From the NCBI RefSeq assembly GCF_000143415.4, contig NW_003314324.1, positions 943,379 through 1,007,378 on the forward strand: DNA of 64,000 bases, written 5' to 3'. Positions 1 through 64,000 of this stretch are shown here, piece after piece. This DNA comes from Selaginella moellendorffii. Lineage: Eukaryota; Plantae; Lycopodiophyta. The notes below the pieces were generated by a model that did no database searches, had not been told where the DNA came from, and saw nothing but the letters and a program-made list of their open reading frames with translations. Numbering within the stretch: the stretch's first letter is position 1; every line of letters starts with the position of its first letter. The position numbers were made by a program, and so were the translations under genes.

Positions 1-103
1 GATATGGGTACTCCACCAACTAGCATGGTGTGAAACTTGGGCTTAGACCCAAGTCGAACGCAGAACTAGGACAGGCACACAAGTGGGAACTAAACTATGC
101 TTT

Positions 104-490
104 TGTCAAGACCCCCAACAAGATCAAGACTGGAAAATGCTAAAGACAAAGAGAAAAAGCTAGTGAAAACAAAGAAGAGGCCTTAGACTGGTGTTGATTC
201 AGATTGTGGAGAAATAGAACAAGGCTAACCTATATATACTATAGGTTGATGAAGCTCCACCACTCTTGGATCGAGGACGGCCTAAATATAGCTGAGGTCG
301 AGGAGGTGCCACATCATCATCAGGAATGTGGCTTGAGACTCAGGAATCGGGAACTGTCTCGAGACTCAGGAATCGGGAAGTGTCTCGAGAGTCAGGAATA
401 GGGAAGTGTCTCGAGACTCAGGAATGTGGTCTGCAGGTCAGGAATCCGGCGAGAGTCAGGAATGTGGCAAGAATTGGGGGATTCCTGACA
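104..490 (-). repeat. 3' LTR of copy 1 (387 bp; 3 copies of the internal 26-bp unit)
   Basis: TGTCAAGACCCC...GGGGATTCCTGACA; near-identical to 5394-5806. Confidence 0.96.
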
Positions 491-493
491 GCA

Positions 494-503
494 CCCCCTC
501 CTC
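494..503 (-). promoter_or_regulatory. Polypurine tract (PPT) of copy 1
   Basis: Minus strand GAGGAGGGGG ends 3 nt before the 3' LTR. The same motif is at 63277-63286 in copy 2. Confidence 0.9.
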
Positions 504-3500
504 AAGAACGAGTGGAACGAGGATGTGAATGAGAACAAAGAGGAGGATGAGATGAGCAGCGAGGGATGGGAGAGGGAGAAAAAAAATGAGGACTGGGACG
601 AGAAGGATAGCGGCGGTGGAAGTCCTGAACAAAGTCAGGAGAATGAATCAGGTTGTCCGCAGGTTCCCAAGTGCGTTCCTCAGGTCCGTAACCCTTCCAG
701 TCCACCAGATAGTAGAGTTTAGACTGTGAAATCTTGGAATCAAGGATGTCTTGAACCTCGTACTCAGACCCATCCTCGAGCTGCACTGGTGGAGGCGGAG
801 GAATGACCCGATTTGGAATAGGACTGGGAATATAAGGCTCAAGGAGAGAGGAGTGAAAAACGGGGTGAATTTGATATGAGGAGGGAAGTGCAAGGCGATA
901 AGTGATAGGATTAATGATGGCAGTGATAGGGAAAGGACCAAGGTGTTTGAAATCGAGTTTTGGACAGGGCCTGGTGGTGGAGATATTTCGCCTGAGGAGC
1001 CAGACTTTATCCCCGATATTGTAAGGGGGACAATCCTGACGATGGACATTGGCAAATGTTTTATGAGATTCCTGAGCACGATGGAGGTGGAAGGAGATGG
1101 AGTTGTGGATTTCCTGGAGGTTGGAGATAAATGCCTCAGAGCGGGGATTTGAACGAGAGGATTCAGATGGAGAAGGAAGTGAGAGATTGAATCGGGGATT
1201 TCGGCCAGAGTTCGCAAAGAAGGGGGAAACTCGAAAAGAGGAGTGAACAGAGTTGTTATAGGAAAACTCAGCAAGGGGAAGGATATCGAACCAGTTATCC
1301 TGATGATAGTTGATGAAGCACCTCAAGAATTGTTCCAACGTCTGAATCGTTCGCTCGGACTGCCCATCAGTTTGAGGATGATATGCCGAAGAGAGGTTGG
1401 CCTTCACTCCAAGCAGCTGCAAAAACCGTTGCTAGAAATGAGAGATGAACTGAGGCCCCCGATCCGAAACCACATCTGTAGGAATCCCATGAAGTCGGAA
1501 AATTTCCCTGAATACCAGTTTTGCCACGTCCTCGCCCGAAAACTCCTTGGTACATGGCAAGAAGTGCGCCATTTTTGTGAAGCGATCCACCACGACTAAA
1601 ATGCTGTTGAAGCCTCCAGAACTCGGAAGATCACTCAAGAAATCCATGGAGATGGATTCCCAAGGACCTGAAGGGACCGGAAGGGAACGAAGCAAACCTG
1701 AAGGAAGGTGGCGAGGTACCTTATTCCGGGCACAAGTGTCATAGGAGGTAACAAAAGCTTTGATGTAGTCGTCCATGTGAGGCCACCAAAAGTCCTGTGC
1801 AACTAGCTCATAGGTTTTCGCAATGCCGAAGTGACCAACAGTCGGGCTATCATGGCACGCCATCAGGACCAACCTTCGAGCATCACCTTCAGGAACGTAA
1901 AGCTGCTCCCCACGATACAATAAGCCATTTAAGAACTCGAACTCGTCAAATCGCCGGCAGTCGGGAGTCACTGGGTGTCCAGCCTGAAGATGGGGGAAAA
2001 TGTCGCTAGCGAGATCATCGGATTGAAGATCGTTTCTGATTGCATCTATCAAGGAGGAGTCCTGAGGGGCCAGGGAAATTGCCATAACTTGAAGCCGATC
2101 AGGACCGAGGATAACTTGATCCTATTGATCGAAGGCAGGATTACTAGGCCTGAGACTGAGATAGGAGCGCCTTGAAAGAGCATCAGGAAGGCCTTGAAAC
2201 TTTCCAGGTCTGTACTTGATAACAAAGTCAAACCGACTCAGGAATTGTGCCCACCTTGCTTGACGACGGCTTAAAACTCGGGAAGTGGCAAAGTACTCGA
2301 GATTTTTGTGATCCGTCCAGACTGTTGTTTGATGGCTCGCCCCCTCCAAGAAACGGTGCCACTCTCCAAAGGAATCCACGATGGCAAGGAGCTCCTTGTC
2401 GTGGATTTCGTAATTGATCTCCGCAGGCTGGAATTTCCGAGAATGGAAAGCGATCGGATGAAGTTCGTGATCCGCTCCGAGTTGAGACAGCACAGCACCA
2501 ATGGCAAAGTCGGAGGCGTCAGCCTCGATGAAGAAAGGTTGTGAGGAATCAGCATGGATCAAGACAGGAGCAGAACTGAAGGCCGCCTTGAGTGTGTCGA
2601 AAGCCTGCTGGGCAGCAGCAGACCAACAGAAGGGAACATCCTTGTGAGTGAGATGTGTGAGAGGAAGGACAATGTCAGAGTAGTGATCAATGAATTTGCG
2701 GTAGAAGTTGGCGAAGCCAAGGAAAACCTGAACGTCCGACATTGATTGTGGAGGCTCCCATTCGAGAATAGTCTTGACTTTAGTAGGATCCATCATGATA
2801 CCCTCAGGAGTGACAATGTACCCAAGGAACTCCACAGACTGCTGATCAAAGGAACATTTCTCAAGCTTCGCGTATAGGCCGTGTTCTCGCAGCTTCGCTA
2901 GCACCTTGCAAACATGTTCGTCATGCTCCTCCTGAGTTTTTGAGTAGATGAGGATGTCATCGAGGTAGACGATCACCATCTGATCAAGAAACTCCCGAAA
3001 AACGTCGTTCGCCATGTGTTGGAAAACCGCTGGAGCATTTGTCAAGCCAAATGGCATGACAGTGTACTCGAAGTAGCCATAGCGGGTTCGGAACGCAGTC
3101 TTCCATTCATCACCAGGCCGGATCCGGATCAGGTTGTATGCTCCACGGAGGTCGATCTTGGTGAAGAAGCGGGCACCGCCAAGGCGTTCCAACAGGTCCG
3201 AGATCAGGGGCAGCGGATAACGGTTCCGAACAGTCACCTTGTTCAAACCTCGGTAGTCGATGACTAGCCGCAAGCTCCCATCCTTCTTCTTGACAAAGAA
3301 AACAGGCGCTCCAGCTGGGGACTGTGAATGCTGAATGTAGCCCGAGGCAAGGTTCTCATCCAAGTACTCTTTGAGGGCCTTAAGCTCGGATGGGGATAAC
3401 CCGTAGATAGGCCCCCACGGAGGTGACGCTCCTTCCTGTAAATCAATGGGACAATCATAAGGCCGATGAACAGGCAGTACACTAGCTTTTTTCTTGTCAA

Positions 3501-4351
3501 ACACATCCCCAAAATCATGATACTTCTCAGGAAGACTGACAGGAGAAACATGCAAAGCAAAAAGAAAAAGAGGTTCTTCATGAAGGAGTTCTTTCAACGT
3601 TCCTCCAGATCCCAGCCTGTCTACAAGAGAACCCTGATAGTCTTCCATTATTCCAAGAGGGGGGGATGATGTGAGGGCCAAGTGTATGGGTGATTGTGGA
3701 GATAGGAGAAGGGGTACGACTAAATGGAATGATGAGACGAGGATATTGTCCAGTGTAAGATGGAAGAGAGGAAAAAGAAGAGGATGAAAACTTCGTAGAG
3801 TCAGGAATAGAACCCCGACTTGAGTTTAGGGAACTGTTCCTGATTCGGACTCGATGAACACTAGGGAAAGCCGTGGGAGAGATGAGCTGTAAGTCCTTCC
3901 AACAAATCTGAGGCTGATGTAGTTGGAACCAAGGAAGACCGAGCACCACAGAGGAGGACTTGCTGTTGATGATGTTGAAGGCGATATCGGTGACGGTGGA
4001 CCCGATGTGTACTCGAACGGGCAACGTTTCCCTAAGTCCAGAAGATGGAGACACAAAATGCCCGCCGATGCCTTCAACCCTCAGAGCCCGTATGGTAGGA
4101 GAAAGAGGAACATGATATCGGGCAGCAAAGTCCGTGTCCATGAAGCAGGAAGTTGCACCCGAGTCCAGTAGCGCCAAAGCCTTGAGTCCTGATTGTCCGG
4201 TGAAAGAAAGGAGACATGGGACGCGGAAGTTGCGGGAATTGGCGGTGGCTTTGATGAAAGGTGGTGAGGAGCTTGATAAGGAAGAAAAGTGATTTTTATT
4301 TGGGGAGTCCAAACAGACAGCTCCTATTCTGTTTGGACAGGGGCGTTTCCC
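502..4351 (-). pseudogene. pol of copy 1 (PR, RT, RNase H, integrase, chromodomain), interrupted
   Basis: LLDSGAT (PR); YLDD and PFGLTNAP (RT); DASDFAIGAVL (RH); HHCC-like region, SMDF, SDRG, GPF (INT); YEVQDILDS...YLVDWKGY...TWEP (chromodomain). Frame break near 3600-3690 and in-frame TAG stops at 2122-2124 and 1432-1434. Confidence 0.92.
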
Positions 4352-5295
4352 GACTGCAACAGAAGTGGACTTTGAGGCAGAGTGAACTCGAGCAATCGGG
4401 GAGGCTTCCTGGGACACACAGCTGCTTTGTGATTAGGATCAGCACAGTAGAGGCAAAGATTATGAGATATTCGATGTTGCCTCTCAGCAGGACTCAACTT
4501 CCCTCTAATGAGTCGGGGAGTACCAGAAATATCCATCGGGACCGGAGCAGTAGGTTCAGGACTATGCCCTGAAGACTCAAGCTGGGATTCCTGAGTCTGG
4601 GATGGAAAAACAGCGGCGCGGCGACTTTCCTGACGACGTTCAAAGAGACGATTGTCACATCGAACAGCTTTGTTGATGGCGTCCGACAGGTCCTTGGGAT
4701 CCTCCATGGTGAGCAACAAATCCTTGACACCGTTGTTGAGGCCGAAACGAAATTGGTCAATCAGGGCCCGCTCATCCCACTGAGTGTCCAAGGCAAGGAG
4801 TTGGAACTCTGTAGCATAGATCGAGGCAGGACGAGACCCCTGAGAGAGACGTCTCATCTTTGTGGTAGCAGCCCGAACCCGATCCATCTCGCCAAAACAT
4901 GCTTCGAGCTTCTCTTTGAATAATTGAAGATCAATCAGCTCCAGAACCACGAGCCCTTTCATGCTCTTCTCCAGAAGAGGAGAAAACCATGACAAAGCTG
5001 CACCCTCGAGCAATGTCCCAATCGCGCTGATTTGAGACTCGGGAGTGGGGTACCGCCGATGTTGAAGTGCAAAGATCAACTCCATTTGGTTCAAAAATCC
5101 ACGAAGCTCCGAACGCTTGCCTGAAAATTTCGCCGGGAAACTCACCTTCGGTTCAGGAACTTTGCTGGATCCTTGAGCCGAAAGTGAAGCAAGCTCCTGC
5201 TGCATGCGAAGAAGGGTCGCCTTCAGCTCGGTATTCTCAGACTGGATTTTTGCAAGGACTTCAGCAAAGAAATCAAGATGGCTTGGAGACTCCAT
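4324..5295 (-). CDS. Gag of copy 1 (retrotransposon gag domain plus CCHC knuckle)
   Basis: ATG at 5295 (MESPSH...). Motifs PAKFSG, YATEF, FRFGL, PMDI and CLYCADPNHKAAVC. Confidence 0.9.
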   Translation of the reverse strand: MESPSHLDFFAEVLAKIQSENTELKATLLRMQQELASLSAQGSSKVPEPKVSFPAKFSGKRSELRGFLNQMELIFALQHRRYPTPESQISAIGTLLEGAALSWFSPLLEKSMKGLVVLELIDLQLFKEKLEACFGEMDRVRAATTKMRRLSQGSRPASIYATEFQLLALDTQWDERALIDQFRFGLNNGVKDLLLTMEDPKDLSDAINKAVRCDNRLFERRQESRRAAVFPSQTQESQLESSGHSPEPTAPVPMDISGTPRLIRGKLSPAERQHRISHNLCLYCADPNHKAAVCPRKPPRLLEFTLPQSPLLLQSGNAPVQTE

Positions 5296-5393
5296 TGGCA
5301 AGAAGAAAGAAAAGAAAAGGGGGAAAAAGACAAAGGCAATCAAATAATCAAAACGAGCTAAAAGAAAAGCAAAAAACACAATCTGAATCAAAC

Positions 5394-5806
5394 TGTCAAG
5401 ACCCCCAACAAGATCAAGACTGGAAAATGCTAAAGACAAAGAGAAAAAGCTAGTGAAAACAAAGAAAAGGCCTTAGACTGGTGTTGATTCAGATTGTGGA
5501 GAAATGGAACAAGGCTAACCTATATATACTATAGGTTGATGAAGCTCCACCACTCTTGGATCGAGGACGGCCTAAATATAGCTGAGGTCGAGGAGGCGCC
5601 ACATCATCATCAGGAATGTGGCTCGAGACTCAGGAATCGGGAAGTGTCTCGAGAGTCAGGAATAGGGAAGTGTCTCGAGAGTCAGGAATAGGGAAGTGTC
5701 TCGAGAGTCAGGAATAGGGAAGTGTCTCGAGACTCAGTAATGTGGTCTGCAGGTCAGGAATCCGGTGAGAGTCAGGAATGTGGCAAGAATTGGGGGATTC
5801 CTGACA
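5394..5806 (-). repeat. 5' LTR of copy 1 (413 bp; 4 copies of the 26-bp unit; TATA box at 5521-5528)
   Basis: Direct repeat of 104-490 with one extra 26-bp unit. Confidence 0.96.
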
Positions 5807-5811
5807 GCTTT

Positions 5812-8460
5812 AGGTTAGTCAGCCATGCCCGATATACCCATTATCTCTACTATACATTTAGAACCCTGTATATCCCCCCTTCCCCCCCTCCCCCCTTTCC
5901 TTAAGGAACATATGCTTTGGGCTTTCACCCCAAGCTTAATATCAAGAGTTAGTTTCTGAGACTAACTCAAAACTTATTAATATGGAATGGTGCTAGAATG
6001 TGAATTTTGGATATGGGACGAACACCATTGTGTTTAAGCCAATCTTTACATTCCATAGATATGCCAAATTATCAAATCTAGACACTTTTCATAATTAGTT
6101 AATGGAACGAAATGAGTCCAATACAAAGGGCATGATAGCGAGGGTGTTTAACAGACACACTAAACTATTATTTAGTGAATATTGAGGGACCAATCTCAAT
6201 ATCATAGGGGTTCTTGATACTAGCAGTGCAAACCAATGACACAAATTTCTCAAACTAAGCTGAGTATATTTAGCAAAAAATACATAGGGTTCCTATCTTA
6301 TGTTTATCTAATTTAAGTGCATGGCCATTGACCAGTTTTTCAACTAGCTCAAGTGGGAATTAATAACGGGTCCAACAATATTGACCTTTTGCCATTGTGG
6401 CAGTAAGGAAAGAATGTCTGTAAAGACAAGCCGACAAATAACTTTCGATATAATGTGTCTCAAAGTATCTGCATAAGCCCATGCTATCTTAGATTCCTTA
6501 TGCTTCTTTGTCTAAATCTTGAGTATAAACTGACAACTTATAAGGCTTAGAAATCCTTCCCTAAACTTGCATTCTAGCCAATCCAAGCCTAGCTCCTATC
6601 CACCTAGATGATCCAAGAATTTTTCCTTGTTGACATTCCACTAGATATGTGCTAACCCAGTTGTCATTATAGATCTTATTTAGAGAATGATGTTGTATAC
6701 AAACCACCCATTAACCTCTTTGGCTGTGAAAAGAGTGGAAAGCCAATCCTGATTTTTGTTTATCTGACCACTCCTTTGAAAGAAGGAAGTTTGAACTTTC
6801 TTGAAATCATGGAATCTCATGAAATGTAGCGACTCCACCTTTGAACACTCATGGAGGGGGAATTATTGGTCTCTTATGCATGGTTAGCTTGAATATTGAG
6901 CTATAAGCCATTGGGACATGTATATCCTCCTCTACAAGTCCTCGTGTGTTCCATGGCACCTCAAATTCCTCCCAATTTGAATCATCTGACACCTCACTTT
7001 CCTTCTACATAGAATATTTGACCCGATGTCCTGCTCTTCTCCACTTGATGGATGATTTGTTGGTGGAGAGTTTGTACATCACCCTCCAACATCCAAGAAT
7101 CCACCATTACCACCATATTTCAAATTAAATATCTAATTCCATTCATCTTGACCTTCAGCATGCTAAAAACCCCTTTGCTTGATCAAAAGATGGTGTGGAT
7201 CTTCCTCCTCAACTAGATCTAGTCGGGCATTTGAAGTTCCCATCTAGCCTAGAATGTTGAAACCCTTGATGCCAATCTACTGCCAAAAGCCTCATTGATC
7301 TTCCTCCTCTTTCGCTAGGCTTATTTGCTGCCTCTTGAGCTACTGCTGCCTTTTAATGAATTAATTACTTGTCTAAATCCAAGCTGGGACTGATCAATAT
7401 GGCGGTAGTGGAAGGGTACCACATAGTGGCTAATTGTTACTTCTTTGTTAACTTCTAGCATTTGGCTGCCCTAGGCCTACCCAACTCTGATCTAGCCTGA
7501 TAGTGGCCTTCCACCAGCTGGGAATGATGCAGCCTAGCTCCTAGTGCTGTGGGTATGCTTCAGACTGTAGCAAATGATGATTCCTGGTCACCCGAGTAGT
7601 ATCAACTCCTTAAATCATTCTCCTTTGTTCACTGTGACTCCACTAACTCACTTCTATCTCTCCTTGGGTGATGCTTGACACCTCTCTACATTTGGGATCA
7701 CCATGTTTCCATATCCAAGTAAGTCCCTCAGAGTTTCCCATAAACATGACCAAAAGATGTCAGACCAGCCTTTTTCTCTTTCAGACTAGTGGGACAACTC
7801 TAAACACTCTTTCTGTACCTAGACAAGCTCAGGAACACTATGTTTTTGCAACTAATCGCAAGCTACACTAAGATTCTTCTCCAACTCATGGTGACTGAGT
7901 TCCTTCCTCACTCTGGAATTGCAAAACACACTTAATAAACTCAAACAAAGGACTTTAAACTCCTGCCTTTTATATTCCCAAATCTACCTTTTATACTCCC
8001 AAATATGAGATTCCTTTATGCTACTTGATGATGCTTTTCCATGAGATTCTTGTGATCTCCCAATGCTGCAGTTTTGCTAAACCACAACTCCTTCTAGAAG
8101 CCAGCACCTTAATTCCTTGTGCCTAGCCCCCAAAATCTTTAATTTCACCACCTAGCACTTCTTCCCTGTCATCTTCCACATCACCTTGCCTTGTGGATCA
8201 AACCCAACTTTGATTTTTCTCCTGCGCATTCCAAGAGCACATTGTAAAAGCTTGTAAGATGTTATGGTTTGGTTTAAGACATGCTGCCACTTCTTGTAAC
8301 ATCTTGGAAGAGAGATTCATCTCCTTGCCCAACTATAAAGCATGGGACCTAACTACATGGATGCAATGCAAGTTTTATTTGCAATGGAAGTCCATTTTGC
8401 CCTACCTCCTACTATCAATAAGAAATTTCTCCCAGTCAGGGACACTGTGCTTTCCAGACA
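5812..8460 (-). mobile_element. Degenerate older retroelement-like DNA hosting copy 1 (boundaries uncertain)
   Basis: Long G-rich PPT-like tract on the minus strand (5872-5900) next to a possible LTR start. No intact ORFs and low CpG content. No domain could be read confidently. Confidence 0.35.
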
Positions 8461-9273
8461 GAGATGCCGCTGTGGAATGAGAGGCAGATTTGACAAGCAA
8501 GAGCCAGGCAAGTAGTTTTCCTCTCTTGAACTGTCATCGATCGATCGAACTTGTGACTAATAGACGGTCAGAAATACTCCCCTGGGGTGGACATGGCGGT
8601 CTCGTTTCTCAAATTCTACAAGAGTAAGAAACGCGTGAAGCGATGCGATTGAAATTCCAGAACATTTCTAATAGCCCTCTTCTTTTCTTTAGGAGAGATT
8701 TCGCCGCTGCTGCCCGGTTCCTGTAGATTTGTGCCGACTTGCAGCGATTACTCAATCCAAGCATACCAAAAGTATGGCGTCGTCAAAGGCACAATCCTGA
8801 CTGGGTCTCGCCTCCTTCGCTGCAATCCTCTAGGTGGGTGGAGTTCAATCAATTCTAAGGCTGCGATTGATGGTTTTCGACGCGACAGGCCCCTCCGGAT
8901 TTGATCCACCGCGCTGGTTTGACGAGGAGATCAACGAGAAATGAGTGTGCTCTGTTTTTAGGGTTCTTCGTAACTTATAAAAAATCGGTTTTTTACCATT
9001 TCCAAAACATTTACAATTATCTCTTCTCTCAACGGCAGCAAATCATAGGGGAAAACCAAAGGAAAATAATGAAAGAGGAATTTACCTGCGAGGCAATTAG
9101 AAAAAGAAGGAAGAGATCGGCAGGGGGAGGAGAATTGGGATTTACACTTTGTGCCATCCAAAGAAGCAAAGGGGGAAAAAACGAAAATTAGCACCCGATT
9201 TTAATCGTCGCTCGATCGATCGCAAGAGGGACGCTCCTTCCTTCCATCCAACAAGCTGGGCGATCTCCCCTCT

Positions 9274-10425
9274 TCAGTTGATTGCCACCAGCTCGTTCAC
9301 CCATCCCAGATCGGGGCAATTCTCGCCGCCACACTCGGCCAGATTCTTCGACTGATCGAATCGCTGCGCGTAGTACTCGTCGTCGATCGCAGTCCGGCTC
9401 CAAATGCTGGGCGATCCCATGCCCAGCGACGGCGAGAGCGATCGCGCGCAGTCATTCGATCGAAAGAGAGGAGACCTTCCATAGGGCGACGGCGACACGG
9501 GTGGGGACGAATATCCTCCAGGCGGCACGGAATATCCCACCCCGGGCTCGTTGAGTTCCATCTGCCTGTGCAATGCCGCCACCAGGCTAGCGGCATTGCT
9601 AGTGCGCGAATTGAACGACAGCGATTGCCCCAGCAGCCTGGACCGTCGATCCGCCTCTACCGCCGCGGCGGCGGCGGCGGCCGCCGTGACGTGCGGCATC
9701 GACTTCATCCTCTCCAGCGCCGCCGCCACGTGCCGCTGCGGCACCGCGGCGGCGGCGGCCAGCAGCGCGTGCGCGTCCGCCACCGCCGCGGCATGCGCGA
9801 TGGACTTGAGCAGCGCGGCGTCCCTCGGCGGCGTGCCGCGCGGCGTACCGCACGGCGAGAGCGGCGGCGAGTTGTCCACCGGCGAGAGCGGCGGTGAGGA
9901 GGCAGAAGAGATCGAAGAAGCGGAAGACGAAGAAGTGGGCGATGGGAGGCGCAGCTGCTCGGGCGTGTGCGCGAAGAAGCACACCTTGCGCTTGCAATTC
10001 CGGCCGTCCTTGCAGGGCTGGGTGCGGTACCGCGCGGGATGCAGCCAGCACTCGAACACGCCGTGCGCCAGATCGCAGCTGTCCCCGTTCTTGCAGCAGC
10101 CCTTGCGGAAGTCGGGGCACGACGTGCCCGAGTAGTGGAAGCGGCGGGGATCCCTCCGCCGCGCCTTCTCGCCCGGATGCGCAAAGGGGCACTCTGTCCA
10201 GTCGTGGCTCCGCCCGCGCATGCACCGCCGGACCTTGAATTCGAACATCCGGAACTCGTCGCACGCGTAGAGGTGCTCCGGCGACCACGAATCCTCGTTG
10301 TTGGAGGGCAGGAATTTGTGGAGCGCCCCCATGCTTGTCGGGCTGTCGCAGCTCCCGCTGTCGGCCGACACCGATCCAAACGCATTGCCGCCGCTGCCGC
10401 CACCCATCCCTACATGCAGATCCAT
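9274..10425 (-). CDS. Arginine-rich tandem CCCH zinc-finger protein (RR-TZF family)
   Basis: Intronless 383-aa ORF with [62 protein letters not shown] and C-terminal [10 protein letters not shown]. Confidence 0.95.
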
Positions 10426-10563
10426 CCCCGCGCTCGAGCTCGCTCGCGCTGTTCTTCTTCTTGTGTGATCTTCTTCTAATCTACGCTGCCTCCCCTCTTT
10501 TCTTCTTTTCTTTGCGAGCGAAGCACCGCGCGGTCTTCTTATCCGCGGCCCCTGGAAACTCTG

Positions 10564-10677
10564 CTTATAAACGGATCAAAACCCACTTCCCGCTTGACAC
10601 GTGGCGCGGTGCAGGCCCTCGGATTAAAGAGATCCGTCACACAAATGCCACGGACACGTGGCGGGACTTACCACGTG
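10564..10677 (-). promoter_or_regulatory. TZF promoter: TATA-like box plus three G-box/ABRE elements
   Basis: ACACGTGGC at 10597-10605 and 10654-10662; CACGTG at 10672-10677; TTTATAAG (minus) at 10564-10571. Confidence 0.65.
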
Positions 10678-12035
10678 CGATATGGCCAATCCCACGGCCG
10701 CGGATCGTTTTGCAGGTTAACGGCAAGGGGACGTACGCTAACGCCGCTAGTGCCAGACGCGTTAACGACCCAGTAGTCAACAAAGCAGCGCCGCGAAGGT
10801 TCGGGCCCTAACGCGGCGTGCCCTAGCCCCAGGTGGGAATCGATCCCGCGACGCGCGACTTTCTCTTTTTCTTTTGCGGTCACGTTGATGTCGTGTCAAG
10901 TTTATGGGCGAGATTCCCCTGGAATCTTGACATTTATATTGGCTTCTTCAAGGTTTGGATTGGGTAAGCACACATCATCTTTTTTAACTTTCAAGCAGGC
11001 CATAGTGGAGAATACTATTGATACTGTGAGCCCCCGTCCCCGTGTCCTACGCGAAGAAAAAAAAAAAAGAAAACGACCTTGCTCTTAACATTAGTACCAT
11101 AGCGATTATAATATCCTTTACTTCCTCCACGTAGTGCTTTGGATTTGATGACATCTCCACTTTGATGAAAGCTTTTACTTTCTATTTCTTTCTTATTCAC
11201 CGGGTCAAGCTGACCAAACATCTCACATGACCCAGGCGATTAAGTTATTCACCTAAAGGTGAAGGCCCCGCGTTATTCCATCTACTTTAACCGTGTCGCG
11301 TTTGTGCGCCACTCGCTAGCTAGCTAGTGCCAAAGTGAATGTTTGGACAAAAAAGTTTCCCCTTTATTATTTACCCCACACGTCCTTGTTTCCGCTAATG
11401 CAATGAACCTTGTATGCCCAATGTATGTCGGCCCATGGTTTGTGTTTAATCTCGTATAATCCCATGTGGCCCTGAGGTTGTTTATATGATTCTATCAGCC
11501 TCACGTGCGCGTGGGCACTTATCCGCAACGTTGTCGCGGTGGAATATTCTCCGAGGATATCCTTATCCCGGGCCTTGCATGGGGCCCGGGGGCCAGCGTA
11601 CGGAGATCGGTTTCGCGACAACGATAAAAAGTGAGGCCTCGTGACGTGGTTGTGGATAGGCACGAGGGCGGCCATACCTCCTCATTATTAACAAATATCT
11701 TCTTTAATTATGGTTCTTATTTTTCCCTCCTGCCCCTTTTTTCTCCTCCTTGCGCATGAAAGAAAATCTCATCCATCCAAGCCTGTCGCTCTCGGATTCG
11801 ATTCGATTTGGTCCCCTGTTCCGGGACCCGCCAGGATCGCTACTACTACCAGGAATATGCTTCTACCGGTGATGGAATGTGCGAGGAAGCGGAATATGCT
11901 GCTGGCGGAATGTCCTGCGCATGTTTTTGAAAGTTTGAAAGACTTGTGGCGCTAACTGCGGGGATGGGCTCCGTTACAAAAAGAGAGTCGACACATTGAA
12001 TGCCTCGCAGCACCAGATTTTTTGGAGATTGATTC

Positions 12036-13019
12036 ATGACACTCGGAGCTCTGGTGTTCTTCGCTGCTGTATTGGCTGTGATTTGCGATGCCAGGAGTTT
12101 GAATGAAACGCTGTTCAGATCGTCCGCAATGGAGATCAATGTGATCAATGCTAGCGAGTGGCAGACCGGAAGGGGAACTTGGTATGGTCCTCCCCTTGGC
12201 ACTGGAACAAACAGTGAGCTAGTCTGGTCTCATGTTTAAATGATGATATCATCGGTTCTGATCGATTCTCTTTTGTGCAGCGGGTGCCTGTGGGTATGGC
12301 GAACTTGAGGGGACTCCTTACGATTCCAATATCGTCGCCATAGGAAGCGAGAGCTTTAACGATGGCCTTGGTTGTGGAGCTTGCTTCGAGGTAAATTGCT
12401 AGCTCTAGCAGAAGAAGTGAAAGGTTTCCTGAATCTTGGTGAGAATTTGATTTGATCAATGATTTAGGTAAGGTGTGTCAATGACACGAATTGCCGAGAG
12501 GAGCCCACGACTGTGGTGGTGGTGACTGACGAATGCCCAGAGTGTCCCGCGGACCAGCTAGACTTCAGCGGCACAGCGTTTGAGAGCCTCGCAATAGAAG
12601 GTCAAGGTGACGCTCTTCGAGCCAAGGGCATCATTTCAATCGAGTATAGACGGTAAAACCATCCGGATATAGTCGATCACAAGAGAATAACACTTCTATA
12701 TTGATCCAGGAAGTCTTGCGACTTTGCAGCCAACATCACCTTCGAAGTTGTGCCCGGATCAAACGAGTTTTGGATCGCGTTCTTGGTGAAGTATGTGCCA
12801 GGATACGGGGCGCTTCAAAGCGTGGAAGTCCAGAGCAGTGGAAGCAACACTTGGGAGAACGCCGCTCACCTGTGGGGAGCGGTGTGGCAAATCGATGGCC
12901 CTTTGACAACTCCAACTTCGGTGAGGGTGACGACCGTGGGTGGCGAAGTTGCCACTTGTGTTCTAACCGGGATCACGAGCTGGTCGCCTGGAGAAACTTC
13001 TACTTGTGGTGAAAGTTGA
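12036..13019 (+). CDS. Beta-expansin-like protein (4 exons: 12036-12213, 12281-12390, 12468-12652, 12710-13019)
   Basis: Signal peptide, TWYG, GACGYG, GLGCGACFEVRC, TDECP, DFSGTAF and WGAVW motifs; GT-AG introns keep the frame. Confidence 0.9.
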
Positions 13020-13082
13020 CTACAATATAGTAATTATAAAAATTTAGACATAATTATTATTTAGAAGTAATAATCATAATTA

Positions 13083-13155
13083 GGGGATGTAGCTCAAATG
13101 GTAGAGCAGTTGTTCAGCATACATCAGGTAGAAGGATCGATACCTCCCATCTCCA
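13083..13155 (+). tRNA. tRNA-Ala(AGC)-like gene, divergent (possibly a variant or pseudogene)
   Basis: GGGGATG/CATCTCC acceptor stem with G3:U70, GCTC/GAGC D-stem, anticodon loop TCAGCAT, Ala-type T-loop ATCGATA; 73 nt. Confidence 0.8.
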
Positions 13156-13538
13156 TAGTTTCCTTTGTTATTGATGCTTAAGCTCAAATAAATCTCAAGA
13201 TGCATGAACTGTTATCATCACATTACTTTGGATGCTTGGCCTTTAAGCTTTGATTCCATTAAAAAAACAATTTATGTTTCCTTGTTTATAAATCAATAGA
13301 TTGTTTCTTTCATGCATTAAGTTTAAAGATTTGGAAAGACTAAATTAAGCACTTGTTTTTGTTCCAGTGAGTGTTCTTAACAGCCGGAATTTGTAGAGAA
13401 AAATCTATAAATAAATCTTAAATATATAAATCATTTGTATCATATATATTATATAAATCATATAAATATTAAATAAATAATTATTAAGCCTTATACCTTT
13501 TATTACTATAAAACAAGGTAATGTTATTTTAGGGTTAA

Positions 13539-14162
13539 ATGTTGAGAAAGGCTTTACGTGGGGTGGTGTGTGATCTGGATGGAACGCTGCGGATCCCGCC
13601 CTCGCTCGATCTCAAGGCCCTGCTATCCTCGCTTGCAAATCGCAAGTTTCCATGTAGGGACGAGGCCGAGCTAGCACGCCAGGCTGTAGAAAGGGCGAAG
13701 GCGCTCCAGAGCTCTGGCGAAACATCACTCCCCGGGGCATTAGAGCTCTGCGACTTCATCGATTCGATCCCGCTGCCACGCGCGATCATCACGTTGAGCA
13801 GTAGAGCTGACGCGCAGAAACACGAGGTGAAGGAGCTCGCGAGGGCGTCGAGGAGATTTTCACCGATTTTTGGGGGGGAGGAGAAGGTGGTGAAGCCGTC
13901 GCCCGAGCCGCTGCTGCGAGTGTGCCACAAGTGGGGCGTGGAGCCAGGCCAAGTTTTGATGGTGGGCGATTCGGCAAAGTATGATATCGCCTGCGGCAAC
14001 AGCGCGGGAGCAATCACTTGCCTCGTTGATCCGCTGTTTCGATACAGGATTGACGAGCTCACCGGCGAGCGGCGGCCTGATTTCGTCGTCCATTCCCTCC
14101 ACGAGATCCAAGAACTCATCAGAAAGATCGGCTACCTTCCCTTTGATTGTAAATTTGATTAG
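13539..14162 (+). CDS. HAD-superfamily hydrolase
   Basis: DLDGTL (motif I), KPSPEP (motif III), VGDSAKYD (motif IV); intronless, 207 aa. Confidence 0.88.
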   Translation: MLRKALRGVVCDLDGTLRIPPSLDLKALLSSLANRKFPCRDEAELARQAVERAKALQSSGETSLPGALELCDFIDSIPLPRAIITLSSRADAQKHEVKELARASRRFSPIFGGEEKVVKPSPEPLLRVCHKWGVEPGQVLMVGDSAKYDIACGNSAGAITCLVDPLFRYRIDELTGERRPDFVVHSLHEIQELIRKIGYLPFDCKFD

Positions 14163-14440
14163 AGAGAAATATACTTACTTTGCGCTTTGATTATAGAGGA
14201 CTTACTAGAACCCGCTAGAACCCTAGAGCGAAGTGGTCTCGATTTGTCGCGCAGAGCTGAGGTTGGTTCTTATTTCTCGTCAGATGCAATGCCGCTATTG
14301 GAGATCATGGGTGTTTTCGTAGTTTCTTGTTGTGATTCTCAGCTTCGTTTTCTTGACGATTGAAAATACTCTGCGATTTCCTGTTAAATTTTGTGGTTTT
14401 TAACACACTCCTCTAACGAGATTTTGTTCTTGGACGAAGA

Positions 14441-15407
14441 ATGTTCCGCAACCTGGTGTCTGCGGCTAAGAGAGGTTTGCTCGCTCTAAAATTTTCGCTT
14501 GGAGTTTAAAGTTTTTCCTGGCCTCTCTTATAGTGTTCCAGCTGCAGCCTCCGAGCCAGCAACACCTCTTCTCGCTCACCACAGAGAAGGAGCTTGCCGC
14601 ATGGGAGCACTACTCGGATAAAAGCTTTGGAGGTTCGTGAAGAGCTGGAAAAGTTCTTCGTTACTCGTTTTTTTTATTTTGCTTCAGGGCTGTCAACGAG
14701 CAACTTTGGACTGGGCAGCGAAGGCAAAGGTTTCGTGACACCTTCTTCGAAGTTCTAATTTTCTCACGGATTTTTCAGCTGTTTTCTGGGGAGATCTCAG
14801 CCTGGAGCTCGACCAGGACAAGGTCGTGCGGATCAAAAAGAGTGGATTCGCAGGACTCAACACGAAAAGGGTGAGTGAATCACTACTTCGAACTCAAACG
14901 TTTTTTTCTTGCTCCTAGGACTATGGAATTTTCGATCTTGCTCCATTCGATGTGATCGAGATGCGTCTCAAAGGGGATGGACGCGCCTACATGACCAGCG
15001 TAAGAAACTCTTTTGTCGTCTGAGTTTTTCCTCTCTTTTTTCATGCTTTTCATTGTAGTTGCGGACAGAGAACTGGGTTGACAGAGCTATCGCCGATGAT
15101 AATAGTTGGCATCACGTAATTCACACAAGCAATGACGAGTGGAAAATCTACAAGGTAAATAGCTGCAAGCTAAACGACCCAAAAACTTGTTCTGTATACG
15201 CAGCTTGCGATCAAAGACTACAAGAGGACATGGCACGGCCGAGTTTTGGAAGAACAATGCGAGATCAATCTTTCTAGGATTGTGGGAATGGGAATCCATG
15301 TCACGGCGAGAACAACGGCGGGAGAAATCCAGGGACCGGGTCCTTACAGGCTAGAGCTCGACTGGATGAGAGCAGTGAGAACGAAAGACTTCCATAGAGA
15401 TTTCTGA
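14441..15407 (+). CDS. Complex I intermediate-associated protein 30 (CIA30/NDUFAF1-like), ~7 exons
   Basis: Spliced reading gives WEHYSDKSFGGLS, SGFAG, DLAPFD...LKGDGRAY, RTENWV, NSW, TWHGR and LELDW. Confidence 0.85.
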
Positions 15408-15556
15408 GACACTAGAGGTGAGCGAAGTTTTGTTTTGGATTAATACTTAGCTCGGAGTCCTACACATAGCAAAGTTTTCGGTCCAGCAATAAAAAAGTCG
15501 ATGCATACCAATAGTTTTGCTTGCTCACTAGAATGAATCCAAGCCAATCGGTGAAA

Positions 15557-18462
15557 CTATTTTACCACGAGCCGGAACCAGAGCCCGTGCCTGTCCAGCC
15601 ATTCATGTCCTGAAAATCCAGAGAAAAAAGCCAGTAAGACACCAGAGAAACTTAAAAACTTAAGAGACGGACTCTGAAAAGACCTGAGACGTGCCATAGG
15701 CACTGTAAGCTGCCTGGCCCTGTTGAGTGCCATATGCCGTGTAAGAACCATAGCCATAACCCTGGAGAAAAGAGCATCAAATGGAGTGGAAACCTTACAG
15801 AAAATAAAAGAAAAAACACAAACCTGTTGAGCGTACGCATTCCACTGTGCTGTTTGTGGAGCTTGCTGTTGCTGCCAGTTTTGAGGATAGCTCTGGCCTC
15901 CGTAGGCCGCGGCCCACTGTTGCTGCCCGTACGCTTGCATTGCCGCGGGGGAGCTCTTTAAGAGCTTGGCTCGATCGCTGAAGCTGGCGTCGTGTGCCAG
16001 GCGCCTCTTAAAATCAATGTATGATTTCCGGAACGGGAACAGTCCTTCGTGACGGTATTCCGCTTCCATGACAGCGTTGATGTCTCCAAATGCGTCTACA
16101 AACTGAAAAGCACGGTCTCGCAATCATCCGGAGTGGAAGTGGACACGTACCTCTAGATGTAAGCTTGAAAGTTCTTCGCGATCAGTGTGAGCTAAGCCTG
16201 TCTCGGCCTTGGTTGACTGCTGGATTAGAGAGGACAGTTTATCCAGTTGTTTAACTTCGCTACGGTACTCGTTATAGATCGCCGCCTGCGACAGTAAGAA
16301 AAGACGCTTTCAAACACAAAACAAATCCTTCATGAATTTCCATACCTCAACAGCAATCTTGGTTAGAGGAATTTCCATGGTGGCTTCCAGAACTTCCTTA
16401 GCTTTGGACTTGCGATCAATCTGCGACATAACGAGGACGTTTTAGCTCGTGGTGTTTGAGATACAATGCATACCCGACAGAGGAAACGATTATACTGGAC
16501 ATATAATAATGATAGAGTCTTAGACTCCTCCTTGGCTTTCTCTACTTCAATTGCAGACTCAAAGACGCCACAAGCAGCGTCATTGTCTCCCTGAAAAAAC
16601 AAAGTCTATTCTTCTTGTGATATAACAAATGAAAGAGCTTACCTCACGCATTTCAAAATGAGCCGCCTTTACAATCGCGTCAAGATGGCCCGGGACGAGC
16701 TCCGTGCTTATGTATTTATAAGTTTTACGAGCAGCAGTAGCATCACCGGTGCGCTCTTGAAACCTGGCGGCAAAAATATGGACATCTGGTACTTTCTGTA
16801 ATATAAAGTCATAAACCAAACCAAGGCGTATCTCAAACAAGACAGACCTTGACAAATATATGGGTCGCCCGGTGCAATGCATCGTTTGCCATTTCCAGAT
16901 TCTTCTGCTTTTCTAAATATTCGACATACCGAATCCAGTACTCGGGATAATTTGCACAGGCAATTAGGCACCTCTCAAAAAGCTTCACAACCTGCAAAAA
17001 GTGTTGATGAGCAAAGAAAATTGAGACTAAGAGCAAAACAGACCTTCTGCATGTCTGCTTCCTTCTCAACGAAATCCAGGTACTTGTGCCAGTTTGCAAG
17101 CTGCGCGTCGTCCAGAGACTTGACGTGAAAATATGGCCTGCGTATCGAGTTCTCGAAGTCCCTGATTTTGGCATCCCATTCCTTTGTTTTCTTATAAATG
17201 GCCTCTTTCGCTGATATCAGCTTCTCAGACTCGTGCGCATTTCTGGGAAGTGTTTCCGCCAAATGCCGCTTCTCTTCTGTTCTCACATCTAACCAATGTC
17301 TGTTGTTTGTGAACTGCTTAAAACTGTAGCAAGAGAAAATAAATAGTTTAGTCGACTATCAGAAAACGCTTTTCTAAACGCACCTCATGAAATACCGGTC
17401 TAGTTGCTGCAGAGGAACTTCCAAAATTCGCGTGCGCACTTGCATGAGCAAGCTATAGTCTTGCCTGGCCAATGCGTAGTCTATAAATTTGTCCCACAAG
17501 ATATGCGACAGGTAGTCCGTCCCAACCAAAGAAACTCCTCGCTCAAACAGCCTGCGAGGAAAAGGAAAAAAAAAAGAGTCATGCTACTTTCAAGGAAGAG
17601 AAGTAAAGAACGTGACTTGACACAATCAGCATAGAAAGAAAAAAGTCATTTATAACATTACAAAGTTACCTTCCTTCAGAAACACACTAGGCCCGTAGTG
17701 TCCCCTTGAACTCTTCGCAGCATCGTTTCTGTTCGTTCTATAACTGATTAAACATCTAAACTACATAGGAAAGGAAAACAAAACCAAACCGTATCGCCAA
17801 CATTCTGAGAAAAAAAATTCATTCCCGAAAGGGAAACGCTGCAGCAAGGATTACCCGATCGTTAGAAGGAAGCCAAGCAGACAAAAGTCTGCCAAAAAGC
17901 ACAGGAAAGCACGAAAACTCATGCATTAAAGGAACAAAAGCCATACCTGATGACTTCTTCCGGTGGAAACTTCTCGGCCGCATAGGCACAGTAGTGCACC
18001 CAAATGTCCACGGAATGAGCCACAGCCTTCACAGCTCGCTCGTAAACTTCGATGATCTTCTCCGGCGAGCCAAGCCGCAACTCAAAGTCAGCATACTTCT
18101 TCCAGTAACCATAGCAAAGAGGAAACTCCGCGAGAAAAGTATCGTAGCAAACACGAATGCGATCAATCTCATCCTGGAGAGACCAACAAAAATGAGAAAA
18201 GAGAGAGCAAAGCGAAAGTTACCACTTACATGCTTCTCGGTTTCTTGGATAAGTTCCGTCCACGCATTAAAATCCGCTGGATTCGCCTTGACAACGCTCC
18301 AAAGCCGTTCCTCCGGAGTGATCACTGCCATACGAAAAATTTACACTCCAATAACATCTAAAATCTCTTACCAGGAACCTCCTCAGCCTTGGGCGCTTGC
18401 TCCTCCTCGATCACTTGCTCGCTGGCATTGGCCTCCGAGGATTCTGGAGCTGGAGCTTCCAT
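15557..18462 (-). CDS. PRP39: Pre-mRNA-processing factor 39 (HAT-repeat U1 snRNP protein), multi-exon; 3' end approximate
   Basis: [74 protein letters not shown]; Gln/Tyr-rich tail. Confidence 0.9.
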
Positions 18463-18913
18463 CGCGAGACTCCACTCACTGGCAATGCCGAATCGAAACG
18501 GATGATCGGGCGCGGAGGAGAAGAGGAAGCGTACCGGAGAGCAAACCTGAGAGAAGATGGAGCGCCCTAATTTCAAAAAAGCTGAGGGCCGTCCGTTTCC
18601 AACGAGGCCAAATCCCAGCCGTCGGCTAGTTCGTTGGCGATTACGCGATCCTGACCGTTGATGTTTCACCACGTGGCGAGATTGCTTTCATGGCTGGGAT
18701 TGCTTGGGGGGGCGCTGGACAGATAACGAGGAAGAGCTTTGGGGGTTATGCGCGATTTTGGAGTGAGCGCGCATTCTTTCTTTCCTCGGTAGAACCCTAG
18801 GTTTTCTCGTGGCGATCGGCGCGCGGGCTACCGAGGAAATCGTCTCAGGTATGCATTGCATTGTGGCGATGGAATCTCCAGCTGACGAGATTTCTAGCTC
18901 AGGATGGATAAGA

Positions 18914-20595
18914 ATGTCAGGCGCAATGTCGTCACGAATGAGATCATTGAATTGGAGCATCTTCTGCTGGAAAGAGTGCGATGATATTCCGTTTCTTCTA
19001 TCGATTCTTTGTTCTTTCGCTCATTTCTTTTTCCTTGGAACGTTATCTTTCCAGTTGCAATATCGAACCGAGCGATCGGGAATTGGACTCACGAATGTCT
19101 CGATGCTACCGGAGCAAGAGCTATGCCAGAATTTGCTCGTGGATGGAAACCCACAGGCTTTTGTTGGTAAGAACTTTTCTATCTTGTTTATTGTGTTTGA
19201 TGGCACGCTTTGTATGCCGCAGAGCTCTTCACTATCACAACCACCTTAAAAATCGATCCCACTCCCAAAGAAGATGAAGAGGCTGGAATTCTCAATCCCA
19301 TTGCAGAAGCCCAGAAAACCGTGAGCTTCCTTGCTTAGAATGTACTCCAGCTTAACGTATTCTCTTTTGCAGCTTAAACGAAAGGAAACTCTAAGCAGTC
19401 TCAGTGAGAATTTAGCAGCAGCAGAGCTTGCTTCCAGAATTGGTATTCCTCTCTTCCTCATTATAAATAAGTAAGCATTCTGCAGATTTATGTTCTCCTA
19501 GATTCACCTTTTTTTCTTTGCAGAAGACCACGAGAAAGTTTTTGAAGCAAATTCTGGAACTGGGGAAATTTTTGAGAAGACTTGCTACTTTGAAAAATCC
19601 ATTGAGTATTATTCTAGAAGCCTTGCTGCGGCGATAAAAACCAAAAATGACACTCAAAAGTCTCAGGTAACGATTTATCGTGCTACTACTTCACTCACTT
19701 TTGTGTTGTAGGCCAAGTTCAATCTTGGTAAAATTTACTGGAAGATGCATAATAGCACAAAAGCAATCGAAAACTACGAGGAGTGCTTGCAACTCGCAAG
19801 AACAATTAAATACGACAAGCGCGTCGTGCAAGCTGCTAAAGAGCTTTTGGAGGTAACAAAAGCACCCATACAAAACTTGTGATTTATGTAGTTTGTGTGA
19901 AACAGATATATTGGCACTGCGCTGAGAGGTCTCGAGCGCTGCAAGACATTACAGGAAGCATCGAATACTTTGAAAAGGTAAGCGATGCGTGCTCATCGAA
20001 TTTTCCGTGACATTTTGAACAGGCTATTATGATGGCCGAGGCTTGCGGAAATGAATCAATGGGTGCTGAAGCCAAATACAACATTGGAATGTTGTATGCA
20101 AAGCTACGGAATCTGGAGAAGTCGCTAGACTATCAGACGAAATACCTCGAGTATTCATCACAGGCTGGAAACAAGGTACAGATATTCCAGAATGAGGATA
20201 ATGACGCTTTTTCTTTTTCTTTTCAGGCTGGTGAATGCAAAGCAAGGGCTTCCATGGCTGAAGCTTTTGAAGTTTGCGGAGATGTTTTAACAGCAGTCAG
20301 CCATCTTGAGCTATACCTTGAAGCAGCTGAAGACGTTGATCTCACCACACAAGTATAAAAGTAAACTTTCAATGCTAGTTACTCACATTTTCTAGCATTG
20401 CAGGCGAGGGGTCACTGCCTGCTGGGATTGCTCTACCAAAGACAACACGAACGCGACATGGCATTCGACCAGTTCCAGAGATACTTTGCTCTGGCTCGCA
20501 TCATCAAAGAGCCCGACTTGTTGGATGTTGCGCGAGTCAACATCGGCATTGTTAAGGACGTTCACGAGTTGTATTTTGGTGCATCTGCGGGATAG
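18914..20595 (+). CDS. TPR protein, TTC29-like (flagellum-associated), multi-exon; start uncertain
   Basis: LCQNLLVDG..QAFVELF, LAAAELASR, TPR-like repeats (EAKYNIGMLY, AVSHLELYLE) and C-terminal ARVNIGI resemble the TTC29 layout as recalled. Confidence 0.6.
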
Positions 20596-20746
20596 CTGTC
20601 TCTAACGAGCTCAAACGTAAGCATTCGCTATTTGCATCTTCTTTCTCGTACATACTGATCGATTTCTGTCATACCGACAAGTTTTCCAGATCACTATGAT
20701 CTAAAATCTTATTTAGACACCCGGGGAACTTTACGCTCCTGGAAGC

Positions 20747-21136
20747 TCAAGTTGGAACTTCACGAGGAACCTGGTACCCTGAGACAACAAAACAAAGTCG
20801 TTCTGATCGCGGAGGTGAGCAAGCAATCTTACCAGCGCAGGTGTAGTCGGGAGGAACATTAAAGTTGACGTTGCAGCGCTTGGGAATGGTGAGCGCGGTG
20901 GGGATGTCCACATTGTACTTCTGAGCGAGACTGCTCTGGACGCTATCGCACAGGCACTTGGGAGTGAACTTCTTGATGTTAGAACAGCAGGATGGAGATG
21001 GAGTCTTGGTAGCTCCACCCTTCTGCACGGCACTGAGGCAGGGCGCGAGCTGGATCGTGTTGCAAGTCGCCCCTTCGCTCCTTGCGATCGCGGCTAGAGC
21101 AAGAACAGCGAGAACGAGAGCTACAAACTTCTCCAT
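20747..21136 (-). CDS. Non-specific lipid-transfer protein (8-Cys motif), one intron near the C-terminus
   Basis: Signal peptide, then C-x8-C...CC...CLC...C...C; intron GTAAGA...TCTCAG at about 20779-20831. Confidence 0.9.
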   Translation of the reverse strand: MEKFVALVLAVLALAAIARSEGATCNTIQLAPCLSAVQKGGATKTPSPSCCSNIKKFTPKCLCDSVQSSLAQKYNVDIPTALTIPKRCNVNFNVPPDYTCAGKIACSPPRSERLCFVVSGYQVPREVPT

Positions 21137-21869
21137 TGCCAAAGGCTGGAAACAAAGTTACGGTGTCAAAGCTACTGCAAAGAATTGTTCTCGGCCTCTT
21201 TGCTCTTGCTTACCTTGTTTGTCCCAGTGATCGAGCCATGGAATGGAAGAGTGGGGGTCTTTTTATACGTGCTTGGGGGATCTTGTGAGTGAGAATTACA
21301 GTGATTCCTTCTAGCACTCACGCATAAAGCTAGCTCCACTTCCGAAAGAAGTATTCACACTTGTCACCTTGGACATAACACTCTGGTACATACATGTCAC
21401 CTTCTAGTACATATATGTCTTTAACTGATTTTTATACTAAAAATTAACATTTCTTTACATAAATGTCCAATAATTTGCTGAGGCATGATTTACTAGTGGT
21501 TAGTTGTGGATTGATAGTGGTGAAACACTGAACCATCCTGCTCATGCAAGATCAATTCTTAATTCTTTAATTTCTTTCCTAGGAACCTTGCTATTGCTTC
21601 ATTCGGTTTGCCTGTGTCACTCTTTCTTATTAAACTGAAAAGATAAAAAAAATATTATAATCAATATTATTTATAAGTTGAGAACTCAATCCTTCTTCCA
21701 GTGATCCAAAGAGCCACACTTGAAACATTGATCTCCAATAGTGATGCAATTGCCCACGATTGGATGTTGTTGATCCAGTCCCAGGGAGGAAATAAATTCG
21801 CCGAAAGTATAAACATGTTTATAGTTAGTAAACACAGAGGATGAGCATATACTAAAGACTATCACAGCT

Positions 21870-23660
21870 TTAACACGAATTAGATTTATACATATTTGCG
21901 AGCAAGAGGTAAGAGCCAGAATGTTTTGGTTCCAAGTCAATCGCGTTTTGGGCCGCCCGTGTACCTCTATCCACATCGCAGTACATCCTACTAGCACTCG
22001 ACACCGACTTCCACACCACATAGTTTGGAAGAAACGGCATATACCTCGCAAGCTCCTCGGCCTCGCCCAGCCTCCCAAGCCTGGCCAGAATGTCCACCAT
22101 GCACGCGAAATGTCCACGCTCCGCCCTCACATTATGGTCCGAAACCATCGACACGAAATAGCGCCAGCTCGTCTCCACCATTCCGAGGTGGCTGCACGCC
22201 ACCAGCACGTTGGTGAAGGTGACACCGTCGGATGGGATTCCGTGGAGCACCATCTGGTGGAAATTCCGCAACGCAACCGTCCCCTGGCCATTCCGCGCGT
22301 ACGAGGAGACGAGCGCGTTCCAGGCCACGGAGGAGCTCTTGTCGGGGAGGCGGCGGAAGAGATTCTCGGCGTCTTGGGCGTGGCCGTTTAGCGCGCTGGC
22401 GGTGAGGATCGCGTTCCAGGAGAAGGAGTTCTTGGCGGGCATGGCGTGGAAGATGTTGCGCGCCTCGCCCAGATCCCCGGCCTCGGCCGTGGCCGAGAGG
22501 AGGATGTTCCAGGCGATCACGTCCCAGGCGGGCATTCGATCGAAGCAAGCTCTCGCGGCAGTGACGGGCTTGTGCTCGGCGATCCCGGCAGCAAGATTGT
22601 TCCAGGAGGAGACGTCCCTCGTGGGCATCGCATCGAACACTGCCTTGGATCCGTCGAAGCAGCCGCTGTGGAGGTGGGCGGCGATCATCGCGTTCCAGGA
22701 GCACAGACTCTTGTGTTCTTCCGGGAGGGATTTGAAGAGACTCACTGCCTCGTCCAAATGCCCCTTTTGGGCATTTGCGGTGATCAACGCGTTCCAAGAG
22801 ATGACATTCCATCCAGGCATCCGTGTGAAGAGCTCTCTTGCGAAGATCAAACTAGAAGACACTGTGCTTGCTGTGATCATACATGTCCAAGAGATCACGC
22901 TGCGTAGCTCCATCCGATCGAACAAGATCTTCGCCTCTTCCAAATTCCCAAACCGGGCAAATCCCGAAAGAAGAGCGTTGAACGAGGCGGGATCCCAGCG
23001 CGGCATCAATCCAAACGCGCATTGCGCGAGTGGAAAGTTTCCATTCTCCACATACGCAGTGACGATCGCGTTCCAGGACACGGAGTTCTTCTCGGGCATT
23101 CGATCGAAGAGCGCGCGAGCGCCGGCAAGATCCCAGGACTGGGCAAGTGCCGCGAGAGCGTCTGTCCAGGAAACAACATCAAACTGCGGCATCCTATCCA
23201 GCACCGCGAGCGCGTTCTGGATCAAACCCCGGTGATTGTACCCCAGCAGGAGCGAGTTCCAGGAGAGTATGCATCGCTCCGGCGCGCGATCGAAGAGAGC
23301 TTTGGCCTCCTCCGTCCTCCCGGACGATCCTGATCTCGCCCAAGACCCAAGAACAGTGTTGATCGAGACGACGCTCCAGCCGGACGAGCGATCGAACACC
23401 TTCCAGACGATCTCGCAGCCCCTGACGGCAAATGCCGCGGCGAGGATGTTCCAGGAGACGAGATTTCGATCGGGCATGACATCGAAAAGTGCCTTGGCGT
23501 CGTCCGAGGCGCCGCATCGTGCGTACAAATGGAGGAGGAGATTGCCGAGGGAGAGATCGCCCTCCAAGCGATGCTCCCGGACAAGGCGATGGATCCTCCG
23601 GCCCTGCCGGAGATCCTGGGCGGCGGCGCAGCTCCTCAAGCGCGCCGCCAATTCATTCAT
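21870..23660 (-). CDS. PLS-class pentatricopeptide repeat protein, E-type (no DYW)
   Basis: Intronless. About 12 tandem 31-aa 'A..LFDRMP...VSWN' motifs, then P2-L2-S2 (FTNVLVACSHLG, HFACMVDILARLG) and an E domain ending SYLLLANMY. Confidence 0.93.
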   Translation of the reverse strand: MNELAARLRSCAAAQDLRQGRRIHRLVREHRLEGDLSLGNLLLHLYARCGASDDAKALFDVMPDRNLVSWNILAAAFAVRGCEIVWKVFDRSSGWSVVSINTVLGSWARSGSSGRTEEAKALFDRAPERCILSWNSLLLGYNHRGLIQNALAVLDRMPQFDVVSWTDALAALAQSWDLAGARALFDRMPEKNSVSWNAIVTAYVENGNFPLAQCAFGLMPRWDPASFNALLSGFARFGNLEEAKILFDRMELRSVISWTCMITASTVSSSLIFARELFTRMPGWNVISWNALITANAQKGHLDEAVSLFKSLPEEHKSLCSWNAMIAAHLHSGCFDGSKAVFDAMPTRDVSSWNNLAAGIAEHKPVTAARACFDRMPAWDVIAWNILLSATAEAGDLGEARNIFHAMPAKNSFSWNAILTASALNGHAQDAENLFRRLPDKSSSVAWNALVSSYARNGQGTVALRNFHQMVLHGIPSDGVTFTNVLVACSHLGMVETSWRYFVSMVSDHNVRAERGHFACMVDILARLGRLGEAEELARYMPFLPNYVVWKSVSSASRMYCDVDRGTRAAQNAIDLEPKHSGSYLLLANMYKSNSC

Positions 23661-24033
23661 AAATTGAAGAATATACCACAATAGACGAATATATTATAAT
23701 GATGCTTAAAGAATATATTATATAATTAAGCTTAACGAATATACCACAATGGTGCTTAAGAATATACCGCAATGATATGCATGCCACCATGGTGAATAAC
23801 AGATGTATCCTAGCTAGATGACGTAGAAAAATTGACGCCCTGGTCGTCTTAGTTTGTTACATTGCGGTAAAATATGTATTTATGATACACGGTCGAATCT
23901 TGCAGTTCCAGTTCCAGCCAGTCTGGAGCATTCACATCGCCGCCACACTGGCCGAGAGATAATATACCACCCGATGCCACCGCGCGCTGGAGGATATACC
24001 AAAGAATGTGTTCCTCGTTTGTTCTTCTTCGTT

Positions 24034-25183
24034 CTAGCATTCCTGGCGCACGGTGGATGCCACAGCCCTAGCCCAGAACTTGAGATGCGCCTTCATGTCC
24101 TCCACGCCCTGCCGGTTTGGATCCGGCATTCGCAGGTTGAGCAGCGGCGAATCGGGCCTCCGGATGCTCCAGGCGTGGGATGGATAGATCCGCTCGCGCC
24201 GGGGCGATGATCTGGCTGTGCTCGTCGCCAGGCTCACCACTCGCCGGGGCATGAGATCTCCCTCGCTGGGCTTGAAGCCCAGATCTCGCAACCCGCGGAC
24301 CTCGTCGAATTCCAGCTCGCTCCAGCTCCGCGTGGTCTTGCTACGCTGCGATGATCGCCGCCGCCGGCGCGGGTTTGGCGGAGACGCGGCGGAGGCGGCG
24401 ATGGCGGCGGGCGAAGATTCGGCGCGCTCGAGCCCTTGGATTGTGGGCTCATCGGCGACGAACAATGCCGATGCCGACGGGATCGTTTCCAGCTTCCGCG
24501 TCGTGAATTCGTCCTCCTGGATGGATCGATCAAAACAGACGAAACGAATCGATCAGTGCCTCTCTGGCGAGAAGAAAAAAGCTTTTTTTTTGTGGAGATG
24601 CTTTGTGCAAGCAGGAATTGGGACAAAAAAAAATCGTGAATCGAGGAAAGGAGTAAGAGTTTCTCATCGAAACGATCAATGCTGGGCAAAACCAAAGAGC
24701 CAAGAGCAACAAAAGGGGGGGAGCAAACAAACAAAGGAAGAAGAACTTCTTTCTTACCTCGTCAAGAACAACCACTCCTCCATCCGAGACACACTCCGGA
24801 GAGATCGCGCCTCCGCATTGATCCTCCTCTAGAGGCTCATCCTTAGGAAGCTTGAATCCAGCGCCAGGGAGGTCGCCCGTGCTGAAAACCTTGCCAGTCT
24901 CTCGCAAAGGCCGAATCACCGCCTCCATCTCCACGGCCTGGGGCTGGGACTGGATTTCTGGGGGATTCCACGATCTCTTGTTCTTCTTGTCCAGGGATTC
25001 CGGGGACTGCCAGCACTGATCCCACGACCAGCAGCAGCTCGATCGGATCCAGTCGCCCAACGGAAAGCTGAGAGCATTGTCGTGGAACCACATCCGATCT
25101 AGCTCCGCGAGCAGCCATTGGAAATCGGTGAACTCCTTGCCGTGATCCTTGCTGTTCTTGCTAGTCGGTGGCGTGTCAATCAT
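24034..25183 (-). CDS. DUF1685-family plant protein (2 exons)
   Basis: LDRMWF, RSWSELEFDEVRGLRDLGF and MKAHLKFWARAVASTVR; intron at about 24517-24757. Confidence 0.78.
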
Positions 25184-26440
25184 CTCTAGCTCCCCGATCT
25201 CTCGCAACGAGCGATTTCTCCTCCCGATCGATCGACCTGTGCGCGAAATTCCAAGATCCACGCGCTCGCTCGGCTCGCGATCTAGCACCCAATGCCGCCC
25301 ACTGCCCGACCTCGCTCGACCGCCATAGCCAAGGCTGGATAGAGGAAGAAAGAATCAAAAGAAAAGGAAGAAAGAGAAAGAAAGCGTCCAGTGCCCAGAA
25401 AGAGAAGAAGCAAGCCCAAAATTTCTAGGAGAAGCCACACACACACAAAGACAAAGGGATTTTCCAAGCGTCCCAACACGCGATGGCGATGAACTATTCC
25501 AACACGTTGCTGCTAAACCCTAAATGCCAGATCGATCGATCTCACATCTTCCTTCCAGCGAAAGAGAAATAAACGCCGAGCAAACGCCTTGATCGCGCTC
25601 ACTGCGCCATGGAAGACCTGGACCCAGCCAAGCAACGCCAGGCCCACAGCCGTCGGATCCACACCATCCAACGGCCCTCTCTCGAGCAGCAGCAACGCTC
25701 GGTCAAACAAACCACGTCAGCGCCAGCCTGGCCGTGACGTGGTGTAAGCGCCGCCTTCTACACAGTGGCGGCGCTCGGTGGGCGTACAGTGGCGCCGCTT
25801 CCACCCCGCCGCGTGATTGTGACATCGTAGCGCCCGCGTGGCTGACGACGGCCGTGATTTGTGCCAATGCCTGGAAAGGTGGCGGGCAAATCTCGTTGAG
25901 ATCCAATGGCAGAGGACAGCTTGGGCTCGACATCCAACGGCTGGCGTTCAAATTTTTGCGTATCCAAGGGGTATATATCTCGGTAGCTACGCTATATACG
26001 ACAAGCACTATAAAACAAACAAAGCGAGCTCGTCTGCCCATACAAGTGGGAGAAAAAACATGGCTTTTTTTTTTCCACATTGTTTCTATGATGTTATGTT
26101 TGTTGTGGGCATACAAATCTTTCCCTAGAAAATGGTGGCTACTTTGGACCCCCCAAAGTCTTGCTAACATTTTTTTCTCATGGAACTTATGATCGTAGAG
26201 AATCCATGGAGCTCCAATAATTTACAAGTCAAACTGTTCTTCCTGCTGCTAAAAGGAAAAAGTGTTTTTAAGATGCTAAAAAAAAAAAAGTAAAAAGAAA
26301 AAGAGCTTTTCCCCCCATTTTTCCTTCTTCCTGTATGCGTCGATCGACAAATCTATACAAGAGAGTTTGCAGGACGCCCACCTTTTAACCCAGCCTATAC
26401 ATTGTTCAGTAGCAAATACGTAGAGCGTTGTTACAGTAAG

Positions 26441-27641
26441 CTACACAGTTACAGCCACCACTTCTCGTCCCATGGCCGCCACTGCCTTCATTGCTGGAAG
26501 AAACAAGAGCAAAACTTCAGCATCAAACTCAAAAACTTGAGAGAACGTACGTTTTTTCGTCCTGGTAGCTGCGAGCGCGACATCAGCAGCCGCTTGTTTC
26601 ATCTCGAGGTCTTGATCCGCGAGCTCCGACTCTCTCGCGGCTTGCTCTGCCGCTAGAGCAGCCTGCTCGGCGGCAGCCACAGCCAGAGCCGCGACTCTGG
26701 CAGCCTCTTCGGCGGTTTTCCTTCTTTCCAAAGCGTCGGGGTCTAGCTTCGTTCGTTTGGCAATGGAGTCGGTTCTCAGCTTCCGTGTGATGTCCCTCGA
26801 GAAAGTCGGCTGTTTGTCATCTTGGTTGTTCCGAAGCCTTTGGAATTTGGCCCTTCCATCAGATGGAAATTCGTCATTAATCTTATAATTCTGATGCACC
26901 TGTTACTCAACTCATGGCCCCGTACTTTTAGGATAAGATACAAACTTAGAAGTTATAAGCACAAGCATACAGCGGCATACCTTGATTAGCTTTCCCTCGA
27001 GCACCATCGACTTTAGCTTGGAAACCACGAGCTTTTTGAAACTCGGGGGTACAGACTGCCGCTCCTACATTACACAGCAGCCAAAGCTCGAGATCAGGAC
27101 ACAAGCAAGAAAAAGATGGCAAACCTCTATATACTCCGCGATATCAGTTATGCTGGAACCATTTGGTTCTTTCAATGCCGAGAGCGCACCAAGTATAAGA
27201 TTATCATACCTGACAAGAGGGAGTAACTCACAGCACTGGTAAGCTAGGAGCCAGAATAAACTCACTTGGTACCAAGCATCTTTTTTTCCGAGTCGGGAAC
27301 GGGAGATAGCTCCTCCTTATCCGAGCCATCCTGGGACTTCGCTCGCCGTCCCCCGGCTTTTTGACCAGCGCCTTTGCCTCTATTTCTGTTGCCATTGTTC
27401 GTGGCACTTATGTTTCTCCATTTATCCTGTAGAACCAAAGCAAAAGAGTTAGAAGTTTCAAGGCAGATCTCTCGAAACTCCAAACCTTCAAGTCTACGTT
27501 CGATCTGGACACGAGGACTGGCCCGAATTCCTCGTCCTTTTGAATCGCTCGCCATTTCCCAGCTCCATACTTCTCGACCCCAGCTCGAAGCGCGGCCTCC
27601 TCCTCAGCAGTCCACTTCTGCTTTTGTTGTCCCACGGTCAT
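26441..27641 (-). CDS. Single-Myb histone / telomere repeat-binding factor (TRB family), multi-exon
   Basis: Telobox-Myb ([24 protein letters not shown]...RSNVDLKDKWRN), GH1 domain ([19 protein letters not shown]) and a coiled coil ([14 protein letters not shown]). Confidence 0.92.
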
Positions 27642-28199
27642 GTTCCTGCGGTACTCCAAGTTAGAGATCACAGCCTGGGACGCACGAAATCGCGCGAATT
27701 TTGCGAGAATTTCTAGAGCTGCTAAACCCTAGATGAAACCGAAGTACCTGGCGCGTTCAGCTGCTCGCGAAGCCGGTGAAGAACCCTAACCCTAACCTCT
27801 GCACAGACCTAATGCAGCAGAGGGAAAGCATGGAGAAGGAAAAACCATCGATCGCATCGCGCAGAAAGCTTCCCGCGCTGGAGCTAGCACCTAGACGCCA
27901 GGAGAGCGAGAAGAAGAGCCCTAAACCTAATTCGCTTCTACCCTAGTGCTTGCATCTCCGCTCTGCCCTCTTCCCCCTTTCGCTGGACACCAAAAACCCT
28001 ATCTTGATCATAAATAGAGTACATCCAAAAACAGTACATATTCACACCTGTCACAACCTCAGCCGCTCGATCGCCTTATCTCCACGTGGCGCGCTGGGAA
28101 CCTTGGGATTTAGCTGTTCTAGTCCGTTGGATGGATTTTTGAATTGACGAAGGGGATTGGTTCCAGGTAGGTGGGTATGTCTTCCAAAGAGCCCTAAGA

Positions 28200-29270
28200 A
28201 TGCTGGTGGCGGCGGATTTCTGGCGCGCTTCCGGTAAGATCGAGTGCTCGTCGATGCGCATCACTGCGCTGCATTTCCCCGGGATTGCTGGATTCGCAAG
28301 CTTGCGCGGCATCGATCGCCGCAGGAGGCCAAGATTTTGCAGCAGGAGGCAAAGATTTTGTAGCGGAGCTGCGTCGATCGGGTGCATTCCAGGGCCAGGA
28401 TTGAAAATCTGCGCGCTCGAGCAGGGCACGGAGGAATGGCTGGAAATTCGCAAGGATCGTCTCACGGCCAGCACATTTGCGAATGCGCTGGGGTTCTTCA
28501 AAGGCAAGAGGATCGAGCTGTGGGAAGAGAAGGTCGGGCTTAGAGGCGCTTTCAAAGGAAACCAGGCGACCAGATGGGGTGTGGAGAACGAATCCGCCGC
28601 GGTGGAGAGCTACAAGAGGATCACTGGCCATCTCGTGGATCACATTGGTTTTAAAATCTACAAGGAGGACGAAGAACAGCAAACACTCCGGGAAGAGAAA
28701 GGTGGTCGCGAGCAAGCTGAGAAGTTTAGCTGGCTCGGTGCTTCGCCGGATGGTCTCATCGAAGGCAACGAGTCCGACTTGTTCGAGAAGAAAGGAATTC
28801 TCGAGGTGAAGTGTCCACACATGAGAGGGAGGAGAAACGCTGGAGTTCCATGGACCAAAGTTCCTCACTACTACGTCCCCCAGCTCCAGGGGCTGCTGGA
28901 GATAATCGGGAGGGAATGGATGGATTTCTACGTATGGACCGGCAAAAGCAGTGCTTGCTTCCGGGTGACCAAGGATCCGGAGTACTGGACACTGATACAC
29001 GGGTTGCTCAGCGAGTTTTGGTGGGAGAATGTGATCCCGGCACGCAAGGCACAAGCAGCCGGAGAAACAAACTTGGATGCTTTCAAGCCTGGTGCTGAGC
29101 ACCCAAAAACGGGGGCGATGATCAAAAAGAGCAAAGAGCTGGGTATGTCGTATCCTTTGATATGGCATGACGTTGGTGGCACTGTGCAGCCCGTGCAGGC
29201 TGGACTTAACTTGACACTCTCCATCCTCTCGACCACCAAAGTGGAAAAAACTGCCAAGGAGGAAGCTTGA
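28200..29270 (+). CDS. YqaJ-like viral recombinase / lambda-exonuclease-family PD-(D/E)XK nuclease
   Basis: QGTEEWLEIRKDRLTAS, ATRWGVENE, LGASPDG, LEVKCP and YYVPQLQG; intronless; Arg-rich N-terminal extension. Confidence 0.88.
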   Translation: MLVAADFWRASGKIECSSMRITALHFPGIAGFASLRGIDRRRRPRFCSRRQRFCSGAASIGCIPGPGLKICALEQGTEEWLEIRKDRLTASTFANALGFFKGKRIELWEEKVGLRGAFKGNQATRWGVENESAAVESYKRITGHLVDHIGFKIYKEDEEQQTLREEKGGREQAEKFSWLGASPDGLIEGNESDLFEKKGILEVKCPHMRGRRNAGVPWTKVPHYYVPQLQGLLEIIGREWMDFYVWTGKSSACFRVTKDPEYWTLIHGLLSEFWWENVIPARKAQAAGETNLDAFKPGAEHPKTGAMIKKSKELGMSYPLIWHDVGGTVQPVQAGLNLTLSILSTTKVEKTAKEEA

Positions 29271-29968
29271 GCTGTGAGAGAGCCTTTCTTCTTTTGGGAT
29301 ACTCCAAGAGGTTTGTCAGTGATCGTCCTCTTTCGGTTCTGACGACTTGTTCAAGCAGACTGGAAGGATCTAACGTCCTGGAGATCGTTTTCACCAGATC
29401 TAAGGTATTGATAAGCAAAGTAGAAGTTATGGAGCTGATGAAAAATTGCTTTGGTTCCCCGTGAGATGAACCAAAGCTTGAGGCTGCTGTTAGAAGAGCG
29501 ATGCATCGCATCTAGACCTCTTTGTATTGGTGCATCATAGGCAGTCTTCTGGTTTCAGATAGAGATGACTCCGTGTACAAACTGTTTATGCTGTTGCTAC
29601 GTCTTTCTCCAAGCGTGAGCAGACAAAAACTGCCAGAGATGAACTTACATCAGATATTTGTTTTGTTTTCCTTTCGTCTAAACTTTTTTAGTGTGGGTCT
29701 TCTATTTCCATGGATTAGCTTTAAAAGGCCTAAGCATTCTCTTGCATGACTTCATTGTGTGTTCTCATATGGACAAAGTTGGTGCCTTTGCTTGCTGTCA
29801 GTCGGTCTAGAATATTCCAAGGGACATATCCTTGGCTTGCCTCATGGGACGGACAGCTCTTTGCGTTCTTTAAGGGATGGATTGGAAAGGCCTCTATCTA
29901 AACATTATATCTCTCCTCTTTGGCAGGGTCATTGCCATTGGAGCACAGTGAAGTTGTGAACCTGCACA

Positions 29969-32238
29969 ATGCATGTTCCACAGAAAGGCTACCTTCCGCA
30001 GCGCCAATACGCAGCACACAATAGTGATGTTGACGATGAAGAACAAGAAGAAGTGCAGGAGTGCGATGAAGAAAAGCAAGATGAGGACGAAGTGACTCTG
30101 TGGCCTCAGAGCTACAGGTATGAAGTTAGGATTGTTAACATTGTTTCCAGATCCAAGTCTCCAGCAATGAGCAAATTCGCTCGAGAGAACTTCTCAATTT
30201 TGCTGTATGATTGATCTGCTGTTTTATGGCTGCAGGCAATCCATCGACGCTTATAGCTTCTTGACACCTCCAAAGCTCAGCATTCTTAGCCCCGCGAGCC
30301 TGACTCGATCGTTTTTATCCTCCTCGGCTGGCAAGCGGTCGTACTTGCAAGACGACGAAGAAAAGGATCTCAAAAGCCAACTCTTATCAGCGCAGGAACA
30401 AGATCAGGCAACTTCCACCGACACTACAACCTTGGTGGAAAGGAAACCTTCCATTGTTACAATCGCTCACGGATTTCCGAGAGAACCTCAAGATGAAGGA
30501 TGTGGCTTTACGCAGGCATTGCTGAATGGTACGTTTGTCTTTCATTTTCTTTAACTCTTTTTACATTTTCTGTTACAGGAATGAATGTTCTTGCTGGTGT
30601 TGGGATCTTGACTACACCTTATGCAGTGAAACAAGGAGGCTGGATTGGATTGGTTCTACTTTTTTCACTAGCCGTCATTTGCTGCTACACCGGTATTATT
30701 TTGCGAAAATGTTTGGAAAGCAGGCCGGGGCTGAAGACATATCCAGACATTGGACAGGCAGCTTTTGGAAGCATTGGACGACTGATCATCTCGGTGAGCC
30801 ACTCAATCAAGTTCGCTTGAGTTCCAACTTTTTAATTTTTGTGTGTCTCACACTGGCCAGATTGTTTTGTACGTGGAACTCTACGTAAGTACACCCCGGA
30901 ATGCATTGGGATCTCTGACGTTAATCACATTTTTGCTCACAGGCCTGCTGTGTCGAGTTTTTGATACTCGAAGGAGACAACCTCTCGGTATTATTTCCAG
31001 GAACACAACTATCTTTGTTCGGGTATACGCTGGATTCACATAAGCTTTTTGCCATTCTTGCTGCGTTATTCATCCTTCCAACAGTCTGGCTACGAAATCT
31101 CCATCTTCTCTCTTATGTTTCAGGTAAGCGTGATCTTCTTGTCTTCAGGCAAGCATACTCTAAGCAATTTTCGTTCTCCAGCCGGTGGAGTTGTCGCGTC
31201 TCTTATTGTTGTTTTCACGGTCTTCTGGGTTGGAGCAGTGGACGGAATAGGATTCCACGAAACTGGGAAGTTCATTGACATAGCTGGATTGCCAGTGTCG
31301 CTTGGTCTGTATGGATTTTGCTACTCCGGACACGCCGTTTTTCCAAACATATACACGTCCATGAAGAACAAAAGTCGATACAATCGCGTGCTAACCATCA
31401 GGTATTCAATCTATACTCGCTTGTCTTCTTCTCTGACTGCCTCTCTTGCAGTTTCGTTTTGTGTGCTGGGCTTTTCGGTGCTGTGGCAGCCATGGGATAC
31501 AAAATGTTTGGCGATAAAACTCGGTCTCAGGTCACTCTCAACATGCCAAAGGAGTTTGTGGCTTCGAAGATTGCACTTTGGACGATCGTAAGCATTGCCG
31601 CGCTCTTTCTTTTCCTCTGAGTTACTCATGGTGCTTCGAATGTGCAGGTTATCAATCCTTTTACGAAGTATCCACTGCGTCATATCTTTTTACGTTTTAT
31701 TTTCTGGCTTAACTCGAAACAGATACGCACTGACGATCACTCCGGTAGCGCTTAGTCTTGAGGAGCTGTTGCCGATCAACAGCTCTCGCTTCCAGCAGCA
31801 TCTAGCCTCCATTGTCATCCGTACCTTGCTAGTTGCCTCGACAGTTGTTGTTGCCATCTCGGTACCATTTTTCGGTAAACACAGCCTTTGATCGCTATAA
31901 GCGCCGATACGAAGTAACCGTGCAGGCTTTGTGATGGCGTTTATCGGATCTTTCCTTAGCATGGCAGTGGTAATGTTTCTTTTCTTCTTTTTGCTGTGGT
32001 AAAGCTTATGGTGCTTATGTCTCAGTCCTTAATTCTTCCTTGTGCGTGCTACATGAGAATCAGAGGCAGCAAACTAAGCTTGATGGAGGTAAGCTAAGTG
32101 TTTTTCTCAAGGCAAAAAAGCTTAAGCGTGCTTTTCCAGCTTACTCTTGGCATTGGTATAATGCTGGTTGGAATTGTTTGCGCTGTGGGAGGAACATTAT
32201 CTTCCCTTGACGCCATCATCAAACAATTGAAAAACTAA
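29969..32238 (+). CDS. Vacuolar amino-acid transporter, AVT1 family, multi-exon
   Basis: [64 protein letters not shown] and [12 protein letters not shown]. Confidence 0.92.
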
Positions 32239-32795
32239 GTTACATCCTTTTAACGTTGCTCTCGGGCTTGATTCTCTTGAGAGATACTAATGCTCCACTC
32301 GCCAATTATTAAAGATTGTGTAAGTTTTGTTCCATCGCGACAGTGAGCTTGCACGAGTCATCTCGAGCTTGCACGTTTGTTCTTGGTACGCTTCCCTTTG
32401 CAAGAAAATCTATGCTAATTGGCTTGTCTTTCCAGTTTTGCTTGGAAAGGTTCTCATAACGTATCAAGAGCTAAGATTGTAAGTTATCTACTTTCTACTT
32501 TACGAAAAGAATCCTTGTTTTCGTTCCACCTACGTCATTTCTAATTTTTTTTCTCAAAAAATATTTACATCATTTTTCTCCTCCAATCCTCTTTTTTTTT
32601 TTGTTTTCGTTTTTCCTGATCTCTCTCACGCTAAAAGAATCTACCAGCCGCCCATGAGATTGCCTGGCGCTAACTTTTTTGAGTCCTCCAAAATCGAATC
32701 TCACGATGAATCCTCCAAAAGAAAAAAGAAGCAAAGAAGAAAGAAAATGAAAAGAGTGCCTGACCTTCGCTCGCTCGCTTCAGGGGGGGGCCGCG

Positions 32796-34270
32796 TTATT
32801 GCCTCCTTCCTCCTACAAAAGAATCGTTGATACTATGGTTGATTTTGTTGTTCTTGCCGATAGTAGTGTTGTTGGTGTTGCTGTAGCTATGGTTTTTGTT
32901 GGTCTTTTCTCTCGATGATCTCTCCATCGTTGCTAGTCGCATCATCCCATTCCTGGCGATCGAGCCATCGCCCAAGATCGCCCTCTTCTTCCCCTCTTCT
33001 TGTTCCTGCCGCTGCTGCTTTAGCCTCCACTCCTCCTCCACCGTCTTCTGGTCGTGGAAAGACAGCGATCCACACCCAAACCCCGTGCCTGGGAACGTCG
33101 CCTCCACCGGCAGCCTCGAGCACTTGAGGCACATAAAGTCGAGCGCGAACGTCTCCTCAAAGTCCCCATTCTCGAAGCATCCACCGCAGTTGTCACACCT
33201 GGGAACGCAGCTCAGGCAGCCCCGGCACTGCTGCTCCCCCGCGGACCACTTCTCGTGGCACTTGGTCCTCCAGCAGTCGTAAACCACCCGGAGAAGATCA
33301 CACCTCGGGCATGCTTCCACGTCCAGGACCCTGTCGCCGTAGCCCCTGTGCGTGAGCCTATAGTAGAGCGGCCAGCACTTGTCCGGGCAGAGCGCCTCGC
33401 GCAGCTCCTGGATGCGTTCCTTGGTGATGTCGTTCAAGCCCTCCACGCGCAGCCGCCGCAAGCGCTGGTATCCGGGCAGTGTGTGCCGCTGAGCCATCTT
33501 CACGACACCCTCGATCGTCAATCCCTTGCAACAGGACACGTCCAACTGGAAAGAACAAGATCACCAACAAAGTGTGTAAGAAACGCAGAAAACAAAGAGA
33601 AAACTTTGCTCACCTTTGTAAGCATGGTGTTGCCAACGAGAACAATCTCCAGCGACGCATCCGTGATCCTCTGGCAGTTCGCGAGCTTGAGGCTCTGGAG
33701 GCGTCCCTGGGCTCGGAGCGCCAGGATCAGCAGCGCGGTGTCCGTGAGCTTCAAGTCCAGTGGCGGATCCAGCCTTAAGTTCTGCCAGTGTGGAGCCTCG
33801 CGCCTCACCATCTCCAGCAAAGGCTTGCAGACCATCTCCAGGGAAAGAAGCTCCTGGAGCCCGAGGTAGTGGATCACGTACCGGAAAGCCTCGTGTGGAG
33901 GGCCGGGAGATGGAAGAACCTCTCGCTCTTGTGCGCCCTGCTTGAGGATCTCCGCGGTGACCACCTCGGCTGGAAGTTGGCAGCAAATCGCTGGGTTGAT
34001 CCCAAGCCAGTAGCAGTACCACTGGAGAACGGAGACGAAATCCCTCCCATCGCCACACCAGCCCAACTTCGTCCCATACGAGGAGAACTTCTCGGGCGGG
34101 CGCGAAGGAAATGGAGCAAAGTTGGCATACTCGAGACCGCCGCCATAGCTGTGATCGTAGTACGGTGGAGGAGGCTGCTGCCCGCTTGTGTCGAATTCCA
34201 CCCACGCGACATCGCCCCAGGAGTAACACGGTCGCTGGAACGTGAAGCCTTTGTCCAGAGATGACGCCAT
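32796..34270 (-). CDS. F-box protein, SKIP14/SKIP28-like (2 exons)
   Basis: F-box PPHEAF..VIHYL...LLSLEMVC, LRR-like middle, and Cys-rich DVEACPRC...VYDC...CRGC..C.PRC..CG.C; intron at about 33547-33613. Confidence 0.87.
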
Positions 34271-34805
34271 AGCCGCCTTAGGTCTTCTCCAAAAGGGAGG
34301 AAAGGGAGGAGAGAGAAGAAAAAGGGAAATCTGGAGGGAATTGAGAGCTAGAGAGAGCGAGAATGAGACCCTTCCCCGCCGCGCACTGGAAACGCGCCGA
34401 AGAGCGAAACCCTAGGTTGGATCCGATGCGCCGGGCAGTAATACGCACCTCGATGGAACGGCCGCGCGGCGGGGAAGGCGTCAATCCGATCGGCGGGGGA
34501 GATTGGAGCGCGGCGCCAGTGGAACCGGCGGCGTAGCAGCAGCGAAGAACAAGAAGAGGGAGCGCGCAAACACGCAAGAGCGATCCACACGCACTGCCGG
34601 AGAAAAAGAATAAAATTATTAGGGCACTCTTGGTGACGTGGATGCCGTACGCTAAATGGGCAGTGCTTACTTCGCGAATCATTCAAGAAATGCAGGCGTG
34701 TTCTTTGGATCCACAGCAGCACGATTGGGACGTCCGCAAGCCCTAATTTGCAAACCCTAGATTTCAAAATCTTTTTTAAACTTCTGAGTTTGCGCGCGAA
34801 AGCTT

Positions 34806-36217
34806 TCACTTCGTCTGGAAGATGTTTTGGATCATCTTCTGGGGAGAATTCGCTGCTGCTGCTTCGATCTGGGCGATTTCGTCGCTGGAGAGCCGCCAGC
34901 CAAGCGCGCCCAGGTTCTCTCGTGCTTGATCCAGGGTCTTGACTCCGGGGATTGGGATCGTTCCCTTGCAAATGCACCAGTTGATTGCTACCTTTTGGAC
35001 GAACGCAAAAGGCAGAAGAAAGATCTCAGCAGTGGAATCGAATTTGATTACCTGTGACATTGTCTTCTTCCTTTTTCTCGCGATCTCTTCCAGGGCGTCC
35101 AGCAGCGGTGTAATTCCCGGCAAAACTCGAGAGAAGAGCAATCCCCTACGCGTACGTGTTAACGTAATGGTGGATCAAAAGAGAATTTTTCTGATACCGC
35201 GGTCCCTGTGGAAGGCTGGTTGACGACGCTTGGTATTTTCCCGTGAGCATTCCAAGTCCTAAAGGACTGTAAGCAATGACTTTGATTCCCAAGTCATCGC
35301 ACACGGATTTAACCTCCATTTGATCGGTCCCCATGCTTAGAAGAGAGAATTGGACCTGAAAATCAAACAAGAAGTTACAAAGAAGAAAGGACTATCTAGA
35401 CCTGGGCAGAGCTTAGAGGAACTCCTTGCTTTTCCAAATACTTGTGGATTTTTACCAGTTGCTTCGGTCCATAGTTACTTACACCCACGGCCTTCACAAG
35501 TCCCTGGCAGTAATTTTATCATGTTTTGCTCTTACCGTCGTAGCAAACTAACTTGGAGCATACCTCCTTGTAAATTTCCGCAAGGCCGGACCACAGTGCT
35601 TGTTCTTGGAATGGAGCATAATTTGCAGCTGACCAATGCAGCTGACCAATTCCAAGCTGTTCCATTTGTAATCTTCGCAAAGATCCTCTGAAAACCAAAG
35701 AAAACAGACTTCCAAAATCACGTAAGAAGGAGAAAACTTACTTGCAAGCTTGAACCATTTGCCATGGTGTAACTCGCCATGGATAAGCCGCAAACTTGGT
35801 GGCAATCACAATATCTTTTTGAGTGCCTGGGAAAAACAGAGTTTCATTGAGAGAAGCGCAAATGTGGATTAAGATCTTAAACCTTGTTGGAACTCTCGGA
35901 TAAATTTGCCCAGAAGAATCTCGCTTCGCCCATTCAGTTTTCCTGTGCCATACGAATCCGCTGTGTCAAAGAAATTAACACCTTTGGAAGTTGCAAAGTT
36001 GAAGAGCTGCTGAAGCTCGTTGTCCATGGAGGGATTGTATCCCCACAGCAGTGTGTTACCCCATGCCCAAGTTCCCAATCCCATTGGAGAGACCTTTACA
36101 GGGCCAAGCTTCACCTTTGCCATAGAGAATCTCAGAATGGATTGATTTCTGGAATAATCTTCCAGTTACCTTGTCCCATGGCCAAAGTGCTGGCATGAAC
36201 GGTAGTAGTGAAGACAT
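34806..36217 (-). CDS. PLR1: Pyridoxal reductase (aldo-keto reductase), multi-exon
   Basis: [65 protein letters not shown] and C-terminal MIQNIFQTK. Confidence 0.87.
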
Positions 36218-36362
36218 AGATTCTCGAGGGAAGAAGCTGTGAAATAAAAAAGACTTTAAAAGCTGCTTGGATAATTTAAAGGTTCTGTGAAACAAAGGTT
36301 ATATATCCAAATCTTGTTGTGCAGAATGAGATTTATTTTCTCAAAATTGTGTGTGCAAAGCC

Positions 36363-37247
36363 TTAATGAGACTTTGAAAAAGAATAATTAGTTCGTATTG
36401 TACAAAATTTGGTGTGCCAACACCTGAATAAAGAAGCCATAAGATGGATTTTATTCAGGAAAAAAACACTGGCATCCTTCACCCGTTCAACGCCCCTCAC
36501 TCTCGCACCGTTGGTAAACTTCCGCTTGCAGACGGAACATCTCAGGCGCTGTTGGTCATGCTCCTTGTTGTTAAAGTAATCAAATCTAGTCTCCTGGCCG
36601 CAAAATATACACGGAACTAGCTTTTCAGTGCCTTGCTTAAACGCCATTGATCTCTTTCTCTTCAGGCTTTTCTCCAAACCGGGCTTGCCCAGCCCAAGCG
36701 GCACCCTACAGTCACTCAAAATCTGAGCTTCACGAGGCCTTGGATTAAAAAATCTTGAGCTTTCAAGTGGCACAAAATCATGTAAAACTGCACTGGAAGA
36801 TGAAGATATGTGCATAAAATCATGTAAAACTGGCTGTGAAGTTGAAGATGTTATGTTCTTCCTGTGCATGCTTGAAACCTCCAAATCAGGCAGTGCCCTT
36901 AGTTGGCTGTTCATGTTTGATATAAGAGCAAAACGATCCTCTTCATCCATTGTAGTAGCACCACCACCACTAGAACTTCCTTCTGTTTCATCTGATGACA
37001 ATAACGACGACTCCGGCGAGCCCCCAGATCCAGCAATGGCCTCCGGTTTAGCATCAAATCCCCCAGCTTCATCTATACCTAGCGCTTCATCGCGAGTTAC
37101 GTTTCCTGTGATTATAGTTTTCACAATTATTGAATCCGTCTCCCTCCCCCTCAAAGATGTAATATGTTTGTGACAACTTTCGAGCGATGGGTGCCAGGTT
37201 TCCGTGAGAAGAATCACACCTCTGGCACCCCGATCATCTGGCCGCAT
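36363..37247 (-). CDS. Atypical Dof-like C2C2 zinc-finger protein A (ends uncertain)
   Basis: 294-aa ORF with CIFCGQETRFDYFNNKEHDQQRLRCSVCKRKFTNGARVR, preceded by a basic KRKR. Confidence 0.6.
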   Translation of the reverse strand: MRPDDRGARGVILLTETWHPSLESCHKHITSLRGRETDSIIVKTIITGNVTRDEALGIDEAGGFDAKPEAIAGSGGSPESSLLSSDETEGSSSGGGATTMDEEDRFALISNMNSQLRALPDLEVSSMHRKNITSSTSQPVLHDFMHISSSSSAVLHDFVPLESSRFFNPRPREAQILSDCRVPLGLGKPGLEKSLKRKRSMAFKQGTEKLVPCIFCGQETRFDYFNNKEHDQQRLRCSVCKRKFTNGARVRGVERVKDASVFFLNKIHLMASLFRCWHTKFCTIRTNYSFSKSH

Positions 37248-37556
37248 CTCATCACCTATATAAACTTTTTGGAAACTTTTTGAGTGTAACTAGAAACCTT
37301 GGATTCATAAGGTCCTAATTATAGTGAAAAAAAGAAAGGAAATATAAGGCCATAAAACCTTTAGGCCAAAACCCAAAACCCTGAATTTTGTGTGTGTTTG
37401 TTCTTGTTCGTGTTCTTCCGCTGCTTCGCCACTTTTTTTCGTCTTCCCCAAACCAGGTTTTGCTCTTGCAATCTCCATCACTCTAGTGAAACATAGCTGC
37501 TGCTCGATGCCCAGCCACCGGAACCAAAGCACCCCAACACAAAGGATCCCGCTTGT

Positions 37557-38189
37557 CTACTCGTCGACGACGTTGACAAGCTCGTACTCCACAGCGGATA
37601 GATTGTTGTCTTCCTTGACTGTGAAACTCTCGTCGGCTGCTGGCTCCACCCTTCCCCATTTGTCCACCGCCAAGCGCATGGACCCCTTGAACATGTCGAT
37701 CTTGGCGTTTCGCAGGTTTACTGTCACTCCTGGCTTCATTAGATCCACTGCAAAAAAAACGAGAGAGAAACAAGGAGTTAGATCCAATCCAAAGAACTTG
37801 CAAACAGATGTAAGAACGAGACGATCCAAAGAACTTGTAAGAACGAAACTATTCACAGAACTTGTAAGAATGAAACCATCGCACAAGAGCTAGATCCAAT
37901 CCAAAGAACTTGAGCCAAGCAAGAAAACCAAGCACTAGCGAAGCAACTCGAAGCTGAAAGAACGAGTGAAAATACCTTGTTCGTTCCTGGCAGTGAAGAT
38001 GATCACTCCAGTATCATCACCGACGACACACTCCGCGATTCGGACCTGGCGAACGTTTTGGCCGTCGGGTCTCGCTTTCCTGAGCACCATTTTGGACGAG
38101 ACCACCTTGACGACGAGCGTGTGCCCGGTGGTGCCCGGGCGGAGCTGGTCGACCTTGATAAACACGGGCTTTCGCAAGGAAGCGGCCAT
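37557..38189 (-). CDS. Small OB-fold nucleic-acid-binding protein (At4g28440-like; 2 exons)
   Basis: LRKPVF.KVDQLRPGT.GHTL, GDDTG.I.FTARNEQ, LRNAKIDMFKGSMRLAVDKWG and NNLS..EYELV. Confidence 0.9.
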
Positions 38190-39059
38190 CTACACACTCG
38201 CAAACACCACACTCGAGAGCAAAATTTCGCAAAGAACGGCGAATGCGGCGCTCAATCCTGGGGATCGCAGCGAATTTACCTGGACAGCGCCAAGAGATGG
38301 ATCGATCACCGAGCGAGCGCCACGGACGAAGAAACCCTAACGCGCAAAATTTCCCTCTCGTGCGTGCCCTAGACGAAGCTTCGAAATGGATTATAAAAAG
38401 TAAAATCGGGGCCGTTAACTCCTTTTGATTTACCTCTGACAAGGGTGATAAAGGCCGTCCGAATATTCTAATCGCATAATTTTGTCATTTTCCCAGAGAG
38501 GTAGTGACGCATCAACATCGAAATCTTCTCTCCGTTTGGTAACAGGTACGTGTCCTTCTCTCTGGCGGCCTGCCAATTCTATTCACTCCAAGAACCCTAA
38601 AAATCTCTGGCCCCGTTGGGATGGTGGGAGAGGGGAGGTTTTCACGGTAGCTCGCAATGCCACCAGCAGCGAGGGGGGTCCACATGGAATTCGGGTAGAG
38701 ATGCTCCCATCGATCGATCGATCGGCATAAACAAAATGGAATGGAAGGTTGCTCGCTGTCTACTTCAAGAAGGTTAGGTTCTTGCTCGCCTCGCCCAGGG
38801 ATATTTCTTGCCTTGAGCGCGCAGATTTCCAGCGAGCAGCGCAGCGCCAGCGCCAGAGAGCCAATGCCGGCAGATTCTTAGCTTGCAAGGCCTCCTTGCG
38901 AGAGATTTCGGTCGATTCCAGGCGCCGGTAAGTGAATTGGCAGGGATTTCGGTTGTTCTTGGCGATATTTCGAGCGGATCTCACGATCTTTGGCAGCTGT
39001 CGGCGAGATTTGGGACCTGGAACACCGGCATCGAGAGAATCCCGCGATAATCCACCTCA

Positions 39060-40004
39060 ATGGCTCTGTTCCCGTCGCCAAATCCCAAGAACAAGCCGTC
39101 CTGGAAGCTCCTCCCGATTCTCATCCTCGTCGTCTTCTCCCTCGCCTTCTTACTCTTCCGCGACGCTAGCAATCCCTCGCAATCCCTCGCATCTTCTTCT
39201 TCTTCTTCTTCCTCCTCCTCTCCCTCCTCGCAGATCGTCCTCGTCCCCGTGAAGAACACAATCTCGGTCCCAATGACGGTGGAGCACCTCCCGCACGATC
39301 TCATGACCGCGCTCGTCCACTACGCCTCCACCGACACTACGCCACAGCAGACCCGCGAGGAGATCCTCATGACCGCCAAGGTCCTCGCCAGCCGCGGCCC
39401 CTGCAACTTCCTCGTCTTCGGGCTTGGCCACGATAGCCTCCTCTGGAAGATGCTCAACTACGCCGGAAGAACGGCGTTCCTGGAGGAGTCCGAGGATTGG
39501 ATCCGGCAGATCAGCGAGAAACATCCGGAGCTAGAGACCCATATCGTGGAATACAGCACAGTTCTCACCGAGGCCGATCAGCTGCTAGAACACGCTCGAT
39601 CCAATCGAAAGGGGAAGTGTACTGCCGTCCAGAATTTGCTACTCTCCGAGTGTAAGCTCGCGCTCAATGGGCTGGCGGACGAGCTCTTCCAGGTGGAGTG
39701 GGATGTGATCATGGTGGACGCGCCGCGCGGGTATTTCCCCGGCGCGCCCGGGAGGATGGCGGCGATCTTCAGCGCGGCCGTGATGGCGCGGAGCCGCAAG
39801 ACTGGGAATGGGACGGATGTGTTCGTGCACGATGTGGAGCGCCCCGTGGAGCGCAGCTACTCGGAGGAGTTTTTGTGCCGGGAGAATTTGGTGGAGGAAT
39901 CGGTGACGAGCCATCTGTGGCATTTTAGGGTTCTTCCCAGCCCCGTGGGCAGGCACGAGTTTTGCGTCGCATCGTCTTCCTCGGGGGGATCTCCCGCCAA
40001 TTGA
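39060..40004 (+). CDS. Glucuronoxylan 4-O-methyltransferase-like (DUF579, GXM/IRX15 family)
   Basis: Type II TM helix, PCNFLVFGLGHDSL.W, WDVIMVDAP.GY...APGRM.AIF and DVFVHDV; intronless. Confidence 0.92.
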   Translation: MALFPSPNPKNKPSWKLLPILILVVFSLAFLLFRDASNPSQSLASSSSSSSSSSPSSQIVLVPVKNTISVPMTVEHLPHDLMTALVHYASTDTTPQQTREEILMTAKVLASRGPCNFLVFGLGHDSLLWKMLNYAGRTAFLEESEDWIRQISEKHPELETHIVEYSTVLTEADQLLEHARSNRKGKCTAVQNLLLSECKLALNGLADELFQVEWDVIMVDAPRGYFPGAPGRMAAIFSAAVMARSRKTGNGTDVFVHDVERPVERSYSEEFLCRENLVEESVTSHLWHFRVLPSPVGRHEFCVASSSSGGSPAN

Positions 40005-40205
40005 GCTCGTGTGATCTTTCCTCCTTTCTAGAGAAATTTAGGGTTCTTCCAAAGGGCATTTCTCGATGCTATGATTTGTCGCATTTTTTTTATCAATCGT
40101 GTTTGCGCGCGTCTTCTCGACGAGAGAGCTAGATCTTCCTAGGACGAATCTTTCTTAAAGATACCTTCTTCCCCTAGGACAATATTTTAGGGTTCTAGCG
40201 CGGCA

Positions 40206-44359
<4,154 letters not shown>

Positions 44360-44430
44360 AGCAAGGTTCGCTTTGTTCTGTAAACTAGATTTGTTTCTGA
44401 CTCAATGTTTAGGGGTTTGCAGCTTCCACA

Positions 44431-45271
44431 ATGGCAGCAGCATGTCCTTGCGCTTCCGTCTCCCGGCCTGGAATGCTCTCGAGCATGGGTTTTCTCAGAA
44501 ATCAATGCTATCAGCTCCAGAAGAGAGTGGCATTTCCCGCAAGAAGCTGGACACGCAGATTGGCTACTGTCGCATATATGGAGAATTCGAGCAGCAACCC
44601 AGTCGCCAAGCTCGTTAGTTCACTCCCTATCGTGGGTCTGTTCATGAGGATACTCAGTGACGAAGGTGGAATAGGAGGTGATAGAGTGGATTTTCCGGAC
44701 TTTTACACAAGGGTGCAGAAGAGATGTCCGGAGGACGCGTCAGGAGCGTTCGCTCGTTTTGTAGAGCGCCACGGCAAGGTAGATTTCTACTTCGCAACTA
44801 AGAACTCATTTTTTTCCCTTTCTTCTTCCAGGTAGCGAAGCCAATGTTCGTGCTTGTTTGGTGCTGGGTAGCGGCAGTCGGCGCTGGTCTCCTTAAAAGT
44901 GAGGACATTGCAATGGCGGCTTCTCGTCTCAGAGTTTCTTACGACGTCCAGTACGAGGTCGACTGCTTTGGCCTTCTTATGGACGAAGCTCTACAGGTTC
45001 GGGAGCATCTCTGTCTTCACAGTTTCGTAATCTTACGCAGCTTGTTTTCGTTTAGAAACGAAGAAAGTCTAATTCACCAGTTCCGGACGTGCCAATGATC
45101 ACACGGATCGATAAAGCTCTAGACGGGATTTGTGCGTGCTCCATCGGGACAAAAAAAATCTCCAAGGAGGACGCTGAGCTGCTCTCCAAGATGATGTCGG
45201 CAGTCTTTCCGGGAGTCCCAGCACGCGAGATTGATGAGCTCGTCGAAGCTCGAGTCTCCAGTGCAAGCTGA
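44431..45271 (+). CDS. PSA3: Photosystem I assembly factor PSA3-like (3 exons)
   Basis: Transit peptide, then AYME, LPIVGL..RILSDEGG.GGD..DF, CW.AAVGAGLLKSE and RLR.S.D. Confidence 0.8.
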
Positions 45272-45790
45272 GCGAACAAAACTAGAGGTACTTTTGATTT
45301 TTACACTATTAAAATTTTTTTTGCTCTCACAGCACAGTTTGAGATCTCCGCTACTCACTTAATCCTTGATGTGTTTACTTTCTCTAAGGATTTTCTTGGG
45401 AACTAAGAGATGTTTCTACGATTTTACTTTGAGAGTTTAGTCTTGCAAAGCTGAGAGATTGAAGATCCTTTGCTTCTCAAGCGTTGTTTGGCTTTCCAGG
45501 TCTCTCAGCTTTGACGAGAAAACTGTCATGTTTCTACCTTGCGATTTCGTCGCTAAACAGGTTCGCAAAGCTTTCCTCGTTTTCTTTGCTTAAAGGTCAC
45601 GCCATTCCTCTACAGGGAAATGCCATGCTTTATACAAACGTCCTCTTCTACAAGAGCCTTCTTCTCCAAGACCAACGGCGAAAGCCAAGAACCACCGAGA
45701 AGGAAGTTGGAAAGCTAGCGAAAAACCAAGAACCACCGAGAAAGGGGAAAAAATGGAAAAGGTAAATTTACACATTGCATTGATCGAAGC

Positions 45791-46348
45791 TCACGACTTT
45801 GGATCCATGGCGTGGAGCTTGGCCAGCCTCTTGCGCTCCTCCCCGCGCAGCTTGGCGCCGGGAGTGAACTTCCTCTTGCACCTCAAGCAGCGCCGCCGCG
45901 GTTGATCGTGCCGGTGGTTGTTAAAGTAGTCGAATCGCGTCGCGGATCCACAAAAGATGCATGCCACCGCTGCCGGATCATCCCTGCGCCTCAAATCGCT
46001 GGCCGGAGGAGGAGGAGGAGGAAGAGGAGGGCGAGACAAATCCTCCGCGCTCGCTGGAGAAGTCACTGCGCTGCTCGATCCCAGAGGCGCTCCGGCAAAC
46101 CCCAGCGTGAGCCATGGTTTCTTGCCGCCAAGGTCGGGAGCGCCAGTGTCTCGAGACGAGGACGACGATGACGACCTCTCGCAGCTCGCGCTCGCGCTCG
46201 CGCTCGTCGATGGGCTCCTGCAGAGCGCGAGGCCCAGATCGAGCTCCTCCCCCGGACGATCCTTGTGATCTTGGGCGATCAAAGTCGCGATTTGGAGCTC
46301 TAGCTTGCGGAGGAGAGTGGTGTCCTGGTGGCGGCGATGATCATCCAT
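45791..46348 (-). CDS. Atypical Dof-like C2C2 zinc-finger protein B with EAR-like motif
   Basis: ATG at 46348 and TATA CTATATAAA (minus) near 46410. Contains LDLGLAL and C-terminal CIFCGSATRFDYFNNHRHDQPRRRCLRCKRKFTPGAKLR. Confidence 0.72.
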   Translation of the reverse strand: MDDHRRHQDTTLLRKLELQIATLIAQDHKDRPGEELDLGLALCRSPSTSASASASCERSSSSSSSRDTGAPDLGGKKPWLTLGFAGAPLGSSSAVTSPASAEDLSRPPLPPPPPPASDLRRRDDPAAVACIFCGSATRFDYFNNHRHDQPRRRCLRCKRKFTPGAKLRGEERKRLAKLHAMDPKS

Positions 46349-46402
46349 GGAAGAGAAGAAGAGAGGAAAAGGAAGAGAAAAAAGCAATGCATTACTTTAG
46401 CT

Positions 46403-46586
46403 TTAGGGTTTATATAGAGCCACCGACAATAAAAGGGAACTGACGTGTCTAGAAAGATTTATATGAGAGCTAATTTTTACTATGGAATTAAAGTCGTTAT
46501 GTGACTAGGATTTAGGGTTAATGTAACTCTTAAAGTAAAGTAGTTTAGGGTTAGGGTTTATAGCCTTTTAAAGCCCTGGTTTAGGG
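46403..46586. promoter_or_regulatory. Telo-box cluster in the ~250-bp divergent promoter of Dof-like B and TRM4
   Basis: TTTAGGGTT at 46403 and 46511, TTTAGGGTTAGGGTTT at 46544-46559, TTTAGGG at 46580. Confidence 0.65.
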
Positions 46587-46597
46587 CTTTAGCGGGA

Positions 46598-49797
<3,200 letters not shown>

Positions 49798-50385
49798 CAA
49801 AAATTTCATGACACACACACACACACATGCTAGACTTGTTTTGGATCTTTGTGTTGATTAAACACACGAAACTATGATGTTTTGGACTGGAGCCCTTGAC
49901 TCTGACTACGAGCATGACAGTGGAAGTTACATTTTTAAATGGCAAAGCACACGAGAGAAGATTAAAGAAAATGGCCAGTGGGACTGACTGGAAGAACATG
50001 CATCTCATCAGAGATAGAAAGTTACACCTCAATTTAAAATTTATTTATTTTTACACAAACATTAAACAGTAACATAATGTGGGATGATATCTTTTGATGG
50101 GCAGACAACACAAAACTTGCAATAAATTAAAAGAATCCTCCACTACACAGAGAGGTGGCATGGTATCCATCCAAACCGAGGATCTCCTGTGCAAATCCTA
50201 CAGGCTCAAACGATACCTTACGCTCTCACTCTCTCCAGGCTCCCAAATTTTTACACTAGACCTCTACACTACACTCACCAACAAAGCAAGAAATAAAGAA
50301 AGAAAGAGAGAGAAGGAGAGATAGGTAACTTACATCCTCCCTTTGAAGAAGAAGAAAGCTCGAGTGTGTGTGGCTCCCCAAAAAT

Positions 50386-53230
50386 TTACACGCTGCTTCC
50401 AGGTGCGGTGGTGCGGTAACTGGCGACTCTGATCTTGGCCCGCTCACCGCTCGCCGCATTTATGTACACGAAAACGAAGCTCTCGAGCGGATTCAAGGAG
50501 CTCCGCCAGTGAGGGAAGGTGAATGATCCCTCGCCCGCGTCGCTGCTGCTGCTGCTGCTAGTGCTGCTAGTGCTCCTGCTAGTGCTGCTGCTGCTACTGG
50601 ATGTACGCGTCAATCCCCAATACTGGCCCTCTTGAAGCCGATTGATTTGGAGAACGATGGCTTTTACTGTCCGCCTCCTCGATGTGTTCTTCACTGTCAC
50701 CTCGTACTTGTACTGGACCTGGCCTTCCAAAGTCCACGAGCCCACCAGCCTTTGCCGGATGGACAGCACTGATTTCACGCCACCTTTTAGTGGAGAAAAG
50801 CAAACGCACGGAGTAAGTATACGATGTTAAAAGAGAGTGGACTCTCTTTACGAACAGAAGCTTACGTGGTATCGTCTTTAAAGCCGTTCTTACTGCTCCC
50901 ACCAACGACGTCTTTGAGGCCTTGAGCTCTGCGAAACCAAAGAGAAAATGTAAGTTCTCGAGCACTCACTCACTCTAGCCGTAAGAAAGAGAGATAGATT
51001 CCTGCCTGGGAGTTTGGATTGCTGGTAGCGGTGGTCTTGTAGCAATCTGGCCAGGATGCCGATAAGCGGCCCAGTGTTATACGTCGCGGGCTCGGTCTGC
51101 TCGAAGTTGTATCTCTCGTCGGCGAAGTTATCGTACAGGTCGGGGCCGCCAACGAGCGCGCCAATGAGGACGTTTGGGTCGCTCATCTTGCGCAGATACC
51201 AGCTGCTGTAGCCGCCCCGGCAGCTGACAAAGGCATTGTCGACTTTGATGGACACGATGGACGATGCCCGGTGGTGGACCTGGCGGGGATAGTTCTGACC
51301 GAAACCGATGAGGTAGCTCGTTGCTCTTGGATTGTCTCCCAGGATGTAGTCCACCTGGGGCAGCATATAACAGACTCGCATTAAAAACTTGGTCGAGGGG
51401 TTCTTCAAGAAGGGAATTGGACTAACCTGGGACTTTGCGAGTGCTAGAAGCTCACTGGAGTCGGAGCTCTGCCTGGGGCATTGCAGTTGCTGGGGTGACG
51501 ACGCGAGGTAGTCAGAGTACACAGTTAACAAGAAAGATGCAGTTACAACGTACTGCATGTTGTTCCAAGATCTCACGTACATCAATCCGCCTGAGAGAGA
51601 CAAAGAAATTAAAGAGCAATGGTCAGTCAGAGCCAGAGGGTGTACAAACTTGGAAGAAAAAAAACATGGGTCCAAAAAAAAGAAAAAAAAAAACGAAGAA
51701 AACCTCACCAGGCGTTCTTGGCAGGTGAAAGCCGTTATTTTTCTGAAGAGCAGCACAAAGGAAGAATTGTGCCTTGGATTGAAACAGCTCCAGCGTTGGA
51801 ATGTGTCGTGGAGAAGCTCGTCCTTGCATGAGAATCTGCAGCTCATGAATAAGCCATGTTCAATAGCCAGTTAAAAAATGCTACCTTCGATGCAAGAACT
51901 TGAACTCCTGGATACTTCACGTCCCAGGAGAACTCCATAAGCCCCCAGATTGTGCCCCCCAACGCTCCGCCGTTATCGACAGCGTAATCGAGATACTGTT
52001 CATCCCCAGTCGCTTCGTAAAGCCACAGGGACGCCCACAGAAGTTCATCCTGGAAAAGACCAGTTACCAGAATATCTCAGTCACCAGCTGTTACTGAGAC
52101 GTGAAGAGCTTACCGCATAGCCACTCTTGGAAGTGTAAAAATTTTGCGCGAGGCGGATGCTGCTGTCGTACTTCCCGCGATACTTGTCCGCGAATTCAAA
52201 CAGCTGGTAAGACACCAAAATCGAAGGAACAGGGAAGTGAGTACCGAGTATACAAAGAAAGCGCGAAACAGGAACAAAACAATGAAATGCCAGCCATGGG
52301 TGATAAGCGCTCCAGACCGACGAAAAGACAAGAATGACGAAAACAGAGGCGAAAACGAGGAGATACCAGCAAGGGGATATAGAGAGGTGACCTGTTTGGA
52401 ATGTTCTACGAGCAGATCTGAGTAAGCCGGGTCAGAGCTACGCAACGCGATAGATGCCGCGGCCATTGCTGCGGCCGTTTCGCCCGCAAGATCGGATCCA
52501 GGGTTGCTGGTGTCGATCTTGTAAGCACGGCGCGAAGTGGTCATGTCTTCTGGCCGCTGCCAGCAACCATGGTCGTTCAGGCCATCGCCCACCTACAAAA
52601 TCGAGAACTTTGGGTAAGAACACGAATCCACATTCACCAAAGAAAAGCGATTAAAGTGAAAGATTTTAAGAATGTGAGCTCTAAAAATCTTAGCTACTGG
52701 CTAGTCTTTGAAAGAGAGGGGTTCTATACCTGGCCCCACAGCTCGAATGGCGCAGTGTGAGCTTTGAGGAAGTAATCGGTGCCCCATTTGATGGCTTCTT
52801 TCGCGAATCCCATCTGCCCGGCGCCATCGATCTGCTTGCCATACTCGATGGCGCTCCAAGACAGCATTGTGATCGTGAAGGCCATTGGGAGGCCAAACTT
52901 GACATTGTCGCCGGCGTCGTAGTAGCCGCCGACTAGATCAACCTGGGCAAAGAAAGAAAGAACGAGGGGTGTGAGAAACCCGGGCAAAATATTTCGACGA
53001 TCGAGCAAGAAAGAAGCGCTTACGCCCTGGGATTTGCCGTCGTCGAGCGCCGAATCCCCCCGCCAAGACGCCCGCTGGCTCGGCGGCAGCCTCCCGGATC
53101 GCTGCGCCTCGTAATACAAGAACGTCTTGCCCAGCGCATCCGAGTAATCGAACGCCAGCGCCGATTCGAGCAATGCAGCTACCAGAACCGCGCCCAGGCA
53201 CGCGCAAATCGATGCATTCCTCCTCGACAT
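50386..53230 (-). CDS. GH9 endo-1,4-beta-glucanase, class C (C-terminal CBM49), multi-exon
   Basis: Signal peptide, [41 protein letters not shown]...EQTEPAT, and a CBM49-like last exon. Confidence 0.93.
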
Positions 53231-55779
53231 CACTCCGCCGGCACGAAATTTCTGGAAATTTCCGCTCACACCTGCGAAATCTCTCACAGATGCACGCGCC
53301 AGGCGCCAGAATATCACTGCACACGCCCGGATCGACAGCAAAACGATCGATAACGGGCAATGCTGGAAGAATCAGGGCAAAGAAAGATCGATCTAAAGCT
53401 ATAGTATCAAGAACCCTAAAAACACGACGATCGTGGAATGGTGTATAGAAGTAGCAGCAGTGGCTAGCTAACAGCTTCAGCCGACAACAATTTCCTTTCC
53501 ATCTATCTTTCGTTCTTTTTTTACTGTGCGTGCTGGTTAGCCGTTAGAGGACAATGCTGCGGTAACTTTCTCTTTTCCCTCTCCAGTGACGGGTAGTTAG
53601 CCGTTGCGAGGGCGTGCGATACGACAATGAAGAAAATGTTTTGACCGGCAGATCCATCCGGGGTTAAACTTTATTTGGCGATTGACTTTGGGTAAAATAG
53701 ACAAGTCTGGAGAACTTATGGTGACCACGACGAAAGAAGGAAACTGTTGCATTTGCTAGCCATGTGAGGGGTTCCAGGTATCGCATGTGCCGGGCGCCAA
53801 TAAAATAGAATATCTCAGTGATGACTGGTGAATCTAAGTGCGGATATTCTTTATTTTGTAAACAGTATAATATTTTGCTTTAATTGGTTAATTTAATATT
53901 ATGCAAATAATTAAAAATCAAAGTTGTGAATATACAATTAACCCAAAAACGTTAGCTTATATATAGAAGCGAGTGGTCCAGATTGCAACCAATCAAATAA
54001 CTATTAAAATCCTATAACAGTATATAGCATTACTCACCATCCTCTTCTTTAAGAAGGATAAAAAGTAATTAAAATTCTTTGATTGATGGGATTTAAAGGA
54101 ACATTAAGAGGAAGTATTGATAGTGCTATTTATTTTTTATCCCTTTGTATGAAGTGTTTTAGTTATTGTATATATACAATTTTTGGAGGATTGTTATGTT
54201 AAATGTTTTGTTGAACCTTATAAACTTCTGGTACAACTTGCTACAACACTTAATAAAGTCCCTTTCATTAAGCAAAGAACCTTTTTTATAAATTGATTAG
54301 GAAAATAAACTAACACTAGATTATCTATTTTATACTTTACATGTGGATGATAATAAGAGTTGTAATGTCATTGTTGTTCCACTTGTATGCAACTAAAATG
54401 TTACCTCCCGTTAAACACCATCCTAATTCACTCTCTCTCTCTACTTACTTGGCAGTGATGTGGCATCATGCCTTCTTTTTATTTTTTCTCTAGCGCACTC
54501 CTCCCATCTATCACTACTATGCATTCTTGCCCGTGGCTCCTGCCCACCCACTCGCCTTCATGGCTCCTACTTGCACTCCCACCCCACATGTCTGCCCGTG
54601 CCCAGCATGTGCCCTAATTATTTCCACGTGGCCACAGCCCTAATACTTAGCCAAATTTCAATCAACACGCCCTCTTCCAATTGCCCCATAATTGACCTAA
54701 AAAACCTTCTTCCATGTGGTTAGTTGCCCTATCATTGATCTAAAAATATTTCTATTTCTTCTATGATCAAGCATGGTGGCAGCACATCAATTTTTAGAGG
54801 TAAGCAATCAATTCAACTTCATATTGATTCAAGAAAATCATTTAGGATCCCCCATAACTTGATAAGATGCAAGAATTCCATGAAAAGGATTATTGTTGTG
54901 TAGATGATTTAGATTGGAATTTGTCTAAATCATATGAAACTATAGCTCCTATTGTATATATATTACACAAGGATGTGAATAAGTTTCTACATGGTGAGAG
55001 GAGAAGGGGTGATGGAATGGATTTTCGGCGATTTTCAAACAAAAATTGTGATCTTGGAGATTTGAAACGACCCAAAAACACAAGATTTTTATTATTCATT
55101 AGGCATACTTTTTTAATAAAATATAATTACTAACTTTTTGATATAGATATCGGTGTGAATATCAAAAATAAGATGCTCGTGAAACATCCTCTATAGTTGC
55201 TAAATCTATACCAAAGTCAAAACATAGAAGTAAACCAAATCAAAGTTCTAGTAAGTGTGTAATTTTTTGGTCAAACAATTTTACAAATGGCCTAATTATG
55301 TGTTTAATTGTAGTAATTGCAGGTGATGCTAAGTCAAACTTTTGACCTTATCCTTGATATAGATTGATTGCAACACAATCATGTCTAACCTTATCCTTGG
55401 TATAGATTGGTTGCAATGCAATCATGCCAAATGTAACTTTGAAGCTTTTCCCCCTTATTTCATACTTCTTTATATTTTCCCCGGATAGAAAAAAGAGTAG
55501 CATAGTTTCACAGACAGGGTCACATGTGACTTTGTATTATTATAGAGAGCATTGTGATAAGAATGGAATTCTTTGTCATGGTCAACTTAACCTGATTGGA
55601 GCAAAGTCATTATTTCCTTAAAAGCTTTCAGCAGATATTCGATATTAGATGATTTATATGATCCACCAAGATTTCACATCAAATCAAATTTATAATGAGC
55701 ATTATAGATTGTGAGAAGGAACAAGTCAGCTAGTGAACCTCCTTGTCGAGATGATTTTCTAACTATGTAGAATATTAAC

Positions 55780-57000
55780 AATCTACATAGAAAGTATTTG
55801 CTTTCAACTTATCAATTATATGAGAATGATGTCCAAAGTGTACATATTTAGAAAAACACAAATCCTGATAAAGTATTTTTTTATCATGAAAGTGATCAAG
55901 GTAAAGATTGTTATAGTATTGAGATTCAAACAACTTGGCAACTGCAAAAGATGATAGACTTTGCAAATAATACTTTGTTCAGTTTTGATGCAACTTTTAG
56001 AACTAATTGCTACAAAGTAAAATTTTATTTATTTTTAAGTGAATAATATTTCATAATTTATAATTCCCATTATATATCATGCTTATTTTTCATTATCATG
56101 GAAATAATATTCCAATTGCATGGGTTTTAACTTTTAATGAGAAAGGAGAACATATGAAGGATTGGATAATAGCTTCAAAAAAATAATATTTATTAGAAAT
56201 TTCAGATTGGAAACCATATATGATAGTGATTAATGATGCTGAAGTAGATATTAATGCTATAAAGTAATTAATTTGATATAATATAATATAATTTTTTTCT
56301 TTTATATAGAGCTATATTTTATTGTCAAATTCTATTATGTATTTGGCATGTAAGGAGGAATTGGCTCAAACTTGTTTTTTGTAATGTGAAATCTTGGGAT
56401 AGTATGATGAAAATATGGAAACTTCTCAAAGATATTATGTATTATTTAATTTATGCAACTTTTCATGATGATAATATTATGCGAGCTGAGATTAAACAAC
56501 TTATCAAACATTTTGAGGTGGATTTTCAAAATGAAGTAGCCTTTATCAAGTATTTTTAAAATGAATGGAAGGACAAAGTTAGTAAGTGAATCAATATTTT
56601 GATTTTTATAATTTATTTTGATTCATATTTGATAAATATGTGGGTTGTTGCTAAAAATTTCTCTCATACTAACAAAGCAACAAATAGTTTGATTGAGGCA
56701 TTCCATGCAAATATAAAAGTTATACTCTCATTCGAAAAAAAATATGCTTGCAATCAAAAGACAAATTGGGTAGGTATTAGTTTACTAGGTATTGCAAAGA
56801 TCATGGTTTTATTCGAAACCATGCATACGAAAAACTAATTGATGGTGCAATTGTTAAAACAAAAATTATTAACGACTCTCCAGTAAAATTTGATAAAGAC
56901 AATACTCACAAATTTTGTGTATAATCCTCTTCAGATTCAACTATATAGTATCTTGTTGTTAGAGATGAAAGACACAGTGATTGAACTTTTTCTTCTCTGT
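55780..57000 (+). pseudogene. Degenerate Mutator-like (MULE) DDE transposase
   Basis: In very AT-rich DNA: FDATFRTN (first D, 55987), IVINDAEVDINAI (second-D region), ILLCIWHVRRNW (CxxH, 56338) and TNSLIEAFHANIK (E, 56695). Stops and frameshifts throughout; no TIRs identified. Confidence 0.7.
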
Positions 57001-57607
57001 AGGCAAGCAAAGGAAAGTTTTGCAAGTCTCAAGCAAAAGTTATTATGTTAAAATAAGGAGAGAAAATCAATTACACTACAATTAGTTATGAGGTTCAATC
57101 ATCACAATTGTATTCAATTTTAGAACTTAGGTCAAATGACTTATTTTATCATCATCAAGATTTTAAAGCACAATTATTACATAAGTAATTCACTTATTAA
57201 TTAAAATTTTGAAATACTTATAAAAATTTGAGCAAGCAATTATCTATCAAAATGTTTATTATGAGCAAGAAATTCAATTGGAGACTATATTAGAGGTAAA
57301 CTAGCATATTTGATATACTAAAATATATGAATATTGAACAGGAAGATATCCATCAAAATCTATAGTATCAACAAGAAACTCAACTAAGGACTACTATAGA
57401 GGTAATTTACACTAAACAAATTTTAGATATTGATATAAAATTTAAGCAGGAAGATATCACTCCATCAAAAGTTATAAAAACGATATTATAGCAAACGATG
57501 ATAGATATCTTACAAAATCTTCTTGATGAAGAAACTTTTTTATCTATGATTAACAATGATTTAGAAATGATACAAGAGAAGATTGCAACCTTTATAGCTA
57601 AACTTCA

Positions 57608-57765
57608 TGTTATAAGGTCCTAGATTTAGACTTCCTAGGAAGTCACCCAACCCAATACTATTTAAACCTTCTCAATTTGGACTTTCCAGGCAAACCCAAG
57701 GACACTTAACCCCAAGTATCCCAAAACCCTTAACCGATTGGAAAAGGGGTTGCACTCTTATTCAT
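57608..57765. repeat. Left part of an older LTR-like repeat interrupted by copy 2 (continues from 63650)
   Basis: Abrupt GC increase starting at TGTTATAAGG. A ~45-bp unit (CCCTTAACC.ATTGGAAAAGGGG.TGCACT.TTATTCAT) lies on both sides of copy 2 (57727-57765 and 63658-63697). Confidence 0.5.
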
Positions 57766-58178
57766 TGTCAGGAATCCCCCAATTCTTGCCACATTCCTGA
57801 CTCTCACCGGATTCCTGACCTGCAGACTACATTCCTTACTCTCGAAACACTTCCCTATTCCTGACTCTCGAAACACTTCCCTATTCCTGACTCTCGAAAC
57901 ACTTCCCTATTCCTGACTTTCTGATTTCCTGTATGATTCCTGAGTCTTGAGCCACATTCCTGATGATGATGTGGCGCCTCCTCGACCTCAGCTATATTTA
58001 GGCCGTCTTCAATCCAAGAGTGGTGGAGCTTCATCAACCTATAGTATATATAGGTTAGCCTTGTTTCATTTCTCCACAATCTGAATCAACGCTAGTTTAA
58101 GGCTTTTTCTTTGTTTCCACTAGCTTTTCTCTTTGTCTTTTGTATTTTCCAATCTTGATCTTGTTAGGGGTCTTGACA
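57766..58178 (+). repeat. 5' LTR of copy 2
   Basis: TGTCAGGAATCCCC...GGGGTCTTGACA; TATATATA at 58045-58052. Confidence 0.95.
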
Positions 58179-58275
58179 GTTTGATTCAGATTATGTTTTT
58201 TCATTTTTTGCTTTAGCTCATTTTGATTGTTTGACTACCTTTGCCTTTTTTCCCCCTTTTTCTTTCTTCTTGCCG

Positions 58276-61200
58276 ATGGAGTCTCCAAGCCATCCTAATT
58301 TCTTTGCCGAAGTCCTTGCAAAAATCCAATCTGAGAATACTGAGCTGAAGGCAACCCTTCTTTGCATGCAGCAGAAGCTTGCTTCACTTTCGGCTCAAGG
58401 ATCCAGCAAAGTTCCTAAACCGAAGGTGAGTTTCCCGATGAAATTTTCAGGCAAGTGTTCGGAGCTTTGCGGATTCTTGAACCAGATGGAGCTAATCTTC
58501 ACACTTCAACATCAGCGGTACCCCACTCTCGAGTCTCAAATCGGCATGATTGGGACATTGCTCGAAGGTGCAGCTTTGTAATGGTTTTCTCCTCTTTTGG
58601 AGAAGAGCATAAAAAGGGTCGTGGTTCCAGAGCTGATGGATCTTCAATTGTTCAAAGAGAAGCTCGAAGCATGTTTTGGCGAGACAGATCGGGCTACTAC
58701 CACAAAGATGAGACGTCTCTCTCAGGGGTCTCATCCTGCCTCGATCTACGCTGCAGAGTTCCAACTCCTTGCCTTGGACACTTAGTGGGATGAGTGGGCC
58801 TTGATTAACCAATTTCGTTTCGACCTCAACAATGGTGTCAAGGATTTGTTGCTCACTATGGAGGATCCCAAGGACCTATCAGACGCCATCAACAAAGCTG
58901 TTCGATGTGACAATCATCTCTTTGAACGTTGTCAGGAAAGTCGCCACATGCTTTATTTCGTTAAAGTGGAACTTTTCATTATCCCACTTATGGTGTGTGG
59001 CCACATGCCATTTTTATAACAACAATAAAAAATTAAAGTTTTAGCTTTATAATTTATAAATTAAAAACTTTTCATATGATTTTGTGTTATAATATTGTGA
59101 AATATAAAAAATAAATTAAAAAACTGATAGAAATATTAATAAATATTAATTAAGTACTAGGAAGTGGCATGTGGACACATGCTAATTAATGTCCCACTTT
59201 ACTGAATAAGTTCCACTTTAACGAAATAAAGCATCCACGCCGCTGTTTTTCCGTCCCAAACTCAGGAATCCCAGCTTGAGTCTTCGGGGCATACTCCTGA
59301 ACCTACTACTCTGGTCCCGATGGATATTTCTGGTACTCCCTGACTCATTAGAAGGAAGTTGAGTCCTGCTGAGAAGCAATGTCGAATATTTCATAATCTT
59401 TGCCTCTACTATGCTGATCCTAATCACAAAGCAGCTATGTGTCCCAAGAAGCCTCCCCGACTGCTTGAGTTCACTCTGCCTCAAAGTTCACCTCTGTTGC
59501 AGTCAGGAAACGACCCTGTCCAAACAGAGTAGAAACTGTCTGTTTAAACTCCCCGAATAAAAATCACTTTTCTTCTTTATCAAGCTCCTCACCACCTTTC
59601 ATCAAAGCCACCACCAATTCCCGCAACTTCCGCGTCCCATGTCTCCTTTCTTTCACCGGACAATCAGGACTCAAGGCTCTGGTGCTATTGGACTCAGGTG
59701 CAACTTCCTGCTTCATGGACACGGACTTTGCTGCCCGACATCACGTTCCTCTTTCTACTACCATACGGGATTTGAGGGTTAAAGGCATCGGTGGGCATTT
59801 TGTGTTTCCATCTTCTGGACTTAGGGAAACATTGCCCGTTCGAGTACACATCGGGTCCACCATCACTAGTATCGCCTTCAACATCATCAACAGCAAGTCC
59901 TCCTTTATGGTGCTTGGTCTTCCTTGGTTCCAACTACATCAGCCTTAAATCTATTAGAAGGAATTACAACTCATCTCTCCCATATCACCATCTCCCACGG
60001 CTTCCCCTATTGTTCATCGAGTCCAAATCAGGAAAAGTTCCCTAAACTCAAATTGGGGTTCTGTTCCTGACTCTACGAAGTTTTCACCCTCTTCTTTTTC
60101 CTCTCTTCCATCTTACACTGGACAGTATCCTCATCTCATCATTTCATTTAGTCGTACGCCTCCTCCTATCTCCACAATAACTATGAAAGAACTCCTTCAT
60201 GAAGAACCTATTTTCCTTTTTGCTTTGCATGTTTCTTCTGTTAGTCTTCCTGAGAAGTATCATTATTTTGGGGATATGTTTGACAATAAAAAAGCTAGTG
60301 TACTACCTATTCATTGGCCTTATAACTATCCCATTGATTTATAGGAAGGAGCATCACCTCCGTGGGGGCCTATCTATGAATTATCCCTGTCCAAGCTTAA
60401 GGCCCTCAAAGAGTATGTGGATGAGAACCTTGCCTCGGGGTACATTCAGCATTCGCAGTCCTCGGCTGGAGTGCCTGTCTTCTTTGTCAAGAAGAAGGAT
60501 GGGAGTTTGCGGCTAGTCATCGACTACCGAGGTTTGAACAAGGTGACTATTTGAAATTGTTATCCACTGCCCCTGATCTTAGACCTGTTGGAACGCCTCG
60601 GCGGTGCCCGCTTCTTCACCAAGATTGACCTTTGTGGAGCATACAGCTTGATCCAGATCCGGCCTAGTGATGAATGGAAGACTGCGTTCTGAACCCGCTA
60701 TAGCCACTTCGAGTACACTGTCATGCCATTTGGCTTGACAAATGCTCCAGCAATTTTCCAACACATAGTGAATGACGTCTTTCGGGAGTTCTTGATCAGA
60801 TGGTTATGGTCTACCTCGATGACATCCTCATCTACTAAAAAAATCAAGAGGAGCATGATGAACATGTACGCAAGGTGCTGGCGAAGCTGCAAGAACACGG
60901 CCTATACGCGAAGCTTGAAAAATGTTCCTTCGATCAGCAGTCTGTGGAGTTCCTTGGGTACATTGTCACTCCTGAGGGTATCACAATGGATCCTACCAAA
61001 GTCAAGACTATTCTCGAATGGGAGCCTCCACAATCAATGTCGGATGTTCAGGTTTTCCTTGGCTTCGCCAACTTCTACCGCAAATTCATTGCTCACTACT
61101 CTAATATTGTCCTTCCTCTCACGCTTCTCACTCGCAAGGATGTTCCCTTCTTTTGGTCTATTGCTGCCCAGTAGGCCTTTGACACACTCAAAGCAGCCTT

Positions 61201-63278
61201 CAGTTCTACTCCCGTTTTGATCCATGCTGATTCCTCACAACCTTTCTTCATCAAGGCTAACACCTCCGACTTTGCCATCGGTGCTGTGTTGTCTCAACTT
61301 GGAGCAGATCAAGAACTTCATCTGGTTGCTTTCCATTCTCGAAAATTCCAGCCTGCGAAAATCAATTATGAAATCCACGACAAGGAGCTCCTTGCCATCA
61401 TGGATTCCTTTGGAGAGTGGTGCCATTTCTTGGAGGGGGGGGGGCCATCAAACAACAGTCTAGACGGATCACAAAATTCTTGAGTACTTTTCCACTTCCC
61501 GAGTTTTGAGCCATTGTCAAGCAAGGTGGGCACAATCCCTGAGTCAGTTTGACTTTGTTATCAAGTACAGACCTGGAAAGCTTCAAGGCCCTCCTGATGC
61601 TCTTTCAAGGCGCTCCTATCTCAGTCTCAGGCCTGGGAATCCTGCCTTCGATCAACAGGATCAAGTTATCCTCAGTCCTGATCGGCTTCAAGTTATGGCA
61701 ATTTCCCTGGCCCCTCAAGACTCCTCCTTGATGGATGCAATCAGAAACGATCTTCAATCTGATGATTTCGCCAGCAACATTTTCCCCCATCTTCAAGCTG
61801 GACACCCAGTGACTCCCGACTGCCGGCGATTTGATGAGTTCAAGTTCTTAGATGGCTTATTGTACCGTGGGGAGCAGCTTTACGTTCTTGAAGGTGATGC
61901 TCAAAGGTTGGTCTTGATAGCATGCCACAATAGCCCGACTGCTAGTCATTTCAGCATTGCAAAAACCTATGAGCTAGTTGCACTGGACTTTTGGTGGCCT
62001 CACATGGACGACTACATCAAAGCTTTTGTTACCTCCTGTGACACTTGCACCCAGAATAAGGTACCTCGCCACCTTCTTTCAGGTTTGCTTCATTCCCTCC
62101 CGGTCCCTTCAGGTCCTTGGGAATCCATCTCCATGGATTTCTTGAGTGATCTTCTGAGTTCTAGAGGCTTCAACAGCATTTTAGTTGTGGTGGATCGCTT
62201 CACAAAGATGGCGCACTTCTTGCTGTGTACCAAGGAGTTTTCGGGTGAGGACATGGCAAAATTGGTATTCAGGGAAATTTTCCGACTTCATGGGATTCCT
62301 ACAGATGTGGTTTCAGATTAGGGGCCTCAGTTCATCTCTCATTTCTAGCAATGGTTTTTGCAGCTGCTTGGAGTGAAGGCCAACCTCTCTTCGGCATATC
62401 ATCCTCAAACTAATGGACAGTCCGAGCGAACGATTCAGATGTTGGAACAATTCTTGAGATGCTTCATCAACTATCATCAGGATAACTGGTTCAATATCTT
62501 TCCCCTTGTTAAGTTCTTCTATAACAACTCTGTTCACTCCTCTCTTAGAATTTCCCCCTTCTTTGCGAACTCTAGCCGAAATCCCCGATTCAATCTCTCA
62601 CTTCCTTCTCCATCTGAATCTTCTCGTTCAAATCCCTACTCTGAGGCATTTGTCTCCAACCTCTAGGAAATCCACAACTCCATCTCCTTGCACCTCCATA
62701 GTGCTCAAGAATCTCACAAAACATTTGCCAATGTCCATCGTCAGGATTGTCCCCCTTACAATATCGGGGATAAAGTCTGGCTCCTCAGGTGAAATATCTC
62801 CACCACCAGGCCCTGTCCAAAACTCGATTTCAAACGCCTCAATCCTTTCCCTATCATTGCCATCATTAATCCTGTCACTATTCACCTTGCACTTCCTTCC
62901 TCATATCAAATTCACCCTGTTTTTCACTCCTCTCTCCTTAAGCCTTATATTCCCAGTCCTATTCCAAATCGGGTCATTCCTCCGCCTCCACCAGTGCAGC
63001 TCAAGGATGGGTCTGAGTACGAGGTTCAAGACATCCTTGATTCCAAGATTTCACGGTCTAAACTCTACTATCTAGTCGACTGGAAGGGTTACGGACCTGA
63101 GGAACGCACTTGGGAACCTGCGGACAACCTGATTCATTCTCCTGACCTTGTTCAGGACTTCCACCGCTGCTATCCTTCACGTCCCAGTCCTCATTCTTTT
63201 TCTCCATCTCCCATCCCTCGCCGCTCATCTCATCCTCCTCTTCATTCTCGTTCACATCCTCGTTCCACTCATTCTTGA
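58276..63278 (+). pseudogene. gag-pol pseudogene of copy 2
   Basis: Fragments match copy 1 Gag, PR (LLDSGAT), RT, RH, INT and chromodomain; many C>T and G>A changes. Confidence 0.93.
58948..59234. mobile_element. 287-bp MITE inserted in gag of copy 2
   Basis: Perfect 27-bp TIRs ATGCTTTATTTCGTTAAAGTGGAACTT (58948-58974 and 59208-59234). CCAC duplicated at 58944-58947 and 59235-59238. Absent from copy 1. Confidence 0.93.
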
Positions 63279-63289
63279 GGAGGGGGTGT

Positions 63290-63649
63290 TGTCAGGAATC
63301 CCCCAATTCTTGCCACATTCCTGACTCTTGCCAGATTCCTGACCTACAGACCACATTCCTGACTCTCGAAACACTTCCCTATTCCTGACTCTCTGATTTC
63401 CTGTACGATTCCTGAGTCTCGAGCCACATTCTTGATGATGATGTGGGGCCTCCTCAACCTCAGCTATATTTAGGCCATCTTCGATCCAAGAGTGGTGGAG
63501 CTTCATCAACCTATAGTATATATAGGTTAGCTTTGTTCCATTTCTCCACAATCTGAATCAACGCCAGTCTAAGGCCTCTTTTTTGTTTCCACTAGCTTTT
63601 CTCTTTGTCTTTTACATTTTTCAGTCTTGATCTTGTTGGGGTCTTGACA
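63290..63649 (+). repeat. 3' LTR of copy 2 (360 bp)
   Basis: Follows PPT GAGGAGGGGG; has two fewer 26-bp units than its 5' LTR. Confidence 0.95.
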
Positions 63650-63845
63650 TTCATGAGCCCTTTAACCAATTGGAAAAGGGGGTGCACTTTTATTCATGGC
63701 CCTTTTCTTCTATATTTGAACATCATGGATCATTTCTTAAGTTGCTTTGTTTGGTTTTTTACAATTTATCACACTTCCCTGCAAATTCATGCCCTCATGA
63801 ACGGAAGTTGAGAGCCGCAACTCTCCCGAGAGCCCCACTCTCTTG

Positions 63846-64000
63846 ACACCCTACCCCTCGGGTCGAGCTTAGTGGGAGCAAATTAAACTAGCCAGATGTC
63901 AATCAACATGTGTTGTGATTTCTTTAGCCAACTAACACACCCTACCCCTCGGGTCGAGCCCAGTGGGAGCAAATTGAACTAGCCAGATGTCAATCAACAT
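63846..64000. repeat. 91-bp tandem repeat, running off the window
   Basis: ACACCCTACCCCTCGGGTCGAGC...AGATGTCAATCAACAT starts at 63846 and again at 63937. Confidence 0.85.

Follow-up and report, generated by a model that had tools for sequence, protein, structure and literature searches.

A 64,000-nucleotide stretch of the Selaginella moellendorffii genome (the window, to which all positions given below refer) harbors on its minus strand an open reading frame of 294 codons and a stop (36363..37247), here called gene A. The frame is intact on both haplotypes, is not called in the public annotation and codes for a zinc finger that by sequence profile and predicted fold belongs to the Dof superfamily. 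This finger is a shortened, strongly diverged Dof; it constitutes a spikemoss offshoot of a well-known family and no new kind of protein. We consider it likely that gene A is genuine, intact and transcribed at a weak level, and with similar confidence we take its putative product for a Dof-derived regulator that is specific to the lineage and recognises DNA in an altered or weakened manner. Dof factors have been treated as uniform, each with one N-terminal CX2CX21CX2C finger binding AAAG. In the lycophyte studied here, intact unannotated genes contain a Dof finger which is shortened, has lost its Trp and resides at the C-terminus.

The finger of gene A is a diverged Dof domain

A six-frame regular-expression scan placed the Cys box CX2CX20CX2C of gene A at 36528..36611 on the minus strand, inside the 294-codon ORF. 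The finger peptide described in the earlier note covers 36495-36611 (minus strand) of the translated ORF; the four-Cys finger with its 20-residue loop is real, and the departures from the Dof consensus which had been pointed out (CIFC, FDY, Phe for Trp, short loop, C-terminal place) are all present. The Pfam model Zn_ribbon_Dof (PF02701) matched gene A at 36489..36620 (minus strand; ORF residues 210-253, profile positions 3-47 of 59) with 39.1 bits (E 8.3e-10) and its paralogue in the window, gene B, with 41.9 bits, both above the gathering score of 26.6. The match is not a product of chance and supports the proposed relationship to Dof. The family can, however, not be termed unrecognised, as the earlier note had it, since PF02701 passes its threshold for both genes and the closest paralogue, XP_024543368.1, already bears the RefSeq name 'dof zinc finger protein DOF1.3-like'. 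The finger is recognised by existing public profile models, and the set of known DNA-binding domain kinds is unchanged.

Four classical Dof features, namely spacing, Trp, complete domain and N-terminal position, are lacking in gene A. A, B and XP_024543368.1 all have a 20-residue loop instead of the Dof spacing CX2CX21CX2C; when 166 fingers were aligned, the gap fell after the first pair of Cys and ahead of the T-[KR]-F strand. Where Dofs have [RK]-[YH]-W-T-x-G-G, gene A reads K-F-T-N-G-A (Phe for Trp, GA for GG). Profile positions 48-59 of the Pfam Dof model, the L-R-N-V-P-V-G-G-x-x-R-K segment, are unmatched in gene A. While the Dof domain is described as an N-terminal stretch of 50-52 residues (review PMC9897228), the Cys box of A, B and XP_024543368.1 ends 54, 28 and 37 residues, respectively, before the C-terminus. 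The near-invariant QPR of Dofs is QQR in gene A only. Gene A has retained its four Cys as well as the residues of the Dof core. No Dof paper with X20 spacing was found within the full-text library searched, where the matches were surveys of GATA factors.

These properties become apparent by comparison with a canonical Dof, Arabidopsis CDF1 (8xuf). Both share the four-Cys ribbon and the core T-[KR]-F-x-Y-[FY]-N-N...Q-x-R-x-x-C-x-x-C-[KR]-x-x-T-x-G. The canonical domain possesses a 21-residue loop, CPRC, FCY, RYW, GG and QPR, whereas gene A shows 20 residues, CIFC, FDY, RKF, GA and QQR; furthermore, the canonical finger is N-terminal and matches nearly the full profile. The scores of the subgroup of gene A against the Pfam model are weak and amount to 39-45 bits as compared to 104-113 bits of canonical Dofs over positions 2-58. 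With these low scores and a clade of their own, which includes only one other Selaginella protein, A and B do not nest among ordinary Dofs and form the distinct subgroup that had been suspected.

The 195-aa form of gene A (see below) was modeled by AlphaFold2 using a 51-row alignment. The finger was predicted to comprise three strands (pLDDT 92-95) and to be followed by a helix at model residues 154-187 (36390..36491, minus strand), whose pLDDT sinks from 82 to 63 and which lies where Dof profile positions 48-59 would be. This predicted helix includes an L-x-K-[IL]-H-x-M tail common to gene A, gene B and XP_024543368.1. Apart from a short N-terminal helix, the remainder of the model is disordered. 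Foldseek returned as top PDB match of the finger model 8xuf_C with a probability of 1.00 and a TM of 0.72 by target (rmsd 2.1 A over 46 columns, 39% identity), at an E of 3.9e-3, just above the 0.001 line of the tool; the next matches were generic zinc ribbons. According to its PDB title, 8xuf is the CDF1 Dof domain in a palindromic-bound complex with a DNA duplex. A sequence profile of the two fingers matched 8xuf with E 5.7e-8. Structure prediction, which the earlier note had recommended, thus yielded a finger that overlays the CDF1 Dof domain, and gene A is predicted to share the fold of this solved structure.

Relatives of the finger are Dof-type proteins

The two-finger profile was run on 1.84 billion representative proteins and gave 153 matches at E up to 1e-3. 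As to the suggestion that an HMM of both fingers be used for searches, the best match of this profile was a further S. moellendorffii protein, XP_024543368.1 (92 bits), followed by Dof-type proteins. XP_024543368.1, which was the sole close relative of A and B in this search, consists of 172 aa and is encoded by a single exon on scaffold GL377619.1. It resembles gene A in its small size, the CIFCG start and X20 loop of the finger, the motif KFT-x-GA-x-LRG (KFT-P-GA-x-LRG in XP_024543368.1), the location of the finger near the C-terminus and a short L-A-x-L-H-x-M tail. Over the full length the two proteins are only 34% identical, and XP_024543368.1 is annotated, unlike A. Out of 46 finger residues, gene A shares 26 with XP_024543368.1, and gene B 31. 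A scan for EAR motifs (LxLxL/DLNxxP) disclosed LSLTL in XP_024543368.1 and LDLGLAL in gene B (46223..46243, minus strand) and none in gene A. Gene A is without LxLxL and is the fastest-evolving and most diverged member of the three. Within 10 kb on either side of the XP_024543368.1 locus there was no synteny with the window, the only similarity being of the generic PPR type.

The matches that followed XP_024543368.1 also have Phe for Trp, but their loop comprises 21 or more residues, and often two or three fingers (up to four) are present. Their sources are a moss (Ceratodon purpureus), a lycophyte (Diphasiastrum complanatum) and unnamed assemblies. Such multi-finger proteins (e.g., Ceratodon KAG0576476.1, Diphasiastrum KAJ7555101.1 and metagenome/Logan sequences) have in common with gene A the Phe and the core F-[KR]-Y-[FY]-N-N; they differ by a loop of 21-23 residues, the number of fingers (one to three, up to four), a finger position that is not C-terminal, and other protein bodies. 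Ordinary Dofs ranked after the Phe-type proteins, with 35-45 bits.

In a FastTree phylogeny of the 166 fingers, A, B and XP_024543368.1 formed a clade (support 0.82), to which SELMODRAFT_415191 (0.85) and then SELMODRAFT_29567 (0.82) were successive sisters; these supports are modest, the alignment having only about 49 columns. SELMODRAFT_415191 (D8RVB5, 203 aa) shares with gene A the C-terminal finger, a similar start (CVFC) and Phe for Trp, while the partial SELMODRAFT_29567 shares the RFDYYNN signature. Both have kept the 21-residue loop, and SELMODRAFT_29567 has in addition retained CPRC and Trp and reaches 91.6 bits in Pfam. Gene A, gene B and XP_024543368.1 therefore make up a small subfamily, which so far is confined to S. 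moellendorffii in protein collections that may lack the proteomes of other spikemosses. The simplest reading of these sequence relationships is that the subfamily arose from a Dof gene within the Selaginella lineage.

Reading frame and start codons of gene A

The 294-codon frame of gene A is opened by an ATG at 37247, near which there is a TATA-like sequence (37258-37266). An RNA contig stops at 37239, 8 nt short of this ATG. An alternative start is Met100 of the ORF (36948..36950, minus strand), which would give a product of 195 aa, close to the paralogues in size (185 and 172 aa). Several out-of-frame ATGs stand before the in-frame ATG at 36950, and the 99 codons upstream of Met100 contain no stop on either haplotype. 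Depending on the start codon, the protein of gene A thus has 195 or 294 aa. At the given base composition, the chance that 195-294 codons are free of stops was estimated at about 1e-5 to 4e-8.

The disordered body of the protein contains a 42-nt in-frame tandem duplication (36770..36849, minus strand) comprising two VLHDF-containing units. A 59-nt GT..AG interval located 3' of the finger (36422-36480) was considered as an intron. Splicing at this place was rejected as the main form of the gene, since the tail common to gene A, gene B and XP_024543368.1 is preserved when the interval is read through; the site lies outside the RNA contig coverage.

Gene A is tightly packed between its neighbors. 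On the downstream side, 240 nt (36124-36362) separate its stop from the aldo-keto reductase start codon; on the upstream side, contigs of the OB-fold 3' UTR come within approximately 30-60 nt of its first ATG (37248-37304).

Gene B and the absence of both genes from annotated protein sets

Gene B resides approximately 9 kb from gene A on the same strand and codes for a paralogue of 185 aa (45791..46348). Its ORF extends over 45791-46387, the likely coding part starting at 46348, and its X20 finger was located by the six-frame pattern scan at 45878-45961 (minus strand). In a BLASTP comparison the two proteins aligned over the finger and a short tail only (36/60 identical, E 2e-15), with an insertion in A's copy of the conserved tail. 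Of 46 finger residues, 32 are identical between A and B. No significant similarity was detected by BLASTP between the bodies.

Neither gene is called on either haplotype. In the assembly GCA_000143415.2, a single-exon CCCH protein of the window is present residue for residue on two scaffolds, namely GL377628.1, from which the window was taken (GL377628.1:943379-1007378), and GL377603.1. The gene table was checked for a 20.9-kb locus of GL377628.1 that is identical to window positions 29060-50004. On both haplotypes no gene is listed at the place of gene A, which is flanked by the aldo-keto reductase and OB-fold genes, nor at that of gene B, which is flanked by a 224-aa gene and an NSUN2-like gene. 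The exact A and B proteins are absent from a collection of 15 billion proteins, and among the proteins predicted from public assemblies none matches A or B. Word-index searches, for which the complete ORF of A and the finger region of B served as queries, gave no match either; they are uninformative, since the profile search finds a clear relative. The expectation of the earlier note that Dof surveys may miss this family proved right for A and B as regards the outcome, the chief cause being that neither is a called gene on either haplotype and that both are therefore missing from annotated protein sets. Dof family counts derived from annotated proteomes are thus too low for genes like A and B.

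At 28200-29270 (plus strand) the window also harbors a single-exon gene for a 356-aa protein with a domain of the YqaJ type (viral recombinase exonuclease). The second haplotype has over the same span a 317-aa model drawn as spliced, which suggests a disrupting change.

Constraint and transcription of gene A

The fingers of A and B are saturated at synonymous sites (pS 0.83), with a dN of 0.31. The duplication is therefore old, and an ORF of this length cannot have stayed open by chance. We also compared the alleles of both genes. The locus on the second haplotype was reached via the allele of a neighboring methyltransferase gene; DNA identity between the haplotypes is 97.0% around A and 97.7% around B. 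The second-haplotype ORFs are intact, with 293 (A) and 186 (B) codons, and every indel is in frame. Two synonymous and one non-synonymous differences were counted in the A finger (codons 210-258; pN/pS 0.14), two and eight in the body (codons 100-209; pN/pS 1.1), three and four in the 99 codons upstream of Met100 (pN/pS 0.45), and one and three in the tail (codons 259-294; pN/pS 0.79). The Cys box did not differ between the A alleles. For finger and tail of gene B, one synonymous and no non-synonymous difference was found. With such low numbers significance is not reached (Fisher p of 0.25 with A alone and of 0.09 with A and B combined); the allelic counts fit, without proving it, a constrained finger on a freely evolving disordered body of gene A. 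Gene B revealed 14 clustered substitutions between the haplotypes in a Ser/Ala-rich stretch (46201-46218) and an in-frame insertion of a Pro codon at 46023, which looks like slippage or micro-conversion in low-complexity coding DNA.

Contigs from four RNA runs were spliced at neighboring genes and are therefore RNA-derived. Over gene A, contigs covered 36786-36975 and 37062-37239 in one run and 36807-37008 in another, with the strand inferred from the ORF. Their depth was 4-14, as compared to 35-960 at two spliced neighbor genes. The contigs, which stem from two studies, reach only the N-terminal part of gene A (36786..37239); over the finger exon none was obtained in the four runs, though contigs can prove neither absence nor ends nor strand. 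The contig 36807-37008 carries the allele of the other haplotype. Since both alleles are seen in RNA contigs, both are transcribed, at a low level. The earlier note had raised the possibility that the ORF is unexpressed and evolves neutrally. Low-depth RNA over the 5' part and the ratio of changes within the finger speak against it, whereas the uncovered finger and the near-neutral body speak for it.

These data have also to be weighed against the assumption that gene A, being a redundant paralogue, has come under relaxed constraint and is heading to a pseudogene, while B and XP_024543368.1 alone are functional. Such a fate would agree with the greater divergence of its finger from XP_024543368.1, the lacking LxLxL, the change of QPR to QQR, the insertion in the conserved tail and the excess of non-synonymous changes in the body, as well as with the low RNA depth, the uncovered finger and the fact that A was never called as a gene. 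Yet the frame has remained open for 293-294 codons on both haplotypes despite a duplication old enough to have saturated synonymous sites, the four Cys and the Dof core are retained, the Cys box is the same in both alleles, and the allelic indel is in frame. We therefore regard decay of gene A as unlikely and favor a gene that is intact and weakly transcribed.

Proposed function of the subfamily

Most likely, a Selaginella Dof gene gave rise to A, B and XP_024543368.1 by four changes, in which one loop residue was lost, RYW-T-GG turned into [KR]KF-T-x-GA, the final quarter of the Dof domain disappeared and the finger came to lie at the C-terminus. The product of gene A would be a mostly disordered protein with a basic Dof-derived zinc ribbon near its C-terminus, followed by a helix, and probably acts as a nuclear DNA-binding regulator of altered or weakened specificity. 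We infer that the products of the subfamily bind zinc and DNA and are located in the nucleus, and that repression is among their activities. The domain of gene A is basic (pI about 10) and is preceded, just 5' of the finger, by a KRKR patch (36651..36662, minus strand), which is a candidate nuclear localisation signal or DNA-contacting arm; both properties fit a nuclear nucleic-acid-binding zinc ribbon. Judging from their LxLxL EAR-like motifs, gene B and XP_024543368.1 probably act as repressors. Two of the three subfamily members thus pair the finger with a repressor-type motif.

The Trp that is Phe in gene A is called important for DNA binding in the review cited above (PMC9897228), which makes a loss of AAAG binding by the gene A finger plausible. 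It is conceivable, and we propose it only tentatively, that the X20 Phe-type C-terminal finger has lost AAAG recognition and gained a new DNA specificity or a protein-binding role. If so, the subfamily would represent a Selaginella-specific family of regulators and would point, along with the multi-finger Phe-type proteins seen in mosses and lycophytes, to a layer of Dof-derived ribbons which non-seed plants possess and Dof surveys have left undescribed. A, B and XP_024543368.1 can serve as a natural experiment on the portions of the Dof domain that DNA recognition requires.

A finger without any DNA binding, which serves as a protein-interaction module or as a small decoy titrating partners of canonical Dofs, appears rather improbable to us. 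The same review describes Dof proteins as bifunctional, and the loss of the Trp and of the C-terminal quarter of the domain, as well as the small size and mostly disordered state of the proteins, would suit such a role. The domain is, however, still strongly basic with its KRKR/KRK patches, and its predicted fold overlays the DNA-bound CDF1 domain; both points speak against such a role.

Descent of the finger from a transposase-type ribbon (IS1 InsA or IS1595-like) of a domesticated or decayed mobile element, without any Dof ancestry, is most improbable: the likeness to IS1 InsA to which the earlier note had drawn attention is confined to the motif level in the second half of the finger, apart from a general CX2C...CX2C zinc-ribbon topology and a run of basic residues at the second pair of Cys, and neither the label 'transposase-like protein' that JGI has given to some multi-finger relatives of the moss type nor sub-threshold Zn_ribbon_IS1595 matches (17-18 bits) in two other Dof-type proteins outweigh the fact that the comparison with Dof and transposase-ribbon models, which the note had proposed, yielded Dof above its threshold and no transposase zinc-ribbon model on A or B at E up to 10. 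Furthermore, neither terminal inverted nor long direct repeats surround gene A, the only repeat being the 42-nt duplication in its body; no transposase ORF lies nearby, the setting between the aldo-keto reductase and OB-fold genes is the same on both haplotypes, and the nearest relatives are all of the Dof type.

Two to four Phe-type Dof-like fingers were seen in many moss, lycophyte and metagenome proteins, including also KAJ7560775.1 of Diphasiastrum complanatum, and a 646-aa protein with three Dof-like fingers is named 'transposase-like protein' by JGI. Multi-finger Dof-type proteins clash with the definition of the Dof family by one finger. An 86-aa protein encoded on a 31-kb ENA/Logan contig has a Cys box starting with CIFCGGETR like that of gene A but is devoid of the Dof core, and probably represents a zinc ribbon of unrelated origin.

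Follow-up and report, generated by a model that had tools for sequence, protein, structure and literature searches.

A candidate gene for a strongly diverged Dof-type protein with an EAR-type motif in Selaginella moellendorffii

The locus and its gene candidates

The window analysed here is a stretch of 64 kb of Selaginella moellendorffii DNA and corresponds to scaffold GL377628.1 (GCA_000143415.2); all of the 20,945 nt that were compared are identical. At 45791-46348 on the minus strand it holds an intact, intronless open reading frame that runs from ATG to TGA, with 185 codons and the stop codon at 45791-45793. We refer to it as gene B, and in the coordinates of GL377628.1 it lies at approximately 989169-989726. 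A six-frame scan of the 64-kb window for Dof-like C-X2-C...C-X2-C fingers detects exactly two, one in B and the other at 36528-36611 on the same strand, 9.4 kb away, in a paralogue that we call A. The probable coding sequence of A (36363..36950, minus strand) begins at the Met of MDEEDRF and has an intact allele on the other haplotype (L003:7359-7946). It encodes the same type of finger together with a degenerate EAR-type motif, PDLEVSS. The long open reading frame of A continues for 99 codons upstream of this probable start.

Among the genes called on GL377628.1 there is no model at B and none at A. An exhaustive phmmer search of the 1.84 billion cluster representatives of a 15-billion-protein collection returned no self-match for B, so its product is absent from that collection, and the product of A is missing from it too. 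With neither a called gene model nor a self-match, B is therefore an unannotated gene candidate. Look-ups of the exact products of B and of its allele gave no record, but the control genes, a glucuronoxylan methyltransferase (GXM) and the annotated paralogue P0001 described below, were equally without transcript-like contigs, so these blanks are uninformative about the expression of B. The two loci add two missing gene models to a reference lycophyte genome, and they illustrate how divergent members can escape the published Dof gene counts for Selaginella.

The neighbourhood of B is gene-dense and includes an amino-acid transporter, an F-box protein, an aldo-keto reductase, GXM, a DEAH helicase, NSUN2 and a GH9 endoglucanase. 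The predicted protein of the single-exon neighbour at 39060-40004 agrees at every residue with a recorded product of GL377628.1, and its cluster representative is the characterised GXM of S. moellendorffii. An annotated neighbour of 224 aa at 44485-45271 on the plus strand (L002:15426-16212) has no Pfam family on record. The NSUN2-type methyltransferase gene starts at 46598 on the plus strand and is divergent from B, and the interval of about 250 bp common to the two genes looks like a shared bidirectional promoter as far as its sequence can tell. Reading consensus motifs upstream of the ATG of B, we infer a putative core promoter (46402..46416, minus strand) with TATATAAA at -68 and the telobox AAACCCTAA at -63, followed by a CT-rich leader. 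Telomere-like (TTTAGGG) and telobox repeats are found between the two genes at 46393-46414 and 46541-46562. Further along the window, 54000-58000 is very AT-rich, with 25-35% GC against about 47% for the window, and contains tandem repeats of 26 nt (55345-55426) and 43 nt (57831-57918); this region may be a degraded repeat or transposon.

The order of the genes is unchanged on a second assembled haplotype, GL377603.1 (locus L003), where the alleles of A and B are both intact; that of B is found at L003:16691-17251. The haplotypes are 96.4% identical over 1.3 kb. In the coding sequence of B they differ by a single synonymous change in the finger, a single Ser/Pro replacement, 3 nt inserted in a Pro run and a rearrangement, also in frame, of a 12-nt tandem repeat. 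This repeat (46178..46206, minus strand), which was identified with Tandem Repeats Finder and by haplotype comparison, lies in a Ser/Ala-rich linker whose length varies in frame between the haplotypes. All of the changes in the coding sequence are in frame, whereas the flanks of B carry indels of 1, 10 and 14 nt.

The finger and short motifs of B

From the N to the C terminus, the product of B consists of a helix, a DLxLxL motif, a disordered Ser/Pro-rich linker with a WLxLG motif, a basic patch, a C4 zinc ribbon and a second helix, all encoded on the minus strand. An AlphaFold2 model, which was built on an alignment of 27 sequences, places the finger at a pLDDT above 90 and has disorder at approximately residues 30-125. 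The model also predicts an N-terminal amphipathic helix at residues 3-29 (46262..46342), with block pLDDT values of 77-92, although the alignment is shallow there and we regard this helix as tentative. The zinc ribbon covers residues 128-168 (45845..45967) and is assigned as a divergent Dof-type domain from its matches to Pfam PF02701 and, in sequence and structure, to 8xuf_C. Its Cys ligands are C130, C133, C154 and C157, with the spacing C-X2-C-X20-C-X2-C, and the stretch from the first to the last Cys comprises 28 aa (45878-45961). In the model it is followed by a conserved C-terminal helix, ERKRLAKLHAM, at residues 170-180 (45809..45841), and R172, L175, H179 and M181 are invariant across A, B and a third paralogue, C, as well as their alleles.

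Several lines of evidence connect the finger to the Dof family. The Pfam model Zn_ribbon_Dof (PF02701) scores B at 42.1 bits against a gathering cut-off of 26.6, and it also scores the paralogues above the cut-off (A 39.1, C 45.5). By sequence, the only solved structure with a meaningful E-value against B is the Dof chain of CDF1, 8xuf_C (E = 8e-6). The same chain, the CDF1 Dof domain in a palindromic-bound complex with a DNA duplex, is the top Foldseek match in the PDB for the model of B, with probability 1.0, a target-normalised TM of 0.69 and an rmsd of 1.9 A over 44 columns; the E-value is only 0.027, which is modest because the finger domain is so small. The ESM Atlas gives only weak leads for B (Dof 0.85, GATA 0.82). 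Canonical and divergent fingers in the 27-sequence alignment have thirteen invariant positions in common, which are the four Cys ligands, F139, Y141, N143, N144, Q149, R151, T162, G164 and R168. The initial annotation had proposed a possibly new C2C2 class. We rejected this proposal because the finger scores above the Pfam Dof cut-off, its predicted fold is best matched by the CDF1 Dof domain and the closest relative of B is named as a Dof protein in RefSeq. OsDes1, a rice protein described as an 'atypical Dof', is unrelated and lacks the finger altogether.

The comparison with canonical Dof proteins (PF02701, for example Arabidopsis CDF1, 8xuf) shows a plant C4 zinc ribbon in both, and the predicted fold of B superposes on the CDF1 Dof domain. 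B retains the T-[KR]-F, Y-[YF]-N-N, Q-P-R, T-x-G and R positions. But it also departs from the canonical domain of about 52 aa at many places. The canonical spacing is C-X2-C-X21-C-X2-C, whereas A, B and C all have X20, so that the loop between the Cys pairs is 20 residues long instead of 21. Instead of the canonical signature FCYYNN, RYWT and LRNVPVGGG, B has FDYFNN, RKFT and the tail LRGEERKR, and CIFC and GA are found in place of CPRC and GG. The NVPVGGG.RK extension is absent and the conserved helix is found there instead. Furthermore, the finger is C-terminal in B and near the N terminus in the canonical Dofs among the matches, and the gene of B, which encodes just 185 aa, is very small and lacks introns. 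By sequence and predicted structure, the finger of B is thus best described as a strongly diverged Dof-domain homologue, yet not as a canonical Dof.

This leaves the picture of the Dof family unchanged, in that B stays of Dof type and its paralogue already carries this label. The finger can rather be seen as a natural experiment on the Dof fold, in which near-invariant residues have been replaced while strong purifying selection is retained. The residues at issue for the recognition of AAAG are the Trp of YWT, the inner Cys, the 21-residue loop and the NVPVGGG tail. In the literature we found neither a list of the Dof residues that contact DNA nor a paper on PDB entry 8XUF.

Besides the finger, the initial annotation had pointed out two short motifs, LDLGLAL and WLTLG, both of which are present in B. 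LDLGLAL (LxLxLxL; residues 36-42, 46223..46243) is of the EAR type and was read directly from the sequence. WLTLG (residues 79-83, 46100..46114) is a second conserved linear motif, which matches WLRLG of paralogue C and of its allele (P0001, P0096) and falls within the part that phmmer aligned, residues 74-182. It resembles what we take to be the LxLGLPG core of Aux/IAA domain I. An LxLxL alone is found in 17% of shuffled B sequences, DLxLxL in a fraction of 0.015 of them and in 0.001 of the shuffles of C. The longer motif is seen again at residue 32 of C, also in the C allele, and at residue 18 of a relative with two fingers, P0002 (DLSLSL). LxLxL anywhere in the protein is found in just 2 of the other 38 matches, plus P0002. 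In A, which has only the degenerate PDLEVSS at this position where B and C retain DLxLxL, a proper EAR motif is missing, and the motif is therefore no constant of the subfamily formed by A, B and C. Its retention by B and C, even though their divergence is saturated, is nevertheless reasonable if not conclusive evidence that the motif has a function. With EAR repressors that recruit TOPLESS, such as Aux/IAA domain I, NINJA and SUPERMAN-type proteins, B shares the LxLxL core, the preceding Asp and the predicted disorder around the motif. This likeness ends at the short motif and there is no homology beyond it; TOPLESS binding by B is a prediction.

Paralogues, divergence and selection

Apart from A, the closest relative of B is P0001 (XP_024543368.1), which is named 'dof zinc finger protein DOF1.3-like' in RefSeq and was found with E = 2.7e-19 by phmmer among the 1.84 billion representatives. 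It is the sole close relative that the search detected. This protein, paralogue C, has 172 aa and is encoded by an intronless gene on a different S. moellendorffii scaffold with unrelated neighbours; unlike B it is annotated. Its allele P0096 (198 aa) is intact and has the same synteny on GL377612.1, and with it A, B and C are all intact on both assembled haplotypes. Word-index protein searches with the whole of B and with its finger region returned nothing at all and so missed P0001 despite four shared words of 5 residues, whereas a P0001 query returned P0001. Blanks from this search are therefore no proof of absence for short diverged queries.

B and C share the finger CIFCG...RFDY[FY]NN...K[KR]KFTPGA and belong to the same subfamily. 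They are both intronless and of similar size (172/198 aa for the two alleles of C). Each has a DLxLxL motif, located near residue 32-36, together with WLxLG and a tail of the form K[KR]LA[KE]LH.M; in P0001 these read DLSLTL, WLRLG and KKLAELHRM. The short motifs follow in the same order, which is DLxLxL, WLxLG, basic patch and tail helix. The identity between B and P0001 is 43% overall and 58% over the finger and tail, and C has a GC content of 41.5% against 63% in B.

The similarity of B to A is restricted to the finger and tail, where BLASTP aligns 36/60 identities (E = 2e-22). The unusual finger substitutions said to be common to A and B, namely CIFCG, TRFDYFNN, HDQ and CKRKFT.GA..RG, were all recovered in our comparison, and the contrast in GC content is just as clear, with 63% in B (GC3 71%) and 43% in A (GC3 44%). 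The bodies of the two proteins had been called unrelated. This stands for B against A, where the similarity is no better than in shuffles (p = 0.95) and we rejected homology of the bodies, but it does not hold for the body of B in general, because its motifs and C-terminal helix recur in paralogue C. The bodies of A and C are not significantly similar either (shuffle p = 0.33). For B and C the similarity is marginal (shuffle p = 0.013), with a top-scoring alignment that does not bring the motifs into register. We also observed that the tail of A shares a C-K-F-x-T...Y..K pattern with C that has been lost from B.

For the finger we compared a block of 44 codons in all three paralogue pairs. The synonymous differences are saturated (pS 0.82-1.0) and the nonsynonymous differences are far lower (pN 0.21-0.29), from which it follows that A, B and C are old duplicates whose finger is under strong purifying selection. 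The suggestion of an old duplication with selection on the finger, made in the initial annotation for A and B, thus extends to all three pairs. Taken together, the sequences make B look like a member of a strongly diverged Dof subfamily with three loci.

Possible function and origin

Our preferred reading, to which we give somewhat better than even chances, is that B is a functional, unannotated gene of S. moellendorffii which encodes a diverged Dof-type DNA-binding repressor that recruits TOPLESS. The basic zinc ribbon would bind DNA, perhaps with a preference that has moved away from the canonical AAAG core, the EAR motif would recruit co-repressors of the TOPLESS family, and B would act as a small nuclear protein that represses its target genes. 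That B is expressed, is located in the nucleus, binds DNA and TOPLESS and acts as a repressor is in each case inferred. A Dof protein that recruits TOPLESS would not be a new arrangement, as CDF1-5 are reported to repress CONSTANS via TPL/TPR recruitment (PMC10203454, citing Goralogia et al. 2017), and the co-repressor (TPL) recruiting function is hence one that the CDFs carry too. In moss, PpDof1 and PpDof2 function as repressors (PMC3350930), and TPL is described as older than land plants (PMC10953049). A Dof finger together with an EAR motif in a lycophyte therefore bears on the question of how early Dof repressors became coupled to TOPLESS.

The main rival reading concerns the binding of DNA. 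Since B departs from canonical Dofs in the Trp of YWT, in the inner Cys, in the length of the loop and in the C-terminal extension, its specificity may differ from AAAG or may be lost, and so DNA binding may be altered or lost. B could then be an adaptor or decoy without DNA binding, in which the finger serves as a protein-interaction module and the EAR motif still recruits TOPLESS; the partners might be other Dofs or chromatin proteins, similar to microproteins or NINJA-type adaptors. Such a role would suit the changes in YWT, FCYYNN, loop length and NVPVGGG, the new conserved helix after the finger, and the small size of a protein that has only short linear motifs in predicted disorder beyond the finger. 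The strong purifying selection on the finger is compatible with DNA binding and with an adaptor role alike. But the ribbon is still very basic and keeps all nine of the invariant residues other than the Cys ligands, from F139 to R168, and its predicted fold superposes at 1.9 A on CDF1 in its DNA-bound form. We consider the adaptor or decoy role unlikely.

It is also conceivable that the open reading frame is an unexpressed relic, either a pseudogene or a chance frame in GC-rich DNA. B is unannotated and has no transcript record, and long open reading frames arise easily at 63% GC, as is illustrated by the frames of 103-119 aa on the opposite strand. However, the pN of the finger is far below the saturated pS against both paralogues, the frame is kept on both haplotypes with frame-breaking indels in the flanks only, the motifs are conserved with the annotated paralogue C, and a TATA box and CT-rich leader are found upstream. 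We judge a relic to be quite improbable. Selection, intact alleles, paralogue C and the promoter motifs make B look like a real functional gene. Another scenario would be that B is the cargo of a transposon, for example captured by a Pack-MULE or a Helitron, and here one could point to the moss relatives of which some are labelled 'transposase-like' in IMG. These relatives score above the Pfam cut-off only for the Dof family, though, and there are neither terminal inverted nor long direct repeats around B. Only three loci are known, and B is located between the conserved single-copy genes for the DEAH helicase and NSUN2, in the same order on both haplotypes. High copy number inside transposons bounded by terminal inverted repeats, the outcome that according to the initial annotation would have argued against its interpretation, is not what we found: flanking inverted repeats are absent, the copy number is low and the gene order is stable. 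Without flanking repeats and with stable synteny, transposon capture was rejected, and we regard it as very improbable.

The wider relatives of B allow some speculation about the origin of the repressor that we propose. After P0001, the best phmmer matches (E 2e-10 to 1e-5) resemble Dofs without being canonical members: Phe replaces the canonical Trp, and most of the proteins contain two or three fingers. The sources of these F-type proteins are two mosses, Ceratodon and Physcomitrium, the lycophyte Diphasiastrum, and contigs from Logan, ENA and IMG; the set comprises P0002-P0008, P0013, P0015, P0020, P0023, P0027, P0030, P0034 and P0035. They reach the curated Pfam cut-off for Dof only, with the exception of a PaaD zinc-ribbon match in P0003, and in the literature we searched we found no description of them. 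Some of the F-type proteins belong to 90% clusters of 15-22 members and bear the IMG label 'transposase-like'. With representatives such as Ceratodon KAG0576476.1, Physcomitrium A9RXP8 and Diphasiastrum KAJ7555101.1, B shares the Phe for Trp (xFT or xFQ), the non-Cys residue in F-x-Y-[FY]-N-N and the non-Tyr residue after NN. P0002 moreover starts with DLSLSL, and its second finger groups with Diphasiastrum. In contrast to B, the F-type proteins keep a spacing of 21-22 residues, are longer with mostly 2-3 fingers, and have neither the WLxLG motif nor the tail helix.

Maximum-likelihood analysis of the fingers unites A, B and C in a clade (97/91) and places it with the F-type fingers, on one side of a branch whose support is 98/92; the alignment behind the trees has 48 columns, long branches meet in them, and the taxa were picked by their similarity to B. 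The AU test did not reject a grouping of A, B and C with SELMODRAFT_29567 (p = 0.185), a Selaginella finger that keeps the Trp and shares TRFDYYNN, so the grouping with the F-type fingers is not secure. Searches of protein collections, to which unannotated genes and poorly sampled Selaginella genomes are invisible, found no orthologue of B outside S. moellendorffii. It is possible, although we are doubtful, that A, B and C are what is left in Selaginella of an ancient, so far undescribed second class of Dof fingers ('F-type') which pre-dates the split between mosses and lycophytes. If this were true, mosses and Lycopodiaceae would have kept multi-finger proteins of the class, and Selaginella repressors with one finger and an EAR motif; the DNA specificity of the class could differ from AAAG. 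The subfamily may instead be an offshoot confined to Selaginella. Among the matches there is also a protein of 1565 aa from Vaccinium darrowii (KAH7837929.1; P0012 / P0067), in which several degenerate Dof-like fingers are found N-terminal to a Cys-rich, PHD-like stretch, an unusual fusion for a Dof-like finger.
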